A stretch of DNA of 64,000 bases from an uncultured Erysipelotrichaceae bacterium. Lineage in GTDB: Bacteria; Bacillota_I; Bacilli_A; RFN20; CAG-826. The stretch covers positions 80,961 through 144,960 of the forward strand of contig OMVV01000002.1 of assembly GCA_900314585.1 (NCBI GenBank), read 5' to 3'. Under the pieces are notes generated by a model. That model saw only the letters and a list, made by a program, of their open reading frames with translations. It was not told the DNA's origin and ran no database searches. Position 1 is the first letter of the stretch. Each line of letters begins with the position of its first letter. This document shows, one piece after another, positions 1-64,000 of the stretch. The position numbers and the translations under genes are program-made.

Positions 1-505
1 AAGAAGCAATATAGAAAATGTCATATTCTTGTGGTTGATTTTCAATCTTTGCTTCCAATAATTCCTTTGAAGCAAAAGTCGGGCGATACTTAAATCCATA
101 TTCTTTGCAATCAACAATGTCGAATGAATAGATTTTATCAAAACAGCTAAAGATATTTTTGACTTGTGGATAAGTTGTAACGGCATCCCAAAGATATAAA
201 ATCTTTTTTGCTTTTTCGTGGTTCTTAAAAATAGCGTTAACATCATCGCTAGTAAAGGTTGTTGGATTGATGAAAATAAAAACATCAACATCAATGTCTT
301 TTAGTTGTTTTTGAATGAATTCAACATGGCGTTTAATAAAACGTTTTTGATAAGCTTTGGAATACTTAAAACGAAATTTACTAATTGATGAATTCTCAGG
401 TTTATATGAGAAATGAAAAACGTTATAACCTTTTCTTTTTAATGAAGCGATTATTTCATCATTGTACGTGTAAAACGGTATGTTAATTAAGACCGCGTTT
501 TTCAT
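1..505 (-). CDS. Partial (runs off window start) putative capsular-polysaccharide glycosyltransferase-like protein
   Basis: Open frame read manually from ATG at 505 to the edge: MKNAVLINIPFYTYNDEII...LYLWDAV...FDKIYSFDIVDCKEYGFKYRPTF. The YLWD...FD..YSFD..DC..YGF..P pattern is typical of GT-B-like proteins in cps/eps loci. Overlaps the end of the rmlD fusion. Confidence 0.55.
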   Translation of the reverse strand, partial: MKNAVLINIPFYTYNDEIIASLKRKGYNVFHFSYKPENSSISKFRFKYSKAYQKRFIKRHVEFIQKQLKDIDVDVFIFINPTTFTSDDVNAIFKNHEKAKKILYLWDAVTTYPQVKNIFSCFDKIYSFDIVDCKEYGFKYRPTFASKELLEAKIENQPQEYDIFYIAS

Positions 506-2216
506 ATTCTTTTAAAATCAATTTTAATTTTGAGTCATCACCATAAATTTCTGGTGAATCGTATGGCCGATCTGGGAAGACGCCATATTGTAGTTTTATA
601 TTCAGATTGTTTGCTTTGATGAAATTTTCAACCATTTCAGAGAGTGGCTTTGATTCTCCGCTACAAGCATTAATAATGCCAGTCACTTTTTGTTGAGTTG
701 ATATCATTGCAATGTATTTAGCAAGTAATTTGATATCGATGAAGTCATATCTGTTTTTGCCTGAATTGAACGGGAAGGTTGTCTTGCCATCTTTTGCGGC
801 ATCCAAAATTTTTGAAAAAATTGAGTGATTATCTTTATCAGATCCAGTGATATAGAAGGCGCGAATCCAATATAAATTGAAATCATGGTCATCTTTTAAC
901 TTAAACATCATTTGGCGAAGTTCGTTTTTTGCTTCTCCATAAGGAGATAGTGGTTTACATGGCGTGTTTTCATCGATTTTACCAACGTGATAACCAACTT
1001 CGTGCATCGACCCCATAACAGCAATATTTTTAACACCTGCATCAACAAGTGATTTTAAAAAATCAAAATGCTTATCTAAATCACCTAAATGGGTTGAGGC
1101 AGAATGATCAAAGCCGTTTCTCCACGCTAGATGAATTACAGTATCTGGATATTGATAGAACTCTAATAAATTATCGTGTTTATCAAAAATTGATGAATTA
1201 ATCTTAATTGCGTTTTCGACTTTTGAAGTATCGATATCGCAAGCGATAACTGTGTGACCAAGCTCATTAAGAGCATTTACTACATGAGGGCCAATGTAAC
1301 CATTCGCACCAGTTACCAAAACCCTTAGTGGGGCATCGCCACGTTTTTTGAGTTCAGCAACATATCTTTTTAATGCGTCTTGCCACGGAGGAAGATGAAT
1401 TAATCCAGCTTTCGTTAAGGATGATTTACTCATCCTACTATTCAAAGGTCTTTCAGCTTGGTTTGGATTGATTCGTTTATATTCTTCGCTGGAAACGTGA
1501 TTTACCTTAACGTTAAGATGCGCTTCTTTAAAAATAGCTTCTGCGAAATCAGCCCATGAACAAAAACCTTCATTTGTCGCATGGTAAACACCATACTTAT
1601 CAGTTTCAATCATATCGACTAAAAGTCTTGCTAGATCAAATGTATATGTTGGCGAACCGATTTGGTCAGCAACAACATTTAATTCAGGATGTGTTTTGCC
1701 AAGTTTTAACATGGTCTTAACAAAGTTATTGCCATTAACGCCAAATGCCCAAGAAATACGAACGATAAAATGTTTACCCAATGTTTGTTGAACAAATGTT
1801 TCTCCTAGCAATTTGCTTTGGCCATAAATTGAAAGTCCATTCTTTGGCGAATCTACTTCAAACGGTTCGGTTCCTTTTCCATCAAAAACATAGTCGGTGG
1901 AAATATAAACCATTGCCGCATCAACTTTTTTACAAGCTTCTGCAATATTTTTAGTGCCATATGAATTTACGCTAAAGACTTTGTCTTTGAATTCTTCTGC
2001 TTTATCAACAGCGGTCCACGCTGCATTATGCATAACAACAGCCGGCTTGTATTTATTAATAAAAGCATCAACGGCTTTAGCGTCCGTTATATCTAAATCT
2101 TGTATATCAATGCCCAAAACGTTTCGATATCCACGAGACTTTAGTTCGTTAACAACATCAAAACCAAGTTGGCCATTAACACCTGTTACAATAATTTTTG
2201 AATCTAAATTAATCAT
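483..2216 (-). CDS. rmlD: dTDP-4-dehydrorhamnose reductase (RmlD) fused to a second NAD-dependent SDR reductase/epimerase domain
   Basis: N-half: GVNGQLG, HNAAWTAVDKAE, YISTDYVFDG, YGQSK, DQIGSPTY (RmlD). C-half: second GANGYIG, HLAW, YGEAK. Start moved from 2234 to ATG 2216, just after the rmlC stop. Confidence 0.9.
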   Translation of the reverse strand: MINLDSKIIVTGVNGQLGFDVVNELKSRGYRNVLGIDIQDLDITDAKAVDAFINKYKPAVVMHNAAWTAVDKAEEFKDKVFSVNSYGTKNIAEACKKVDAAMVYISTDYVFDGKGTEPFEVDSPKNGLSIYGQSKLLGETFVQQTLGKHFIVRISWAFGVNGNNFVKTMLKLGKTHPELNVVADQIGSPTYTFDLARLLVDMIETDKYGVYHATNEGFCSWADFAEAIFKEAHLNVKVNHVSSEEYKRINPNQAERPLNSRMSKSSLTKAGLIHLPPWQDALKRYVAELKKRGDAPLRVLVTGANGYIGPHVVNALNELGHTVIACDIDTSKVENAIKINSSIFDKHDNLLEFYQYPDTVIHLAWRNGFDHSASTHLGDLDKHFDFLKSLVDAGVKNIAVMGSMHEVGYHVGKIDENTPCKPLSPYGEAKNELRQMMFKLKDDHDFNLYWIRAFYITGSDKDNHSIFSKILDAAKDGKTTFPFNSGKNRYDFIDIKLLAKYIAMISTQQKVTGIINACSGESKPLSEMVENFIKANNLNIKLQYGVFPDRPYDSPEIYGDDSKLKLILKEYEKRGLN

Positions 2217-2217
2217 T

Positions 2218-2769
2218 TTATAAATCAAACGCAATCTTTTCTTCTTTTAGTGTTTTGTGATGTTTATCCTTTTCAGATAATTCAATGTTTTCAACGTGAG
2301 GCCATTTAATATTAACATCTGGATCGTTAAACATAATTCCACCTTCATCTTCCGGATGGTAGACATCATCGCATTTATAGACGAATTCGGCGGTATCGCT
2401 TAAAACAACAAATCCATGAGCAAAGCCTCTAGGAATTAATAACATCTTTTTGTTTTCGGCAGTCAAAATTTCACCAATCCACTTACCATATGTTGGACTA
2501 TCTTTTCTTAAATCAACTGCCACATCAAAAACCTCGCCTTCGATAACACGAACAAGTTTTGTTTGAGGATGCGTTTTTTGAAAGTGAAGACCTCTTAATA
2601 CGCCCTTATGAGATTTAGAATGGTTATCTTGGACGAAATTAAAATGTAATCCGACCTTCGCAAAATCATTTTCGTTATAAGTTTCCATAAAGAAACCACG
2701 GGAATCTCCAAATACTTGTGGAGTAATAATATAAACACCTTTAATGTTCGTTTCTTCGAATTTGAGCAT
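2218..2769 (-). CDS. rmlC: dTDP-4-dehydrorhamnose 3,5-epimerase
   Basis: FGDSRGFFMETY, VQDNHSKS.KGVLRGLHFQ, GEVFDVAVDLRKDSPTYGKW, PRGFAHGF. Confidence 0.97.
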   Translation of the reverse strand: MLKFEETNIKGVYIITPQVFGDSRGFFMETYNENDFAKVGLHFNFVQDNHSKSHKGVLRGLHFQKTHPQTKLVRVIEGEVFDVAVDLRKDSPTYGKWIGEILTAENKKMLLIPRGFAHGFVVLSDTAEFVYKCDDVYHPEDEGGIMFNDPDVNIKWPHVENIELSEKDKHHKTLKEEKIAFDL

Positions 2770-2882
2770 TATCTACACCTCGATTTCTTAATGTATTATT
2801 GCTTAATGAAGTATGAAAATCAAGTAGTCTAACAATTACTTGTTACTTATTAACCTTGGTTTGTGATAAAATTATGACTTGT

Positions 2883-4091
2883 ATGGACAACGCAAAAAAG
2901 ATTAAATTCCCGTTAGTTCTCAATCCATTTTACATCTACGCAATCATATGGATGATAGTTTTGTTTATTCGTTCATTAAATATCAATCACATCTATCCAG
3001 CCACGCCTGTCAACTTGTGGATTTTTATCTTTTTGACAATCATTTTATCTTTGTTTTTTGGATATGTTTATCATCAAATTATCCTAAAAAATGCATCAAA
3101 AACTACTTTTGAAATAACAGGTAACTATCCCGCTTATTTTTTGGCAACAGTTTGCGTTCTTGGTATCATCGCATCCATCATTTATTCCCGCAATTTGCCA
3201 ATATTATCGACAATCCGTGGTGATGCACAGTCTTATCGTGAATTCGGAATTCCAACCGTCACCCCACTGATTATATGTTGCGCACTAGCTTTGAACGCAA
3301 TCACATCCGTTAAGCTATTTTATGGAAAAGAAAAACGCGTGCACAATTTGATTATTCTTCTTATTTGTTATGTTATTTTCTTACTAACATTCTCTCGTGG
3401 CGCACTCATCATCTGTGTTGCTTCTTCATTCTTTATAGCGATTTCAAGAACCAGATTTGGTTTTAAGAAAATAATTGGAACAATTATATTCGTTCTTATA
3501 TTTGCTTTTGTTTTCAACATCTTTGGAAATATCAGACAACAATCTGCATGGAATGATTCTTCATATATTATGGGTTTAGCTAAATTCGATGAGAATTATT
3601 CGTGGTTAAGCAATTTTTCGTGGGGAATTATTTATCTTGATTCGCCACTCGGAAATGTTGCATACAATATGGAAAATGTTTCTTACATCAATGATATTGA
3701 TGGTTTTATTTCCCAACTCATTCCAGACCTAATTAGTAAACGAATTTTCTCTGGTTATGATTCTCAATTAGTCTTAGCATGCCCAGGTTTGAATGTCGCC
3801 TCTATGTACGAAGGTGGATATAAATTCTTTGGTTTATTTGGCATGGGCATTCAATTTATTTTGATGTCAATGATCATCTTTATCCTGGCTGCAATTTCTA
3901 GAAGAAGAACCGAAACTCTCTTAGCTGTCTCTGTTTATTTAACAATTCTTTCAGCCATGACTTTCTTCTCTAATGTTTTTGTTTATTCTGGATTTTCTTT
4001 TGCTGTTTTGGTCATTTTAATATTTGATTTTATTCGTTACCCAAGTCCTAAACACGTTTCACTATCAATTAATGAAAAACAAACAATATAG
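2883..4091 (+). CDS. Polytopic membrane protein, probable polysaccharide repeat-unit polymerase (Wzy-like)
   Basis: About 10 hydrophobic segments, SRG motif after a TM, large loop; next to rml genes. Start 2883 preferred over 2856 because TG-A-TAAAAT lies at 2864-2872. Confidence 0.65.
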   Translation: MDNAKKIKFPLVLNPFYIYAIIWMIVLFIRSLNINHIYPATPVNLWIFIFLTIILSLFFGYVYHQIILKNASKTTFEITGNYPAYFLATVCVLGIIASIIYSRNLPILSTIRGDAQSYREFGIPTVTPLIICCALALNAITSVKLFYGKEKRVHNLIILLICYVIFLLTFSRGALIICVASSFFIAISRTRFGFKKIIGTIIFVLIFAFVFNIFGNIRQQSAWNDSSYIMGLAKFDENYSWLSNFSWGIIYLDSPLGNVAYNMENVSYINDIDGFISQLIPDLISKRIFSGYDSQLVLACPGLNVASMYEGGYKFFGLFGMGIQFILMSMIIFILAAISRRRTETLLAVSVYLTILSAMTFFSNVFVYSGFSFAVLVILIFDFIRYPSPKHVSLSINEKQTI

Positions 4092-4120
4092 TTGTAATTT
4101 TTAAATTACATCTTTATAAT
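4092..4120 (+). promoter_or_regulatory. Sigma-A-type promoter for the SAM riboswitch/metK transcript
   Basis: TTGTAA (4092-4097), 17-bp spacer, TATAAT (4115-4120); riboswitch begins about 8 nt downstream. Confidence 0.65.
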
Positions 4121-4127
4121 AAAGTAC

Positions 4128-4231
4128 GCTTATCAAGAACTGCGCTAAAAGGATGAAAAAACGCAGTAGCAACTCTCCCAGGCGAGTAAGTGCTCTTCCT
4201 TAGCAGTGGCCCACCCACTGAGCGATAAGAA
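4128..4231 (+). promoter_or_regulatory. SAM-I-like (S-box) riboswitch aptamer, variant P2
   Basis: P1 CTTATC/GATAAG, J1/2 AAGA, P2 CTGCG/CGCAG, P3 AGCAAC...GTGCT, P4 CAGTGG/CCACTG; directly upstream of metK and followed by a terminator. Confidence 0.82.
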
Positions 4232-4242
4232 ACGAGATTCAC

Positions 4243-4280
4243 AAAAAAGTGACTTTCGATGGTGGGAGTCATTTTTTTCT
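4243..4280 (+). terminator. Intrinsic terminator of the SAM riboswitch expression platform
   Basis: AAAAAAGTGACTTTC-gatggt-GGGAGTCATTTTTTT hairpin plus U-tract between aptamer and metK RBS. Confidence 0.75.
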
Positions 4281-4299
4281 TTCAAAGGAGTTGAATCTT

Positions 4300-5466
4300 A
4301 TGAAAAATCTGAATCTATTTACTTCCGAATCAGTCTCGGAAGGTCATCCAGATAAAGTTTGTGATCAAATCGCTGATACCATTTTAGATGAATGCTTAAA
4401 AGTTGATCCAAAAAGTCGTGTTGCTTGCGAAGTTTTCGCGACAAAAAACTTTGTTTTGATTGGTGGAGAAATCTCATCTAAAGCAAAACCTAATTACAAA
4501 AAGATTGTTAAAGATGTTTTAAATGACATCGGATACACGAAGAAAGAATACGGTTTCTCGAGTGATGAAGTTGTTGTCGAAGTTCGTGTTCAAGAACAAT
4601 CAAGTGATATCGCTATGGGTGTCGATGCCAAAAAAGATGAAGAGATTGGTGCAGGCGATCAAGGAATTATGTTTGGTTATGCGACCAACGAGAACAAAGG
4701 TTATATGCCGCTTCCAATCGCTATTGCTCATAAGCTTGTCCGCATCGCTACAACGTTAAGAAAAGAAGGCAAATTTGAGCACGCTAGACCAGATATGAAG
4801 TCTCAAGTCTCGATTGATTACTCAGATCCAAAAAATCCGCGAATTGCCACGATATTGATGTCTATTCAACATGATCCAGATATTGATATGGATGAGTTTA
4901 AAGGCTATGTTAAGAACCATATTATGATTCCGGTTGCGAAGTCATTTAAGCTCAACACTGACTTTGAAACAATCATTAACCCAACAGGCAATTTCGTTAT
5001 CGGTGGTCCAGCTGGTGATACTGGCGTTACTGGCCGTAAAATTATTGTCGATACTTATGGTGGTGCTGGTCATCACGGTGGTGGTGCATTTTCTGGAAAA
5101 GACCCGACAAAAGTCGATCGAAGTGCCTCATACATGGCTAGATACATCGCCAAAAACTTAGTGGCATCAGGTGTTGCAGATCGTCTCGAAGTTCAACTCG
5201 GTTATGCGATCGGCAAAAACGAACCAGTCTCCGTTCACGTTGATACATTCAATACTTCTAAATATAGCGACGATGAGATTGTTCAACTTATTTTGAAAGT
5301 GTTTGATCTTAGACCAGGAATGATTATTAAAAACTTTTCACTCACCAAGCCAACATTTGAATATCACAAGCTAACCAATTATGGTCATTTTGGCCGACCA
5401 GATTTGAATCTGCCTTGGGAAAAACTTGATAAATTAGAAGATATTAAGAAAGCATTAAGCAAGTAG
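4300..5466 (+). CDS. metK: S-adenosylmethionine synthetase
   Basis: FTSESVSEGHPDK, GAGDQGIMFGYA, GGGAFSGKDPTKVDRS. ATG 4300 follows AAGGAG. Confidence 0.98.
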   Translation: MKNLNLFTSESVSEGHPDKVCDQIADTILDECLKVDPKSRVACEVFATKNFVLIGGEISSKAKPNYKKIVKDVLNDIGYTKKEYGFSSDEVVVEVRVQEQSSDIAMGVDAKKDEEIGAGDQGIMFGYATNENKGYMPLPIAIAHKLVRIATTLRKEGKFEHARPDMKSQVSIDYSDPKNPRIATILMSIQHDPDIDMDEFKGYVKNHIMIPVAKSFKLNTDFETIINPTGNFVIGGPAGDTGVTGRKIIVDTYGGAGHHGGGAFSGKDPTKVDRSASYMARYIAKNLVASGVADRLEVQLGYAIGKNEPVSVHVDTFNTSKYSDDEIVQLILKVFDLRPGMIIKNFSLTKPTFEYHKLTNYGHFGRPDLNLPWEKLDKLEDIKKALSK

Positions 5467-5565
5467 TAAAACTTTTTATTTATTCACTATATTTTTATAT
5501 ATAAATTTGCCATAATATAAGTGTAATTAGCTACATAGCATAATTTGGAAAGGAGATGCACTTTT

Positions 5566-6123
5566 ATGAAATACCAAATTATTGGTAAGAACATCGAAGT
5601 CACCGACGGAATTAAAAACGCTGTTGAAAGCAAACTTTCCCGCATGGAAAAATATTTCGTCATCAATGAAGATGTCACTTGCCGCGTCGTTGTCAGATCC
5701 TACAAGGTAGGAGCAAAGGTTGAAATTACAATTTTCACTCCTCACATGGACCTCAGAGCCGAGGTTAGCAACGCAGATTTATATGCTGCTGTCGACTTAG
5801 CCATCGATAAACTCGAAGGTCAAATGAGAAAACTAAAAACCAGAATGGACCGTTCTAAAGGCGGTAAAGTTTCTTTAGGTAAAGCTTTAGCGTTTGAAAA
5901 CATTGAAGTTACTGAAGAAGAAATTGAAGAAGATGATCAAGTTGTTAGAACTAAATCAAAATATCTTGATCCAATGACTGTTGATGAAGCAATTATGAGA
6001 ATGGAGGCAATCGGTCACCCATTCTTCCTCTATTTAGATGAAGAAGATGATCGTATCAGTGTCGTCTATGAACGTGAAGACGGCGGTTATGGTATCTTCC
6101 AAGCTGAAAACCCTTTAAGATAA
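5566..6123 (+). CDS. hpf: Ribosome hibernation promoting factor (long HPF/RaiA)
   Basis: I.GKNIEVTD.IK..VE.KL, DLYAAVDLAIDKLEGQMRK.K, C-terminal PMTVDEAI..ME..GHPFF. SD AAGGAG before ATG 5566. Confidence 0.95.
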   Translation: MKYQIIGKNIEVTDGIKNAVESKLSRMEKYFVINEDVTCRVVVRSYKVGAKVEITIFTPHMDLRAEVSNADLYAAVDLAIDKLEGQMRKLKTRMDRSKGGKVSLGKALAFENIEVTEEEIEEDDQVVRTKSKYLDPMTVDEAIMRMEAIGHPFFLYLDEEDDRISVVYEREDGGYGIFQAENPLR

Positions 6124-6126
6124 GTC

Positions 6127-6167
6127 AAAAGAAAGAGGAGATAATCTATCACTCCTCTTTTTCTTTT
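6127..6167 (+). terminator. Intrinsic terminator after hpf
   Basis: AAAAGAAAGAGGAG-loop-CTCCTCTTTTTCTTTT. Confidence 0.8.
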
Positions 6168-6212
6168 ACAAAAAAGTTGCCTTTTTAGAATAATGTTAAT
6201 AAAATTAACGAA

Positions 6213-7064
6213 ATGCCAAAACTACTTGCGACAGATTTAGATGGAACATTGTTCTATCCCAAGAAAAGAATCCGTTTAGTGTCGAACCGCACTAAAAAGA
6301 TGATTCAAAAATTCATCGATGATGGAAATCATTTCGTTGTCGTCTCTGGTCGCAATATTGGTCCGTGCACCCGCGTCTTCAAACGTCTTGATCGTGAAGG
6401 AATCGCGATCGGTTGCAATGGGTCATTTATCACTCAAAATGGAAAGATAATTCATAAGCAAACTTTTGCACCCGATGTTCTACATCGAGTCATTGAATAT
6501 ATTGAATCTCATTTCCCAATCAAAGGATTATACGTTATGGCGGACAATGATGAATTCGTCCAACGTGAAAAGTTCTCTTCTCTTTTCTATCGAATCGTTA
6601 ATACACTTTGGTATATTTACCAAGGTGCACTTAAAAATCCATATCATATTTCTAAAGATCGTTTCTATGAACTTATCAACCAGGGCAAAGTTTATAAACT
6701 TATGGTTATGTTTGGGGTGAGTAAGAAAGCTAAAAAACGTTCTGCTGAAGCAAACAAAGAATTATTTAGAGAATTTGGCCATGAAATTGAAGCGAGTTGG
6801 TCCAATGAATTTATTGAGATTTCTCCATATGGTTGCTCTAAATCAAATGGATTGAAATTTATTGAGAATTATCTTAAGATAAATCACAGCGACATTTACG
6901 TCGTCGGGGATTCTGGTAACGATATTTCAATGTTTAAGGAATATCAAGAACAATCATTTTGTATGTCCCACGCACCGCTATCGGTCTCGAAGTATGCGAA
7001 ACATACAATCAAAAGATTCGAGAACATTGAAACATATCTTTATCAAGATATAGAAAGGAAGTAA
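6213..7064 (+). CDS. Cof-type HAD-IIB hydrolase
   Basis: DLDGTL, SGR, IGCNG, SKSNGL, VGDSGNDISMF. Confidence 0.9.
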   Translation: MPKLLATDLDGTLFYPKKRIRLVSNRTKKMIQKFIDDGNHFVVVSGRNIGPCTRVFKRLDREGIAIGCNGSFITQNGKIIHKQTFAPDVLHRVIEYIESHFPIKGLYVMADNDEFVQREKFSSLFYRIVNTLWYIYQGALKNPYHISKDRFYELINQGKVYKLMVMFGVSKKAKKRSAEANKELFREFGHEIEASWSNEFIEISPYGCSKSNGLKFIENYLKINHSDIYVVGDSGNDISMFKEYQEQSFCMSHAPLSVSKYAKHTIKRFENIETYLYQDIERK

Positions 7065-7066
7065 TT

Positions 7067-7921
7067 ATGAATAATTACACTGCTGCTATTGGTAGCTTCA
7101 TTCGTTACGACATGATCATCTTCAATACTCTTGAGTATACGATGAAAAAAGACAAGTACGATGTTGCAGCCTACAAAGCTCGTAAGGAAATTATCCGCAA
7201 CGAACTTGATCAAAATACCCCATTACATGCTTGCTTAGAGAATTCAGGTGAAGCTGGTGCAAATCTTACCAAACGCATCAATGAACTTCTTGATGTCGTC
7301 TATGGAAACGATTCAACCATCTTAAAACTTTCCCAAGATGGAAGTGAACTTCACGTTGATTATTCCCAATGCGTAACTGTCTTTGAACACGTTTTACCAA
7401 TTCACGAAGAACTTCGTAAAATCATCGAGGCTCATATGAATGGTGCGCGTAAAGATGATAAGATGGATGAACCATCCTATGTTGATTTAATCTCTAAAAA
7501 TGAATATTTTTACCGCGGAATGGTCAACATGCTTCTTTTAGATCAATTTGATCACCTCTTCGCTGAATATAACAAAGCAAGAAACGAAGCTAAAGGAGCG
7601 ATCACTCCTCAATCAAACTTCATCCAAAACGACATTTCTCGCGTTGTGAATTTATTCCACTTTGTCCGTAACAATGCGGTCGCTAGAAGTGCTGACTATT
7701 ACGAAGTAATCGATCCACTCTTTGCATTAATTGAAATGACTGGTGGTCGTCGTGATCTTCCTGAAGGCAAGAACTTTGGTGATGTCTTCACTAATGTGAA
7801 ACAAATTACTCGTGAGCACGCAAACAAATGGGAAATCGCTTGGAAACCTGTTTATGATAACTTCAACAAACACTTCCAAGAAGAAATCCAAAAGATGCAA
7901 GCTAATGCTAAACAAGCTTAA
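7067..7921 (+). CDS. Conserved-looking hypothetical helical cytoplasmic protein
   Basis: 284-aa ORF with SD GAAAGGA and codon usage like the housekeeping genes; no motif recognised. Confidence 0.8.
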   Translation: MNNYTAAIGSFIRYDMIIFNTLEYTMKKDKYDVAAYKARKEIIRNELDQNTPLHACLENSGEAGANLTKRINELLDVVYGNDSTILKLSQDGSELHVDYSQCVTVFEHVLPIHEELRKIIEAHMNGARKDDKMDEPSYVDLISKNEYFYRGMVNMLLLDQFDHLFAEYNKARNEAKGAITPQSNFIQNDISRVVNLFHFVRNNAVARSADYYEVIDPLFALIEMTGGRRDLPEGKNFGDVFTNVKQITREHANKWEIAWKPVYDNFNKHFQEEIQKMQANAKQA

Positions 7922-7965
7922 TTGATTTAATTTTATTAAAGTGATATTGTATTTGAGGTTTATTT

Positions 7966-8367
7966 ATGAAAGATAAAGTTAGCGGTAAAGAATTTGCTTG
8001 GTATTTATCCGGCGCAACCATCGCCGCTTTTGGTGTTATTTTAATGATTTTTGGCATTATCGGCCATCATCTTTCAACTAACGCTGATAGCAACTTTATC
8101 AAAACTGCTGAAAATGCATTAATCAATGGAATTCATATCCCATTCGATTTTAGAATTTGGGGCATCCTCATCTTCTTATTAGGTGTTGCGGTTGTTATCT
8201 GTGCTTTAGCGTTTAACGCTAAGAAGACAGACCGTGAAGTTGAAAAACAACTCCGTAGACAACAACGTCAAGCTGCTCTTAAAGACAACACAATCGAAGT
8301 TAAATCAGCGGTTGAAATCATTGAAGAGCCAGCCCCTCAAGAAGCCCCAACTCCTGAAGCTAAATAA
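7966..8367 (+). CDS. Small two-TM membrane protein
   Basis: Two hydrophobic stretches, charged C-tail, SD GAGG. Confidence 0.75.
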   Translation: MKDKVSGKEFAWYLSGATIAAFGVILMIFGIIGHHLSTNADSNFIKTAENALINGIHIPFDFRIWGILIFLLGVAVVICALAFNAKKTDREVEKQLRRQQRQAALKDNTIEVKSAVEIIEEPAPQEAPTPEAK

Positions 8368-8383
8368 GTTAAATTCAATTGAT

Positions 8384-8410
8384 AAGGTGTCTATCGACAC
8401 CTTTTTCTTT
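8384..8410 (+). terminator. Intrinsic terminator
   Basis: AAGGTGTC-tatc-GACACCTT followed by T-run. Confidence 0.75.
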
Positions 8411-8442
8411 TCTAAATTTTCTAGATTTGTTATTATTTGAAT

Positions 8443-9072
8443 ATGCTTAAGGAATACGACATTTATTTATTTGATTTCGATGGCACTCTTTTTGATACCC
8501 TTGAATCTTCAATATATGTTTTTGAAGAAGCCTATCGTCGTATTGGAGTTTCAATCGACCGCGATAAAATCTTGGGTTATACCCGCGAACCAATTCCTAA
8601 TTCTTATAAAAGAGTGATGGGAAGCATGGATGGTTATCCTGCTTTTATAAAAAGCATTGATGAACTTGTCTTTTCTGATAAAGTAACTCAAATGGCAGAG
8701 ATTTATTCTGATACTACATCAACAATTGAAGAATTAAAGAAACAAGGTAAAGTTGTTGGTATTGTTACCTCAAATGCGAAATCTCACATTATTGATGTTT
8801 TGAATCGTTTCGACTTAACAAAGTGTTTTGATATTATCGTTGGCAATCGTGAAGCACCAGTTCCAAAGCCATCACCAGAGCCAATTTTAAAAGCTCTTGA
8901 ATTCCTTAAATATAAAGGAAGTAAGAATAGAGTTATTTATGTTGGAGATTCCCTTAATGATGCGATTGCTGCGAAAAATGCAGGGATTTCCCCATTACTA
9001 ATTGATCGACTTAATGAATTTAAAGACTCTGGTTACCCAGTAATAGATTCATTAGATGAAATAATAAGATAG
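8443..9072 (+). CDS. HAD-IA hydrolase (phosphoglycolate phosphatase/PPase-like)
   Basis: DFDGTL, VTSN, KPSPEPI, YVGDS.ND. Start 8443 preferred (extended -10 TG-T-TATTAT ends at 8436). Confidence 0.88.
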   Translation: MLKEYDIYLFDFDGTLFDTLESSIYVFEEAYRRIGVSIDRDKILGYTREPIPNSYKRVMGSMDGYPAFIKSIDELVFSDKVTQMAEIYSDTTSTIEELKKQGKVVGIVTSNAKSHIIDVLNRFDLTKCFDIIVGNREAPVPKPSPEPILKALEFLKYKGSKNRVIYVGDSLNDAIAAKNAGISPLLIDRLNEFKDSGYPVIDSLDEIIR

Positions 9073-9681
9073 AACAATCCAAATTGCTAAAACGACAAGG
9101 ATAATTCCACCGATTAAATTGGCGACCTCGTGTCGTCCTTTTAATAACTTGTGAATTTGCTTCGCTAAGATGATACCAACAATACAAATTGTAAATGTGA
9201 TCACCATAATAATTGAAACATGTAACCAGACAGTTACATTAGTGGATAAGTTAGCATGTAAAACGAAACCAGTTGCCAAGGCATCGATAGCGGTTGCAAT
9301 ACCCATAACAAACACTTCTTTATAAGAGAAAAGTTTTCGATGTTCAACTCTTTCTTTGTTCATTTGAATCATAGATTCAATAACCATCTTTCCACCAATA
9401 ATTATTAGTAGGCCAAATGCCACCCAAGTAATAACGAGTGAAAGTACTTTTGCGGCTTCAATTCCACCTTGTTCACCAACAAAGTAAATAACAATTTCAA
9501 GAAGCCAATATCCGATCAAAGGCATCAACGCTTGTAAAACAGCGAAAGTTCCTGCGATTAGACAAGATTTCTTTTTGTTTAAATCAGTATAAATAAGTCC
9601 ATCAGTAATAGAGACCGCGAAAGCATCCATGCTTAAAGCAATGCCAAGTAAGATGATTTTGATAATTATTTCAAACGACAT
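9052..9681 (-). CDS. mntP: Manganese efflux pump MntP family
   Basis: IALSMDAFAVSI and second repeat IATAIDALATG; GGIILVVLAI. Confidence 0.9.
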   Translation of the reverse strand: MSFEIIIKIILLGIALSMDAFAVSITDGLIYTDLNKKKSCLIAGTFAVLQALMPLIGYWLLEIVIYFVGEQGGIEAAKVLSLVITWVAFGLLIIIGGKMVIESMIQMNKERVEHRKLFSYKEVFVMGIATAIDALATGFVLHANLSTNVTVWLHVSIIMVITFTICIVGIILAKQIHKLLKGRHEVANLIGGIILVVLAIWIVLSYYFI

Positions 9682-11069
9682 TATTTTACCTTCTTAGAGT
9701 GATATTTTGCTTCAGTAGAAACAATAGGTACTGCGATAAAGGCAGTTAGGATAGCAAAGCCATATGTTCTTGGGAAGATAAAGAAGCCACTTTCAATGAT
9801 TGAATAAATGAGTGAGAAAACGATCAACATAAGCGAAAGCACCATCAAACCTCGATTATTTTTGAGATTTTTGATTGCCATATAAATGAGCATTCCAAGG
9901 ATAATTAGAACAACAACTAGCATCAAAATGCCACCATTGCCAAGATATTCAAGTGCAGCGTTATGAGTGGAAGTGTTGTTATTTGGCCTTGCGCTTGTTG
10001 GATCAGTAACGTTAAAACGAATCAAGATTTCGCCAAATAAATTAAAACCAACACCCGTAAACCAGTTTGCCAAATTGATTGATTCAATTGTTCGCATCCA
10101 AATCCATGAACGAGAATGAATCGATCTAAAGTTATAGCTTTCAAGCATGAAATCGATAAAGTTATCTAAGTTATTGGTTAAAACTAAAACAACAGTTGTG
10201 ACAATAATCGATGTTACAAATATACCAGCAATCAAAGATGCAGTAATAATCTTTCGTTTACGAGTTTTGCCATATTTATCTAAAAGATAATAAACAAGAT
10301 AAGCGAGGAATAATAACAATACTGAAATGGTTAATGTTCGGCAGTTTGTCATGAAGATATTCACGTATAAAATAACCATTGGGATAAAAAAGAACCAACG
10401 TTTATAGAAGTGGTGTAGATAGATCAATGCGATAAACGCTACTGAAAGCATAATCGCAAATACATTTGAATTCATGAATACCGATTTTGGGAATCTCATA
10501 AATGCATGATCAATCACAAAATAGTTTTGCCAGAAGTTTGCATAGCAATCCCAATCAACAACAAAGGAAATCACCATGAATATTGAAATAATTGTCAATG
10601 TTACAAAGGCGACAACTTTCAAGAATTCATCTAATTCGAATAGTTGATATCCAAAATCAATTAGGACAAAACACGTTAAACAAAGCACCAGCGCTTCTAA
10701 CGAGAAAATTAGTCTTGTTTCTAAATCGATATAATATGTGAAAGCATATGTTCCACCTTCGATTCCATCGAAGACATAATATCCATAATCTTTAAATGTT
10801 GCGATACCAACGATATTACCAACCGCTACTATTAAAAATAGTGATAACAAAATCAAATTCGGTTTATATTTCTTACGGAAAATGTTTATTAAAAACAAAG
10901 TAACTAAGCTAACTAAAAAGATGCCAGTATATAACCTAACATCGTTTCCAGTGAACTTTTGAGTAGGGTTATCACCAAAAAGTACTTCACCATTACAAAT
11001 AAACAAACCAGCAGTGATGGTTAATAGATATAAAAAGTAATTTCCAATCTTAGCAATCTTCCCAGCCAT
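9681..11069 (-). CDS. O-antigen ligase-like membrane protein
   Basis: About 12 TMs; SRSWIW, FTGVGF, HNAALEYLGNGGI motifs of the Wzy_C/O-antigen ligase family. Confidence 0.75.
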   Translation of the reverse strand: MAGKIAKIGNYFLYLLTITAGLFICNGEVLFGDNPTQKFTGNDVRLYTGIFLVSLVTLFLINIFRKKYKPNLILLSLFLIVAVGNIVGIATFKDYGYYVFDGIEGGTYAFTYYIDLETRLIFSLEALVLCLTCFVLIDFGYQLFELDEFLKVVAFVTLTIISIFMVISFVVDWDCYANFWQNYFVIDHAFMRFPKSVFMNSNVFAIMLSVAFIALIYLHHFYKRWFFFIPMVILYVNIFMTNCRTLTISVLLLFLAYLVYYLLDKYGKTRKRKIITASLIAGIFVTSIIVTTVVLVLTNNLDNFIDFMLESYNFRSIHSRSWIWMRTIESINLANWFTGVGFNLFGEILIRFNVTDPTSARPNNNTSTHNAALEYLGNGGILMLVVVLIILGMLIYMAIKNLKNNRGLMVLSLMLIVFSLIYSIIESGFFIFPRTYGFAILTAFIAVPIVSTEAKYHSKKVK

Positions 11070-11144
11070 AGATACTATTTTACAATAGTTTATATAAAGT
11101 TAAAGAACGAACCTTGAAAAGATTCGTTTTTGGAAATTATTTAA

Positions 11145-12101
11145 TTATTGTTTTAACTTTCTAAGAAGCTCTTTTTCTTCTTTAGGCAAGTCAACTTCAA
11201 AACTCTTACCACTTAGATAAGATAATTTGCCATCAAGAGATTTAAAACCAAGTGAGCAAGAGTGCAAAAATTGATTTTCAAATTTATATTTTTCTTTAAC
11301 GAATTTGTTGAGCGAAAAATCACCATATTTTGAGTCACCAACAACAGGGTAATTTTCACTAGCTAAATGGACACGAATTTGATGAGTTCTTCCTGTCAAT
11401 ATTTGAACGCGAACTAGTGTGAAATCTCCGTAAAACTCGATTGGTTTAACAAAAGTAAGCGCACTTTTTCCGGATTTAGAAATGCGCACAATTCCTGTTT
11501 TTTCATCTTTCAAAAGTGGTGCATTGATCTCTAAATTTTTGGTTAATTTTCCTTTAACTAACGCCATATATTCTTTAACGATATTTTCTTTATTTTTGAA
11601 GAGATCTTCTAATTGTTGAAGACTTGTTAAATTCTTAGCAAAAACGACTAATCCTGATGTATTACGGTCAAGTCGATGAGCAGGAGCAGGGGTGAATCCT
11701 TTTTGAGAAGGATCATATTCTCCTTTGAAATATAAGTAATTCAAAACATCATTTGTAAGAGTGTTTGATTTTTCATTGATATCTCCATGAACCAAAAGAC
11801 CACGAGGTTTATTGACAATGATGATGTTTTCATCTTCGTAAACGATTTCATGATTGAGATTAGCCTTTTTGACTTCTTTTGACTTACTGAACTCTTCCAG
11901 TTGAGCGTCAGTGATATAGATCGATAATTCATCCCCTTCTTGAAGGATATAATTCTCTTTTACCCAATGCTTGTTAATTTTGACATCTTTCTTTCTAAAT
12001 AATTTATAAATAAAAGATAAAGGAGCCTCGTTAAGATACTTCTTTACAAACTTGTCAACACGTTGATTTGAATCTTTCGATGTAATAGGGACTAAAATCA
12101 T
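11145..12101 (-). CDS. RluA-family pseudouridine synthase with S4 domain (RluC/D-like)
   Basis: QRVDKF, VNKPRGLLVH, HRLDRNTSG, TGRTHQIRVH. The ORF-track extension to 12224 runs through the tRNA, so true start taken as 12101. Confidence 0.93.
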   Translation of the reverse strand: MILVPITSKDSNQRVDKFVKKYLNEAPLSFIYKLFRKKDVKINKHWVKENYILQEGDELSIYITDAQLEEFSKSKEVKKANLNHEIVYEDENIIIVNKPRGLLVHGDINEKSNTLTNDVLNYLYFKGEYDPSQKGFTPAPAHRLDRNTSGLVVFAKNLTSLQQLEDLFKNKENIVKEYMALVKGKLTKNLEINAPLLKDEKTGIVRISKSGKSALTFVKPIEFYGDFTLVRVQILTGRTHQIRVHLASENYPVVGDSKYGDFSLNKFVKEKYKFENQFLHSCSLGFKSLDGKLSYLSGKSFEVDLPKEEKELLRKLKQ

Positions 12102-12151
12102 ACAAATATGATTATACTTTAATTTATTTTCTTGTATAATACTAAAAGCAC

Positions 12152-12242
12152 GGAGGATTACCCAAGAGGCTGAAGGGGCGGGCTTGGAAAGCTCGTAGGT
12201 GCTGAAAGGTGCGCTAGGGTTCAAATCCCTAATCCTCCGCCA
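12152..12242 (+). tRNA. tRNA-Ser(GGA)
   Basis: GGAGGAT acceptor, anticodon arm CGGGC-TTGGAAA-GCTCG, long variable arm, GGTTCAAATCC, encoded CCA. Confidence 0.96.
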
Positions 12243-12256
12243 TTTCGATTGTCAGG

Positions 12257-12283
12257 ACACGTACAAAAAAGTGCGTGTTTTTT
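12257..12283 (+). terminator. Terminator after tRNA-Ser(GGA)
   Basis: ACACGTAC-aaaaaa-GTGCGTGT plus T-run. Confidence 0.65.
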
Positions 12284-12336
12284 CATATTTTTAACCATTG
12301 CTACCAAGTTATGAATTATTATTAGAAATAGGAATA

Positions 12337-13638
12337 ATGAAAAGACATACATTCTTAGTTAAACAAAGATTAAGAGTAGGATTATCTCAAGCGGATGTTG
12401 CTGCTAAATTAGGTTATTCTGCTCAACTAATTTCGCTTTGGGAAAAAGGAAAAGCGGTCCCTGATTTAAGCGTCGCATCAGCGTATGCCTCGATTTTAAA
12501 AGTCGATTTGGCTGGTTTTATTAATTGTAAAAACCACCATACCAATCCAAACTGCGATAATCATATTTTTAATATTGAACAATTCGCGACATATTTTAGA
12601 TTTTTAAGAAAAGACAAGAAACTACTTCAAAGTGAAATTGCTAAAAAATGCAAAACCAACATCAAAACGATTTCTTCTTGGGAGAATGGCTTTTCAACTC
12701 CATCGATTGATAATTTTAAAAAATTATGCGTAATCTTTCACGTCTCGTTTGATCAATTTTATTTTGGAAATAACAAAAATATCCAACCAGTCCCTCTGAT
12801 GAGAAAGAAAATTGTTATTCCGATATTTGTGCCAACTATTGTTTTAGTGTGTGTTGGTGGTGCTGGAACTGGAGTTGCGATTCAAATGAATGCCAATCGA
12901 AAAGCCGAACACACCACACCTCAACTATCAACATCTGTGCCAACATCATCTCCAGCGTCGACCTCAACACCAGCACCAACATCAACATCGCTAGAACATG
13001 TTCATATTTTTTCAAAAACAACACTTTTGCCAACCTTTGAAGCTGATGGCAAAACAACCTATGTTTGTGATGGCTGTGGTTATTCTTATGAAGAAACAAT
13101 TCCTCATTTAGAGCATAACTATGATCCAGATTGGACATGTAATAAACATTATCACTATCACAAATGTTTAGATGACGGTTATGAGCATCTCGTTAGCAAC
13201 AAAGAAGAACATTCTTTTTCCGGAGAAACGATTGGTTTAGTAACTACGTATACTTGTGGTGAATGTGGCTATAGCTTTGATACATCTGACGATATCGCGG
13301 TTTTAGATATTTATAGCGAAAGCAACAACTTAATCTTTAGTATGTCTAATCCTGAAGACTTCTTTGTCAAAGTGCTCAACCCAAGTAAACACGATCCATA
13401 TAGTTCTTCTTACATTATCGAAATGGTATCAGGAGGAGACGGTTTAGTATCTGTTTCCTCTGGTGCCTTGTTATTAAGTGAAGTAGATGAAGATTTCACT
13501 ATATTTAGAATTCCAAGCACATTCTTCCTCGGGATATCTTTCATACAATATCCTAATACAGTATTTGATTTTTACTTTGCTCACATTAATTCGAAAACAG
13601 TCACATGCGATAAATATCGAATTACCGTAATTGACTAA
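12337..13638 (+). CDS. Membrane-anchored regulator: two tandem XRE HTH domains, TM helix, S/T/P linker, extracellular Cys/His-rich domain
   Basis: LSQADVAAKLGYSAQLISLWEKG and LLQSEIAKKCKTNIKTISSWENG; TM IVIPIFVPTIVLVCVGGAG; PTSSPASTSTPAPTSTS; CDGCG and CGECG motifs. Confidence 0.82.
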   Translation: MKRHTFLVKQRLRVGLSQADVAAKLGYSAQLISLWEKGKAVPDLSVASAYASILKVDLAGFINCKNHHTNPNCDNHIFNIEQFATYFRFLRKDKKLLQSEIAKKCKTNIKTISSWENGFSTPSIDNFKKLCVIFHVSFDQFYFGNNKNIQPVPLMRKKIVIPIFVPTIVLVCVGGAGTGVAIQMNANRKAEHTTPQLSTSVPTSSPASTSTPAPTSTSLEHVHIFSKTTLLPTFEADGKTTYVCDGCGYSYEETIPHLEHNYDPDWTCNKHYHYHKCLDDGYEHLVSNKEEHSFSGETIGLVTTYTCGECGYSFDTSDDIAVLDIYSESNNLIFSMSNPEDFFVKVLNPSKHDPYSSSYIIEMVSGGDGLVSVSSGALLLSEVDEDFTIFRIPSTFFLGISFIQYPNTVFDFYFAHINSKTVTCDKYRITVID

Positions 13639-13756
13639 AATCCAAAATATTTGAGAAAAACCCCATCCATTTGATGGTCTTTTTCTGATACATAAGCGAA
13701 TATAATTTTGTCGACATATATGGCTAGCTTATTCATTTAGAAAGTAGGTTAAATAC

Positions 13757-13981
13757 ATGAAAGTAAATAAGGTGCAGGCAATCATCTATATGTTTTCGTT
13801 GCTACAAAAAAGCAAAAAGATAACAAAAGATGTAGTTTGCCAAAAGATTTTAATAAGCGATGTCTCTTTTAGAAGATATATTCAGGAAATACGCGCATTT
13901 TTAATCAATTTTAATGAACCTTATGAATTGATTTATCTTAAAAAAGACGATGCATATTTATTAAAAAAAATATCAATTTAA
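13757..13981 (+). CDS. Small stand-alone HTH protein (resembles the N-terminal HTH of WYL/DeoR-type regulators)
   Basis: KITKDVVCQKILISDVSFRRYIQEIR...Y.YLKKDDAYLL; SD AGTAGG. Confidence 0.65.
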   Translation: MKVNKVQAIIYMFSLLQKSKKITKDVVCQKILISDVSFRRYIQEIRAFLINFNEPYELIYLKKDDAYLLKKISI

Positions 13982-14039
13982 GTTGTGTATCAATTTTAAG
14001 CACACACACTATTTAAAATTACAAATGGAGGATATTTAG

Positions 14040-14276
14040 ATGAAAAGATTTAGAAAAACACTTATGACTCTAGCGTTTTCTATGGCGCTTTGCCTTGGTG
14101 GATGCAGTTCCCATAAATGTGATTATTGTGGACAAAAAGCAACCTGGAAAGCACAGGAAACATTCCTAGGCGAACCAATGGGTGACCCCGTTTATGTTTG
14201 TTCAGATTGCAAAAGATTAGGCTATGGCCCAAAAGCATCTATAACAGGAAATAGAATTACTTGGACACAAATCTAA
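14040..14276 (+). CDS. Small lipoprotein with CxxC...CxxC motif
   Basis: Lipobox LGGC; CDYC and CSDC; SD GGAGG. Confidence 0.7.
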   Translation: MKRFRKTLMTLAFSMALCLGGCSSHKCDYCGQKATWKAQETFLGEPMGDPVYVCSDCKRLGYGPKASITGNRITWTQI

Positions 14277-14288
14277 CGAGGCAATATT

Positions 14289-15182
14289 ATGGAAGAATTA
14301 TCACTTCAAAGCTTGGAAAAAAGAAAAGAAGAGCTGCAAGAAGAAATTAGAAGTAATGTCAGTAGACATAAGAAACCAGTTCTCCCAATAGTCTTTATGG
14401 GAATCTCGTTCCTTGTTGCTCTTATCTTCTTAATGATTTTTATAGCAACTACAAAGATTGCTTTCATAGTTGTAACAGTAATCTTTGTGGTCATTGGACT
14501 AATTTTATTGTTCATAATGATTGCAATTATAAACGGGAATAAGCCAATCAATTTAGAAGTCGCTAAATGTCGTAGAGAATTGAGTGAAGTAAATAAAAAG
14601 ATTGATTTTTGTCATATGAATCAACCAACTCTGGATAGCAAATCTAATGAGACCAAAAGTTCAGTTACATCACCTTCTTCTAACACCAAATATGCCGAAA
14701 GTGAGACTGGTGATCAAATCGTCTTCAAAGGCGTTAGAGGTGCTCAAAAGGTTTTGGATGTTTATGAAGATAGAATCGTTCTAACTCAAATTCAAAATGT
14801 TCGTTCTTTCTTTACACATGACCTTTTCAAGGGATCAAAAGAAATTTATTATGCGGATATGACCTCAATTCAAATGAAGATAGCTTCAGGTTTTATCCTT
14901 GGTTATATTCAATTTGAAGTCCCCGGAATTCACTCTCGCGACAATTTTACAAGCGAAAATAGTTGGACTTATGATACAAGTTTGCAAAGCAAGGCAAACG
15001 AAATTGCGGCCTATGTTAAGAAAAAGATTTCTGAATTTAAAAGAGGAAAAGGCGGCGTCACGACCGTAGTGCAAAATCAAGCCTCGGTTGCAGACGAGAT
15101 CGCTAAATTTAAGAAACTCCTCGATGACGGCGTTATTACTCAAGAAGAATTTGAAGAGAAGAAAAAGCAACTTCTCAAATAA
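14289..15182 (+). CDS. Two-TM protein with PH-like (DUF4429-type) domain and C-terminal SHOCT domain
   Basis: KEIYYADMTSIQMK.ASGFILGYIQF; C-terminal SVADEIAKFKKLLDDGVITQEEFEEKKKQLL. Confidence 0.85.
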   Translation: MEELSLQSLEKRKEELQEEIRSNVSRHKKPVLPIVFMGISFLVALIFLMIFIATTKIAFIVVTVIFVVIGLILLFIMIAIINGNKPINLEVAKCRRELSEVNKKIDFCHMNQPTLDSKSNETKSSVTSPSSNTKYAESETGDQIVFKGVRGAQKVLDVYEDRIVLTQIQNVRSFFTHDLFKGSKEIYYADMTSIQMKIASGFILGYIQFEVPGIHSRDNFTSENSWTYDTSLQSKANEIAAYVKKKISEFKRGKGGVTTVVQNQASVADEIAKFKKLLDDGVITQEEFEEKKKQLLK

Positions 15183-15191
15183 GGAGTTTAT

Positions 15192-15698
15192 ATGAAAAGA
15201 CTTATTAGTTTATTTGCACTTTTTCTGTTAGCTTCATGCAATAGCTACACAACATCATCAGGAGTTATGTCCACAACTTCAACAAGCGGCTCTGTTCCAA
15301 CATCTAATTACGCTTTTATGGAAAACAAATTTTACATTGTACATGTCGAACACGATTCTGGGTCTCTTGCCCCAGAAGGAGCGACATTCTATATAAGCAC
15401 GAGCGGAGAATATTCGAAATTCACCACCAAGGGTGTTCAGAAGTATGACTCAAACGATCAATTAATGGGTGAATGGAATGTTTATTATTTCTATAACAAC
15501 ACGTATTACCTAGATACGTATTTAGATGTTAATGGCACGCATTCTTCTGATTATTCAAAATTTTTCGTTATTTCAGATGATTTAATAATTGGAGAACCAA
15601 AAAGTAGCAACACCAGTACATATAATTACCATCAAAATAGATTTGTCACCATAGAATTTGCTAATAACAATAATATTGAAGTTCGTAGCTACAGCTAA
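15192..15698 (+). CDS. Hypothetical lipoprotein
   Basis: Lipobox LASC, Ser/Thr linker, SD AGGAG. Confidence 0.75.
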   Translation: MKRLISLFALFLLASCNSYTTSSGVMSTTSTSGSVPTSNYAFMENKFYIVHVEHDSGSLAPEGATFYISTSGEYSKFTTKGVQKYDSNDQLMGEWNVYYFYNNTYYLDTYLDVNGTHSSDYSKFFVISDDLIIGEPKSSNTSTYNYHQNRFVTIEFANNNNIEVRSYS

Positions 15699-15714
15699 GC
15701 GTTACAACCAACAC

Positions 15715-15740
15715 AAAAGATCGAACAATCGATCTTTTTT
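15715..15740 (+). terminator. Terminator closing the islet
   Basis: AAAAGATCG-aacaat-CGATCTTTTTT. Confidence 0.7.
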
Positions 15741-15899
15741 ACAAAAAATTTGACATTTTTTCTATACGAAAGATTTTTTATCCAGGTCCGGAGTGAGTTT
15801 TTATTAATCTTTATTAATGAGTGCGTACATTGAAATTTTAGCTTTATTATCGATTCACATATTAAATGCATAAAACCCATATCCGGTTGATAGCATCTT

Positions 15900-15937
15900 G
15901 TCAACTTTGTTGACTTAAATCATAGAGTGTTTTATAA
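15900..15937 (+). promoter_or_regulatory. Promoter of the priming glycosyltransferase operon with overlapping palindrome
   Basis: TTGACT (15910-15915), 16 bp, TATAAT (15932-15937); GTCAAC-ttt-GTTGAC palindrome at 15900-15914. Confidence 0.6.
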
Positions 15938-15971
15938 TCGCTTCAGCGATATCGAATTTCAGGTCTACAAA

Positions 15972-16631
15972 ATGAAAAACAAACGTATTCCAACTTTCGA
16001 AATTACAATTGAAGTTAATAACAAGTTATCTTATAGAATAATTAAAAGAGCATTTGACATTTTACTATCCTCTTTAGGTATTATTCTTTTATCTCCTTTA
16101 TTTTTAATAATCGCGATTTTAGTTAAGACAACCTCAAAAGGTCCAGTCTTCTATGTTTCTGATCGTATTGGTCGTAACGGATATACCTTTAAATTTTATA
16201 AGTTTAGATCAATGAACGTCGATGCTGACGAACAATTAATTAAACTCTTAAAACACAACGAAGTTGAAGGTGGTGTTACTTTCAAAATGGAAGATGACCC
16301 ACGTATCACCAAATTTGGTAAATTTATCCGCAAAACCTCGTTAGATGAGCTTCCACAACTCTGGAATATTTTCCTTGGTCAAATGACAATTGTTGGCCCA
16401 CGTCCATGTACAGTTCGTGAATTTCACCTCTACGATGAACGTGATCAACAACGTTTAGCGGTTAAACAAGGTCTTACCGGTGAATGGCAAGTTAATGGTC
16501 GCTCCAACACAACATTCAAAGAAATGATTGAGATGGACATCCATTATTGTGCTGCTCGTTCAATTTGGTACGACACCAAAATCTTCTTTAAAACATTCTT
16601 AGCAGTCTTCAAGAAAGAAGGTGCTCATTAA
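15972..16631 (+). CDS. Priming sugar (phospho)transferase, Bac_transf family (EpsL/CpsE-like)
   Basis: KRAFDI, F.FYKFRSM, DPRITKFGKFIRKTSLDELPQLWNI..GQM..VGPRP, GLTGEWQV.GR. Confidence 0.93.
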   Translation: MKNKRIPTFEITIEVNNKLSYRIIKRAFDILLSSLGIILLSPLFLIIAILVKTTSKGPVFYVSDRIGRNGYTFKFYKFRSMNVDADEQLIKLLKHNEVEGGVTFKMEDDPRITKFGKFIRKTSLDELPQLWNIFLGQMTIVGPRPCTVREFHLYDERDQQRLAVKQGLTGEWQVNGRSNTTFKEMIEMDIHYCAARSIWYDTKIFFKTFLAVFKKEGAH

Positions 16632-17692
16632 TGCGTATTCTTCATGTTCTTAAAACTGGTACTATCGGTGGCGTCGAAAAGATGTGTCTCGATATTGCTA
16701 AAAAGTGCCCAGAGCATGAATTTTTATTTATAAAAGATGTTGGATCTATTCCTGAGGAAATCCGTAAAGTTGGCAATAAGGTTTATACCTTCTTCCCAGA
16801 AAAGAAGAAATTAACTTGGCGATGTGCGCATATCGCTCGTAGAAGAATCGATAAGATGATTTATTACAATCGTTATGATGCGATCGTTTTCCATCATGGA
16901 TCAAGATTCCTCTGGTCTCTTGCTAGATACATCAAGAGATATTTCTCTTTCTTAAAGGTATTCCTTTATATCCACTCTGACTCACAACTTGTTCTTTCAG
17001 AAGAGCAAACTGGTTTTAGAAATCGTCGTCGTAAACTTGTTCGCGCTGCTGAATCGGTTAACGGCATTTTAGCAATTTCAAACTCTGCCAAAGAAAGAAC
17101 AATTGAGATTCTCCCTCAATTAAAAGATAAGATTCACGTTGTCCATAACGGCGTCGACTTACAAGAATTTTCTTGCAAAGGACTTAAGAATTTTCATAAT
17201 CCACTTCGTTGTATTTATGTTGGAAAGATTTCCCAAGATAAAGGTATCCTTAATCTAATCGTTGCGTTCAATAAATTTGAAAACGCAACATTAACTGTTG
17301 TTGGTATGGGTGATGTTTATGATGAATGTCAAAAACTCGCTAACGAAAATGTCAACTTCATTGGTCGTCGTGCTAATGTTGCCCGTTTATTAAACTCACA
17401 CGATGTCTTTGTTCATTTCCCACTTCTTCATGAAGGATTTGGTATCTCAATTGTTGAAGCGATGGCAAAAGGTCTTCTTTGCATCACTAATAACAAAGGT
17501 GCGCTTCCTGAAATCTTAGAAGATGGTAGGGGTGGAATTATTCTCAATTCCTTAAGCGAACTTGAAGGCACTTTAAAGAACTTAGATGAAGAAAAAACCC
17601 GAAAATTGCGGGAAAATGCCTTAGAAATCTCTAAGAAATACTCGATTGATAATACAATTGAAAATCTCGAAAAAGTTTGTCGAGAATTCTAA
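16631..17692 (+). CDS. GT4 glycosyltransferase
   Basis: GGVEK, VVHNGVD, YVGKI...KG, EGFGISIVEAMAKG. Confidence 0.9.
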   Translation: MRILHVLKTGTIGGVEKMCLDIAKKCPEHEFLFIKDVGSIPEEIRKVGNKVYTFFPEKKKLTWRCAHIARRRIDKMIYYNRYDAIVFHHGSRFLWSLARYIKRYFSFLKVFLYIHSDSQLVLSEEQTGFRNRRRKLVRAAESVNGILAISNSAKERTIEILPQLKDKIHVVHNGVDLQEFSCKGLKNFHNPLRCIYVGKISQDKGILNLIVAFNKFENATLTVVGMGDVYDECQKLANENVNFIGRRANVARLLNSHDVFVHFPLLHEGFGISIVEAMAKGLLCITNNKGALPEILEDGRGGIILNSLSELEGTLKNLDEEKTRKLRENALEISKKYSIDNTIENLEKVCREF

Positions 17693-18792
17693 TTTTTAAT
17701 AACTTCTTCTCGATACGTATCAGCAGTATCGGGATTATATACTTCTGAAATCCACATCACTGTATGTGAATTTTTTTTGCCAACATTTGTAATTTGATGT
17801 GTATAGCCGACTTTAATTTCAACTGGATGAGGTTTATCACCCGAAACGCGATCTTTTAACAATTCATTTGTTTTGATATTACGTTGAATAATTTCACATT
17901 CACCAATAACGGTGTAAAAGATTTCTTTCTTATAGGTGTGGTAGTGGCCGCCTTTACAAATTCCTGGGTAAGAAACATTGTCAGAGATTTGGCCCCATTT
18001 CTTAGATTTATAAAGTTCTTCAAACCAACCTCTATCATCTTTTGCATAGTTAAATGAATTACCTTCATCCGAAAGATAATCACAAAATGTCTTAAATAGC
18101 TTCAATTCAAATTCATCATGAATGAGTGGAAGGTGTCTTTCTGATTCAATTTCGCCTTTAAAGTAATAAAGTAAATCAGCAAGTTTTCCTAAAGAACAAT
18201 CAAAGATTGGTTTAACGGATTGTATCTCTTTCTCGCCTTTATAATTACCTGATTTAATAACGTTAATAAAATCTTCAACAATGTCATCAACATAGTTATA
18301 GTGAACAACATAATTGCGGTCACGAATTTCGATAGGGAGATTGTGAGCGATGTTATAACAAAATGTCGCACAAGCGGAGTTATAGTTTGGTCGACCCCAC
18401 TTACCAAAGACATTTGCTAAACGATAAACATAGACAGGAAGACCAGAATCAAATAAAAGATCTTCCGCCATTTTCTTGGATTTTCCATAATCATTATCAA
18501 GTGATGCTTGAATCGAACTAGACATGATAATGGGAATAGATTTCTTTAATTCTTTAATGGTGTCGATTAACTTCTTAGTGAAATTTGTATTCCCATCATA
18601 GAATTCTTCCACTTTTAATGGACGATTTATTCCCGCGAGGTGAACAACGAAATCTGCGAGATTTACAAAGTTTTTTAAATCTTTGTCACTATTATTAAGA
18701 TCGTATTCAAGAACCTCAAAACCTTCTCTAAGTAGTTGTTTAGAGACATGCTTTCCTAAAAATCCTTTTGCGCCAGTGACAAGTATTCTCAT
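17689..18792 (-). CDS. fnlB: UDP-2-acetamido-2,6-dideoxy-beta-L-lyxo-4-hexulose reductase, CapF/FnlB/WbjC type (SDR plus cupin)
   Basis: GAKGFLG, HLAGINRP, YGKSK, NVFGKWGRPNYNS, C-terminal D.RG.F.E...KGGHYH cupin. ATG 18792 overlaps the fnlC TGA. Confidence 0.9.
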   Translation of the reverse strand: MRILVTGAKGFLGKHVSKQLLREGFEVLEYDLNNSDKDLKNFVNLADFVVHLAGINRPLKVEEFYDGNTNFTKKLIDTIKELKKSIPIIMSSSIQASLDNDYGKSKKMAEDLLFDSGLPVYVYRLANVFGKWGRPNYNSACATFCYNIAHNLPIEIRDRNYVVHYNYVDDIVEDFINVIKSGNYKGEKEIQSVKPIFDCSLGKLADLLYYFKGEIESERHLPLIHDEFELKLFKTFCDYLSDEGNSFNYAKDDRGWFEELYKSKKWGQISDNVSYPGICKGGHYHTYKKEIFYTVIGECEIIQRNIKTNELLKDRVSGDKPHPVEIKVGYTHQITNVGKKNSHTVMWISEVYNPDTADTYREEVIKN

Positions 18793-19937
18793 TCTTTTCT
18801 CCACACCATTTTGTTAACAATACCGGTGTATGATTGGATTAATTTGATGACTTTATCAGATACATTTGTGTCCGCATAGACATCGACTGGTTTACAACCT
18901 TCTTTGTTTAGTAAGGCAACTTCAACAGCTTGAAGAAGTGATTTTTCATCAATTCCCGCTAAGACAAAGCAAGCAGCATCTAAAGCCTCTGGTCTTTCGG
19001 TTGAAGTGCGGATTGAAACGGCCGCAATCGGTTTCTTAATGCTCGCGTAGAAGCTTGATTCTTCTGGTAAAGTTCCAGAATCTGAAACAACCACGAAGGC
19101 ATTCATTTGTAAGTTGTTGTAATCGATGAAGCCTAAAGGTTCATGCATAATTACTCTCTTATCAAGTTTAAAACCAGTTTGTTCAAGTTTCTTTTTACTA
19201 CGTGGATGGCAGCTATAAACAACTGGCATATCATATTTTTCTGCTAATTTATTGATCGCATTAAATAACGAATAGAAGTTTTTATCGGTGTCGATATTTT
19301 CTTCACGATGTGCGCTTAACAAAATGTATTTACCCTTTTGAAGTTTCAGTTTTCCTAAAATATCGCTGCTTTCGATTTGTTTAAGGTGTTTAGTGAGGAC
19401 TTCAGCCATTGGTGAGCCTGTGACATAGGTTCTTTCTTTTGGAAGGCCACAATCAGCTAAATATCTTCTCGCGTGTTCGCTATAGGCTAAATTAACATCA
19501 GAGATGATATCGACGATGCGACGATTTGTTTCTTCTGGAAGACATTCGTCTTTACATCTATTTCCGGCTTCCATATGGAACACTGGAATGTGGAGGCGTT
19601 TTGCCCCAATAACTGATAAGCAGCTATTGGTGTCACCAAGTACTAAGACAGCATCTGGTTTTTCTTTAACTAAGACATCATATGATTTAGCGATAATATT
19701 GCCCATTGTCTCGCCTAAGTCTTTACCAACTGCGTCTAAATAAATATCTGGTTCAGCGATTCCTAAATCTTTAAAAAAGATTCCATTTAAGTTGTAATCG
19801 TAGTTTTGACCAGTGTGGACTAATAAAGTATCAAAATAGACTCTCGCTTTATTAATCACTTCTGCTAAACGGATGATTTCTGGGCGAGTGCCAACGATAA
19901 TCATTAATTTTAATTTGTCATTGTTTTTAAAAGGCAT
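18789..19937 (-). CDS. fnlC: UDP-HexNAc 2-epimerase, CapG/FnlC/WbjD type
   Basis: GTRPEIIR, HTGQNYD, GDTNS, HMEAGNR, PEETNR, DSGTLPEE, RTSTERPEA. Confidence 0.93.
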   Translation of the reverse strand: MPFKNNDKLKLMIIVGTRPEIIRLAEVINKARVYFDTLLVHTGQNYDYNLNGIFFKDLGIAEPDIYLDAVGKDLGETMGNIIAKSYDVLVKEKPDAVLVLGDTNSCLSVIGAKRLHIPVFHMEAGNRCKDECLPEETNRRIVDIISDVNLAYSEHARRYLADCGLPKERTYVTGSPMAEVLTKHLKQIESSDILGKLKLQKGKYILLSAHREENIDTDKNFYSLFNAINKLAEKYDMPVVYSCHPRSKKKLEQTGFKLDKRVIMHEPLGFIDYNNLQMNAFVVVSDSGTLPEESSFYASIKKPIAAVSIRTSTERPEALDAACFVLAGIDEKSLLQAVEVALLNKEGCKPVDVYADTNVSDKVIKLIQSYTGIVNKMVWRKE

Positions 19938-19949
19938 TGTAGTTTCCTC

Positions 19950-21143
19950 CTAATCATGTTGACGAACTGGTCCACCAAATAGTTCCAGCTTCTTTAATAA
20001 TTTTTTCATACCTTCGACATCGAGTCTACCGGTGTTATGTGATGTATAGGAATCACCAAGGTTAAGTTTCTTATTACCTTTAGAGAAGTATTTATCATAG
20101 TTAAGATCACGGTTATCCGCGACAATTCTATAGAAGTTACCGCAATCAACCGACTTAATCATTTCTTCTTGAGTGACTAATGTTTCATATAGTTTTTCAC
20201 CATGACGAGTACCGATATATGTGATACCAGTCTTGCTACCAGTTAATTCGATAATTGCTTTTGCGAGTGTTTCGATAGTAGCGGCAGGGGCCTTTTGGAC
20301 GAATAAGTCACCTTGTTCACCATGTTCAAAGGCGTAAAGGACTAAATCAACCGCATCATCAAGAGTCATCATGAATCTAGTCATATCTGGATTGGTGATG
20401 GTGATTGGCCTACCTTCATGGATTTGATTTAAGAATAAAGGAATAACGCTTCCGCGCGAGGCCATGACGTTACCATAACGAGTTAAACATAAGACAGTGT
20501 CACCTGGAAGAAGTTGTCTACTTCTGGCGATAACATTCTTTTCCATCAAAGCTTTGGAAATACCCATCGCGTTGATTGGATAAGCAGCCTTATCAGTTGA
20601 TAAGAAGATGGCTTTCTTAACGTGGTTACGAACACAGGCGGTGATAACATTATCAGAACCAATGACATTCGTACGAACCGCTTCCATTGGATAGAATTCA
20701 CAAGACGGAACTTGTTTTAAAGCAGCAGCAGAGAAGACATAGTCAACCCCTTTAAAGGCATCGATGATTGAATCAAGATTACGAACATCACCAATAAAGA
20801 ATTTGAGTTTGTCATTCGCGTATAACTTGCGCATATCATCTTGTTTCTTTTCATCACGGGAAAGAATACGAATCTCTTTGATATCTGTGTTTAAGAAACG
20901 ATCGACGACCGCGTGACCAAAGGAACCAGTTCCACCAGTAATAAGAAGAACCTTTCCTTTTAATATAGTTGTATCTTTAGAAGCAAATTCTTGAAGCTTC
21001 TCTTTCACTCTTTCAAGTTTAAGTTGATCGGCACTGACTTCGTCAGATTCATAAGAAACATAAGTTCTAAGTGACATGCCAACGATATCAGCAGCCTCCT
21101 TTTGAGTTAACTTGTAATTTTTGCGTAATTCTTTTAATGTCAT
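19950..21143 (-). CDS. fnlA: UDP-GlcNAc 4,6-dehydratase/epimerase CapE/FnlA with N-terminal XRE HTH fusion
   Basis: N-terminal MTLKELRKNYKLTQKEAADIVGMSLRTYVSYE, then ITGGTGSFG, SRDEKKQDDMR, AAALKQVPSCEF, STDKAAYPINAMGISKA, RYGNVMASRGSVIP. Confidence 0.95.
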   Translation of the reverse strand: MTLKELRKNYKLTQKEAADIVGMSLRTYVSYESDEVSADQLKLERVKEKLQEFASKDTTILKGKVLLITGGTGSFGHAVVDRFLNTDIKEIRILSRDEKKQDDMRKLYANDKLKFFIGDVRNLDSIIDAFKGVDYVFSAAALKQVPSCEFYPMEAVRTNVIGSDNVITACVRNHVKKAIFLSTDKAAYPINAMGISKALMEKNVIARSRQLLPGDTVLCLTRYGNVMASRGSVIPLFLNQIHEGRPITITNPDMTRFMMTLDDAVDLVLYAFEHGEQGDLFVQKAPAATIETLAKAIIELTGSKTGITYIGTRHGEKLYETLVTQEEMIKSVDCGNFYRIVADNRDLNYDKYFSKGNKKLNLGDSYTSHNTGRLDVEGMKKLLKKLELFGGPVRQHD

Positions 21144-21277
21144 AATTGCACCTCAGTTGCCTATATTATATATATTCAATTTTCTAAATCAAAGAAAAAG
21201 TGCAATAACTGCATATTTCTCAAATATCAGATATCAGCAATTTCTCTTTTTAACAAATGTGTTGTATAGTATCTACA

Positions 21278-21937
21278 ATGGCTAAAAAAGAACATGATGT
21301 TTCTAAAGAAAGAGTCGACGAAATAAAATCTAAGAAGTCGGTTGTCGCTTTTTGCGCGTATTGCGATAAACCAATCTATGTTGATGAAGAATATAAAGAA
21401 GTTTCATATTTTGATGATGCTTCTAAGAAACGTTATAACAAGAAGAAACTCAATGTTGGATACGCTCATGTTCATTGCATCGAAGAAAAAGAAGCGGCAG
21501 TGGAAGAAATCAAATCTTCATATCGCCGTAAGCAACAACTTGCTTTAGCAATCTCAATCGTCAGTGGTTTCATTTCATTAGTCGCACTGCTTTTAATTTT
21601 GATCTTTTTAGCTAAGTTACATATCGCATTAAAAATCGTTCTTCCTTTAGGAATTGGTTATGTTATCACTAGTTCGCTTTACTTATTCCTAAGTGAAAAT
21701 CGCATCAGTGAAATATATAAAAAAGTCGTTAGTTATTTAGGCTTTGTGCCTATCAAGATATACGCTTCATCTTTAGATAGCCTTGCCTGGTATATCGTTT
21801 TGAAGATCTTGATGCTAATCATTCTTGTGCCACTTGCATATATTTCAATCATCTTGCTAAGTGCGATTTTTATCACAATATCACCATTTTTATTTCCGTT
21901 TATCATCACTCATCGCCACAAAGATTCTGAGCTTTAA
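21278..21937 (+). CDS. Membrane protein with N-terminal CxxC...HxxC putative Zn finger
   Basis: CAYC...HVHC, then about 4 TMs; -10 TATAGT 7 nt before ATG 21278. Confidence 0.7.
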   Translation: MAKKEHDVSKERVDEIKSKKSVVAFCAYCDKPIYVDEEYKEVSYFDDASKKRYNKKKLNVGYAHVHCIEEKEAAVEEIKSSYRRKQQLALAISIVSGFISLVALLLILIFLAKLHIALKIVLPLGIGYVITSSLYLFLSENRISEIYKKVVSYLGFVPIKIYASSLDSLAWYIVLKILMLIILVPLAYISIILLSAIFITISPFLFPFIITHRHKDSEL

Positions 21938-22004
21938 AAAAGTAAAAGATATCTTTAATAGAATATAAATTTAATTTATAATAATGCCTAAAGAGGTGTT
22001 TTTT

Positions 22005-23102
22005 ATGAAAAGACTAAAAATGCTAAGCTTGGTTCCAGCATTATGCTTATGCTCTTGTTCACAATCAACTCCATATGGCTTATATGAATTCCGCCTCGGT
22101 AAAACCGACGGTGCCCATTTTGGAGTGTCTGTAGAACTGCTTGAAGAAGCTAATCCTGACCACGAAGGCGCGAAGAAGATGTATTTAGCAGCAGACTTCG
22201 GAAGCGACTTCAATATTGAAACAGTTATTGATGAATATTCATCTGATATCCCATTTCTTGCGGATATCGTTAAAGAAATTGCCAAAGCAATCCTCCCGGA
22301 AGATGGTCGTTTTGAAGGTTATTACACTTTAACAAATATCAACACCAGTTATGGCACTAGAGTTAAAATCGGCTCTGACTTTATCATTAAAACCCTCGCT
22401 GAAAAATACCCTGCGTTAGCAGACATAGAAGAATTATACGATATTTCCACCCCAGAAATTATTGAGATGGTGCTTTGCACATATCTAAACACCAAACAAA
22501 TCACCTTCCAAATTCCAGTATCACTAGCAGATGTTCAACAACAACTCGCTTGGTATGGTTATTTTATTGATTTTTCAAGTGACCGTCTTATCGTGGACTT
22601 GGATTTAGCTAAACTTCCAGGTGCGCAAGGTGAAGAACGTATTGGAACGCATCCTGAAATTATTAAAGATAACAAAGGAAACGTCCTTGTTAACCAAATC
22701 GATCAAGTTAATCAAACATTCCAATTTGAATTTTCGCACACATTCTTATATCAACCTGATGAACTCGGTTTTCCAGAAGCGGTTGGTAGTTTTGTAACCA
22801 AGTTAAATGAAAAGAATGAAACTGTTCTTTATTATTCTCCATTTGAAGAAGGTGGCACCAATATGGATATTGAAGGTAAGGTTTATGTCACCTCATTCCT
22901 TGATGAAAGAGTCACGAAGGATATCAAGTTTAGTTATTCAACTAACTCAAAAGAAGTAATTGTTACTCCTAACGGCAAACAAGGTAAAGATGAAGGTTTC
23001 ATCGATAGTAGTGGAAATGAATTCACCTATTCCACATTTATGGAAAAGCCATTCACATTTAGAGATTTCCATGATGTCCGTCTTGGTTTAGCGAAGGTAT
23101 AG
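22005..23102 (+). CDS. Hypothetical lipoprotein
   Basis: MKRLKMLSLVPALCLCSC lipoprotein signal; SD GAGGTG; first gene of the ABC operon. Confidence 0.75.
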   Translation: MKRLKMLSLVPALCLCSCSQSTPYGLYEFRLGKTDGAHFGVSVELLEEANPDHEGAKKMYLAADFGSDFNIETVIDEYSSDIPFLADIVKEIAKAILPEDGRFEGYYTLTNINTSYGTRVKIGSDFIIKTLAEKYPALADIEELYDISTPEIIEMVLCTYLNTKQITFQIPVSLADVQQQLAWYGYFIDFSSDRLIVDLDLAKLPGAQGEERIGTHPEIIKDNKGNVLVNQIDQVNQTFQFEFSHTFLYQPDELGFPEAVGSFVTKLNEKNETVLYYSPFEEGGTNMDIEGKVYVTSFLDERVTKDIKFSYSTNSKEVIVTPNGKQGKDEGFIDSSGNEFTYSTFMEKPFTFRDFHDVRLGLAKV

Positions 23103-23103
23103 T

Positions 23104-24063
23104 ATGGGTAAAGATTTTTCTAAAGAAGAAGTCATTATTGATGTTGACCATTTGACGAAAGATTATGGCTTTCATCGTGGAGTTTTTGATGTATCCATCA
23201 AAGTCCATCGTGGTGAATGCTATGGCTATCTTGGCCCTAATGGCGCGGGTAAATCGACGACAATCCGTCACATCATGGGCTTTTCTAAACCTCAAAAAGG
23301 TTCAATCAAAGTGCTCGGTATCGATACCTTTGGTCACACCGATAAGATATTAGGAAGAGTTGGTTATCTTCCTGGTGAGCCATCAATTCCGGCTGGATTA
23401 ACAGGTTGGGGTTTCATCAAGATGATGCAAGATATGCGCGGCGAAGAAAACAAAGAACGTCTCGATTATCTGCTTAATCTTTTTAAGCTTGATCCATCTC
23501 CAAACGTCAAAGAGATGTCCCTTGGTGATAAACGTAAACTCGCCGTGGTCACCGCCTTTATGAATGACCCAGATGTTTTGATTTTAGATGAGCCAACTTC
23601 TGGACTTGATCCAGTGATGCAACTCGTCTTCATCAAATTCATTGTTGAAGAAAAGAAACGCGGTAAAACAATTCTTTTATCAAGTCACATCTTCTCAGAA
23701 GTAGAAGCGACTTGCGATAAGATTTCCATCATCAAAGATGGAGTGCACGTTTCCACCTTCGATGCTGATGAAGTTAAAAAGATCAATGTTAAGGTGTATG
23801 CTTTAACGTTTAAAGATAAAGAAAATATGGACAAATATCTAAGCAAATGTCCATTTGAAATCGTTAAAAAGAACGAGAACCGTTTGAGTGCCTATGTCAA
23901 ATTTAAAGATGATCAATATAAAGAATTCATCGATTCAGTCATCGGCATCAAACTTTCTTCATTCGCCGAAAAACCATTCACATTACAAGATTACTTCATG
24001 TCCTTCTATAAAGAAGAAAAGACATTTGGTGGTCTTGAAGGTGTCGTGGGTAACAGCAAATAG
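23104..24063 (+). CDS. ABC-2-type exporter ATP-binding protein
   Basis: GPNGAGKST, MSLGDK, LILDEPTSGLD, SSH. Confidence 0.93.
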   Translation: MGKDFSKEEVIIDVDHLTKDYGFHRGVFDVSIKVHRGECYGYLGPNGAGKSTTIRHIMGFSKPQKGSIKVLGIDTFGHTDKILGRVGYLPGEPSIPAGLTGWGFIKMMQDMRGEENKERLDYLLNLFKLDPSPNVKEMSLGDKRKLAVVTAFMNDPDVLILDEPTSGLDPVMQLVFIKFIVEEKKRGKTILLSSHIFSEVEATCDKISIIKDGVHVSTFDADEVKKINVKVYALTFKDKENMDKYLSKCPFEIVKKNENRLSAYVKFKDDQYKEFIDSVIGIKLSSFAEKPFTLQDYFMSFYKEEKTFGGLEGVVGNSK

Positions 24064-24074
24064 GAGGTACTTAG

Positions 24075-25037
24075 ATGAGCAAAGACATTTATGAACACGC
24101 TAAATCATTAAAAAATGTACCTCAAAAAGATATCGCAATCGAGGTCAAACATTTAACCAAAGATTATGGCAAAGGCCGCGGGGTTTTTGACATCAACTTT
24201 GTTGTGCCTAGAGGCACAACATTCGGTTATTGCGGCACAAACGGAGCAGGAAAAACAACCACTCTCCGTCACATGATGGGTTTTCTTAAACCTGATAGTG
24301 GTGAAGTCATTATCAATGGCATGAACGCTTGGAAAGACGCTGAAAAGATTAAAAAATTGATCGGCTATCTTCCTGGTGAAATTGCCTTCCCACCTTTAGA
24401 AAATGGTTCAGCCTTTTTAAAGGCTCAAGCCGAGATGCTTGGTATAACTGATATGTCAAAAGCGGAAAAAATCATCAACGCCTTACAGCTTGATCCAACC
24501 GCTAACTTAAAAAGAATGTCCAAAGGTATGAAACAAAAGACTGCGTTAGTCGCTGCCTTCATGCATTCACCAGAAATCATCTTGTTAGATGAACCAACCA
24601 CGGGTCTAGATCCTTTGATGAGAGATGCCTTCATCAACTTAATCAAGGAAGAAAAAGCTCGTGGAGCGACAATCGTCATGTCTAACCACATGTTCGATGA
24701 ACTTGAAGAAACATGTGATTATGTCGGTTTCATCAAAGATGGTCATCTTATCGATATCGTCGACTTAAATGAAATTCATAATCGTCCTTATCACGAATAT
24801 GTCATCGCCTTCCAAGATAAGAAAGGCTTCGATAAAGTTGACGCAAGCCAAGTTGAAGTTATCGAAACATATCCAGATTACTTCGCTTATCTTGTTCGCG
24901 TGCCAAACGAAAAGATTGATGGCATGTTCCGCGAACTTCATAAGTTCAACATCAAATTCATTAAAGAAGTGCAATACACTTTAGAAAAATATTTTATGGA
25001 AAAAGTCGTTGGAGGTCTTAGCAATGAAAGCAAATAA
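24075..25037 (+). CDS. Second ABC-2-type exporter ATP-binding protein (paralog)
   Basis: GTNGAGKTT, MSKGMK, LLDEPTTGLD, SNH. Confidence 0.93.
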   Translation: MSKDIYEHAKSLKNVPQKDIAIEVKHLTKDYGKGRGVFDINFVVPRGTTFGYCGTNGAGKTTTLRHMMGFLKPDSGEVIINGMNAWKDAEKIKKLIGYLPGEIAFPPLENGSAFLKAQAEMLGITDMSKAEKIINALQLDPTANLKRMSKGMKQKTALVAAFMHSPEIILLDEPTTGLDPLMRDAFINLIKEEKARGATIVMSNHMFDELEETCDYVGFIKDGHLIDIVDLNEIHNRPYHEYVIAFQDKKGFDKVDASQVEVIETYPDYFAYLVRVPNEKIDGMFRELHKFNIKFIKEVQYTLEKYFMEKVVGGLSNESK

Positions 25038-26019
25038 AGAAGTCACCACACCAAAGAAGAAAAAAGAATTCATTTCTAAACCACTTTTTAAACAATCTTT
25101 GAAATCAAATTTTGTTTTGTGGTTAGTCTTATCCTTAGGATCTGCGGCAATATTTGTCATCATCAATCTTGTCGTTGGCACCAAAGCGATATTCACAAAT
25201 ATCGATATGGGCACCGTCCAAACCTATGTTAAGGATGAGGGGCTATCTTGGTTACAAATCCTTGGCTTACTTGAAAATATGGGCTTCTCTTTATCTCGTA
25301 TTCAAACAATGTCACAAATCGACCTTAACTCTGTTATGAACGACCTCGTTTATAAGATCGCTGGCGTTCTTTTACCAATGATTTATGTCATGATCATTTG
25401 TAACAAACTTATCGCTGCTCAAGTTAGCGATGGTTCAATGGCGTATGTACTTTCCACTCCAACCAACCGTAAAACGGTTGTGAGAACCCAATATGTCTTT
25501 ATGATCGCTTCCTTAGTTGCAATGTATCTTGTTATTTCTCTTGGCGCCTACATCTCTGGCTCAATCGCCTATTTCATCACTAAACCAACCAACATTAATT
25601 TTGGAACCCTTACATTAAGAACATTCCTTTATTGCTTTGGTAGCTTTGCCGCAATGTTTGGCTTAACTGGTATTTGTTTTGGAGCATCTTGCTTCTTTAA
25701 CAAATCCACCTACTCAATTGCTGTTGGTGGTGGATCTTGTGTCTTAGCCTTCCTTTGCTGTATCTTAGGCTTATTTGGTAATAAAGTATTCGTCAGCGTT
25801 GGTGTTGGCGTTCAAGCGATGAACTTCTTCAATTACCTCACGATTTACACACTTATTGATACTGAATCGATGTCTAACTTTGCGAAATTTGTCACTGGCG
25901 CCTACGGCGGAACCCTCTCCTTTGCGTGGATGTGGGAAGCTGCTATCTTACTTGGTTTAGGCGCTGTTTTAGCCTTCGCTGGGGCTGTTAAATTTGTTAG
26001 AAAGGATCTCCCATTATAA
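25024..26019 (+). CDS. ABC-2 transporter permease
   Basis: Six or more TMs, DGSMAYVLSTP..R, C-terminal FVRKDLPL; SD GGAGG before ATG 25024. Confidence 0.88.
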   Translation: MKANKEVTTPKKKKEFISKPLFKQSLKSNFVLWLVLSLGSAAIFVIINLVVGTKAIFTNIDMGTVQTYVKDEGLSWLQILGLLENMGFSLSRIQTMSQIDLNSVMNDLVYKIAGVLLPMIYVMIICNKLIAAQVSDGSMAYVLSTPTNRKTVVRTQYVFMIASLVAMYLVISLGAYISGSIAYFITKPTNINFGTLTLRTFLYCFGSFAAMFGLTGICFGASCFFNKSTYSIAVGGGSCVLAFLCCILGLFGNKVFVSVGVGVQAMNFFNYLTIYTLIDTESMSNFAKFVTGAYGGTLSFAWMWEAAILLGLGAVLAFAGAVKFVRKDLPL

Positions 26020-27098
26020 TGGATAAAGTAGATTCGAAATTACATCGTCGTCAAGTCGCTTTGATGAAGAAGAGATTTGATGTCGACGAAGTTAATAAAG
26101 TAGTTAAGCTTGACTTATCATATGATGATGTTAATGAAGTTCTTCAATCTAACATCGACACATATGTGCCAACTTTCGATCGCGAAAAGTTTGGTAAAAT
26201 TAAGGAAGTCATCTCTGAATTTCCTCAAGAATATAAAGCAGATTTAAATATCAAAATAAAAGATTATGGTGAAGTTAAACCAACCGAAGTGATGGATGGT
26301 TTTAATGATGCAGTTGAGTTAACTCACTATTCAGGTAACAAGGAATACAAAAAGAAATGGGTTCAAATCACTTTCTTATTAATCGCTGGTATTTTGCTTC
26401 TTAACATTATGGCAAAAGGCCTCATTGAAAACTGGCTTGGTTTGTCCGAAACCGGAACCTCAGTTTTTAAAGAAGTATTCGATATCACTTCGTGGGTGTT
26501 TATTTGGGAAGCAGTTTCCTTGATGTTTCTTTCTCCGTCTGAAGACCGCACAATTTCCCTTACTTTAGCGCATCGACTTCGTCATGTTGCCTTCTTAGAT
26601 AAAGATAACAAAGTCCTCGTTCAAGAAGATTACCGCGATTCATATGCCGACACTGCGAAAGAAAGAAAACTTCGTTCAGTCGGTAAATATGCTCTTCTTA
26701 TTACTGGTGCAGCGTTCTTTGCTTTAGGTGTTTCAAACTTAATCACCTTCTTTAGCACCCTTCCAACCTACTTTGTAGTGGATGCAGAAGATGGAGCGAT
26801 TGCCATTATCTTCAATGTCGTCATGGCTCTTATTTCCTTATCAATCATTGTCTTTGAAGCTTTGGGTGGTTTTGCTGCCATCAGTGCATTTACTGGTAAA
26901 GGTAGAATGTACCGCACAGTTCTTCCGTTTGGTATCATCGCTGTCATTATCGAAGGACTTGCCTTAGCAGCCTATGCCTTCCTTGGTTTTTCACTTGTGA
27001 TGCCAATCATTGGTTTAATAGTGGCGATTTTATATGTCTTAGGTGCTATTTTCCTAATTGTCACTAAAGACAAAGAGAGTGAAAAAGTAAGCGAATAA
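26019..27098 (+). CDS. Hypothetical membrane protein
   Basis: Soluble N-domain, two TMs, then about 4 TMs; translationally coupled to the permease. Confidence 0.75.
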   Translation: MDKVDSKLHRRQVALMKKRFDVDEVNKVVKLDLSYDDVNEVLQSNIDTYVPTFDREKFGKIKEVISEFPQEYKADLNIKIKDYGEVKPTEVMDGFNDAVELTHYSGNKEYKKKWVQITFLLIAGILLLNIMAKGLIENWLGLSETGTSVFKEVFDITSWVFIWEAVSLMFLSPSEDRTISLTLAHRLRHVAFLDKDNKVLVQEDYRDSYADTAKERKLRSVGKYALLITGAAFFALGVSNLITFFSTLPTYFVVDAEDGAIAIIFNVVMALISLSIIVFEALGGFAAISAFTGKGRMYRTVLPFGIIAVIIEGLALAAYAFLGFSLVMPIIGLIVAILYVLGAIFLIVTKDKESEKVSE

Positions 27099-27151
27099 AA
27101 AATCTATACAACCTGTAAGGTTTTTTGATATACTTACTAACGCACTCTGTT

Positions 27152-27226
27152 GGACCCGTAGCTCAAAGGAAGAGCTATCGGCTCATAACCGATTGGTTGC
27201 AGTGTCAGGATCTGCCGGGTCCACCA
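27152..27226 (+). tRNA. tRNA with CAU anticodon, Ile2 type (lysidine), atypical T-loop
   Basis: GGACCCG/CGGGTCC acceptor, GCTC/GAGC D-stem, ATCGG-CTCATAA-CCGAT, CCA. Has C4:G69, C5:G68, C29:G41 typical of tRNA-Ile2. T-arm reads GCAGT-GTCAGGA-TCTGC. Confidence 0.8.
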
Positions 27227-27232
27227 AAATAC

Positions 27233-27324
27233 GGAGATTTACCCAAGTGGTTGAAGGGGTCGGTCTTGAAAACCGATAGGAGGCCCACGGTCTCGCTAGA
27301 GTTCGAATCTCTAAATCTCCGCCA
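27233..27324 (+). tRNA. tRNA-Ser(TGA)
   Basis: TCGGT-CTTGAAA-ACCGA arm, long variable arm, GTTCGAATC, CCA. Confidence 0.96.
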
Positions 27325-27486
27325 TTTACGAATATATCCTCTAGAAATAGGGGATTTTTATATTTTCTAAAGAAACCAATTGAATAAAATTATTCACTGA
27401 ATTATCATTTTATCAAGAAGCGAAAAAGGGATGAAAATCAATACCCAATCTTTGATTTGGAATCCCTAACTCTCTCTTGAAAACAG

Positions 27487-27515
27487 TTGATTGTTACACT
27501 ACGTAGTGTGATAAT
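27487..27515 (+). promoter_or_regulatory. Promoter with a perfect 14-bp palindrome in its spacer
   Basis: TTGATT (27487-27492), 17 bp, GATAAT (27510-27515) with TG just upstream; ACACTACGTAGTGT at 27496-27509. Confidence 0.7.
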
Positions 27516-27521
27516 ATAAAC

Positions 27522-27578
27522 GGATACAGGAATACTGGGATCCATCGAAGTGCGGGAATTGACTCCCGTTTTCTTTTT
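27522..27578 (+). ncRNA. Candidate ~57-nt structured small RNA upstream of the DUF3800 gene
   Basis: Begins 6 nt after the -10; hairpin GGAT-A-CAG-gaata-CTG-GG-ATCC; linker; terminator GCGGGA-attgac-TCCCGT plus TTTCTTTTT. Confidence 0.65.
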
Positions 27579-27584
27579 ATCACG

Positions 27585-36020: not shown

Positions 36021-37671
36021 CCATGACCACTGGAACGATGAGTGGTTTCCTTTCTGTTTTGCGGTAAACGTATTTGGCAACTTCACTTTTGATGACGTTC
36101 TTAATTTCACTAAAAGAACCGTGATTTGCGATGATATTTTGAATTTGTTGTTCAGAAATTTGTTTGATACGTTCAGTTAATTTTGTGTCTTCAGTGAATG
36201 CTTTTGTAATGACGATTGGCGGAATAATAATCTTGTTTCGCTTATGAGAAATACCAACGATAACAGATATTAATCCATCGCCTTGCATGATTTCACGATC
36301 TTTTAAGACGGCTTCATTGATACCCTTGATATCTTTACCATCAATATAAATAGCAGATGCTGGATAAGTTAGACCTCGACTAATCTTATGTTTATTTAAG
36401 ACAATCGAGTCACCATTTTCCATGACAAAGACATTTTCCTTTAGAATACCTAATGTTTGAGCAATTTCACCATGGAGCTTTAACATACGGTATTCACCAT
36501 GGATTGGCATAAAGTATTTTGGGTTGATGAGTTTAAGCATCAATCTAAGTTCTTGCTTTGATGGGTGACCAGAAGAGTGAACAGCGAATAAGACGGAGTT
36601 AGTCATAACTTCCGCGCCTTTTCGGACAAGCTTATTAACAACTCTTTCGATTAACACTCCATTACCTGGAATTGCGCTTGAAGAGAAGACGACTGTATCG
36701 CCTGGAATAATGGATAAATCTTTATGTTCTCCATTTGCGATTCGACTGAGGGCCGCCATCGGTTCACCTTGTGAACCGGTACAAAGAACACATATTTCTT
36801 TGCCTTTATATTCACGGATATTTTCTACTGGAATAATTGAATTATCAGGAATTTTGATATAGCCAAAATCACGGGCGATTTGGACAACGTTTTCCATGCT
36901 TCGACCGATAATGGCGAGTTTCCTGTTATTTTCAACTGCAACTTGAACAATTTGTTGAATACGAGAAACGTTACTTGAGAAGGTTGAAACAATTAATCTA
37001 CCTTGAGCGTTTTCAAATATTTCTCTGATTGATTTTAAGACGTTTGTTTCACTTGGAGTGTAGCCTTCAATTTCAGCATTGGTGGAATCACTTAAAAGTA
37101 AATCAACACCTTCGCTTCCGATTTGAGCAATCTTATTTAGTTCAATTTGTCTTCCAACAGGCGTTAAGTCAATTTTAAAGTCACCAGTGTGAACGATTCT
37201 TCCTTGTGGAGTATCGACGACAATGCCATAGGCATCAGGGATCGAGTGAGTTACATAGAAGAATTTGACGTGAAATTCACCGATATTAAGTTCAGTGTTT
37301 GAGTCATATTCAACAATGTTAACAACTTCTCGTATGCGCATTTCTTCTAATTTCTTTTTTATAAGTGCGGCAGCGAGTTTAGGTGCGTATATTACAGGGA
37401 TATGAACATGTTGGACTAAAAATGGAATTGCTCCAATATGATCTTCGTGGCCGTGAGTGATTAATAAAGCTTTGAGCTTTTGTTGCGATGTTTTTAGTTT
37501 TTGATAATCAGGAATAACATAGTTTACTCCCGGAGCGGATTCACCAGGAAAACGCACGCCGGCATCGATGATGATTAAAGTTTCATCGGATTCGATACAA
37601 TAGGTGTTTTTTCCGACTTCACAAAGCCCACCAAGAGCGTAAATTGAGACAGGAGACATATTAACGGCCAT
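35992..37671 (-). CDS. rnj: Ribonuclease J
   Basis: LGGLCEVGKN, THGHEDHIG, HSIPD, TGDFK, GSQGEP, HSSGH, PIHGEYR. Confidence 0.96.
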   Translation of the reverse strand: MAVNMSPVSIYALGGLCEVGKNTYCIESDETLIIIDAGVRFPGESAPGVNYVIPDYQKLKTSQQKLKALLITHGHEDHIGAIPFLVQHVHIPVIYAPKLAAALIKKKLEEMRIREVVNIVEYDSNTELNIGEFHVKFFYVTHSIPDAYGIVVDTPQGRIVHTGDFKIDLTPVGRQIELNKIAQIGSEGVDLLLSDSTNAEIEGYTPSETNVLKSIREIFENAQGRLIVSTFSSNVSRIQQIVQVAVENNRKLAIIGRSMENVVQIARDFGYIKIPDNSIIPVENIREYKGKEICVLCTGSQGEPMAALSRIANGEHKDLSIIPGDTVVFSSSAIPGNGVLIERVVNKLVRKGAEVMTNSVLFAVHSSGHPSKQELRLMLKLINPKYFMPIHGEYRMLKLHGEIAQTLGILKENVFVMENGDSIVLNKHKISRGLTYPASAIYIDGKDIKGINEAVLKDREIMQGDGLISVIVGISHKRNKIIIPPIVITKAFTEDTKLTERIKQISEQQIQNIIANHGSFSEIKNVIKSEVAKYVYRKTERKPLIVPVVMDENNVDSRK

Positions 37672-37760
37672 AAATCCTCCAACAAATTAAATGAATTATC
37701 TTCGTTTAAGTTTGGTTGTATTTATTATAAATACTTTAAAAATATATGTTAAGAAAAAAA

Positions 37761-38321
37761 TTAGAGACGAATGGAATCTGGCAAAACTTTAAATGGATCT
37801 TTCTTATCGATGTGGTCATAGAAAAGCACACCATTTAGATGATCGATTTCATGTTGAAGAACAATCGCTTCATATCCGCGAGCAGTGATAACAACTTCCT
37901 TACCTTGGCTAACTTCATAAGCTTTCACTAAGATTTTGTAGTTACGGTAGACATAGCCTTTATGTTCATCATCAACAGACAAGCAACCTTCTCCACCAGA
38001 AAGATAAACTTTCTTCACTGATTCAGAGATGATTTTTGGATTGATGAGGCGGTGGTCAACAACTCTAATTGAGCCATCTTCATTTTCTTCTTCAAAATAG
38101 ACCACTAAAGCGCGAATGTTTTTACCAATTTGAGGTGCAGCTAAACCAACTCCTTCACGGAGATGATGCTTTTCTCTAAATGATGTATCTTGGGATAACT
38201 TAAGATATTCTGCCATATCATTTACTAAAGAAATGATTTCCGGAGTAATCTCACTTACTTCAACGCTTTTTGAATGAAGCGATGTCGCATTATCTTTAAC
38301 GATCTTAAATAGTTTTGACAT
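37761..38321 (-). CDS. def: Peptide deformylase
   Basis: GVGLAAPQ, EGCLS, QHEIDHLNG. Confidence 0.97.
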   Translation of the reverse strand: MSKLFKIVKDNATSLHSKSVEVSEITPEIISLVNDMAEYLKLSQDTSFREKHHLREGVGLAAPQIGKNIRALVVYFEEENEDGSIRVVDHRLINPKIISESVKKVYLSGGEGCLSVDDEHKGYVYRNYKILVKAYEVSQGKEVVITARGYEAIVLQHEIDHLNGVLFYDHIDKKDPFKVLPDSIRL

Positions 38322-38367
38322 ATGGAAATTGTATCATAAAGGATACAAATTTGATAACATATATTTT

Positions 38368-38706
38368 ATGGATGAGACCTTAGCAAGTTCATTATCTAAC
38401 TTAAAGGAAGCGATTGAAAAAGATCCTCGCCTTTTAAGGCTAAATGAACTCGATAAAAAGCTTAACGAAAATGAAGAAGTAATGAAGCTTGCTTATAAAA
38501 AGGATATGGCGTTACTTCGCTATGAAGATATGGTTAAAAACTTTGGAGAAAATTCCAAGGAAGCAAATGAGGCTCAAAAAGCTCTTCATGAGGCTAAATA
38601 TAACCTTGATATTCATCCGTTAGTAAAAGAATATAATCAAGCGTATAAAGAAGTTAGACATATCTATGATATGATTAACGAAGAACTGTTCAATAAATTT
38701 AAATAA
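38368..38706 (+). CDS. YlbF/YmcA (Ric) family protein
   Basis: Short helical protein, HPLVKEY, upstream of rsmD as in Bacillus; start 38368. Confidence 0.7.
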   Translation: MDETLASSLSNLKEAIEKDPRLLRLNELDKKLNENEEVMKLAYKKDMALLRYEDMVKNFGENSKEANEAQKALHEAKYNLDIHPLVKEYNQAYKEVRHIYDMINEELFNKFK

Positions 38707-38707
38707 T

Positions 38708-39241
38708 ATGATTCGCATTACTGGTGGTAAAAATCGTTCAAGACAGCTAAAGACTCCTAACTCTAACTTAACTAAACCAACAATGGATAAAGTTAGAGCG
38801 GCTGTTTTTAACGCGTTAGGCTATGACATCGTAAATAAGAATGTTTTAGATTTATTCTCTGGATCAGGAAGTTATGGCTTTGAAGCATTATCTAGAGACG
38901 CGAAGAAAGTAACGTTCGTTGATAATCAAGTTGAAGCGATTAAATGCATCAAAGAAAACGCCTCATCCTTAAAAGAAGATAATGTTGATATCCATTTTGA
39001 AGATGTTGTTTCTTTCTTAAATTCAACAAACGAAATCTATGATATTGTTTTCGTTGATCCACCTTATAAGCTTGATATTTATCAAGATGTGTTAAATATC
39101 TTGAATGAAAGATCGCTTTTAAGTAAGGATGCGATCATCGTGTTAGAGTCAGAAAAAGAACTTCCAATTGATGAATCCATGTATAAAAAAGTTAAGCAAT
39201 ATAACTATGGACTCGCTAAAATATATATGTTGAGGAAATAA
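38708..39241 (+). CDS. rsmD: 16S rRNA m2G966 methyltransferase
   Basis: MIRITGG, KPT.DKVR, LDLFSGSG..G.EALSR, DPPY. Confidence 0.93.
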   Translation: MIRITGGKNRSRQLKTPNSNLTKPTMDKVRAAVFNALGYDIVNKNVLDLFSGSGSYGFEALSRDAKKVTFVDNQVEAIKCIKENASSLKEDNVDIHFEDVVSFLNSTNEIYDIVFVDPPYKLDIYQDVLNILNERSLLSKDAIIVLESEKELPIDESMYKKVKQYNYGLAKIYMLRK

Positions 39242-39243
39242 AG

Positions 39244-39717
39244 ATGAAGAAAGCAATCTATCCTGGATCATTTGATCCAATTACCAATGGTCATCTCGAT
39301 ATTCTTAAACGCGCTTTAAAAGTTTTTGATGAAGTCATCGTTTTAGTGGCCTCTAATCCAAATAAGAAATCTCGTTTCTCTGCTCCTGAAAGAGTAAAGA
39401 TGGTATCCGAGGCAGTTAAAGGTTTTAAAGGTGTCTCTGTTGATTCCACAAATGAATTAACAGTGGAATATGCGAAGAAACATGGAGCGAGCCATCTAAT
39501 TAGAGGTTTACGCGCGGTCACTGATTTTGAATATGAATTCTCTTTATCCGCGACTAATGAATTCATCGATAACTCAATTGATATGGTCTTCTTTATGTCC
39601 CATTCTGAAACCAACTTCATTTCATCTAGCTCTGTTGATGAGCTTTATCGTAATGGAGTGGATATCTCTAAACTTGTCCCACCTTCAGTTATGAAGATGT
39701 ATAAGAGTAAGAAATAA
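39244..39717 (+). CDS. coaD: Phosphopantetheine adenylyltransferase
   Basis: YPGSFDPITNGH.DI, RGLRAVTDFEYE, ISSS.V. Confidence 0.97.
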   Translation: MKKAIYPGSFDPITNGHLDILKRALKVFDEVIVLVASNPNKKSRFSAPERVKMVSEAVKGFKGVSVDSTNELTVEYAKKHGASHLIRGLRAVTDFEYEFSLSATNEFIDNSIDMVFFMSHSETNFISSSSVDELYRNGVDISKLVPPSVMKMYKSKK

Positions 39718-39737
39718 ATAAGAAAAATTGCAAAATA

Positions 39738-39761
39738 AAAACTGGGTCAACGCCCAGTTTT
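39738..39761. terminator. Bidirectional terminator
   Basis: AAAACTGGG-tcaacg-CCCAGTTTT between convergent genes. Confidence 0.75.
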
Positions 39762-39775
39762 AATTCTAATAAGAA

Positions 39776-40606
39776 TTAGCTATTAACGCTGAATTCGTCT
39801 GTATGATTCCAGCAGTGGAGAAGGAGTTCAGCTTTATCTTTATCTGAATCACCTTCGACACCAAACATAACTTCGGAAACACCTGGGTTTGGTGATGTGG
39901 CTGTAAAATCAATCAAGAGAATGGTTGGAGTTAAGAAGTTATCTGGATGAGCTTCTGCTAATGCAGCAATGTCAGAATCAGATAATTTTCCTAAGGCGTA
40001 ATAGTCTGTGTTTTCAGCAGCTTCAGCGGAAAGTTCAAAGAAGGATTGGAAATGTTCCATATATTGAACGAACGCTGTCTTGTTTGAAGTAGTGTCTGAT
40101 GTATACTCATCAGAGAAGACAGAGATAACTTTGAGGTCTTGTTTAACTTTGCCTTCAGCAGTTTCGATTTCTGGAACATAGAAACCACCATTTGGATTTG
40201 AATTGTTCCAATTCTTTTCTAAATAATCGAAACCATATTTTGCTTCAACACAGTTTGGGCAAGTATCAGAGACGAAGACAAAGAAGAACTTGGTCGCTCC
40301 GATTTCTTCCTTAACTGCCGCGACATTTTCATCGGATGGATTATCCATAGCTTTATAAATAACATCGGTTCCCTTATAAGCAGCGGAATCTTTGTTACCT
40401 TCCATGGATAATTGATATTTATGGTAGTAGTTTTCGGTAGCGTCGGCTTCTTCTTGTGCGGATTTAATAGCATTAACGATGGCTGGAATGGAGAAAATAA
40501 CTCCAAAAATAATACCAACGATTAAAAGTGGTTGAATCCAAGCTGTTTGCTTGATCCAGTCCCAAATCTTTTTAAAGAAGGCTGCTATTGCTGTTAAAAC
40601 TACCAT
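39776..40606 (-). CDS. Membrane-anchored thioredoxin-fold protein
   Basis: N-terminal TM, FVFVSDTCPNC (CxxC after a beta strand), later LTPTILL; SD GGAGG before ATG 40606. Confidence 0.65.
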   Translation of the reverse strand: MVVLTAIAAFFKKIWDWIKQTAWIQPLLIVGIIFGVIFSIPAIVNAIKSAQEEADATENYYHKYQLSMEGNKDSAAYKGTDVIYKAMDNPSDENVAAVKEEIGATKFFFVFVSDTCPNCVEAKYGFDYLEKNWNNSNPNGGFYVPEIETAEGKVKQDLKVISVFSDEYTSDTTSNKTAFVQYMEHFQSFFELSAEAAENTDYYALGKLSDSDIAALAEAHPDNFLTPTILLIDFTATSPNPGVSEVMFGVEGDSDKDKAELLLHCWNHTDEFSVNS

Positions 40607-40763
40607 AATTAATTCCTCCAAAGAGAATGCGTATTTGATTTTAGCACTATATAAATATAGATACAACCAAAAGATTTTGCAAGACATTAATGTCTAAACA
40701 TAAGTGAGAAAACTCTACTCAAAAATAAAGAATAAGCATACAATATTGCTCGTAGATAAGACG

Positions 40764-41807
40764 ATGGCAAAAAGAACTAGAAAACAAAAGTTAACTTCCT
40801 ACCTATACGACCATATATGGCTCAAGTACGCGATTGACTATGGTGTAGCCTTTTTTATGTCGGTCCTTTCTGGAGCGATTTTCGTCTTTGGCGTTAACTG
40901 TTTCCTTGATCCTGCCGCTTTAGGTGGACCAATGGATGGTTCAGTTACTTTAGTTTCTGGAGGTTCATCTGGTGTGGCCCAGGTTTTCGTTCTTATCTTA
41001 GAGACCGCTGGTGTTAATATCACCCACCGATCCCTTGTCTTCTCACTTGCTTACTTAATCGTTAATATCCCGCTTATCATCTTAGCGTTTGTTGGTATTG
41101 GCAAAAGATTTGCATTCTTTACTTTAGTAAATGTTGGCTCAGCTTTCTTGTTCTCCAATATCTTCCATTGGGACTTTTTCGTGCATATCGCGTTATATGT
41201 TTATAACTATGGAGGCTTGCTCCCACGAGCGTTGTTCGCTGGTATTTGTACAGGCTTATCGAGCGCAATCGCGTTCAAGTGGGAAACGTCTGCAGGTGGA
41301 TTCGATATTGTTTCTTATTATGTCTCGTTGCGCAAATCCTCATCAGCTGGTAAATATGGCGTTATCATCAACTCCATCATCATTTCCTTGTTCACATTGT
41401 TCACAGCGATCAAGGGTGGAAATCAACCACTTGTTGTTGGCGATATTATTCTTCAACCATGGGCGGTCGCAATCGGCAGTATGTGGTTCTCAATTGTTTA
41501 CTTGTTAACAGTTATGCTTGTTATTGATGTAATCAATGTTCGTAATAAAAAAGTACAACTACAAATTATTACTTCAAATACCGACCTACCAAAATACTTA
41601 CTCGCTTCGATTCCTCATGGTGCGACAATCGTTAAATCAACTGGTGCGTTCTCTGGTGAAGAGCGTTTGATGATTTATATGGTTGTCTCATCACTTGAAA
41701 CTAAACACGTTGTGAAGACGATTCGTGAAATCGATCCAAAGAGTTTTGTTAATGTCACACCTCTTATCCAGGTGTTTGGTCACTTCTATTCTCGTCCAAT
41801 TCGTTAA
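40764..41807 (+). CDS. YitT family membrane protein
   Basis: SGGSSGVAQ, NIPL.ILAF, SAGGFD, C-terminal HGAT...GAFSGEER..IY.VV...E...DPKSFV. Confidence 0.88.
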   Translation: MAKRTRKQKLTSYLYDHIWLKYAIDYGVAFFMSVLSGAIFVFGVNCFLDPAALGGPMDGSVTLVSGGSSGVAQVFVLILETAGVNITHRSLVFSLAYLIVNIPLIILAFVGIGKRFAFFTLVNVGSAFLFSNIFHWDFFVHIALYVYNYGGLLPRALFAGICTGLSSAIAFKWETSAGGFDIVSYYVSLRKSSSAGKYGVIINSIIISLFTLFTAIKGGNQPLVVGDIILQPWAVAIGSMWFSIVYLLTVMLVIDVINVRNKKVQLQIITSNTDLPKYLLASIPHGATIVKSTGAFSGEERLMIYMVVSSLETKHVVKTIREIDPKSFVNVTPLIQVFGHFYSRPIR

Positions 41808-42310
41808 TGAAAAAAGCAACGATTTTAAAATGGATTTTTCTAGCATTAACCGTCGCAGTTAATGTTTTTATTATTGTCAACGCTGCCACAAATGGTGCGA
41901 CTTCTGCCGAGGAAAGTGGTAGATTTTCTCGTTTTATGGCATCAGTCGTAAATGCCTTTTATCCAAACTTTGTTACTGAGGCTAACTTCGATAGTTTTGC
42001 TTATATGATTCGCAAATTATTTGGACATTTTGGCTTGTTTGTTTTGAATGGTTTAGTTAGCACGGTTACGGCGTTTTTATTCTTGAAAGACACAAAACTT
42101 AAAAAGAACTACTCTGTATTCTCTATCGCTTTAGTGTTCGGTTTAATGATCGCGATAATTTCTGAACTAATTCAAATTTTCACTCCAGATCGATATGGAT
42201 CGTGGGGCGATATCGGAATAGATTTCGGTGGATTTGTCCTCGGCAATGTTTTGATTTTTGCCGTTCTGTACTTCTTTGATTTCATTAATTTAAAAGAAGC
42301 TCAAAAATAG
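41807..42310 (+). CDS. VanZ family membrane protein
   Basis: IRKLFGHF, SELIQIFTPDRYGSWGDIGIDFGG. Confidence 0.85.
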   Translation: MKKATILKWIFLALTVAVNVFIIVNAATNGATSAEESGRFSRFMASVVNAFYPNFVTEANFDSFAYMIRKLFGHFGLFVLNGLVSTVTAFLFLKDTKLKKNYSVFSIALVFGLMIAIISELIQIFTPDRYGSWGDIGIDFGGFVLGNVLIFAVLYFFDFINLKEAQK

Positions 42311-42374
42311 TAAATTATTCGAGTTTTGCTGATTTTCTTACCTAAAATAATTAATTTTTGATTATGATTTCAAA

Positions 42375-42432
42375 CGGCAAAAAATCGAAAACTTACCCTA
42401 ACTATTGCGTTTTTTGCCGATTGGTATATAAT
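42375..42432 (+). promoter_or_regulatory. Promoter/operator of the HTH-Fic gene
   Basis: 10-bp inverted repeat CGGCAAAAAA (42375-42384) / TTTTTTGCCG (42410-42419); TTGCGT, 16 bp, TATAAT (42427-42432). Confidence 0.6.
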
Positions 42433-42439
42433 TTGAACT

Positions 42440-43336
42440 ATGAATAAATTCATAAGTGTTAAAGAAACATCTATCAAATGGAATCTATCAGAAAGAAGTG
42501 TCCGTAATTATTGCTCGCTAGGTAGAGTTGAAGGCGCTAATTATTTTGGTGGTGTTTGGCTAATTCCTGAAGATGCTAAAAAACCGATAAGAAGTAACGA
42601 AAAAGAAAATAAAAACTATCTTTTGGAGAGACTTCGACTTGAAAAGAGTAGTCAAATTAAAGGTGGCATCTATCATAAATTGATGATTGACCTTACTTAC
42701 AATTCTAATCATATTGAAGGTAGTGAACTTACTCACGATGAAACAAGATATATTTATGAAACGCGAACAATCGGCGTAGAAGGGAACTCTAGCAAAAAGA
42801 TCGACGATATTATTGAAACCATAAACCATTTTTCTGCGATCGATCGAGTCATTGATTTCGCCAACTATGAGCTGAGCGAAGCATTTATCAAGGAATTGCA
42901 TAAAATTTTGAAGTCAAACACGAACGATTCAAGACTTCCATATTTTGCTGTTGGTGATTACAAAAAGATGCCAAATGAGGTTGGAAATATGACAACTACT
43001 CACCCAAGATTAGTGGCAACTGAAATGAAAAAACTTGTCGATAATTACAACAAAAAAGACAATCATACTTTCGAAGAGATAGTTGAATTCCATGTTAACT
43101 TTGAAAGGATACATCCATTCCAAGATGGCAATGGCCGAGTAGGTCGACTGATAGCATTGAAGGAATGTTTAAAAAACAACATCGTGCCATTCATTATTTT
43201 TGATAGCAAAAAGGCCTTTTACTATCGTGGCCTTAAAAATTGGAAGCAAGAACACGGTTGGTTGATTGACACGTGCCTTGATGGACAAGATACGGTAAAA
43301 ACGTATTTAGATTACTTCAATATCCGATATAAATAA
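42440..43336 (+). CDS. Fic-domain protein with N-terminal HTH
   Basis: SVKETSIKWNLSERSVRNYC HTH; inhibitory-type SNHIEG; catalytic HPFQDGNGRVGR. Confidence 0.93.
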   Translation: MNKFISVKETSIKWNLSERSVRNYCSLGRVEGANYFGGVWLIPEDAKKPIRSNEKENKNYLLERLRLEKSSQIKGGIYHKLMIDLTYNSNHIEGSELTHDETRYIYETRTIGVEGNSSKKIDDIIETINHFSAIDRVIDFANYELSEAFIKELHKILKSNTNDSRLPYFAVGDYKKMPNEVGNMTTTHPRLVATEMKKLVDNYNKKDNHTFEEIVEFHVNFERIHPFQDGNGRVGRLIALKECLKNNIVPFIIFDSKKAFYYRGLKNWKQEHGWLIDTCLDGQDTVKTYLDYFNIRYK

Positions 43337-43364
43337 TGCTCCAAATGGAGCATTTTCTTTTTGA

Positions 43365-43455
43365 TGGCGGAGGAAAAGGGATTTGAACCCCTGCGAGGCT
43401 TGCACCTCCTACCGGTTTTCGAAACCAGCCCCTTCAGCCGCTTGGGTATTCCTCC
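43365..43455 (-). tRNA. tRNA-Ser(CGA)
   Basis: Reverse complement GGAGGAA...CTGGT-TTCGAAA-ACCGG...GGTTCAAATCC...CCA, long variable arm. Confidence 0.96.
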
Positions 43456-43635
43456 GGGTGAGTTAAATTATAGCATAGCCATTTATCTTTTGTTTAGATA
43501 TTTCTATAGCCGTGAGTTAGCTATATAAATGAAGCCAATCTATGATTGTGCGAGGCTTATTTTTACTAACTTTAATTGTATAAGTATTCTAATCGTGTAT
43601 AATTTATTTCGTGCGTTAAGTCGCTAGTAAAAACA

Positions 43636-45342
43636 ATGGGACTAGATAATATCTTGATGATTGTTGGCTTTTCGATCTTGGGGCTAGTGCTCCTATTTTT
43701 AATTGTGACATTCTCAATGACTATGTCATTTAACGCGAAATACAAAAAAGATTTAGATGAAGCATCCAACTCTTTACGAGTCTTTATTGTCGATTCTAAA
43801 AATGACCGCGTCAGATATTTCAATCGTTCTCGTTTAAAACGTCAAAAGATTACAACAATCACTGAATTCTATAACCAATTCCCAGCGAATGAACGTGACA
43901 AGATCATCACCTGGATTGGTGAACTTCTTGAAGGAAATAAGGACACTCCAAAATTCTTGGAAATCAACGTTTTAATTAATAAGAACAAGAAGTCTTTCTT
44001 CTCAATCCTCCAAGTAACTAAAGTCGATTATGAGAAATCGGTTATTTATCTTGAGTCGTACATTCTTAAATACATGTACGCGCAAAAGAAAAACAATGCT
44101 CAAGTTCGTAAATACTTATCTAGAGATAAATTCGCTTCAGCATTACTTGCATCCCATTCATCTAAAGGCGTAACCTTTGCGATCAATTTCTATAACAAGA
44201 GAACACTTGAAAACGAAATTCCACATTTGATTTTTGCTCAAATTAAGAACGCTTTAGTGCCGTATATTGCTCCATATCGTCCGATGTTAGAGCATGGTGA
44301 TAATCAACTCGTCATCTCTGATTTAAAAATAAATCAAAGAACAGGTATCCTTCTTTTCATCAACACGATGAAGAATGAAATCAACCGTTTATTAATGATC
44401 AACTCCAAAACCGATTCAATTGGCTATTCCTTTGGCGTAGCAGAGAATAAATATTTTGCGAATAATGTTGATGACTTGCTAAAAAATGTCATTGAACTTT
44501 CTAATGTTGCTAAAGATGATGGCAAAGACTTCCTCGTCTATGACGAAGCTCGTAAAGGAAATGATGATAGTGATGCCTCACACTTTAGAACCGAAGTCGA
44601 ACGCATCATTCAAAATAAGAAGTTACGTTATACGTATTGTCCAATTTATAACGTTGCTAAGTCACGTACAATTGGCTATCAAGCATTCTTCGATCCACTT
44701 GATTCATTCTTTGATTCGATGGCAGAACTAAAGACATATGCGATTAGAACTGAAGATGATAAAGAGTTATTCGCGACTATCGCCAGAAACTCAATCACTC
44801 GTTTCATCCAAGAAAAAGATGGCGTATCTTTACGTTTATTCTTCCCGGTTGCAGTCAATGAACTTCCATATGTTAACCGTACATTCGCACATATATCAAA
44901 CATCAAAGATGCAAATATCGTTTTGATTTTAAATGAAGATGAACTTCTTAACATTGATTCTGAAGATCATGCATCAATTCTTAACATCATCAAAAACTTC
45001 AAGTCAAAAGGATATGAAATATCCTTGTTAATCACTAATGATGAAGCAACACTTCCGCCTCATATCTATGAAATTTTTGATTTCTTCTTGCTATCTGTTT
45101 CATCACACATTACAAACCGCAAATTACAAAACCGTCAACTTCCATCATTCCAAGCATTGATCGAGAAGTTGCTTCGTTATCATAAGCCAATCATCGCGAC
45201 ATCCATTCCATCGATGTCCTTGGTTGAATATGTTATTAAGCTAGGAGTGGAAATTGTTTCTTCAGAAGCAATCGCTCCAAAAGATGAAAACATTTTACCT
45301 TTAAATAAGAAGGTAATTGCTAAATTAAAGAATATGAACTAG
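43636..45342 (+). CDS. Membrane protein with degenerate GGDEF-like and EAL-like domains
   Basis: N-terminal TM; EHGDNQLVI in place of GGDEF; LRYTYCPIYNV...IGYQAFF at the EAL-domain start. Confidence 0.7.
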   Translation: MGLDNILMIVGFSILGLVLLFLIVTFSMTMSFNAKYKKDLDEASNSLRVFIVDSKNDRVRYFNRSRLKRQKITTITEFYNQFPANERDKIITWIGELLEGNKDTPKFLEINVLINKNKKSFFSILQVTKVDYEKSVIYLESYILKYMYAQKKNNAQVRKYLSRDKFASALLASHSSKGVTFAINFYNKRTLENEIPHLIFAQIKNALVPYIAPYRPMLEHGDNQLVISDLKINQRTGILLFINTMKNEINRLLMINSKTDSIGYSFGVAENKYFANNVDDLLKNVIELSNVAKDDGKDFLVYDEARKGNDDSDASHFRTEVERIIQNKKLRYTYCPIYNVAKSRTIGYQAFFDPLDSFFDSMAELKTYAIRTEDDKELFATIARNSITRFIQEKDGVSLRLFFPVAVNELPYVNRTFAHISNIKDANIVLILNEDELLNIDSEDHASILNIIKNFKSKGYEISLLITNDEATLPPHIYEIFDFFLLSVSSHITNRKLQNRQLPSFQALIEKLLRYHKPIIATSIPSMSLVEYVIKLGVEIVSSEAIAPKDENILPLNKKVIAKLKNMN

Positions 45343-45352
45343 GAGGTAAGTT

Positions 45353-46780
45353 ATGGAAAACAAAAATAGTTCAATCACCACTCAAGAAGTCGATTTCGCG
45401 CAGTGGTACACAGATGTATGTAAGAAAGCCGAATTAATGGATTATTCATCCGTTAAAGGTTTCATCATCTATCGACCATATGGCTATGCCATTTGGGAAG
45501 AAATTCAAAAATATTTAGACGCTAAGTTTAAAGGTGTTGGAGTTGAAAACGTCTATATGCCTTTAGTCATCCCTAGTTCCCTCTTCCAAAAAGAAAAAGA
45601 TCATGTCAGTGGTTTCGCTCCTGAAACATTAATCGCCACCAAAGGCGGAAAGAACATTCTTGATGATGAATTAATCATTCGTCCAACCAGTGAAGTCTTA
45701 TTCTGCGAACACTACAAAAACATCATCGAGTCATATCGTGATTTACCAAAACGATACAATCAGTGGTGTTCTGTTGTCCGTTGGGAGAAGACGACACGTC
45801 CTTTCTTAAGAGGTTCTGAATTCCTTTGGCAAGAAGGCCATACAATGTATGAAAGTGAAGAAGAGGCTCGTAAAGACGCTTTAAGGATGCTCGAGATCTA
45901 TGACAAGATGGGTCGCGATTTACTCGCCATCCCATTTGTTAAAGGTATCAAAACTGATAAAGAAAAATTTGCTGGAGCAAAAGAAACATATTCAATTGAA
46001 GCATTGATGCCAGATGGCAAAGCACTTCAAAGTGGCACAACCCACTATTTCGGTGATGGTTTTGCGAAAGCTTTTGGTATTCAATTCCAAAATCGAGAAA
46101 ACAAACTTCAATCACCATTTCAAACTTCATGGGGTGTTTCCACTCGTTTACTTGGTTCAATCATCATGGTCCACGGCGATGATAATGGTTTAGTGCTTCC
46201 ACCAAAGGTCGCCCCAACCCAAGTCGTCATCATTCCAATTCAACAAAAGAACCCAGATGTTCTTAAAAAAGCCCATGAATATCTTGAAAAGATATCTAAA
46301 CTCGGAATTCGTGTTAAACTCGACGATTCAGATCGTTCACCAGGTTGGAAATACGCCGAACATGAAATGAAAGGTATTCCAGTTCGTTTAGAAGTTGGTC
46401 CACGTGATATTTCTAATGGCGTCTGTGTCCTCGCTAAACGTAATGATGGAGTAAAACTCACCGTTAACGAAAAGGATATTGAAAAAGAACTTCCAAAACT
46501 TTTAGATACAATTCACGAAGAAATGTATAAGAAAGCGTTCAAATATCTTTTAGAACATACGACCGAAGCTCATAGCTTAGATGAACTCAAAGAAATCCTT
46601 GATCGTGGTGGTTATGCGAAAGTCATGTGGTGCGGATCGCAAGATTGTGAAGACAAAATCAAAGAATTATATCAAGCAACTGCAAGATGTTTACCATTTG
46701 ATCAAGTTCCATTTGAACATAAATGCCTTGTTTGTGGCAAAAAAGCCGAGAAAGTTGTCTTCTTTGCAAGAGCATATTAA
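45353..46780 (+). CDS. proS: Prolyl-tRNA synthetase (eukaryote/archaea-like type)
   Basis: DFAQWY..V..KAEL.DYS.VKG, RPTSE, QWCSVVRWE, FLR..EFLWQEGHT, QSGTTH, TSWGVSTR. Confidence 0.97.
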   Translation: MENKNSSITTQEVDFAQWYTDVCKKAELMDYSSVKGFIIYRPYGYAIWEEIQKYLDAKFKGVGVENVYMPLVIPSSLFQKEKDHVSGFAPETLIATKGGKNILDDELIIRPTSEVLFCEHYKNIIESYRDLPKRYNQWCSVVRWEKTTRPFLRGSEFLWQEGHTMYESEEEARKDALRMLEIYDKMGRDLLAIPFVKGIKTDKEKFAGAKETYSIEALMPDGKALQSGTTHYFGDGFAKAFGIQFQNRENKLQSPFQTSWGVSTRLLGSIIMVHGDDNGLVLPPKVAPTQVVIIPIQQKNPDVLKKAHEYLEKISKLGIRVKLDDSDRSPGWKYAEHEMKGIPVRLEVGPRDISNGVCVLAKRNDGVKLTVNEKDIEKELPKLLDTIHEEMYKKAFKYLLEHTTEAHSLDELKEILDRGGYAKVMWCGSQDCEDKIKELYQATARCLPFDQVPFEHKCLVCGKKAEKVVFFARAY

Positions 46781-46782
46781 TT

Positions 46783-47589
46783 ATGATTTTCTCACTTATT
46801 TATCTCATTTTGTTAGTCGGTGGCTTTGGCTGCCTAATGTATTTTGCTGACTTGTACACCAAGTGGTATTTCTATTTCATTCCCCTCGTTGGTATTCCTG
46901 TAGGATACGTCATTTTATTTGGTTTAACTTTATTGTTCTTTGTTATCGTTGCGAAGTTCATCAACATTGACAAAGATGTTAGAAAGCCATCAAAGATTGC
47001 TAGATTCATTGTCAATCAAATGAATCACTTAACAATCGTTCTTTCTCTTACAAGAGTGAAATATAAAAACTTCAATGGCTTTAGCAAAAAGCAACCATGC
47101 ATGATTATTTATAATCATATTTCTAACTTTGATCCAATGTTAATCATGAACAAAGTTCATCGTTTGATTTGTATCACTAAATACGGAAATAAGAAGATCC
47201 CTGGTGTTGGTGGAATGATTCACAAAGCGGGTTATATCACTATCGACCGCGAACATAATGATGAAGGTATTAAAGCAATTAACAAAGCGATTGAATATCT
47301 TGAAAATGGTGTCGCAAGCATCTGTGTCGCCCCTGAAGGCACAAGAAGTAAAGATTTAAAGTTGCTTCCATTTCATCCTGGAACATTTAATATTGCTAAA
47401 AGAACTGGTGTGCCAATCGTCTGTGTGCTTGTGAAAAACACCAATATGATTCACAAAAATTTCCCAAAGAAAATTACCAAATGTGAATGCAATATTATCT
47501 ACACGATGAAGAGCGAAGAATATGCTGAATTATCAACTGTTGAAATCGCTAGTAGATTACACGATTTATACGCTCAATATATCGGCTAA
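46783..47589 (+). CDS. plsC: 1-acyl-sn-glycerol-3-phosphate acyltransferase family
   Basis: NHISNFD, IDR, PEGTRS; N-terminal TMs; start 46783. Confidence 0.85.
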   Translation: MIFSLIYLILLVGGFGCLMYFADLYTKWYFYFIPLVGIPVGYVILFGLTLLFFVIVAKFINIDKDVRKPSKIARFIVNQMNHLTIVLSLTRVKYKNFNGFSKKQPCMIIYNHISNFDPMLIMNKVHRLICITKYGNKKIPGVGGMIHKAGYITIDREHNDEGIKAINKAIEYLENGVASICVAPEGTRSKDLKLLPFHPGTFNIAKRTGVPIVCVLVKNTNMIHKNFPKKITKCECNIIYTMKSEEYAELSTVEIASRLHDLYAQYIG

Positions 47590-47609
47590 GAAAAAATCAC
47601 AAAATAAAG

Positions 47610-47638
47610 AAAATATCCGACGTTTGCCGGATATTTTT
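47610..47638. terminator. Bidirectional terminator
   Basis: AAAATATCCG-acgtttgc-CGGATATTTT. Confidence 0.75.
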
Positions 47639-47641
47639 CAT

Positions 47642-48085
47642 TTAATCTTTCATTTTTTGATATATCTTTTCGAAATCATTTGAGAGGAGATATTTGCTGA
47701 TTTCATCTTCCTTTATGAAGAAGATTTCTCCTTCTTTTGAACTGGTTAATTTTCCCTCAAATTTCTTTGATCTAAATAACATTGCGAGGTGACGAACATT
47801 ATCGCCAAATTCATTCCATTCGATATAGCCTCGAGGTTCAATCTCAAGTAGAGTTAGTCCAGTTTCTTCCTTCATCTCTCTTTTGACCGCGTCGACGATA
47901 AGTTCATCATCTTCAACGTGTCCTCCAGGGAAAGTTAGTCCTGGCCAATCCTTTTTAAGACGATTTTCCACTAAAAAGGAGCCATCATCTTTATAGACCA
48001 TGCACATAACTGTGAGTTTGGTTCTTTTTTGTGAATGAGATTTATCCTTTTTAATAAAATCTTTATCAATCGGGGAATAATTCAT
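47642..48085 (-). CDS. Nudix hydrolase (8-oxo-dGTPase-like)
   Basis: PGGHVEDDE....AVKREMKEETGL Nudix box. ATG 48085 preferred to TTG 48103. Confidence 0.9.
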   Translation of the reverse strand: MNYSPIDKDFIKKDKSHSQKRTKLTVMCMVYKDDGSFLVENRLKKDWPGLTFPGGHVEDDELIVDAVKREMKEETGLTLLEIEPRGYIEWNEFGDNVRHLAMLFRSKKFEGKLTSSKEGEIFFIKEDEISKYLLSNDFEKIYQKMKD

Positions 48086-48141
48086 GAATTTATTATCTAA
48101 CAATTTAGATATTGAGAAAAGAATTATAAAATAATCTTGCT

Positions 48142-48810
48142 ATGTCGAAGTTAACTCGTGGAGAAAAAGGTGAAGCAAAAGTAAATAAGCTTCTTTTAAG
48201 CATCAAAGGAAATAATGTACTTATCAATGATGTGACTTTTGTGAACAAGAATTCGGAGATGTCACATCAAATTGATCATATCTTCATTCATCCTCATGGA
48301 ATCTTTCTTATTGAAACAAAGAACTATTATGGTGAAATCTTCGTGGAGAATAAGCAGTGGAAGCGAATAGTTAATAACAAAGTTGAAAAACTTCCCGATC
48401 CTCTAAGACAAAATAAATCGCACGCGATTACGTTAAATAAAATAGTAAAGAATAAGTATGAGATTATTCCAGTAGTGGTCTTTGTGAAAAATAACGCACC
48501 ATATCTAGGGGATGAAAACATCATAAATATTGAAGATTTGCCATTATTTATCGATTCATATCCATATCAAAAACTTCTTTCAAAAAGCGATATTTCAAAA
48601 ATCAAAGATATCATTATGTCTTCAGTGAAAGATGTATCCAAAGAAGAACATATCGAAAATATCGGCTATCTAAAAGCAGTGAAGAAAGAGTTAATTAAAG
48701 AAAAAGAATATGCAATCACTAGTGGAATGTGCCCACGTTGTAACGCAAAGCTAATTATTAAAGGTAACTCCTTCAAATGTCCAAATTGTGATTTTAAATT
48801 CTCATTATGA
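48142..48810 (+). CDS. NERD-domain protein with C-terminal Zn ribbon
   Basis: GEKGE, QIDHI.I...GIFLIETKNY.G, P..QN..H; CPRC...CPNC. Confidence 0.9.
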   Translation: MSKLTRGEKGEAKVNKLLLSIKGNNVLINDVTFVNKNSEMSHQIDHIFIHPHGIFLIETKNYYGEIFVENKQWKRIVNNKVEKLPDPLRQNKSHAITLNKIVKNKYEIIPVVVFVKNNAPYLGDENIINIEDLPLFIDSYPYQKLLSKSDISKIKDIIMSSVKDVSKEEHIENIGYLKAVKKELIKEKEYAITSGMCPRCNAKLIIKGNSFKCPNCDFKFSL

Positions 48811-48834
48811 GATAGATAGAGTAATATATTCACC

Positions 48835-49356
48835 ATGGAACAACAGTTAGAAAAAACAATTAAGAAATTTAATCGCATCTATTACATTGAATTATTTGTG
48901 ATTGCTGCGATTGTTATCGTTTTAGCCTCACTTAAGTTAGCAGGCATCATTGGTACATCCCAAACTTCACGACGAGTTTTTAATATTATCACTCTCGTTG
49001 GAGCGACCTATATCTTAAGCGACTTTATTTGGTTATGCTTTTCAAAGAAAAGACAACGTCGCAATTGCTGGTTTGATAAGATTAGTTTATTACCATTATC
49101 ATTCTATTTATATTCAATTGATATTTACGCGTTAATTAATTGGAACGCTGAAGTGGTGGAATATTGGAATATTCTTCTCGCTTGTGCTTTCTTCTATGTC
49201 GCAGCGGCGTATATCGCTCAAGGATTGTTCCATATTAAAAGACCCCTTCCAAGTATCGTTGAAGATGCAACTGAAGAATATAATGAGGCTATCAAACAAG
49301 CTGAACAAAAAGTTAAAGAAGAAGCCTCTAAAGAAAATAAGCCAGAATCTAAATAA
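48835..49356 (+). CDS. Hypothetical 4-TM membrane protein
   Basis: Four hydrophobic segments, charged tail. Confidence 0.72.
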   Translation: MEQQLEKTIKKFNRIYYIELFVIAAIVIVLASLKLAGIIGTSQTSRRVFNIITLVGATYILSDFIWLCFSKKRQRRNCWFDKISLLPLSFYLYSIDIYALINWNAEVVEYWNILLACAFFYVAAAYIAQGLFHIKRPLPSIVEDATEEYNEAIKQAEQKVKEEASKENKPESK

Positions 49357-49514
49357 TCTCTTAAATATATTTAAAGTATCAAATAGCTTTCTTGTTTAAA
49401 TAAATTTTAAATGAGAAAGTTTTTTGTTGACATTCCTATTTATATTGTTTTTAATATAGCAAATTTTAAAACCTCATCTATTTGCGAATAGATAGGAATA
49501 AGGAGGACCTTATT

Positions 49515-51074
49515 ATGAATAAGACCCACAAAAAGTTGGCCCTCATCGCTATCTCGGCATTCGTCGTTGAAGCCGCGTTAGTGGTTGGAGTCGCCACAAA
49601 CTTCAATGCAATGGCATTAAACCCAATCAAAGCTTCAAGCACAGATTATAGTGTTACTTTTTCTCGTTCAGCCTCAACGGTTGAATCGGGATCATATGCT
49701 AGCGGATCTGCAATCGTTTCATCTAGATTATCCGGTGGCACAAAAGTTTTTGCTCAAATTTCTGGTCAAGAACGTAACACCGGCTCACATTTTGTCAGAT
49801 TCTATAATAGTGCAAGCGAATACGTGAAATTTTATTTCACTGGAAGCGAAGTAACACGTTTTAGTTCAATCAATTCTCTTGATTTCACTTATTCGGCTTA
49901 TGGCATCGATGCCCAAGGCAATTTTGATATTTACTATTCAAGTGTTGAAATTGATTTCAATGATTCATCTACTTATAGTGTGATTTCCGTTAGCGATGCT
50001 CCAGCATCTGTTAATTTAGGAACTTCTAACGTTCACTATGTCGCACTTCATTCACGTGATGGAGTTTATGCTTATATTGATTCAGTTAAAATCAACTACA
50101 CCTGTGGTGAACCAGTTCCAGAATCATATGGCATTTCATATTATGGTATGGATCTTGATTCCAACATTATTCCTTTGGAAGGTATCGATACATCTTCATT
50201 AATTAATGAAGCACAAGAAGGAAGTACAGTTGTTATCGAACCAGAAGCCTCAAGCGGATACACCTTCCTTGGTGGTTTCGGATATTCTGAAGCCGTTGAA
50301 GATGTCACTGATGTTGATGGTGTTATTACCTTCACAATGCCATCCGAAGACGTTGAATTTGTGTTGATTTCAAGACCAACAGTCCCACAATTATATTCAA
50401 TATCTATTAGCGGTTATCAAACCGAATTTACACAAGGTGATTCATTCGTCTTTGGTGGCACAGTTACCGCTAGATACACTGATGGCAGCACTTCAAATGT
50501 CACCGCATCAGCAACATTTACCGGGTATGACATGGATGAAGTTGGCAGTCAAACAGTCACCGTTTCTTACACATATTTAGGAGTTTTAAAAACCGCTACT
50601 TATGGAATTACTGTTGCACCAGACGATCCAGGCACAGTTGTGTTAACTGGAACATATCAGTATGCTTCAAGATCAAGTCACGCAACCCCTGATTGGACAT
50701 TACACAATATGACAATCACTTTCTATAATGATGGTACTGCAATGTGGAGAAATGTCCGAACCGATATTTTAAGCAATTCATTTGATTGCAAAGTTTATTT
50801 CACTTATGAAGCTACCGATAATGTATCAAATATAACTGTTGCTATGGCTTTAACATCTTACGACTTTAAGAAAAATGGCGCGGCCAATAATGAAGCTAAA
50901 AGCTTCAGCGGTGGTTCATACGACCGACCAGTCGATGGTGGTTTCACTAGCGCTACAGCCAAAAACAACAGCATTGTTATGGCGAGCAACCGTGCATCAT
51001 TTACTGTTAATGTCTATGACCAATCTCATAGCTACGAAGTTTACGATACATTTACATTCAATTTAGTAAGTTAA
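49515..51074 (+). CDS. Secreted protein with InlB-B-repeat-like and bacterial Ig-like (group 3) domains
   Basis: Signal peptide; SGYTFLG...TFTMPSEDV; SISISGYQTEF.QGD.F.F.G.VTARYTDG; SD AGGAGG. Confidence 0.75.
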   Translation: MNKTHKKLALIAISAFVVEAALVVGVATNFNAMALNPIKASSTDYSVTFSRSASTVESGSYASGSAIVSSRLSGGTKVFAQISGQERNTGSHFVRFYNSASEYVKFYFTGSEVTRFSSINSLDFTYSAYGIDAQGNFDIYYSSVEIDFNDSSTYSVISVSDAPASVNLGTSNVHYVALHSRDGVYAYIDSVKINYTCGEPVPESYGISYYGMDLDSNIIPLEGIDTSSLINEAQEGSTVVIEPEASSGYTFLGGFGYSEAVEDVTDVDGVITFTMPSEDVEFVLISRPTVPQLYSISISGYQTEFTQGDSFVFGGTVTARYTDGSTSNVTASATFTGYDMDEVGSQTVTVSYTYLGVLKTATYGITVAPDDPGTVVLTGTYQYASRSSHATPDWTLHNMTITFYNDGTAMWRNVRTDILSNSFDCKVYFTYEATDNVSNITVAMALTSYDFKKNGAANNEAKSFSGGSYDRPVDGGFTSATAKNNSIVMASNRASFTVNVYDQSHSYEVYDTFTFNLVS

Positions 51075-51091
51075 TATAGGAGACCAAGATT

Positions 51092-54000
51092 ATGAAGATG
51101 CGAAAAGTATTGCCGTTATTCCTCGCTTTAGCACTTCCTCTTTCAGGCTGTTTCAATAACGGAGGTTCTTCTAAACCTTCTGGTACATCTACTTCATCAA
51201 GCAGTGAACCCACTCCAACAACAAGTGGTGAACCTGCTTCAAATTCATCAATTACCTCAGTAACTTTAAACAAATCTAGTTTAAGTCTTAAAAAAGGCGA
51301 GACTGCAACTTTAGTTGCAACTGTCGCTGGTACTGGTGATTATGATAGTAGTGTTACCTGGAGCAGCAACTCTGAAGAGATCGATGTTACAAGTGCGGGA
51401 AAGGTATTTGTTTCTAACGCAGCAAGCGTTGGCTCATCAGCAGTTATCGTTGCTACATCAAATCAAGATGCAACTAAGTTTGCAACTTGTTCAGTGGTTG
51501 TTGTTAGCCCACCTGTCACCCCAAGCGTCAATAGTGTCACTTTAAGTGAACATAACCTTCAGATCGAAGTCGGTGGTAGTTTCACTATCAGTGCGACAGT
51601 TGATGCTATAAACGGTGCGCCAACAACTCTAAATTGGACATCAAACAATCCAAAAGTTAGTGTTACTAATGGTCAAATTTCTGTTGCAGAGGACGCCACA
51701 GTTAACTCTGTTGCCTTGATCCAAGCAACATCAACATATGATCCGGGTAAATATGATATTTGTTCAGTTCTTGTTTTAGCAAAGTCCACTCCAGGAGTTG
51801 ATCCAGTTGCTTTGAAAGCAAAGATGGATGCTTTTGTCAGTAATGTTCAAACAAATCATAACTACACTGTTTCAATGACATCTTATGATGAGGCTGAACC
51901 AACCGATGTTTTAACTCAAACTTTCTATAACATTGATGACAAAGCATTCTATTCTAAGAATGGCTATGGCAAGAATACTGGTTATATCTATCAAAAGAAC
52001 CAAGGCTTCGTTGAATTTGAACAACTTAGTGATGAGAGCGCAATCTCAGCCGGTGACTTCTTATCCACCAACGTGGAAGCAGTGGTCTCTGAACTTGTTC
52101 CAATCTCACTTGAACAAATTCTTAAAGCCAGTTATACCCAAGTTAATGATTCTCCAAATCAATTTGAAATCAGTAATGATGTGGCGATTGCGGTCGCGAT
52201 GAACCACACTGGCTATAATTTGATGAATGTCATCGCACCTGAAAAGATTTATTTAAGCGTCTCTGATAGCAATGATGAATTCTATGTCAGCGCTGATTTC
52301 CAAATCGTCTATGACATGAATTTCTATCCTGCCCACGCTTCATTTGTTATTTATAATTTAGGCACAACTGAAAACTCAGTTATCAGTGCTTATATTGAAA
52401 ACCCAACTACAACATATATCGCCCCAACAAGTTATGGCGATTATGTCGAAAGTTTATTCAATCCATATTTTAATGAATATGTCCCACCATTTTTAAATGG
52501 TGCTACCTATACTTTTGAAATGCATGAAGGTGGTGAAACCCAACATTATGATGGCATGCACTTCTTCTTATCCGATTTAGCGTGTGGAGATAAGCGTGCC
52601 GAATTTGGAACGGCTCTTCTTTTAGAAGGCTTCGAACTTGTCCCAGATTCATCTTATCAATATAAAAAGAGTGTTGTCGTTGAAGAAACATCTTCAGTGG
52701 ATAATTATTCAATCAATTTATATTACACTGATCCTTCATATCAAGAAGCTGGTCAAATCCATAACACTGGCTACTATAATCCAAACGGTATCTTCGAAGT
52801 TGAATTCCATTACGATATCTCTAGTGATGTCGATACAGTCGAGAAACTAAACGAATATATCGTTAAAAACGATTTACGTCGTTATGTCCCGCTTTATCCA
52901 GAAGGAAAATCAACTTCTGTTTATGGTTTTAGAGATCGAACCGAAGCCTATAATCAACTTTATGGTGGTTGCGTCTTTATAACCGCTGGTAAGAATGGAA
53001 ACTTCTTTGATATCAAATATAGCAGTGTTGAAGATGCGAAAGCGGATGCTAATGCATATGTTTCACTTTTAGCGACACGTGGATTTACATTAACCACCAA
53101 GATGCAAGGGGGGGCAATCATCTGTGAAAATCCTAATAGTGCAACTAACGCTCCATCCAAAGTATGGATCTCTGATCCAGATTACATTACAACCGCTAAT
53201 GTTCAAATTAGATATCAAATCTATGATTATGATGCTCTTCCAGTTGATCCAGATGGACCAGTTACCAGAGTCTTAAAATCAATTTCACTTAATACATCTG
53301 CTGTTCAAAAGACATTTGATGTTGGTGATACATTTAACTACGACAACTTAGTTGTCACTGCAAAATATTCCAATACCGAACAAGCGGTAGTTACCCCAAC
53401 AAGTGTTTCCACTCCGGATATGTCAAGTAGTGGTGAAAAAGAAGTTGTCGTTAAATACCGTGAAAACGGTATAACCCGTCAAGCAAGCTATAACATCACG
53501 GTTATGGGCGAAGGCGATCACACAATTTCTTATAACGTTGTTGATGAAGGTGGAAACCCAATCGACGCGTTGGATTTAGATAATTCAACCCTTCCAAGTT
53601 CTGCCGCCATTAACGAAGTCGCCAATATCAGCGTCGTCGCTAAAGATGGCTATAACTATTGTGGATTTGGATTCCCTTCGGAATATTTCGATGATTCAGT
53701 CTTTATGGAATATTTCAATGAACACGATTTCGATTTCACTGAACCAGATTTCTCATTCATGATGTCTGACTTTGACGTCACGGTTAACTTAGTGTTCTCC
53801 GAAGTCCCACCAACCCCAACTCATTCAGTAACCTTTAACAAAGATAGTCACGTTTTAGCGATTGTCTCGACCCAAGACTTCTCGGAAGTCGAAGTTGGCG
53901 AGATTGTGAGTTTCGCTCCATCATGTGAAAATGGCTATGAAGTTGATCAAGTTACATCCGATGATGTTATGATCAACAAAGTTGGTAATCAATACACCTT

Positions 54001-54964
54001 TACGATGGTCGATAAAGATGTCGTTATTAACGTTACATCGAAAACCGCACCTGTAAGTGCGACTCACAAGATTACATTTATAACTGATGATCACATCGTC
54101 AGTGTGAACACTGCTACCTATGGTATCGATAAAGATGCAGTTGCAGAAGGCACCAAAGTAACCTTCTCTGTTAACTTTGAAGATGGTTATGAAATCAACA
54201 CATATGATATCGATGTTGCCGGAACTGATTTCCATCAAAATATATTGGTTCCAAATTCGTTTGCGTTTAATATGCCAGATCAAGATGCCATCGTTACTTT
54301 AACAAGTAAAGAGAGTGGCGTCACTCCTCCACCTGTCGTGGATACATACTCTGTTTCCTTTGCAAATAACGATCATATTTCAAGTGTCAGCCACGTTGAT
54401 TTAAGCGCAGTAAGTGCAGGTCAAACCGTTAACTTTACTCCTGCTGTCGAAGACGGTTATGAAATTGTTTCAGTTTCAACTAACCCATCTGTTGTTGTCA
54501 CTCAAAATGGTGATTCATATTCATTCACCATGCCAAGCAGCAATGTAACAGTTAGTTTCGTCACTCAAGAAAGTAGTGGCGGAGGTGGAGAAGAAGAACA
54601 AACTTCTCTTGTTTATAGTTTAGTTGTACCAATGAGCAATCCGGCTTATTACAACAAATACACGATCTCCTTATCAAACGAAGATAATACAGGCGTGTAT
54701 ACTCGTACAACGGTAAATGCGAGTGGCACAACTGTTAAAGATGTTGTCCACTTCACCTATTCAATTAATGGCGATAAGTTAAATCTAACGCTAGTTAGTG
54801 GAGACATTACAGGTGCCGCAAGCGGATATAGATTATTCACTGGTTCCGAACCAGGAAACATAAATAATACTGGTGTGTTTGTGAATGAGAACACATTGTC
54901 CATTCAACTTTGTAAAGCCGATGGTTCAACAGTTGCAACTCCATATACATTTATAAAAGAATAA
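51092..54964 (+). CDS. Large surface lipoprotein (1290 aa): two Big_2 Ig domains, a Big_3 domain and several InlB-B-repeat-like domains
   Basis: Lipobox LSGC; SVTLNKSSLSLKKGETATLVATV and SVTLSEHNLQIEVGG; SISLN...KTFDVGDTF; three to four xSVxF...GYE...YxFTMP repeats. Confidence 0.82.
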   Translation: MKMRKVLPLFLALALPLSGCFNNGGSSKPSGTSTSSSSEPTPTTSGEPASNSSITSVTLNKSSLSLKKGETATLVATVAGTGDYDSSVTWSSNSEEIDVTSAGKVFVSNAASVGSSAVIVATSNQDATKFATCSVVVVSPPVTPSVNSVTLSEHNLQIEVGGSFTISATVDAINGAPTTLNWTSNNPKVSVTNGQISVAEDATVNSVALIQATSTYDPGKYDICSVLVLAKSTPGVDPVALKAKMDAFVSNVQTNHNYTVSMTSYDEAEPTDVLTQTFYNIDDKAFYSKNGYGKNTGYIYQKNQGFVEFEQLSDESAISAGDFLSTNVEAVVSELVPISLEQILKASYTQVNDSPNQFEISNDVAIAVAMNHTGYNLMNVIAPEKIYLSVSDSNDEFYVSADFQIVYDMNFYPAHASFVIYNLGTTENSVISAYIENPTTTYIAPTSYGDYVESLFNPYFNEYVPPFLNGATYTFEMHEGGETQHYDGMHFFLSDLACGDKRAEFGTALLLEGFELVPDSSYQYKKSVVVEETSSVDNYSINLYYTDPSYQEAGQIHNTGYYNPNGIFEVEFHYDISSDVDTVEKLNEYIVKNDLRRYVPLYPEGKSTSVYGFRDRTEAYNQLYGGCVFITAGKNGNFFDIKYSSVEDAKADANAYVSLLATRGFTLTTKMQGGAIICENPNSATNAPSKVWISDPDYITTANVQIRYQIYDYDALPVDPDGPVTRVLKSISLNTSAVQKTFDVGDTFNYDNLVVTAKYSNTEQAVVTPTSVSTPDMSSSGEKEVVVKYRENGITRQASYNITVMGEGDHTISYNVVDEGGNPIDALDLDNSTLPSSAAINEVANISVVAKDGYNYCGFGFPSEYFDDSVFMEYFNEHDFDFTEPDFSFMMSDFDVTVNLVFSEVPPTPTHSVTFNKDSHVLAIVSTQDFSEVEVGEIVSFAPSCENGYEVDQVTSDDVMINKVGNQYTFTMVDKDVVINVTSKTAPVSATHKITFITDDHIVSVNTATYGIDKDAVAEGTKVTFSVNFEDGYEINTYDIDVAGTDFHQNILVPNSFAFNMPDQDAIVTLTSKESGVTPPPVVDTYSVSFANNDHISSVSHVDLSAVSAGQTVNFTPAVEDGYEIVSVSTNPSVVVTQNGDSYSFTMPSSNVTVSFVTQESSGGGGEEEQTSLVYSLVVPMSNPAYYNKYTISLSNEDNTGVYTRTTVNASGTTVKDVVHFTYSINGDKLNLTLVSGDITGAASGYRLFTGSEPGNINNTGVFVNENTLSIQLCKADGSTVATPYTFIKE

Positions 54965-54969
54965 TTGAT

Positions 54970-55000
54970 AAGGTCTCTCTTCTAGTCGAGAGGCCTTTTC
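54970..55000 (+). terminator. Terminator after the adhesin pair
   Basis: AAGGTCTCTC-ttctagtc-GAGAGGCCTTTT. Confidence 0.7.
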
Positions 55001-55040
55001 TTATATTGCAAATAATCAAAGAATACTTATAATATTGTTC

Positions 55041-55916
55041 ATGACTACCGAACAAATTAATTCTCTTTTATCATCCGTCTTTAACGATGGAGCGAGCATC
55101 GAACGCCCACTTGTTGGAGGGATGATGAATATTTCCTATATTATCAAAGATAAGTCTAATAAAAGATATGTTCTTTATATTTCCACTGAACAAGCTAATG
55201 AAATGGTGGACCGTCCTTTAGAAAAGGAACATCTTGATATCATCTATAAACTTGGCATTACTTCTAAGAATGTTTATTTTGACACTGATAAAGGAATTAA
55301 GATTAACGAATATATTGAAGGCGATTCTTTGAATAACATTAAAGAATTCGACTATCAAAAAGTTGCTTCGTTATTCAAAAAACTTCATTCTTCAAAGACT
55401 TTATCAAAGCAAGATTATAATCCGTTTGTTCGCTTCGAAAAAGAATACGAATTTGAGGCCAAACAATATCAAGATAAACTTGATCCAGAATATGTCAAAT
55501 TAAGAGATTTTCTATTTAAAAATAGAAGTTATCTTGAATCACAACAGAAAGTGTTATGTCACAACGATGGACAAAAATCGAATATCGTTAGAAGTAAAAA
55601 TGATGAGTATTTCCTCATCGATTTTGAGTTCGTTGGCAATAACGATCCAATCTATGATATCGCGACATTTGGTAATGGATTAGTGGCGGAAGGAAGAAAA
55701 CTGCTTGATTACTATTTTTCCAAACCATCCGTCGATGAAATTAAACGTTATTATTTATGGAGAATATACGTCTCTTTACAATGGTATAACGTCGCAATTG
55801 TGAAGCATTATCGTGGTGAAGGAAAAGCTCATGGATTTGACTTTTTAGCGGTCGCTTCCTTCTTCTTAGCTAACGCGATAGATGCCTTTGATGGCTATCA
55901 AAAAGAGATAAAATAA
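55041..55916 (+). CDS. Choline/ethanolamine kinase-like phosphotransferase
   Basis: GGMMN.SY, LCHND...N, LIDFEF motifs. Confidence 0.82.
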   Translation: MTTEQINSLLSSVFNDGASIERPLVGGMMNISYIIKDKSNKRYVLYISTEQANEMVDRPLEKEHLDIIYKLGITSKNVYFDTDKGIKINEYIEGDSLNNIKEFDYQKVASLFKKLHSSKTLSKQDYNPFVRFEKEYEFEAKQYQDKLDPEYVKLRDFLFKNRSYLESQQKVLCHNDGQKSNIVRSKNDEYFLIDFEFVGNNDPIYDIATFGNGLVAEGRKLLDYYFSKPSVDEIKRYYLWRIYVSLQWYNVAIVKHYRGEGKAHGFDFLAVASFFLANAIDAFDGYQKEIK

Positions 55917-56101
55917 CAAATTATTTATGGAAAAGGATAACATAGTTATCTTTTTTCTTTTGTAAACTATCCTTGGCACCTTATTAAAAATTTTATTTGC
56001 ATTTATGAAATAAAACCGATAATTTATAGACAAATAAGCGAATATTCATATTCTGCTTAGCAATTAATCGCTTGCTCAGGATTAGAAAAGAGGTCGCTCT
56101 T

Positions 56102-64000: not shown

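Follow-up and report, generated by a model that had tools for sequence, protein, structure and literature searches.

A recurrent fusion of RmlD to a second SDR domain, a candidate dTDP-6-deoxy-L-talose reductase

Known enzymes at the end of the dTDP-6-deoxy-L-hexose pathway

The dTDP-4-dehydrorhamnose reductase RmlD/RfbD (EC 1.1.1.133; TIGR01214; PDB 1vl0, 3sc6, 1kbz) yields dTDP-L-rhamnose from the product of RmlC. In Aggregatibacter actinomycetemcomitans, RmlD is replaced after RmlA, RmlB and RmlC by Tll (EC 1.1.1.339, KEGG K19180), a stand-alone, non-RmlD SDR with a NAD-type Rossmann fold (Nakano et al. 2000, as cited by PMC11549994). A putative Tll of the E. coli O45 type (WP_000649484.1) is encoded after rfbC in a cluster that has no rfbD and whose O antigen contains 6-deoxy-L-talose, and an RmlD-like talose reductase, Tal (EC 1.1.1.344), is the Kitasatospora type. 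A 4-epimerase route is also established: Tle/WbiB (EC 5.1.3.25) are RmlB-like proteins with a catalytic Tyr181 and an insertion at residues 128-165 (PMC11549994). Members of this type include WbiB of Burkholderia thailandensis (Q2SYH7) and Tle of Mycobacterium abscessus. Fusions of rml genes are known as RmlC-RmlD proteins in bifidobacteria and microalgae (PMC6556577; bioRxiv 10.1101/854612). These resemble the protein described here in placing dTDP-rhamnose pathway enzymes in one polypeptide, but they unite consecutive steps, whereas the present fusion would unite two alternative last steps with a shared substrate; a fusion of RmlD with a second reductase is not described in the surveys of rml fusions consulted here.

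The fused gene and its RmlD domain

The window analyzed here is a 64,000-nucleotide stretch of DNA from an uncultured Erysipelotrichaceae bacterium, and all coordinates refer to it. The fused gene (483..2216, minus strand) is one open frame running from an ATG at 2216 to a stop codon at 483-485, with an alternative TTG start at 2234, and encodes 577 aa: an RmlD domain, a short linker and a putative Tll-type SDR domain. The translation contains, in order, GVNGQLG, STDYVF and YGQSK, the linker ELKKRGDAPLR, and GANGYIG, GSMHEVGY and YGEAK, and in Pfam and NCBIfam searches aa 7-289 match RmlD, while a PF01370 match takes up aa 299-516 and extends further. The preliminary description of this DNA had proposed a single uninterrupted ORF with two complete SDR modules directly downstream of rmlC, and both the ORF structure and its position were confirmed: rmlC (2218..2769, minus strand), encoding a 183-aa dTDP-4-dehydrorhamnose 3,5-epimerase that matches the whole PF00908 profile (E=2.5e-77), has its stop codon separated by 1 nt from the ATG of the fused gene. 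The minus-strand orientation was absent from that description. At its other end the fused gene is overlapped by the 5' part (1..505, minus strand) of a WaaS/CpsH-family glycosyltransferase gene that extends past the left edge of the window (317 aa in full; NF053598, E=4.5e-59 on the full-length ORF L001:18513-19466).

Separate neighboring rmlD and SDR genes are known elsewhere, some with a 4-nt overlap, and an assembly or frameshift artefact could in principle have united such a pair. Reads across the junction had been suggested as a check, and Logan contigs from three sequencing runs, each belonging to a different study and covering positions 1101-2174 or the whole of 300-2900, cross it with no stop or indel. 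One of the three runs is possibly the sample behind the window assembly. Relative to the window these contigs have 0 gaps and 5-7 substitutions, which alter three residues and introduce no stop. Proteins of 577 aa with 76-79% identity across their full length are also encoded in independent assemblies, one of them in a fully syntenic cluster, and both domains are found together in 111 protein clusters. On these grounds the artefact explanation was rejected, its probability being negligible, and the fusion is confirmed as real. Purifying selection acts on both domains, which are intact; the catalytic Ser/Thr-Tyr-Lys residues and the glycine motif are invariant in each. The linker (1326..1349, minus strand; approximately aa 290-297, within ELKKRGDAPLR) is short and poorly conserved; in the 47 fusions of the same domain order, 2 to 18 residues of unrelated sequence separate the domain matches. 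An AlphaFold model of the fused protein has a mean pLDDT of 94 and a pTM of 0.87.

The N-terminal domain (1350..2198, minus strand; aa 7-289) carries the GVNGQLG, STDYVF and YGQSK motifs and is a predicted dTDP-4-dehydrorhamnose reductase. It scores 313.8 bits against TIGR01214, for which the curated cut-off is 224.05, with residues 7-288 covering model positions 1-284 of 285. RmlD structures are its best Foldseek matches, with 1vl0 at 46% identity, a TM-score of 0.97 (target length) and an rmsd of 1.1 Å. Residues G12, G15, S106, D108, Y109, Y131 and K135 are invariant across the 47 fusions. The N-terminal half is thus full-length and shares the fold and catalytic residues of RmlD/RfbD, and from the curated model and the fold we assign it as a true RmlD, as the preliminary description had supposed. 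Its predicted reaction is the reduction of dTDP-4-keto-6-deoxy-L-mannose to dTDP-L-rhamnose, which is supported by its place directly after rmlC, by rmlA and rmlB in the same locus, and by its being the sole RmlD in the genome (93% complete). What sets the protein apart from RmlD/RfbD is the additional 280-aa SDR domain at its C-terminus.

The C-terminal SDR domain and its family

The C-terminal domain (486..1325, minus strand; aa 298-577) contains the motifs GANGYIG, HLAWRNGF, GSMHEVGY, ENTPCKP, YGEAK and FPDRPYDSP and is an intact 280-aa extended SDR. It matches PF01370 only. The top NCBIfam model, galE, scored 62 bits, well under its cut-off, no rmlD model was matched in the NCBIfam search, and in a stand-alone orthologue PF04321 covered just residues 1-42. 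With the domain falling outside PF04321 and TIGR01214, assignment to the RmlD-like Kitasatospora Tal type was rejected. Searches of NCBIfam and Pfam, and of the PDB by sequence and by fold, assigned the domain to no curated family and found no solved structure close to it; the model of the domain has a pLDDT of 93.5, and the closest PDB chains are ~20% identical. The nearest solved folds are generic extended SDRs, mostly 4-epimerases together with one 4-reductase (Rmd), and at this level of identity the fold cannot tell a reductase from an epimerase. In alignments of the family the G-x2-G-x2-G motif, D31, Y130 and K134 (domain numbering) are invariant. With every catalytic residue invariant, we reject the idea that the second domain is dead or regulatory. 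As a rule of thumb for SDRs, an Asp at the end of beta-2 usually favors NAD, and the invariant D31 ends beta-2 here; the cofactor is therefore probably NADH.

Members of this family are widespread among bacteria of the gut and mucosa. The family was found in at least 596 species-level genomes, including those of Bacteroides, Lachnospiraceae, Bifidobacterium, Gardnerella, Saccharibacteria and Methanobrevibacter, and its annotation goes no further than generic oxidoreductase. The domain is a candidate member of the Aggregatibacter Tll family solely by JGI automatic labels on its homologues: "dTDP-6-deoxy-L-talose 4-dehydrogenase (NAD+)" is attached to P0019, P0124 and P0249, two of which are full-length and one a 65-aa fragment. 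The labels are inconsistent inside one 90% cluster, where most members are called "nucleoside-diphosphate-sugar epimerase". The likeness to Tll is one of role and label. Replacement of RmlD after RmlA, RmlB and RmlC was found for stand-alone orthologues of the domain and is inapplicable to the window, where RmlD is itself the fusion partner. No Pasteurellaceae locus was present among the 80 closest loci listed in the contig scan.

The E. coli O45 protein was considered as a stand-in for Tll and rejected as an unrelated SDR lineage. BLASTP of the 272-aa O45:H2 SDR against the C-terminal domain gave no significant alignment (E >1), hhalign gave a probability of 62.9% over 56 columns, and a profile search of the E. 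coli O45:H2 genome did not match the O45 SDR gene. The JGI talose-dehydrogenase label is on none of the O45-type proteins. The 272-aa SDR also differs from the C-terminal domain in that the SDR Tyr is replaced by Phe (FNLTK) and an Arg follows beta-2, and it belongs to a separate, gammaproteobacterial lineage.

Counting of two-domain homologues had also been suggested, and the fusion proved not to be unique: it occurs in both domain orders, with 47 RmlD-SDR and 64 SDR-RmlD clusters making up the 111. Cultured carriers of a fusion include Thomasclavelia cocleata and Granulicatella sp. zg-84. In a tree, at least four and at least five label changes (RmlD-SDR and SDR-RmlD fusions) fell on well-supported branches; the fusion arose several times. 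Separate neighboring rmlD and SDR genes were likewise found in both orders, and on the Lactiplantibacillus plantarum plasmid pKCCP11226_01 the rfbD and SDR genes overlap by 4 nt. The parts of the fusion were already known, and what is new here is that they are joined in both orders and from several origins. Databases name the fused proteins "dTDP-4-dehydrorhamnose reductase" only (RmlD at NCBI), leaving the second activity unannotated.

Stand-alone orthologues and the reaction of the C-terminal domain

Stand-alone orthologues of the C-terminal domain (44-60% identical, 264-307 aa) adjoin rmlA and rmlB, and usually rmlC, and occupy the slot of rmlD, as in the order rmlA-rmlC-rmlB-SDR of locus L029; other examples are L028, L027, L025, L026 and L018. 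RmlC was present and RmlD absent in five of six good relatives carrying the family, one of them a closed 2.2-Mb genome. RmlD was also absent from 4 of 50 further genomes with the family, one of which has a 2.08-Mb contig; the class-level genome sample largely duplicated the phylum-level sample. Altogether, at least nine RmlD-less genomes carry an orthologue among their rml genes, and two of these genomes are closed or almost closed; where there is no RmlD, a dTDP-rhamnose epimerase would have nothing to act on. Gene context therefore indicates that the family acts as a terminal 4-ketoreductase where RmlD is absent and not as a dTDP-rhamnose 4-epimerase. The preliminary description had proposed that two reductases could compete for the product of RmlC. 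Its terminal-reductase component is upheld by the orthologues that fill the RmlD slot, while the product of the second domain and the splitting of the intermediate are points that we infer.

[quoted passage not shown] Fusions do usually unite consecutive steps, the nearest solved folds are mainly NDP-sugar 4-epimerases, the 4-epimerase route is itself established (PMC11549994), and an RmlD-like gene is present in 46 of the 50 genomes with the family, as this role would also predict. The orthologues in the rmlD slot of RmlD-less genomes would nevertheless be left with no substrate. The domain is moreover 281 aa long with its Tyr at position 130, and its model lacks the 128-165 insertion, whereas Tle/WbiB, as described, are larger and RmlB-like and need dTDP-rhamnose.

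About equally improbable is a 4-ketoreductase or epimerase of other specificity, which would form dTDP-D-fucose or dTDP-D-quinovose from the RmlB product or act on a different nucleotide sugar. The generic PF01370 match and the lack of a curated family would be compatible with this, and another cited way of rerouting the pathway is through dTDP-D-fucose reductases (PMC5033381). RmlC would be useless, however, if the RmlB product were the substrate, yet it is kept in all seven relatives with the family, mostly within a few kb, although RmlD is missing in six of them; this retention points to the RmlC product as the substrate. Repeated fusion to, and adjacency with, RmlD likewise suggests that both act at one metabolic node. 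Where RmlD is missing, the family could conceivably finish the ordinary rhamnose pathway, as a non-orthologous analogue of RmlD that also makes dTDP-L-rhamnose, with the fusion then redundant or the C-terminal half structural or regulatory. This we regard as very unlikely: a duplicate making RmlD's own product would not be expected to be fused to a true RmlD many times, in both orders, with all catalytic residues kept, and the Sharpea-like genome G379 retains two RmlD genes beside this SDR. Beside a real RmlD, the product of the C-terminal domain is most plausibly dTDP-6-deoxy-L-talose.

We therefore consider it likely that the fused protein is a bifunctional terminal reductase at the dTDP-6-deoxy-L-hexose branch point, with the RmlD half directed to rhamnose and the C-terminal half to dTDP-6-deoxy-L-talose. 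RmlA, RmlB and RmlC of the same locus would make dTDP-4-keto-6-deoxy-L-mannose. The RmlD domain would reduce C4 of this intermediate to give dTDP-L-rhamnose, and the C-terminal SDR would reduce the same keto group from the opposite face to give dTDP-6-deoxy-L-talose. Both donors would then feed the rhamnosyltransferase-like glycosyltransferases encoded downstream, and the O-acetyl- and acyltransferases of the locus may decorate the polymer. The talo stereochemistry and the choice of cofactor are parts of this scheme that we infer, as is any advantage of being fused, be it a constant 1:1 dosage, assembly of a complex or the sharing out of an unstable intermediate. The modeled two-domain chain, with its pTM of 0.87, admits two more specific arrangements that we hold to be unlikely and in which the fusion would do more than ensure co-expression: the SDR domains could be packed against each other in an intramolecular pseudo-dimer that divides the unstable 4-keto intermediate in a set proportion or, with one domain working in reverse, could form a two-site dTDP-L-rhamnose/dTDP-6-deoxy-L-talose 4-epimerase with internal cofactor cycling. 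In that event, the repeated independent fusion in both orders would reflect selection for a physical RmlD-Tll complex, which might form between the separate proteins as well.

If both activities hold, a cattle-gut bacterium with a 1-Mb genome needs just one gene to turn a single intermediate into two 6-deoxyhexose donors that are epimeric at C4, a capacity invisible in annotations that name such proteins plain RmlD. Recurrent fusion of two last-step enzymes that are competing and not consecutive would be an unusual pattern. A firm assignment of the family would permit genome-based prediction of 6-deoxy-L-talose, an immunologically relevant surface sugar.

The surrounding locus encodes RmlA, RmlB, RmlC, two WaaS/CpsH glycosyltransferases, a rhamnosyltransferase-like GT2 protein, a WbbJ-like O-acetyltransferase, an Acyl_transf_3 protein and polymerases. 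A divergently transcribed gene for a 411-aa oligosaccharide repeat-unit polymerase (2856..4091, plus strand; TIGR04370, 59 bits against a cut-off of 40) is probably part of the same surface-glycan locus. 6-Deoxy-L-talose is typically O-acetylated (PMC5033381), and the gene content of the locus, including the O-acetyltransferase, fits a glycan containing this sugar. Such glycans have been reported in B. longum 35624 and Pseudolactococcus laudensis (PMC5033381, PMC12599335), the latter having rmlABCD and an annotated oxidoreductase and making an O-acetylated 6-deoxy-L-talan (PMC12599335). The tie between the C-terminal family and 6-deoxytalose glycans in Pseudolactococcus and Bifidobacterium is correlative, drawn at the level of genus and annotation and not of the same gene. 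Among the 80 closest loci listed, members of the family were found in Bifidobacterium, Gardnerella and a Lactococcus plantarum MAG, in the last of which, a relative of P. laudensis, the gene follows RgpF.

The RmlD-SDR fusion gene and its glycan locus

Translation of the fusion gene gave a single open frame on the minus strand, from an ATG at 2216 to a stop codon at 483-485, encoding 577 aa; translation might instead start at a TTG at 2234. The uninterrupted two-module frame claimed in the preliminary description was thus recovered, with GVNGQLG...YGQSK in the first half, the linker ELKKRGDAPLR, and GANGYIG...YGEAK in the second. A public protein, P0004, is identical to the product and likewise 577 aa long. 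The gene indeed lies directly downstream of rmlC (2218-2769, minus strand; PF00908, E=2.5e-77), with 1 base between the end of rmlC and the fusion ATG, and this spacing makes translational coupling of the two genes probable.

The junction was examined in Logan contigs from three sequencing runs of three different studies, all bovine-gut or unspecified metagenomes; the source sample may be among them. One contig each in runs X1 and X2 spans 300-2900, and the contig from run X3 covers 1101-2174, including the junction near 1330-1350. No gaps were found in any of the three, and the fusion is real. The contigs differ from the window by 5-7 substitutions that alter only three residues, and none introduces a stop codon in the contigs of the three runs. 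Identity across the full 577 residues is 76-79% for four other protein clusters, one of them encoded on a 931-kb contig where the gene order of the locus is that of the window.

The genome, of a small-genome lineage, is 1.04 Mb in 30 contigs with 36-37% G+C, and most runs containing the stretch come from bovine or goat gut metagenomes. No RmlD was found elsewhere in this 93%-complete assembly, where the fusion is the only copy. On the minus strand, the locus comprises rmlC, the fusion gene (483-2216), a WaaS/CpsH-family glycosyltransferase (1-505 and on upstream of the window), a WbbJ-like hexapeptide O-acetyltransferase, a second WaaS/CpsH glycosyltransferase, a GT2 with sub-threshold similarity to rhamnosyltransferases, a 408-aa protein with no family in Pfam or NCBIfam, rmlA, and a weak Wzy-like membrane protein. 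Just past rmlA, rmlB and an Acyl_transf_3 protein are encoded on the opposite strand, convergent with the rmlC-fusion operon, and rmlC is flanked on its other side by a repeat-unit polymerase. The two WaaS/CpsH glycosyltransferases are paralogous (317 and 333 aa) and have no Pfam match. Together with the 408-aa protein, they lie between the fusion and rmlA (window 1-505 plus the window's contig upstream of it, L001:14858-19466) and are candidate Rha- and 6dTal-specific transferases. A second Wzy_C/O-antigen-ligase-like membrane protein (9681-11069, minus strand, 462 aa) is encoded 7 kb away from the glycan locus and separated from it by housekeeping genes (metK, a hibernation factor, and HAD phosphatases).

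The first half is RmlD, as had been proposed, matching the rmlD equivalog TIGR01214 over residues 7-288 at 313.8 bits (cut-off 224). The AlphaFold model of the fusion (pLDDT 94, pTM 0.87) can be superposed on crystal structures of RmlD, with 1vl0 giving the best match (TM 0.97 by target length, rmsd 1.1 Å, 46% identity). For the C-half (residues 298-577; modeled alone with pLDDT 93.5 and pTM 0.91), the generic PF01370 was the sole Pfam match, and no NCBIfam model came near its cut-off (galE, 62 bits vs 262). The nearest solved chains are ~20% identical and comprise UDP-GlcNAc, UDP-Glc, and UDP-GlcA 4-epimerases and the GDP-4-keto-6-deoxy-D-mannose reductase Rmd; PDB sequence and fold comparison returned no close solved relative. 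Within the extended SDRs, the C-half belongs to the GalE type rather than the RmlD type. Glycine motifs and the Ser/Thr-Tyr-Lys residues are invariant in both halves of 47 same-order fusions, and the same invariance holds in stand-alone relatives of the C-half.

Recurrence of the fusion

Of the 120 best matches obtained with the full protein, counted as clusters at 90% identity, 47 have the RmlD-SDR order and 64 the reverse, the latter accounting for matches that cover 49-50% of the fusion protein. The linkers are short and unrelated to each other in sequence. Because two domain orders exist, a single origin of the fusion is excluded. On a FastTree tree of 222 C-half sequences, the window's order required 6 label changes, at least 4 of them forced by well-supported branches, and the reverse order 10, at least 5 forced, with support values being approximate and fissions indistinguishable from fusions. 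The window's protein belongs to a small clade that comprises five fusions and is surrounded by stand-alone genes.

Unfused, adjacent RmlD and SDR genes occur in both orders (loci L031, L033, L035, and L036; L098 and L104). The Lactiplantibacillus plantarum plasmid pKCCP11226_01 (NZ_CP046263.1) carries the genes rfbA-rfbC-rfbB-rfbD-SDR, the last two of which overlap by 4 nt (L119:6859-8540), an arrangement one mutation away from the window's architecture. This mobilizable EPS plasmid of a cultured strain of food grade is an unfused counterpart of the window's arrangement. At 50% identity, only ~5-7 fused representatives were present among 1.84 billion proteins, and no fusion was found in other sampled genomes of the class or phylum; the fusion is rare and its parts are common. 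Behind the fusion gene of the cultured Thomasclavelia cocleata come an Acyl_transf_3 protein, RgpF, an ABC transporter, and a GT2; the locus is of rhamnan type and includes an acylase. Databases name the fusion proteins RmlD only, and searchable rhamnose-pathway surveys and fusion papers made no mention of RmlD fused to a second, competing reductase. While the parts are ordinary, the recurrent joining of two alternative last steps is a useful result.

Other fusions were also seen. P0090 (579 aa) carries tandem RmlD-family domains (PF04321 twice, 600 bits in total) and may be a parallel solution, pairing RmlD with an RmlD-like paralogue instead of a GalE-like SDR. The order GT2-RmlD occurs in P0116, P0117, and P0120, and PF01943 flippase-like-RmlD in P0118, P0119, and P0121-P0123; P0431 is an SDR-DUF5672 fusion. 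G034, a genome of the window's order, encodes an SDR family member with a GT2 glycosyltransferase fused at its C-terminus (L019:5938-7572, 544 aa) directly after rmlA-rmlC; RmlD was not found in this 69%-complete genome.

Role of the C-terminal domain family

A scan of species-representative genomes found C-half relatives in at least 596. All of the 80 closest relatives are encoded by stand-alone genes (264-307 aa), with hosts in Lachnospiraceae, Bacteroides, Muribaculaceae, Bifidobacterium, Gardnerella, Alloscardovia, Saccharibacteria, Methanobrevibacter, Ruminococcus flavefaciens, and a Lactococcus plantarum MAG. Many occupy the place of rmlD within rml clusters, as in rmlA-rmlC-rmlB-SDR (L029) and rmlA-rmlC-SDR (L038, L060, and L065). 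The family is rare in the window's phylum (5 of 400 sampled genomes plus two same-order relatives, G027 of good quality and G034).

With RmlD scored by TIGR01214 at E<=1e-20, RmlC was present and RmlD absent in five of six good-quality carriers of the window's phylum, one of the five being a closed 2.2-Mb genome. In these five, the SDR gene accompanies rmlA and rmlB, and in four also rmlC. In other phyla, RmlD was absent from 4 of 50 carriers, one of which has the four-gene operon on a 2.08-Mb contig. Where RmlD is absent, an enzyme acting on dTDP-L-rhamnose could not work, and the family must therefore be a terminal 4-ketoreductase. RmlC is kept in all seven relatives checked, which indicates that the substrate is the RmlC product, not the RmlB product. 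C4 reduction of the RmlC product yields L-rhamnose or 6-deoxy-L-talose, and for an SDR found alongside a true RmlD, or fused to one, the reading without redundancy is a talo product. Of the earlier proposal that the second domain is a competing, Tll-type reductase, the alternative terminal reductase is thus supported at the level of mechanism by the RmlD-less rml clusters, and its putative product is most likely dTDP-6-deoxy-L-talose. The genomic evidence for the role of this large, unannotated SDR family is clear, and we count it among the useful results.

6-Deoxytalose glycans and comparison with Tll

Pseudolactococcus laudensis makes an O-acetylated 6-deoxy-L-talan (PMC12599335), and in the Lactococcus plantarum MAG, a C-half family member directly follows an RgpA-like GT1 and RgpF. 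6-Deoxy-L-talose is a constituent of the Bifidobacterium longum 35624 EPS, whose cluster encodes rml genes and two NAD-dependent reductase/epimerases (PMC5033381); the family adjoins rmlA and rmlB in Bifidobacterium and Gardnerella genomes. O-acetylation is common on 6-deoxy-L-talose (PMC5033381), and acyl or acetyl transferases are encoded in the window's locus, the T. cocleata locus, the Lactiplantibacillus plasmid, and an Arsenophonus plasmid. The tie between the family and 6-deoxytalose glycans is correlative.

In the Tll route described in PMC11549994, RmlA-C and a non-RmlD reductase lead to dTDP-6-deoxy-L-talose, the same pathway role as that of the C-half family. The putative membership of the C-half in the Tll family rests on a JGI talose-dehydrogenase product name given to three C-half homologue entries and absent from other members of the same cluster. 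The O45 antigen contains 6-deoxy-L-talose (Jann et al. 1995, as cited in PMC7198725), and the O-antigen cluster of strain FWSEC0003 (E. coli O45:H2) served as a control. This cluster has rfbB, rfbC, and rfbA but no rfbD, and a 272-aa SDR is encoded directly after rfbC (L115:6367-7185; NZ_CP031916.1 3503366-3504184). Sequence and profile comparison found no significant similarity between this SDR and the C-half, and it differs in having FNLTK where SDRs have Y-x3-K and an Arg after beta-2. The "talose reductase" pathway slot is therefore filled by SDRs of at least two unrelated lineages.

The JGI label never appears on the O45-type gammaproteobacterial family, and a 43%-identical C-half relative is encoded on plasmid paPb3 of Arsenophonus sp. 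aPb, a gammaproteobacterial insect symbiont (NZ_CP123502.1, L120:5362-11595). There, the SDR gene has an RgpF-family gene and an ABC-transporter ATPase on one side and two GT2 genes plus acyltransferases on the other, with rfbC-rfbD nearby, an arrangement resembling an ABC-transporter-dependent talan or rhamnan module. From the JGI labels and the Arsenophonus plasmid, we lean towards placing the characterised Tll in the window's lineage rather than that of O45.

Follow-up and report, generated by a model that had tools for sequence, protein, structure and literature searches.

Capsule and surface-sugar pathways are normally under separate regulators. In the 64-kb stretch of DNA analysed here (the window), which comes from an uncultured bacterium of the rumen or gut, a gene heading a putative UDP-L-FucNAc operon encodes a FnlA/CapE-type enzyme that continues, at its N-terminus, into a helix–turn–helix (HTH) domain of the XRE type, which raises the question of whether a biosynthetic enzyme may control the transcription of its own operon. 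Our answer is that HTH-FnlA is probably a bifunctional, autoregulating 'trigger enzyme', binding an upstream palindrome, O1, to control the operon to which it belongs. The literature searches returned no paper pairing FnlA with a helix–turn–helix, or Polysacc_synt_2 with HTH_3, and self-control of the operon by such a protein is described in no paper found.

Domain organization and integrity of the fused gene

The HTH-fnlA reading frame occupies positions 19950–21143 of the minus strand and encodes 397 amino acids, beginning with MTLKELRKNYKLTQKEAADIVGMSLRTYVSYE. Codons 1–57 (20973–21143, minus strand) specify the XRE-type HTH and a long linker helix, and codons 58–397 together with the stop codon (19950–20972, minus strand) a complete UDP-GlcNAc 4,6-dehydratase/5-epimerase domain of the FnlA/CapE/WbjB type. 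Pfam assigns residues 3–45 to HTH_3 (31.2 bits, cut-off 23), residues 66–340 to Polysacc_synt_2 (6.7e-101) and residues 343–387 to Polysacc_syn_2C (PF08485), while the NCBIfam FnlA model TIGR04130 spans residues 61–388. The in-frame fusion put forward in an earlier note on this DNA is borne out by these assignments and by its recurrence: the census of the HTH_3 + Polysacc_synt_2 architecture that the note had proposed yielded 56 protein clusters, and GGTGSFG at an identical offset marks the same junction in 75 species-level genomes. About 40 of the 301 sampled genomes of one order of small-genome rumen/gut Bacilli, which has no cultured representatives in these data, carry the fusion.

Were the fusion an artefact of assembly, frameshift or gene calling, the true products would be an unfused FnlA translated from an internal start and a separate small HTH protein. 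Two in-frame starts, ATG (M23) and GTG (V46), do exist, and the earlier statement that the frame contains no internal start is to that extent literally incorrect; neither of them, however, is preceded by a Shine–Dalgarno (SD) sequence, and no stop codon lies upstream of them in the frame of HTH-FnlA. Unfused orthologues begin at the equivalent of residue ~58, where HTH-FnlA has no start codon. The junction is identical across independent assemblies and is spanned without gaps by contigs from two independent metagenome runs, which excludes the assembly artefact that the earlier note had named as fatal to its reading. As far as sequence data allow, this explanation is already refuted, and we regard its probability as negligible.

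The ratio dN/dS is 0.21 for the HTH part and 0.05 for the enzyme part, with dS of about 1–1.4. The HTH of the fused protein is under purifying selection, and the comparisons across genomes indicate that the fusion is real and old.

The enzyme domain and its operon

The enzyme domain folds as an extended SDR (Polysacc_synt_2 type) and combines an N-terminal GxxGxxG motif with a Polysacc_syn_2C tail. It is 64% identical to WbjB (4j2o; TM 0.92 in Foldseek) and 57–60% identical to CapE. FnlA is by far the best NCBIfam model for this domain (PseB scores 305.6), the TIGR04130 score of 526.6 bits lying below the equivalog cut-off of 730, which is an annotation threshold and not a biochemical feature. 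Residues D184, K185, M193 and K197 show no variation among 68 sequences and align with STDKAVYPINAMGISKA of WbjB; the D-K pair and the MxxxK motif, in which Met replaces the Tyr of SDR enzymes, are what we take to be the catalytic residues described for CapE. Judged by these residues, the enzyme domain is predicted to be catalytically intact and to perform the first step of UDP-L-FucNAc synthesis. Two paralogues, P0082 and P0105, lack the catalytic Met/Lys. HTH-fnlA is the sole FnlA-type gene of the genome, and the single enzyme copy that it encodes unites an intact catalytic domain with a DNA-binding domain in the same polypeptide.

In agreement with the earlier claim that the fused gene heads an fnlA–fnlC–fnlB operon, FnlC-like and FnlB-like genes were identified downstream. 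The fnlC-like gene (18789–19937, minus strand) encodes a non-hydrolysing UDP-sugar 2-epimerase (Epimerase_2, WecB-type, 1.5e-81; TIGR00236, 236.6 bits, above the cut-off), and the fnlB/WbcJ-like gene (17689–18804, minus strand) encodes a reductase (Epimerase + Polysacc_synt_C; NF047837, 322.5 bits, below the cut-off of 500). In every locus inspected the fnlC-like gene follows the fused gene and an fnlB-like gene is present, as the third gene in six loci and as the fourth in L008, where a 289-aa ORF comes before it. The neighbours of fnlA–fnlC–fnlB differ between all of the loci inspected, and the three genes constitute a compact, self-contained cassette. HTH-FnlA thus shares with FnlA, CapE and WbjB (4j2o, 3w1v, 3vvb) both the D-K and MxxxK motifs and the FnlC- and FnlB-type genes downstream. 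On the other hand, the characterised enzymes begin at 'MFKDKVLLITGG', whereas HTH-FnlA has 57 extra N-terminal residues, and the gene order in the cassette of the window is A-C-B.

The HTH domain

Both the Pfam gathering score and the helix–turn–helix fold place the N-terminal domain in the XRE/HTH_3 class. In the AlphaFold model of the monomer, residues 1–50 have pLDDT values of 82–92, the HTH helices comprise residues 3–9, 14–21 and 25–33 at a pLDDT of about 90, and a linker helix extends over residues 40–56; the predicted domain consists of four helices only, with no separate dimerisation element evident. The isolated fold matches the controller proteins of restriction–modification systems (C-proteins), HipB and HigA2 (~2 Å RMSD over 48–50 residues for C.BclI, HipB and HigA2), the best matches including C.EcoT38IS, C.BclI, C.Kpn2I and C.Esp1396I, and the sequence matches 3mlf and MqsA. 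As modelled, at high confidence, the domain resembles these DNA-binding autoregulators, namely C-proteins, HipB, HigA2 and MqsA. Residues R26, Y31 and E32 of the recognition helix, as well as the LTQ motif, are invariant across 68 sequences.

Promoter and palindromic operator candidate

The TTGATT and TATAAT boxes reported upstream of the gene were confirmed on the minus strand as the −35 (21187–21192) and −10 (21165–21170) elements of the best promoter-like match in the region, with a joint match of 10/12 and a 16-nt spacer. Transcription is predicted to start near 21158, and a Shine–Dalgarno sequence, GAGGTG (21149–21154, minus strand), lies 5 nt ahead of the ATG at 21143 and overlaps a conserved TGCAA half-site (21146–21150). 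The TATAAT box lies at an equal distance from the ATG in most main-clade loci. A search for RNA runs that might bear on the predicted start gave none that was usable, the enzyme part being matched in two runs of unknown kind by low-identity pieces only.

O1, a 13-bp operator candidate (21201–21213; TGCAGTTATTGCA on the minus strand), corresponds to the TGCA-N5-TGCA palindrome of the earlier note; across the family its consensus reads TGCAA-N3-TTGCA. Its first base lies 70 nt ahead of the ATG, 8 nt separate its other end from the −35 box downstream, and its centre is at about −49 from the predicted start. TGCA-N5-TGCA occurs once in the 64-kb window (expected 1.4), a single copy that is not significant alone and that acquires high significance through its conservation. 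Indeed, O1 is exact in 47 and has at most one mismatch in 75 of the 80 distinct fused upstream regions, against a background rate of 0.0076 per window searched, and is absent within 260 nt upstream of 20/20 unfused fnlA orthologues, which are of the same family and have enzyme domains 64–87% identical; since related sequences are not independent samples, counts such as 75/80 overstate the number of independent events. The matches begin 55–80 nt (mostly 66–72) ahead of the ATG, and their flanks are unconserved. In the main clade 7–8 nt lie between O1 and a weak −35 box downstream of it (TTTTAT, TTGATT), whereas in a second enzyme clade O1 and the −35 box overlap (TTGCAA-17-TATACT). As O1 stands before nearly all of the fused genes and before none of the unfused genes examined, it is very probable that the operon is controlled by the enzyme that it encodes first.

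A genome-wide scan (1.04 Mb) for a wider regulon gave seven matches to TGCAR-N3-TTGCA, the palindrome with G tolerated at position 5 of the half-site; the only intergenic copy is O1, which precedes fnlA at the promoter of the enzyme's own pathway. On contig C24 a looser sequence, TGCAAAAAATGCA, precedes the reading frame of another HTH protein, ~22 nt ahead of its probable start. The inverted repeat GTCAAC-TTT-GTTGAC (15900–15914) was considered as a target of HTH-FnlA and rejected, its half-site and register being unlike those of O1.

A second candidate site within the coding sequence

The earlier note had also described a related TGCAC...GTTGC sequence over the ribosome-binding site (RBS). 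This did not hold up, no conserved site of O1 geometry being found there across the 80 loci; what recurs, in 24/80 loci, is only a TGCAA half-site 7 nt ahead of the ATG, and not a full O1-type palindrome. An O2-like site lies within codons 7–11 (21113–21125; CGCAAAAATTACA; family consensus CGCAA-AAA-yTGCA), its centre being 88 bp from that of O1 here and 86–89 bp in the family. In the window it carries two mismatches and is weakened because residue 10 is Tyr (TAC) in place of the Cys (TGC) of the family. CGC encodes R7 in 62/80 loci but makes up 13% of the Arg codons found elsewhere, and of 335 codon positions that of R7 is the most extreme; C10 is encoded by TGC in 64/73 loci. No such codon bias is seen in the HTH-MNT relatives described below, and synonymous conservation also occurs at other codons of the fused genes. 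O2 would be a weaker candidate second site than O1 and a better one than the site over the RBS.

Relatives of the HTH and possible origin of the module

Among stand-alone proteins, those most closely related to the HTH are 156-aa HTH_3 + NTP_transf_2 (MntA-like) proteins, here HTH-MNT, with 40–47% identity. They have in common with HTH-FnlA the N-terminus MTLKELRK..LTQ....PLRTYxxYE, the Shine–Dalgarno sequence GAGGTG and 5-N3-5 palindromes before their own genes: in 34 of 38 distinct loci (background 0.078 per window searched) aCGCAA-N3-TTGCGt is present two to three times, with a phasing of 33 bp, the proximal copy lying ~70 nt before the ATG, as does O1. In contrast, their partner is a nucleotidyltransferase and that of HTH-FnlA a sugar enzyme, their half-site is CGCAA and not TGCAA, and their operators are tandem, whereas HTH-FnlA has one upstream and one intragenic site. 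Two HTH-MNT paralogues in the genome have different palindromes of the same 5-N3-5 geometry, and residues 29/30 of the recognition helix vary together with the half-site. HTH-FnlA is not an MntA-type antitoxin, which would carry NTP_transf_2 C-terminal to the HTH, a place taken here by FnlA; the literature search gave nothing specific on MntA/HepT operators.

These likenesses suggest that the HTH, operator, promoter geometry and Shine–Dalgarno sequence represent one module derived from autoregulatory HTH-MNT genes and grafted onto fnlA. The same HTH type is also fused to a transketolase N-subunit (P0190), for which 15 transketolase matches were found among the 301 genomes of the order, none of them aligned to the HTH part of the query. 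The two fused FnlA lineages are 62–64% identical to each other, as distant as each is from Acinetobacter WbjB, and yet their HTHs are 66–73% identical, even though within clades the evolutionary rate of the HTH is about three times that of the enzyme. On the enzyme tree the fused/unfused state needs three to four changes, and a single fusion origin followed by losses would be compatible with its well-supported branches. A more far-reaching reading, to which we give only about one chance in four, is that the HTH, palindrome, promoter and Shine–Dalgarno sequence form a portable cassette that moves by 5'-end recombination between HTH-MNT genes and enzymes, with the hexamer acting as a metabolite sensor. 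UDP-GlcNAc or NADP(H) occupancy would then re-orient the tethered HTH pairs, which would grip the promoter from both sides at O1 and the intragenic O2, and P0082 and P0105 would stand at the end of this path as regulators only, with a sensor derived from an enzyme.

Proposed mode of autoregulation

The HTH part (residues 1–57) passes by way of a single long helix into the opening strand of the Rossmann fold. In the proposed mechanism, oligomerisation of the enzyme would bring the HTH domains into pairs. WbjB and CapE crystallise as hexamers. The HTH pairs would bind O1, which immediately precedes the −35 box in the single promoter of the operon, and in most relatives probably also the second, weaker site in codons 7–11, the amount of enzyme thereby feeding back on fnlA–fnlC–fnlB transcription. 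We infer DNA binding by HTH-FnlA, the sign of regulation, cooperation between O1 and O2 and modulation by metabolites; by analogy with PutA and BirA, the enzyme domain may sense UDP-GlcNAc, NADP(H) or the product. The self-regulating enzyme envisaged in the earlier note is supported by all the comparisons made as regards a fusion that heads its operon, is tied to O1 (75/80 against 0/20) and has HTH relatives arranged likewise, and is not supported as regards the RBS site. Counting against the proposal are the O1–O2 distance of 86–89 bp, a non-integral number of helical turns, and the nature of the support for O2, which is a codon bias in genes where other codons also show synonymous conservation.

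Repression seems somewhat likelier than activation. The centre of O1 near −49 in the main clade suits activators as well as repressors, and an HTH that activates from O1, or that first activates and then represses depending on its concentration in the manner of C-proteins, would fit this typical activator position 7–8 nt upstream of poor −35 boxes and the C-proteins C.EcoT38IS, C.BclI, C.Kpn2I and C.Esp1396I among the best fold matches. We nevertheless consider it unlikely, since in the second clade O1 overlaps the −35 box, a repressor position, the location of O2 downstream of the start is better suited to repression, and the closest HTH relatives are autoregulators of the antitoxin type, a class generally known as repressors. 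Far less probable still is that the HTH no longer binds DNA and is a structural or oligomerisation appendage, in which case O1, inherited with the 5' module, would belong to the promoter itself or serve a separately encoded regulator. The four-helix domain with no evident dimerisation element and the further XRE proteins encoded in the genome could be so understood, but the invariance of R26, Y31, E32 and LTQ and the dN/dS of 0.21 argue for a retained function, as does a palindrome that accompanies only the fused HTH, in many genera and despite different neighbour genes; moreover, paralogous HTHs have palindromes of the same geometry and different sequence.

Relation to known systems

Autoregulation by HTH-FnlA would have parallels in PutA, BirA, NadR and archaeal RbkR, a bifunctional enzyme–regulator (PMC5397151), which likewise combine a metabolic enzyme and a DNA-binding domain in one polypeptide; a further parallel is the candidate operator of HTH-FnlA, situated at the promoter that serves its pathway. 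Those proteins use ribbon-helix-helix or winged-helix domains and belong to other enzyme classes, whereas HTH-FnlA joins an XRE HTH to a nucleotide-sugar SDR, and the effector-dependent switching that has been demonstrated for them is hypothetical here.

C-proteins are small XRE dimers that bind palindromes before their own gene and autoregulate. C.EcoT38IS (2ef8), C.BclI (2b5a) and C.Esp1396I, which are among the best fold matches, are free-standing five-helix dimers, whereas dimerisation of HTH-FnlA must come from the fused enzyme. The operator sequence also differs from the C-box, and the locus contains no restriction–modification system, its neighbours being sugar-pathway genes that vary by locus. 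In the gal operon, GalR represses through looping between OE and OI, spaced by ~114 bp. Similarly, O1 (about −49) upstream and O2 (about +40) in the first structural gene bracket the core promoter; the spacing differs (86–89 bp), the repressor would be a pathway enzyme and looping is speculative.

Biological implications

It appears that the enzyme of the committed step gauges its own amount, and perhaps that of its substrate, directly at its own promoter, and the three-gene cassette would thereby bring its own control to any site at which it lands. If this is true, a nucleotide-sugar SDR joins the short list of trigger enzymes, and the fused gene would provide a natural example of an operator, promoter and HTH module moved from toxin–antitoxin genes to metabolism, as well as a potential simple one-component UDP-sugar sensor.

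Domain organization and enzymatic identity of HTH-FnlA

HTH-FnlA is a 397-residue protein encoded at 19950-21143 on the minus strand, with a GAGGTG Shine-Dalgarno (SD) sequence 5 nt ahead of its ATG; among promoter-like matches in the region, TTGATT-16-TATAAT (21192-21165, minus strand) is the best. Its N-terminal domain belongs to the XRE/HTH_3 group (Pfam HTH_3, residues 3-45, 31.2 bits against a cut-off of 23). In the AlphaFold model (mean pLDDT 80), three short helices (3-9, 14-21 and 25-33) precede a long helix (40-56), which leads nearly straight to residue 65, where the first strand of the Rossmann fold begins. Polysacc_synt_2 (66-340) and Polysacc_syn_2C (343-387) follow, and the best NCBIfam model is FnlA TIGR04130 (residues 61-388), with a score of 526.6 bits that lies under the cut-off of 730. 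Structural superposition matches the enzyme part to WbjB of A. baumannii (4j2o; TM score 0.92, 64% identity) and to CapE of S. aureus (57-60% identity). Directly downstream lie an Epimerase_2 gene (FnlC-like) and a reductase gene with Epimerase and Polysacc_synt_C domains (FnlB-like). Judged by fold, motifs and operon context, the enzyme part belongs to FnlA/CapE/WbjB, the NCBIfam equivalog threshold being missed. Public databases annotate such proteins as 'polysaccharide biosynthesis protein' or 'UDP-glucose 4-epimerase'.

Characterized WbjB starts with 'MFKDKVLLITGG', which aligns with residue 60 of HTH-FnlA, and residues 1-59 are therefore an addition. Since Asp184, Lys185, Met193 and Lys197 are invariant across 68 fused sequences and the 1.04-Mb genome has no FnlA-type gene besides HTH-fnlA, the sequences indicate that the fusion must still serve as the enzyme of the pathway.

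The fusion recurs across species and is under selection

The in-frame fusion claimed in the earlier note is borne out by the census of HTH_3 plus Polysacc_synt_2 that it asked for. Residues 1-62 as a query returned 56 protein clusters, all of which are FnlA-type fusions (Polysacc_synt_2 with an N-terminal HTH region), nearly all of 386-403 residues and with 63-84% identity in the HTH. When one genome per species was scanned, 95 matches were obtained, of which 80 were retained; 75 of these carry the fusion, with an identical offset to GGTGSFG. The carriers are MAGs from rumen and gut, with the labels Bacilli, Erysipelotrichaceae, Bacillales UBA or Tenericutes. The sequence of the window itself occurs in bovine and sheep gut metagenomes, and contigs from two independent runs span the HTH/FnlA junction without gaps.

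Pairwise comparison gave a dN/dS of 0.21 over codons 1-57 and of 0.05 over the enzyme (dS of about 1-1.4), and therefore indicates that the HTH is translated and under purifying selection. The supposed lack of an internal start holds in part: an in-frame ATG (Met23) and GTG (Val46) are present, neither with an SD sequence. Unfused orthologues begin at the equivalent of residue ~58, where HTH-fnlA has no start codon. On these comparisons, the fusion is judged to be real, old and selected.

A conserved palindrome accompanies the HTH

The 130 nt upstream of each fused gene were simply listed, without alignment. What recurs in these stretches, amid unrelated flanks, is a 13-bp palindrome, TGCAA-N3-TTGCA, located 55-80 nt (mostly 66-72) ahead of the ATG; of 80 distinct upstream regions, 47 contain it exactly and 75 with at most one mismatch. 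Elsewhere in these loci, over the remaining 563 kb, there are one exact and 62 one-mismatch matches, a background of 0.0076 per window of upstream-region size. The ten specified positions are almost invariant, the spacer is A/T, and an A-run and a T-run frame the element. Its representative here is the candidate operator O1 (21201-21213, TGCAGTTATTGCA), previously noticed as TGCA-N5-TGCA and now recognized as a member of this conserved family. TGCA-N5-TGCA occurs nowhere else in the 64-kb window, and TGCAR-N3-TTGCA, in which G is allowed at half-site position 5, has seven matches genome-wide, with only O1 intergenic. Coming from related sequences, the counts point to selection on O1 and not to independent inventions.

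In a sample of 301 genomes of the order to which the window belongs, proteins were taken as fused when matching from residue 1-2 and as unfused when matching from residue 41-62. The fused form is found in about 40 genomes, all of one family and of at least 11 genera, and unfused FnlA in about 60, in some cases with an enzyme part as much as 87% identical and in some cases from genera that also have the fused form. Even with one mismatch allowed, the palindrome is absent from the 260 nt upstream in 20 of 20 unfused loci; at the level of sequence it therefore goes with the HTH and not with fnlA.

A divergent 226-residue ORF (21257-21937, plus strand) begins 44 nt from O1; it has a CxxC...HxxC motif, several hydrophobic segments and no Pfam match. 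The three-gene cassette has different neighbours in every locus inspected, so this ORF is not part of the module. In one relative (locus L010), a toxin-antitoxin pair of the HipA/HipB type (3316-4795), which has an HTH of its own, lies directly upstream of the cassette and divergent from it. Another palindrome, GTCAAC-TTT-GTTGAC (15900-15914), covers the promoter of a priming sugar transferase; its half-site and register differ from those of O1, so that a different regulator probably acts there.

A positional scan of the 80 loci also peaked 18 nt inside the coding sequence, at CGCAA-AAA-yTGCA in codons 7-11, which differs from the O1 consensus by one mismatch in 35 loci and by two in 24. CGC encodes Arg7 in 62 of 80 loci, compared with 13% of the Arg codons in the rest of these genes, and TGC encodes Cys10 in 64 of 73; among 335 conserved codon positions Arg7 and Cys10 are the strongest and the ninth outlier, respectively. 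This codon bias supports selection at the DNA level. Stand-alone relatives with an HTH and a nucleotidyltransferase domain (HTH-MNT) show neither a CGC preference at position 7 nor a Cys at position 10. In the window, where residue 10 is Tyr (TAC), this candidate site (O2, 21113-21125, CGCAAAAATTACA) is accordingly weaker than it is in the majority of relatives. The distance between O1 and O2 is 88 bp, a non-integral number of helical turns; with respect to the predicted transcription start they lie at about -49 and +40, on either side of the core promoter. The layout is similar to that of gal OE/OI, and looping would be speculation.

Relatives of the HTH and operator specificity

Five non-FnlA loci of the species scan encode 156-residue proteins that share the N-terminus of HTH-FnlA (MTLKELRK..LTQ....PLRTYQNYE, 40-47% identity) and continue into a nucleotidyltransferase domain (NTP_transf_2/Polbeta), an MntA-type antitoxin architecture. 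Their genes are preceded by repeated aCGCAA-N3-TTGCGt; of 38 distinct metagenome HTH-MNT loci, 34 have two or three copies, located about 136, 103 and 70 nt ahead of the ATG (background 0.078 per window). The 5-N3-5 geometry, the proximal site at about -70 and the GAGGTG sequence are shared with HTH-FnlA, whereas the outermost half-site base differs. Outside the window, the genome encodes two HTH-MNT paralogues with the same HTH type (contig C11, 32678-33202, and contig C20, 29270-29794, both minus strand), each preceded by repeated 5-N3-5 palindromes with half-sites TaCCA-AAA-TGGCA and TGACA-AAA-TGgCA, respectively. Recognition-helix residues 29/30 vary (VS, IR, VR, QN) along with the half-site, while R26-T-Y and Y31-E32 are constant, the pattern that direct readout of the palindrome by the HTH, with insulation between paralogues, would produce. 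A single 1-Mb genome thus seems to contain three operator specificities that are insulated from one another.

The nearest HTHs by sequence (3mlf, MqsA) and by fold (C-proteins, HipB, HigA2) all belong to DNA-binding autoregulators. HTH-FnlA resembles C-proteins in fold and autoregulatory logic, but is not a C-protein. Elsewhere in the genome (contig C24, 12232), TGCAAAAAATGCA lies about 22 nt ahead of the point where another HTH-like protein probably starts (MPVYKVLGDRIKKIRL), possibly as its own operator; about 400 nt downstream of this gene, on the same strand, is an NAD-dependent epimerase-type gene.

Evolution of the module and other fusion partners

The enzyme tree has two deep clades: A, with 62 fused and 20 unfused rows interleaved, and B, with 15 rows, all fused. 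Between the clades the enzymes are 62-64% identical, the same distance as either from WbjB, and the HTHs 66-73%; within clade A, the rate of evolution of the HTH is about three times that of the enzyme. The simplest reading of these identities would be that the 5' module was swapped between fnlA lineages; a single origin of the fusion with later losses is compatible with the well supported branches of the tree.

A profile search of 1.8 billion representative proteins found an HTH of the same type (MQTIKSLRKKANLTQKEAARITNVPLRTFKEYE) on a transketolase N-terminal subunit (P0190, 352 residues), a fusion with no example among the 301 genomes of the order. Two HTH-FnlA-like paralogues, P0082 (390 residues) and P0105 (342 residues), have a degenerate catalytic Met and/or Lys (AMGISKA replaced by AVGMSFA or VIGLSKA) and a degenerate RYGNVMASRGSVIP motif, and are possibly enzyme-derived pure regulators. 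P0061 (703 residues), P0069 (1002), P0076 (1014) and others contain 8-13 tandem HTH-profile matches; in P0061, eight Pfam HTH_3 domains occupy nearly the entire protein.

Proposed mode of regulation

The working mode proposed for the whole of HTH-FnlA is that of the trigger enzymes PutA, BirA, NadR and RbkR (PMC5397151), although their DNA-binding folds and enzyme classes differ from its own. A literature search found no paper combining FnlA with a helix-turn-helix.

HTH-FnlA might act as an activator of its own operon: in clade A, including the window, O1 lies just upstream of a weak -35 box, a position also used by activators. Repression is nevertheless somewhat more likely, because in clade B O1 overlaps the -35 box, the HTH appears to descend from an antitoxin type and a second candidate site exists downstream.

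From the conserved sites and domain architecture, it appears likely that the oligomeric enzyme would present pairs of HTHs that bind O1, as well as O2 where it is intact, and that transcription of the operon would thereby depend on the amount of enzyme.
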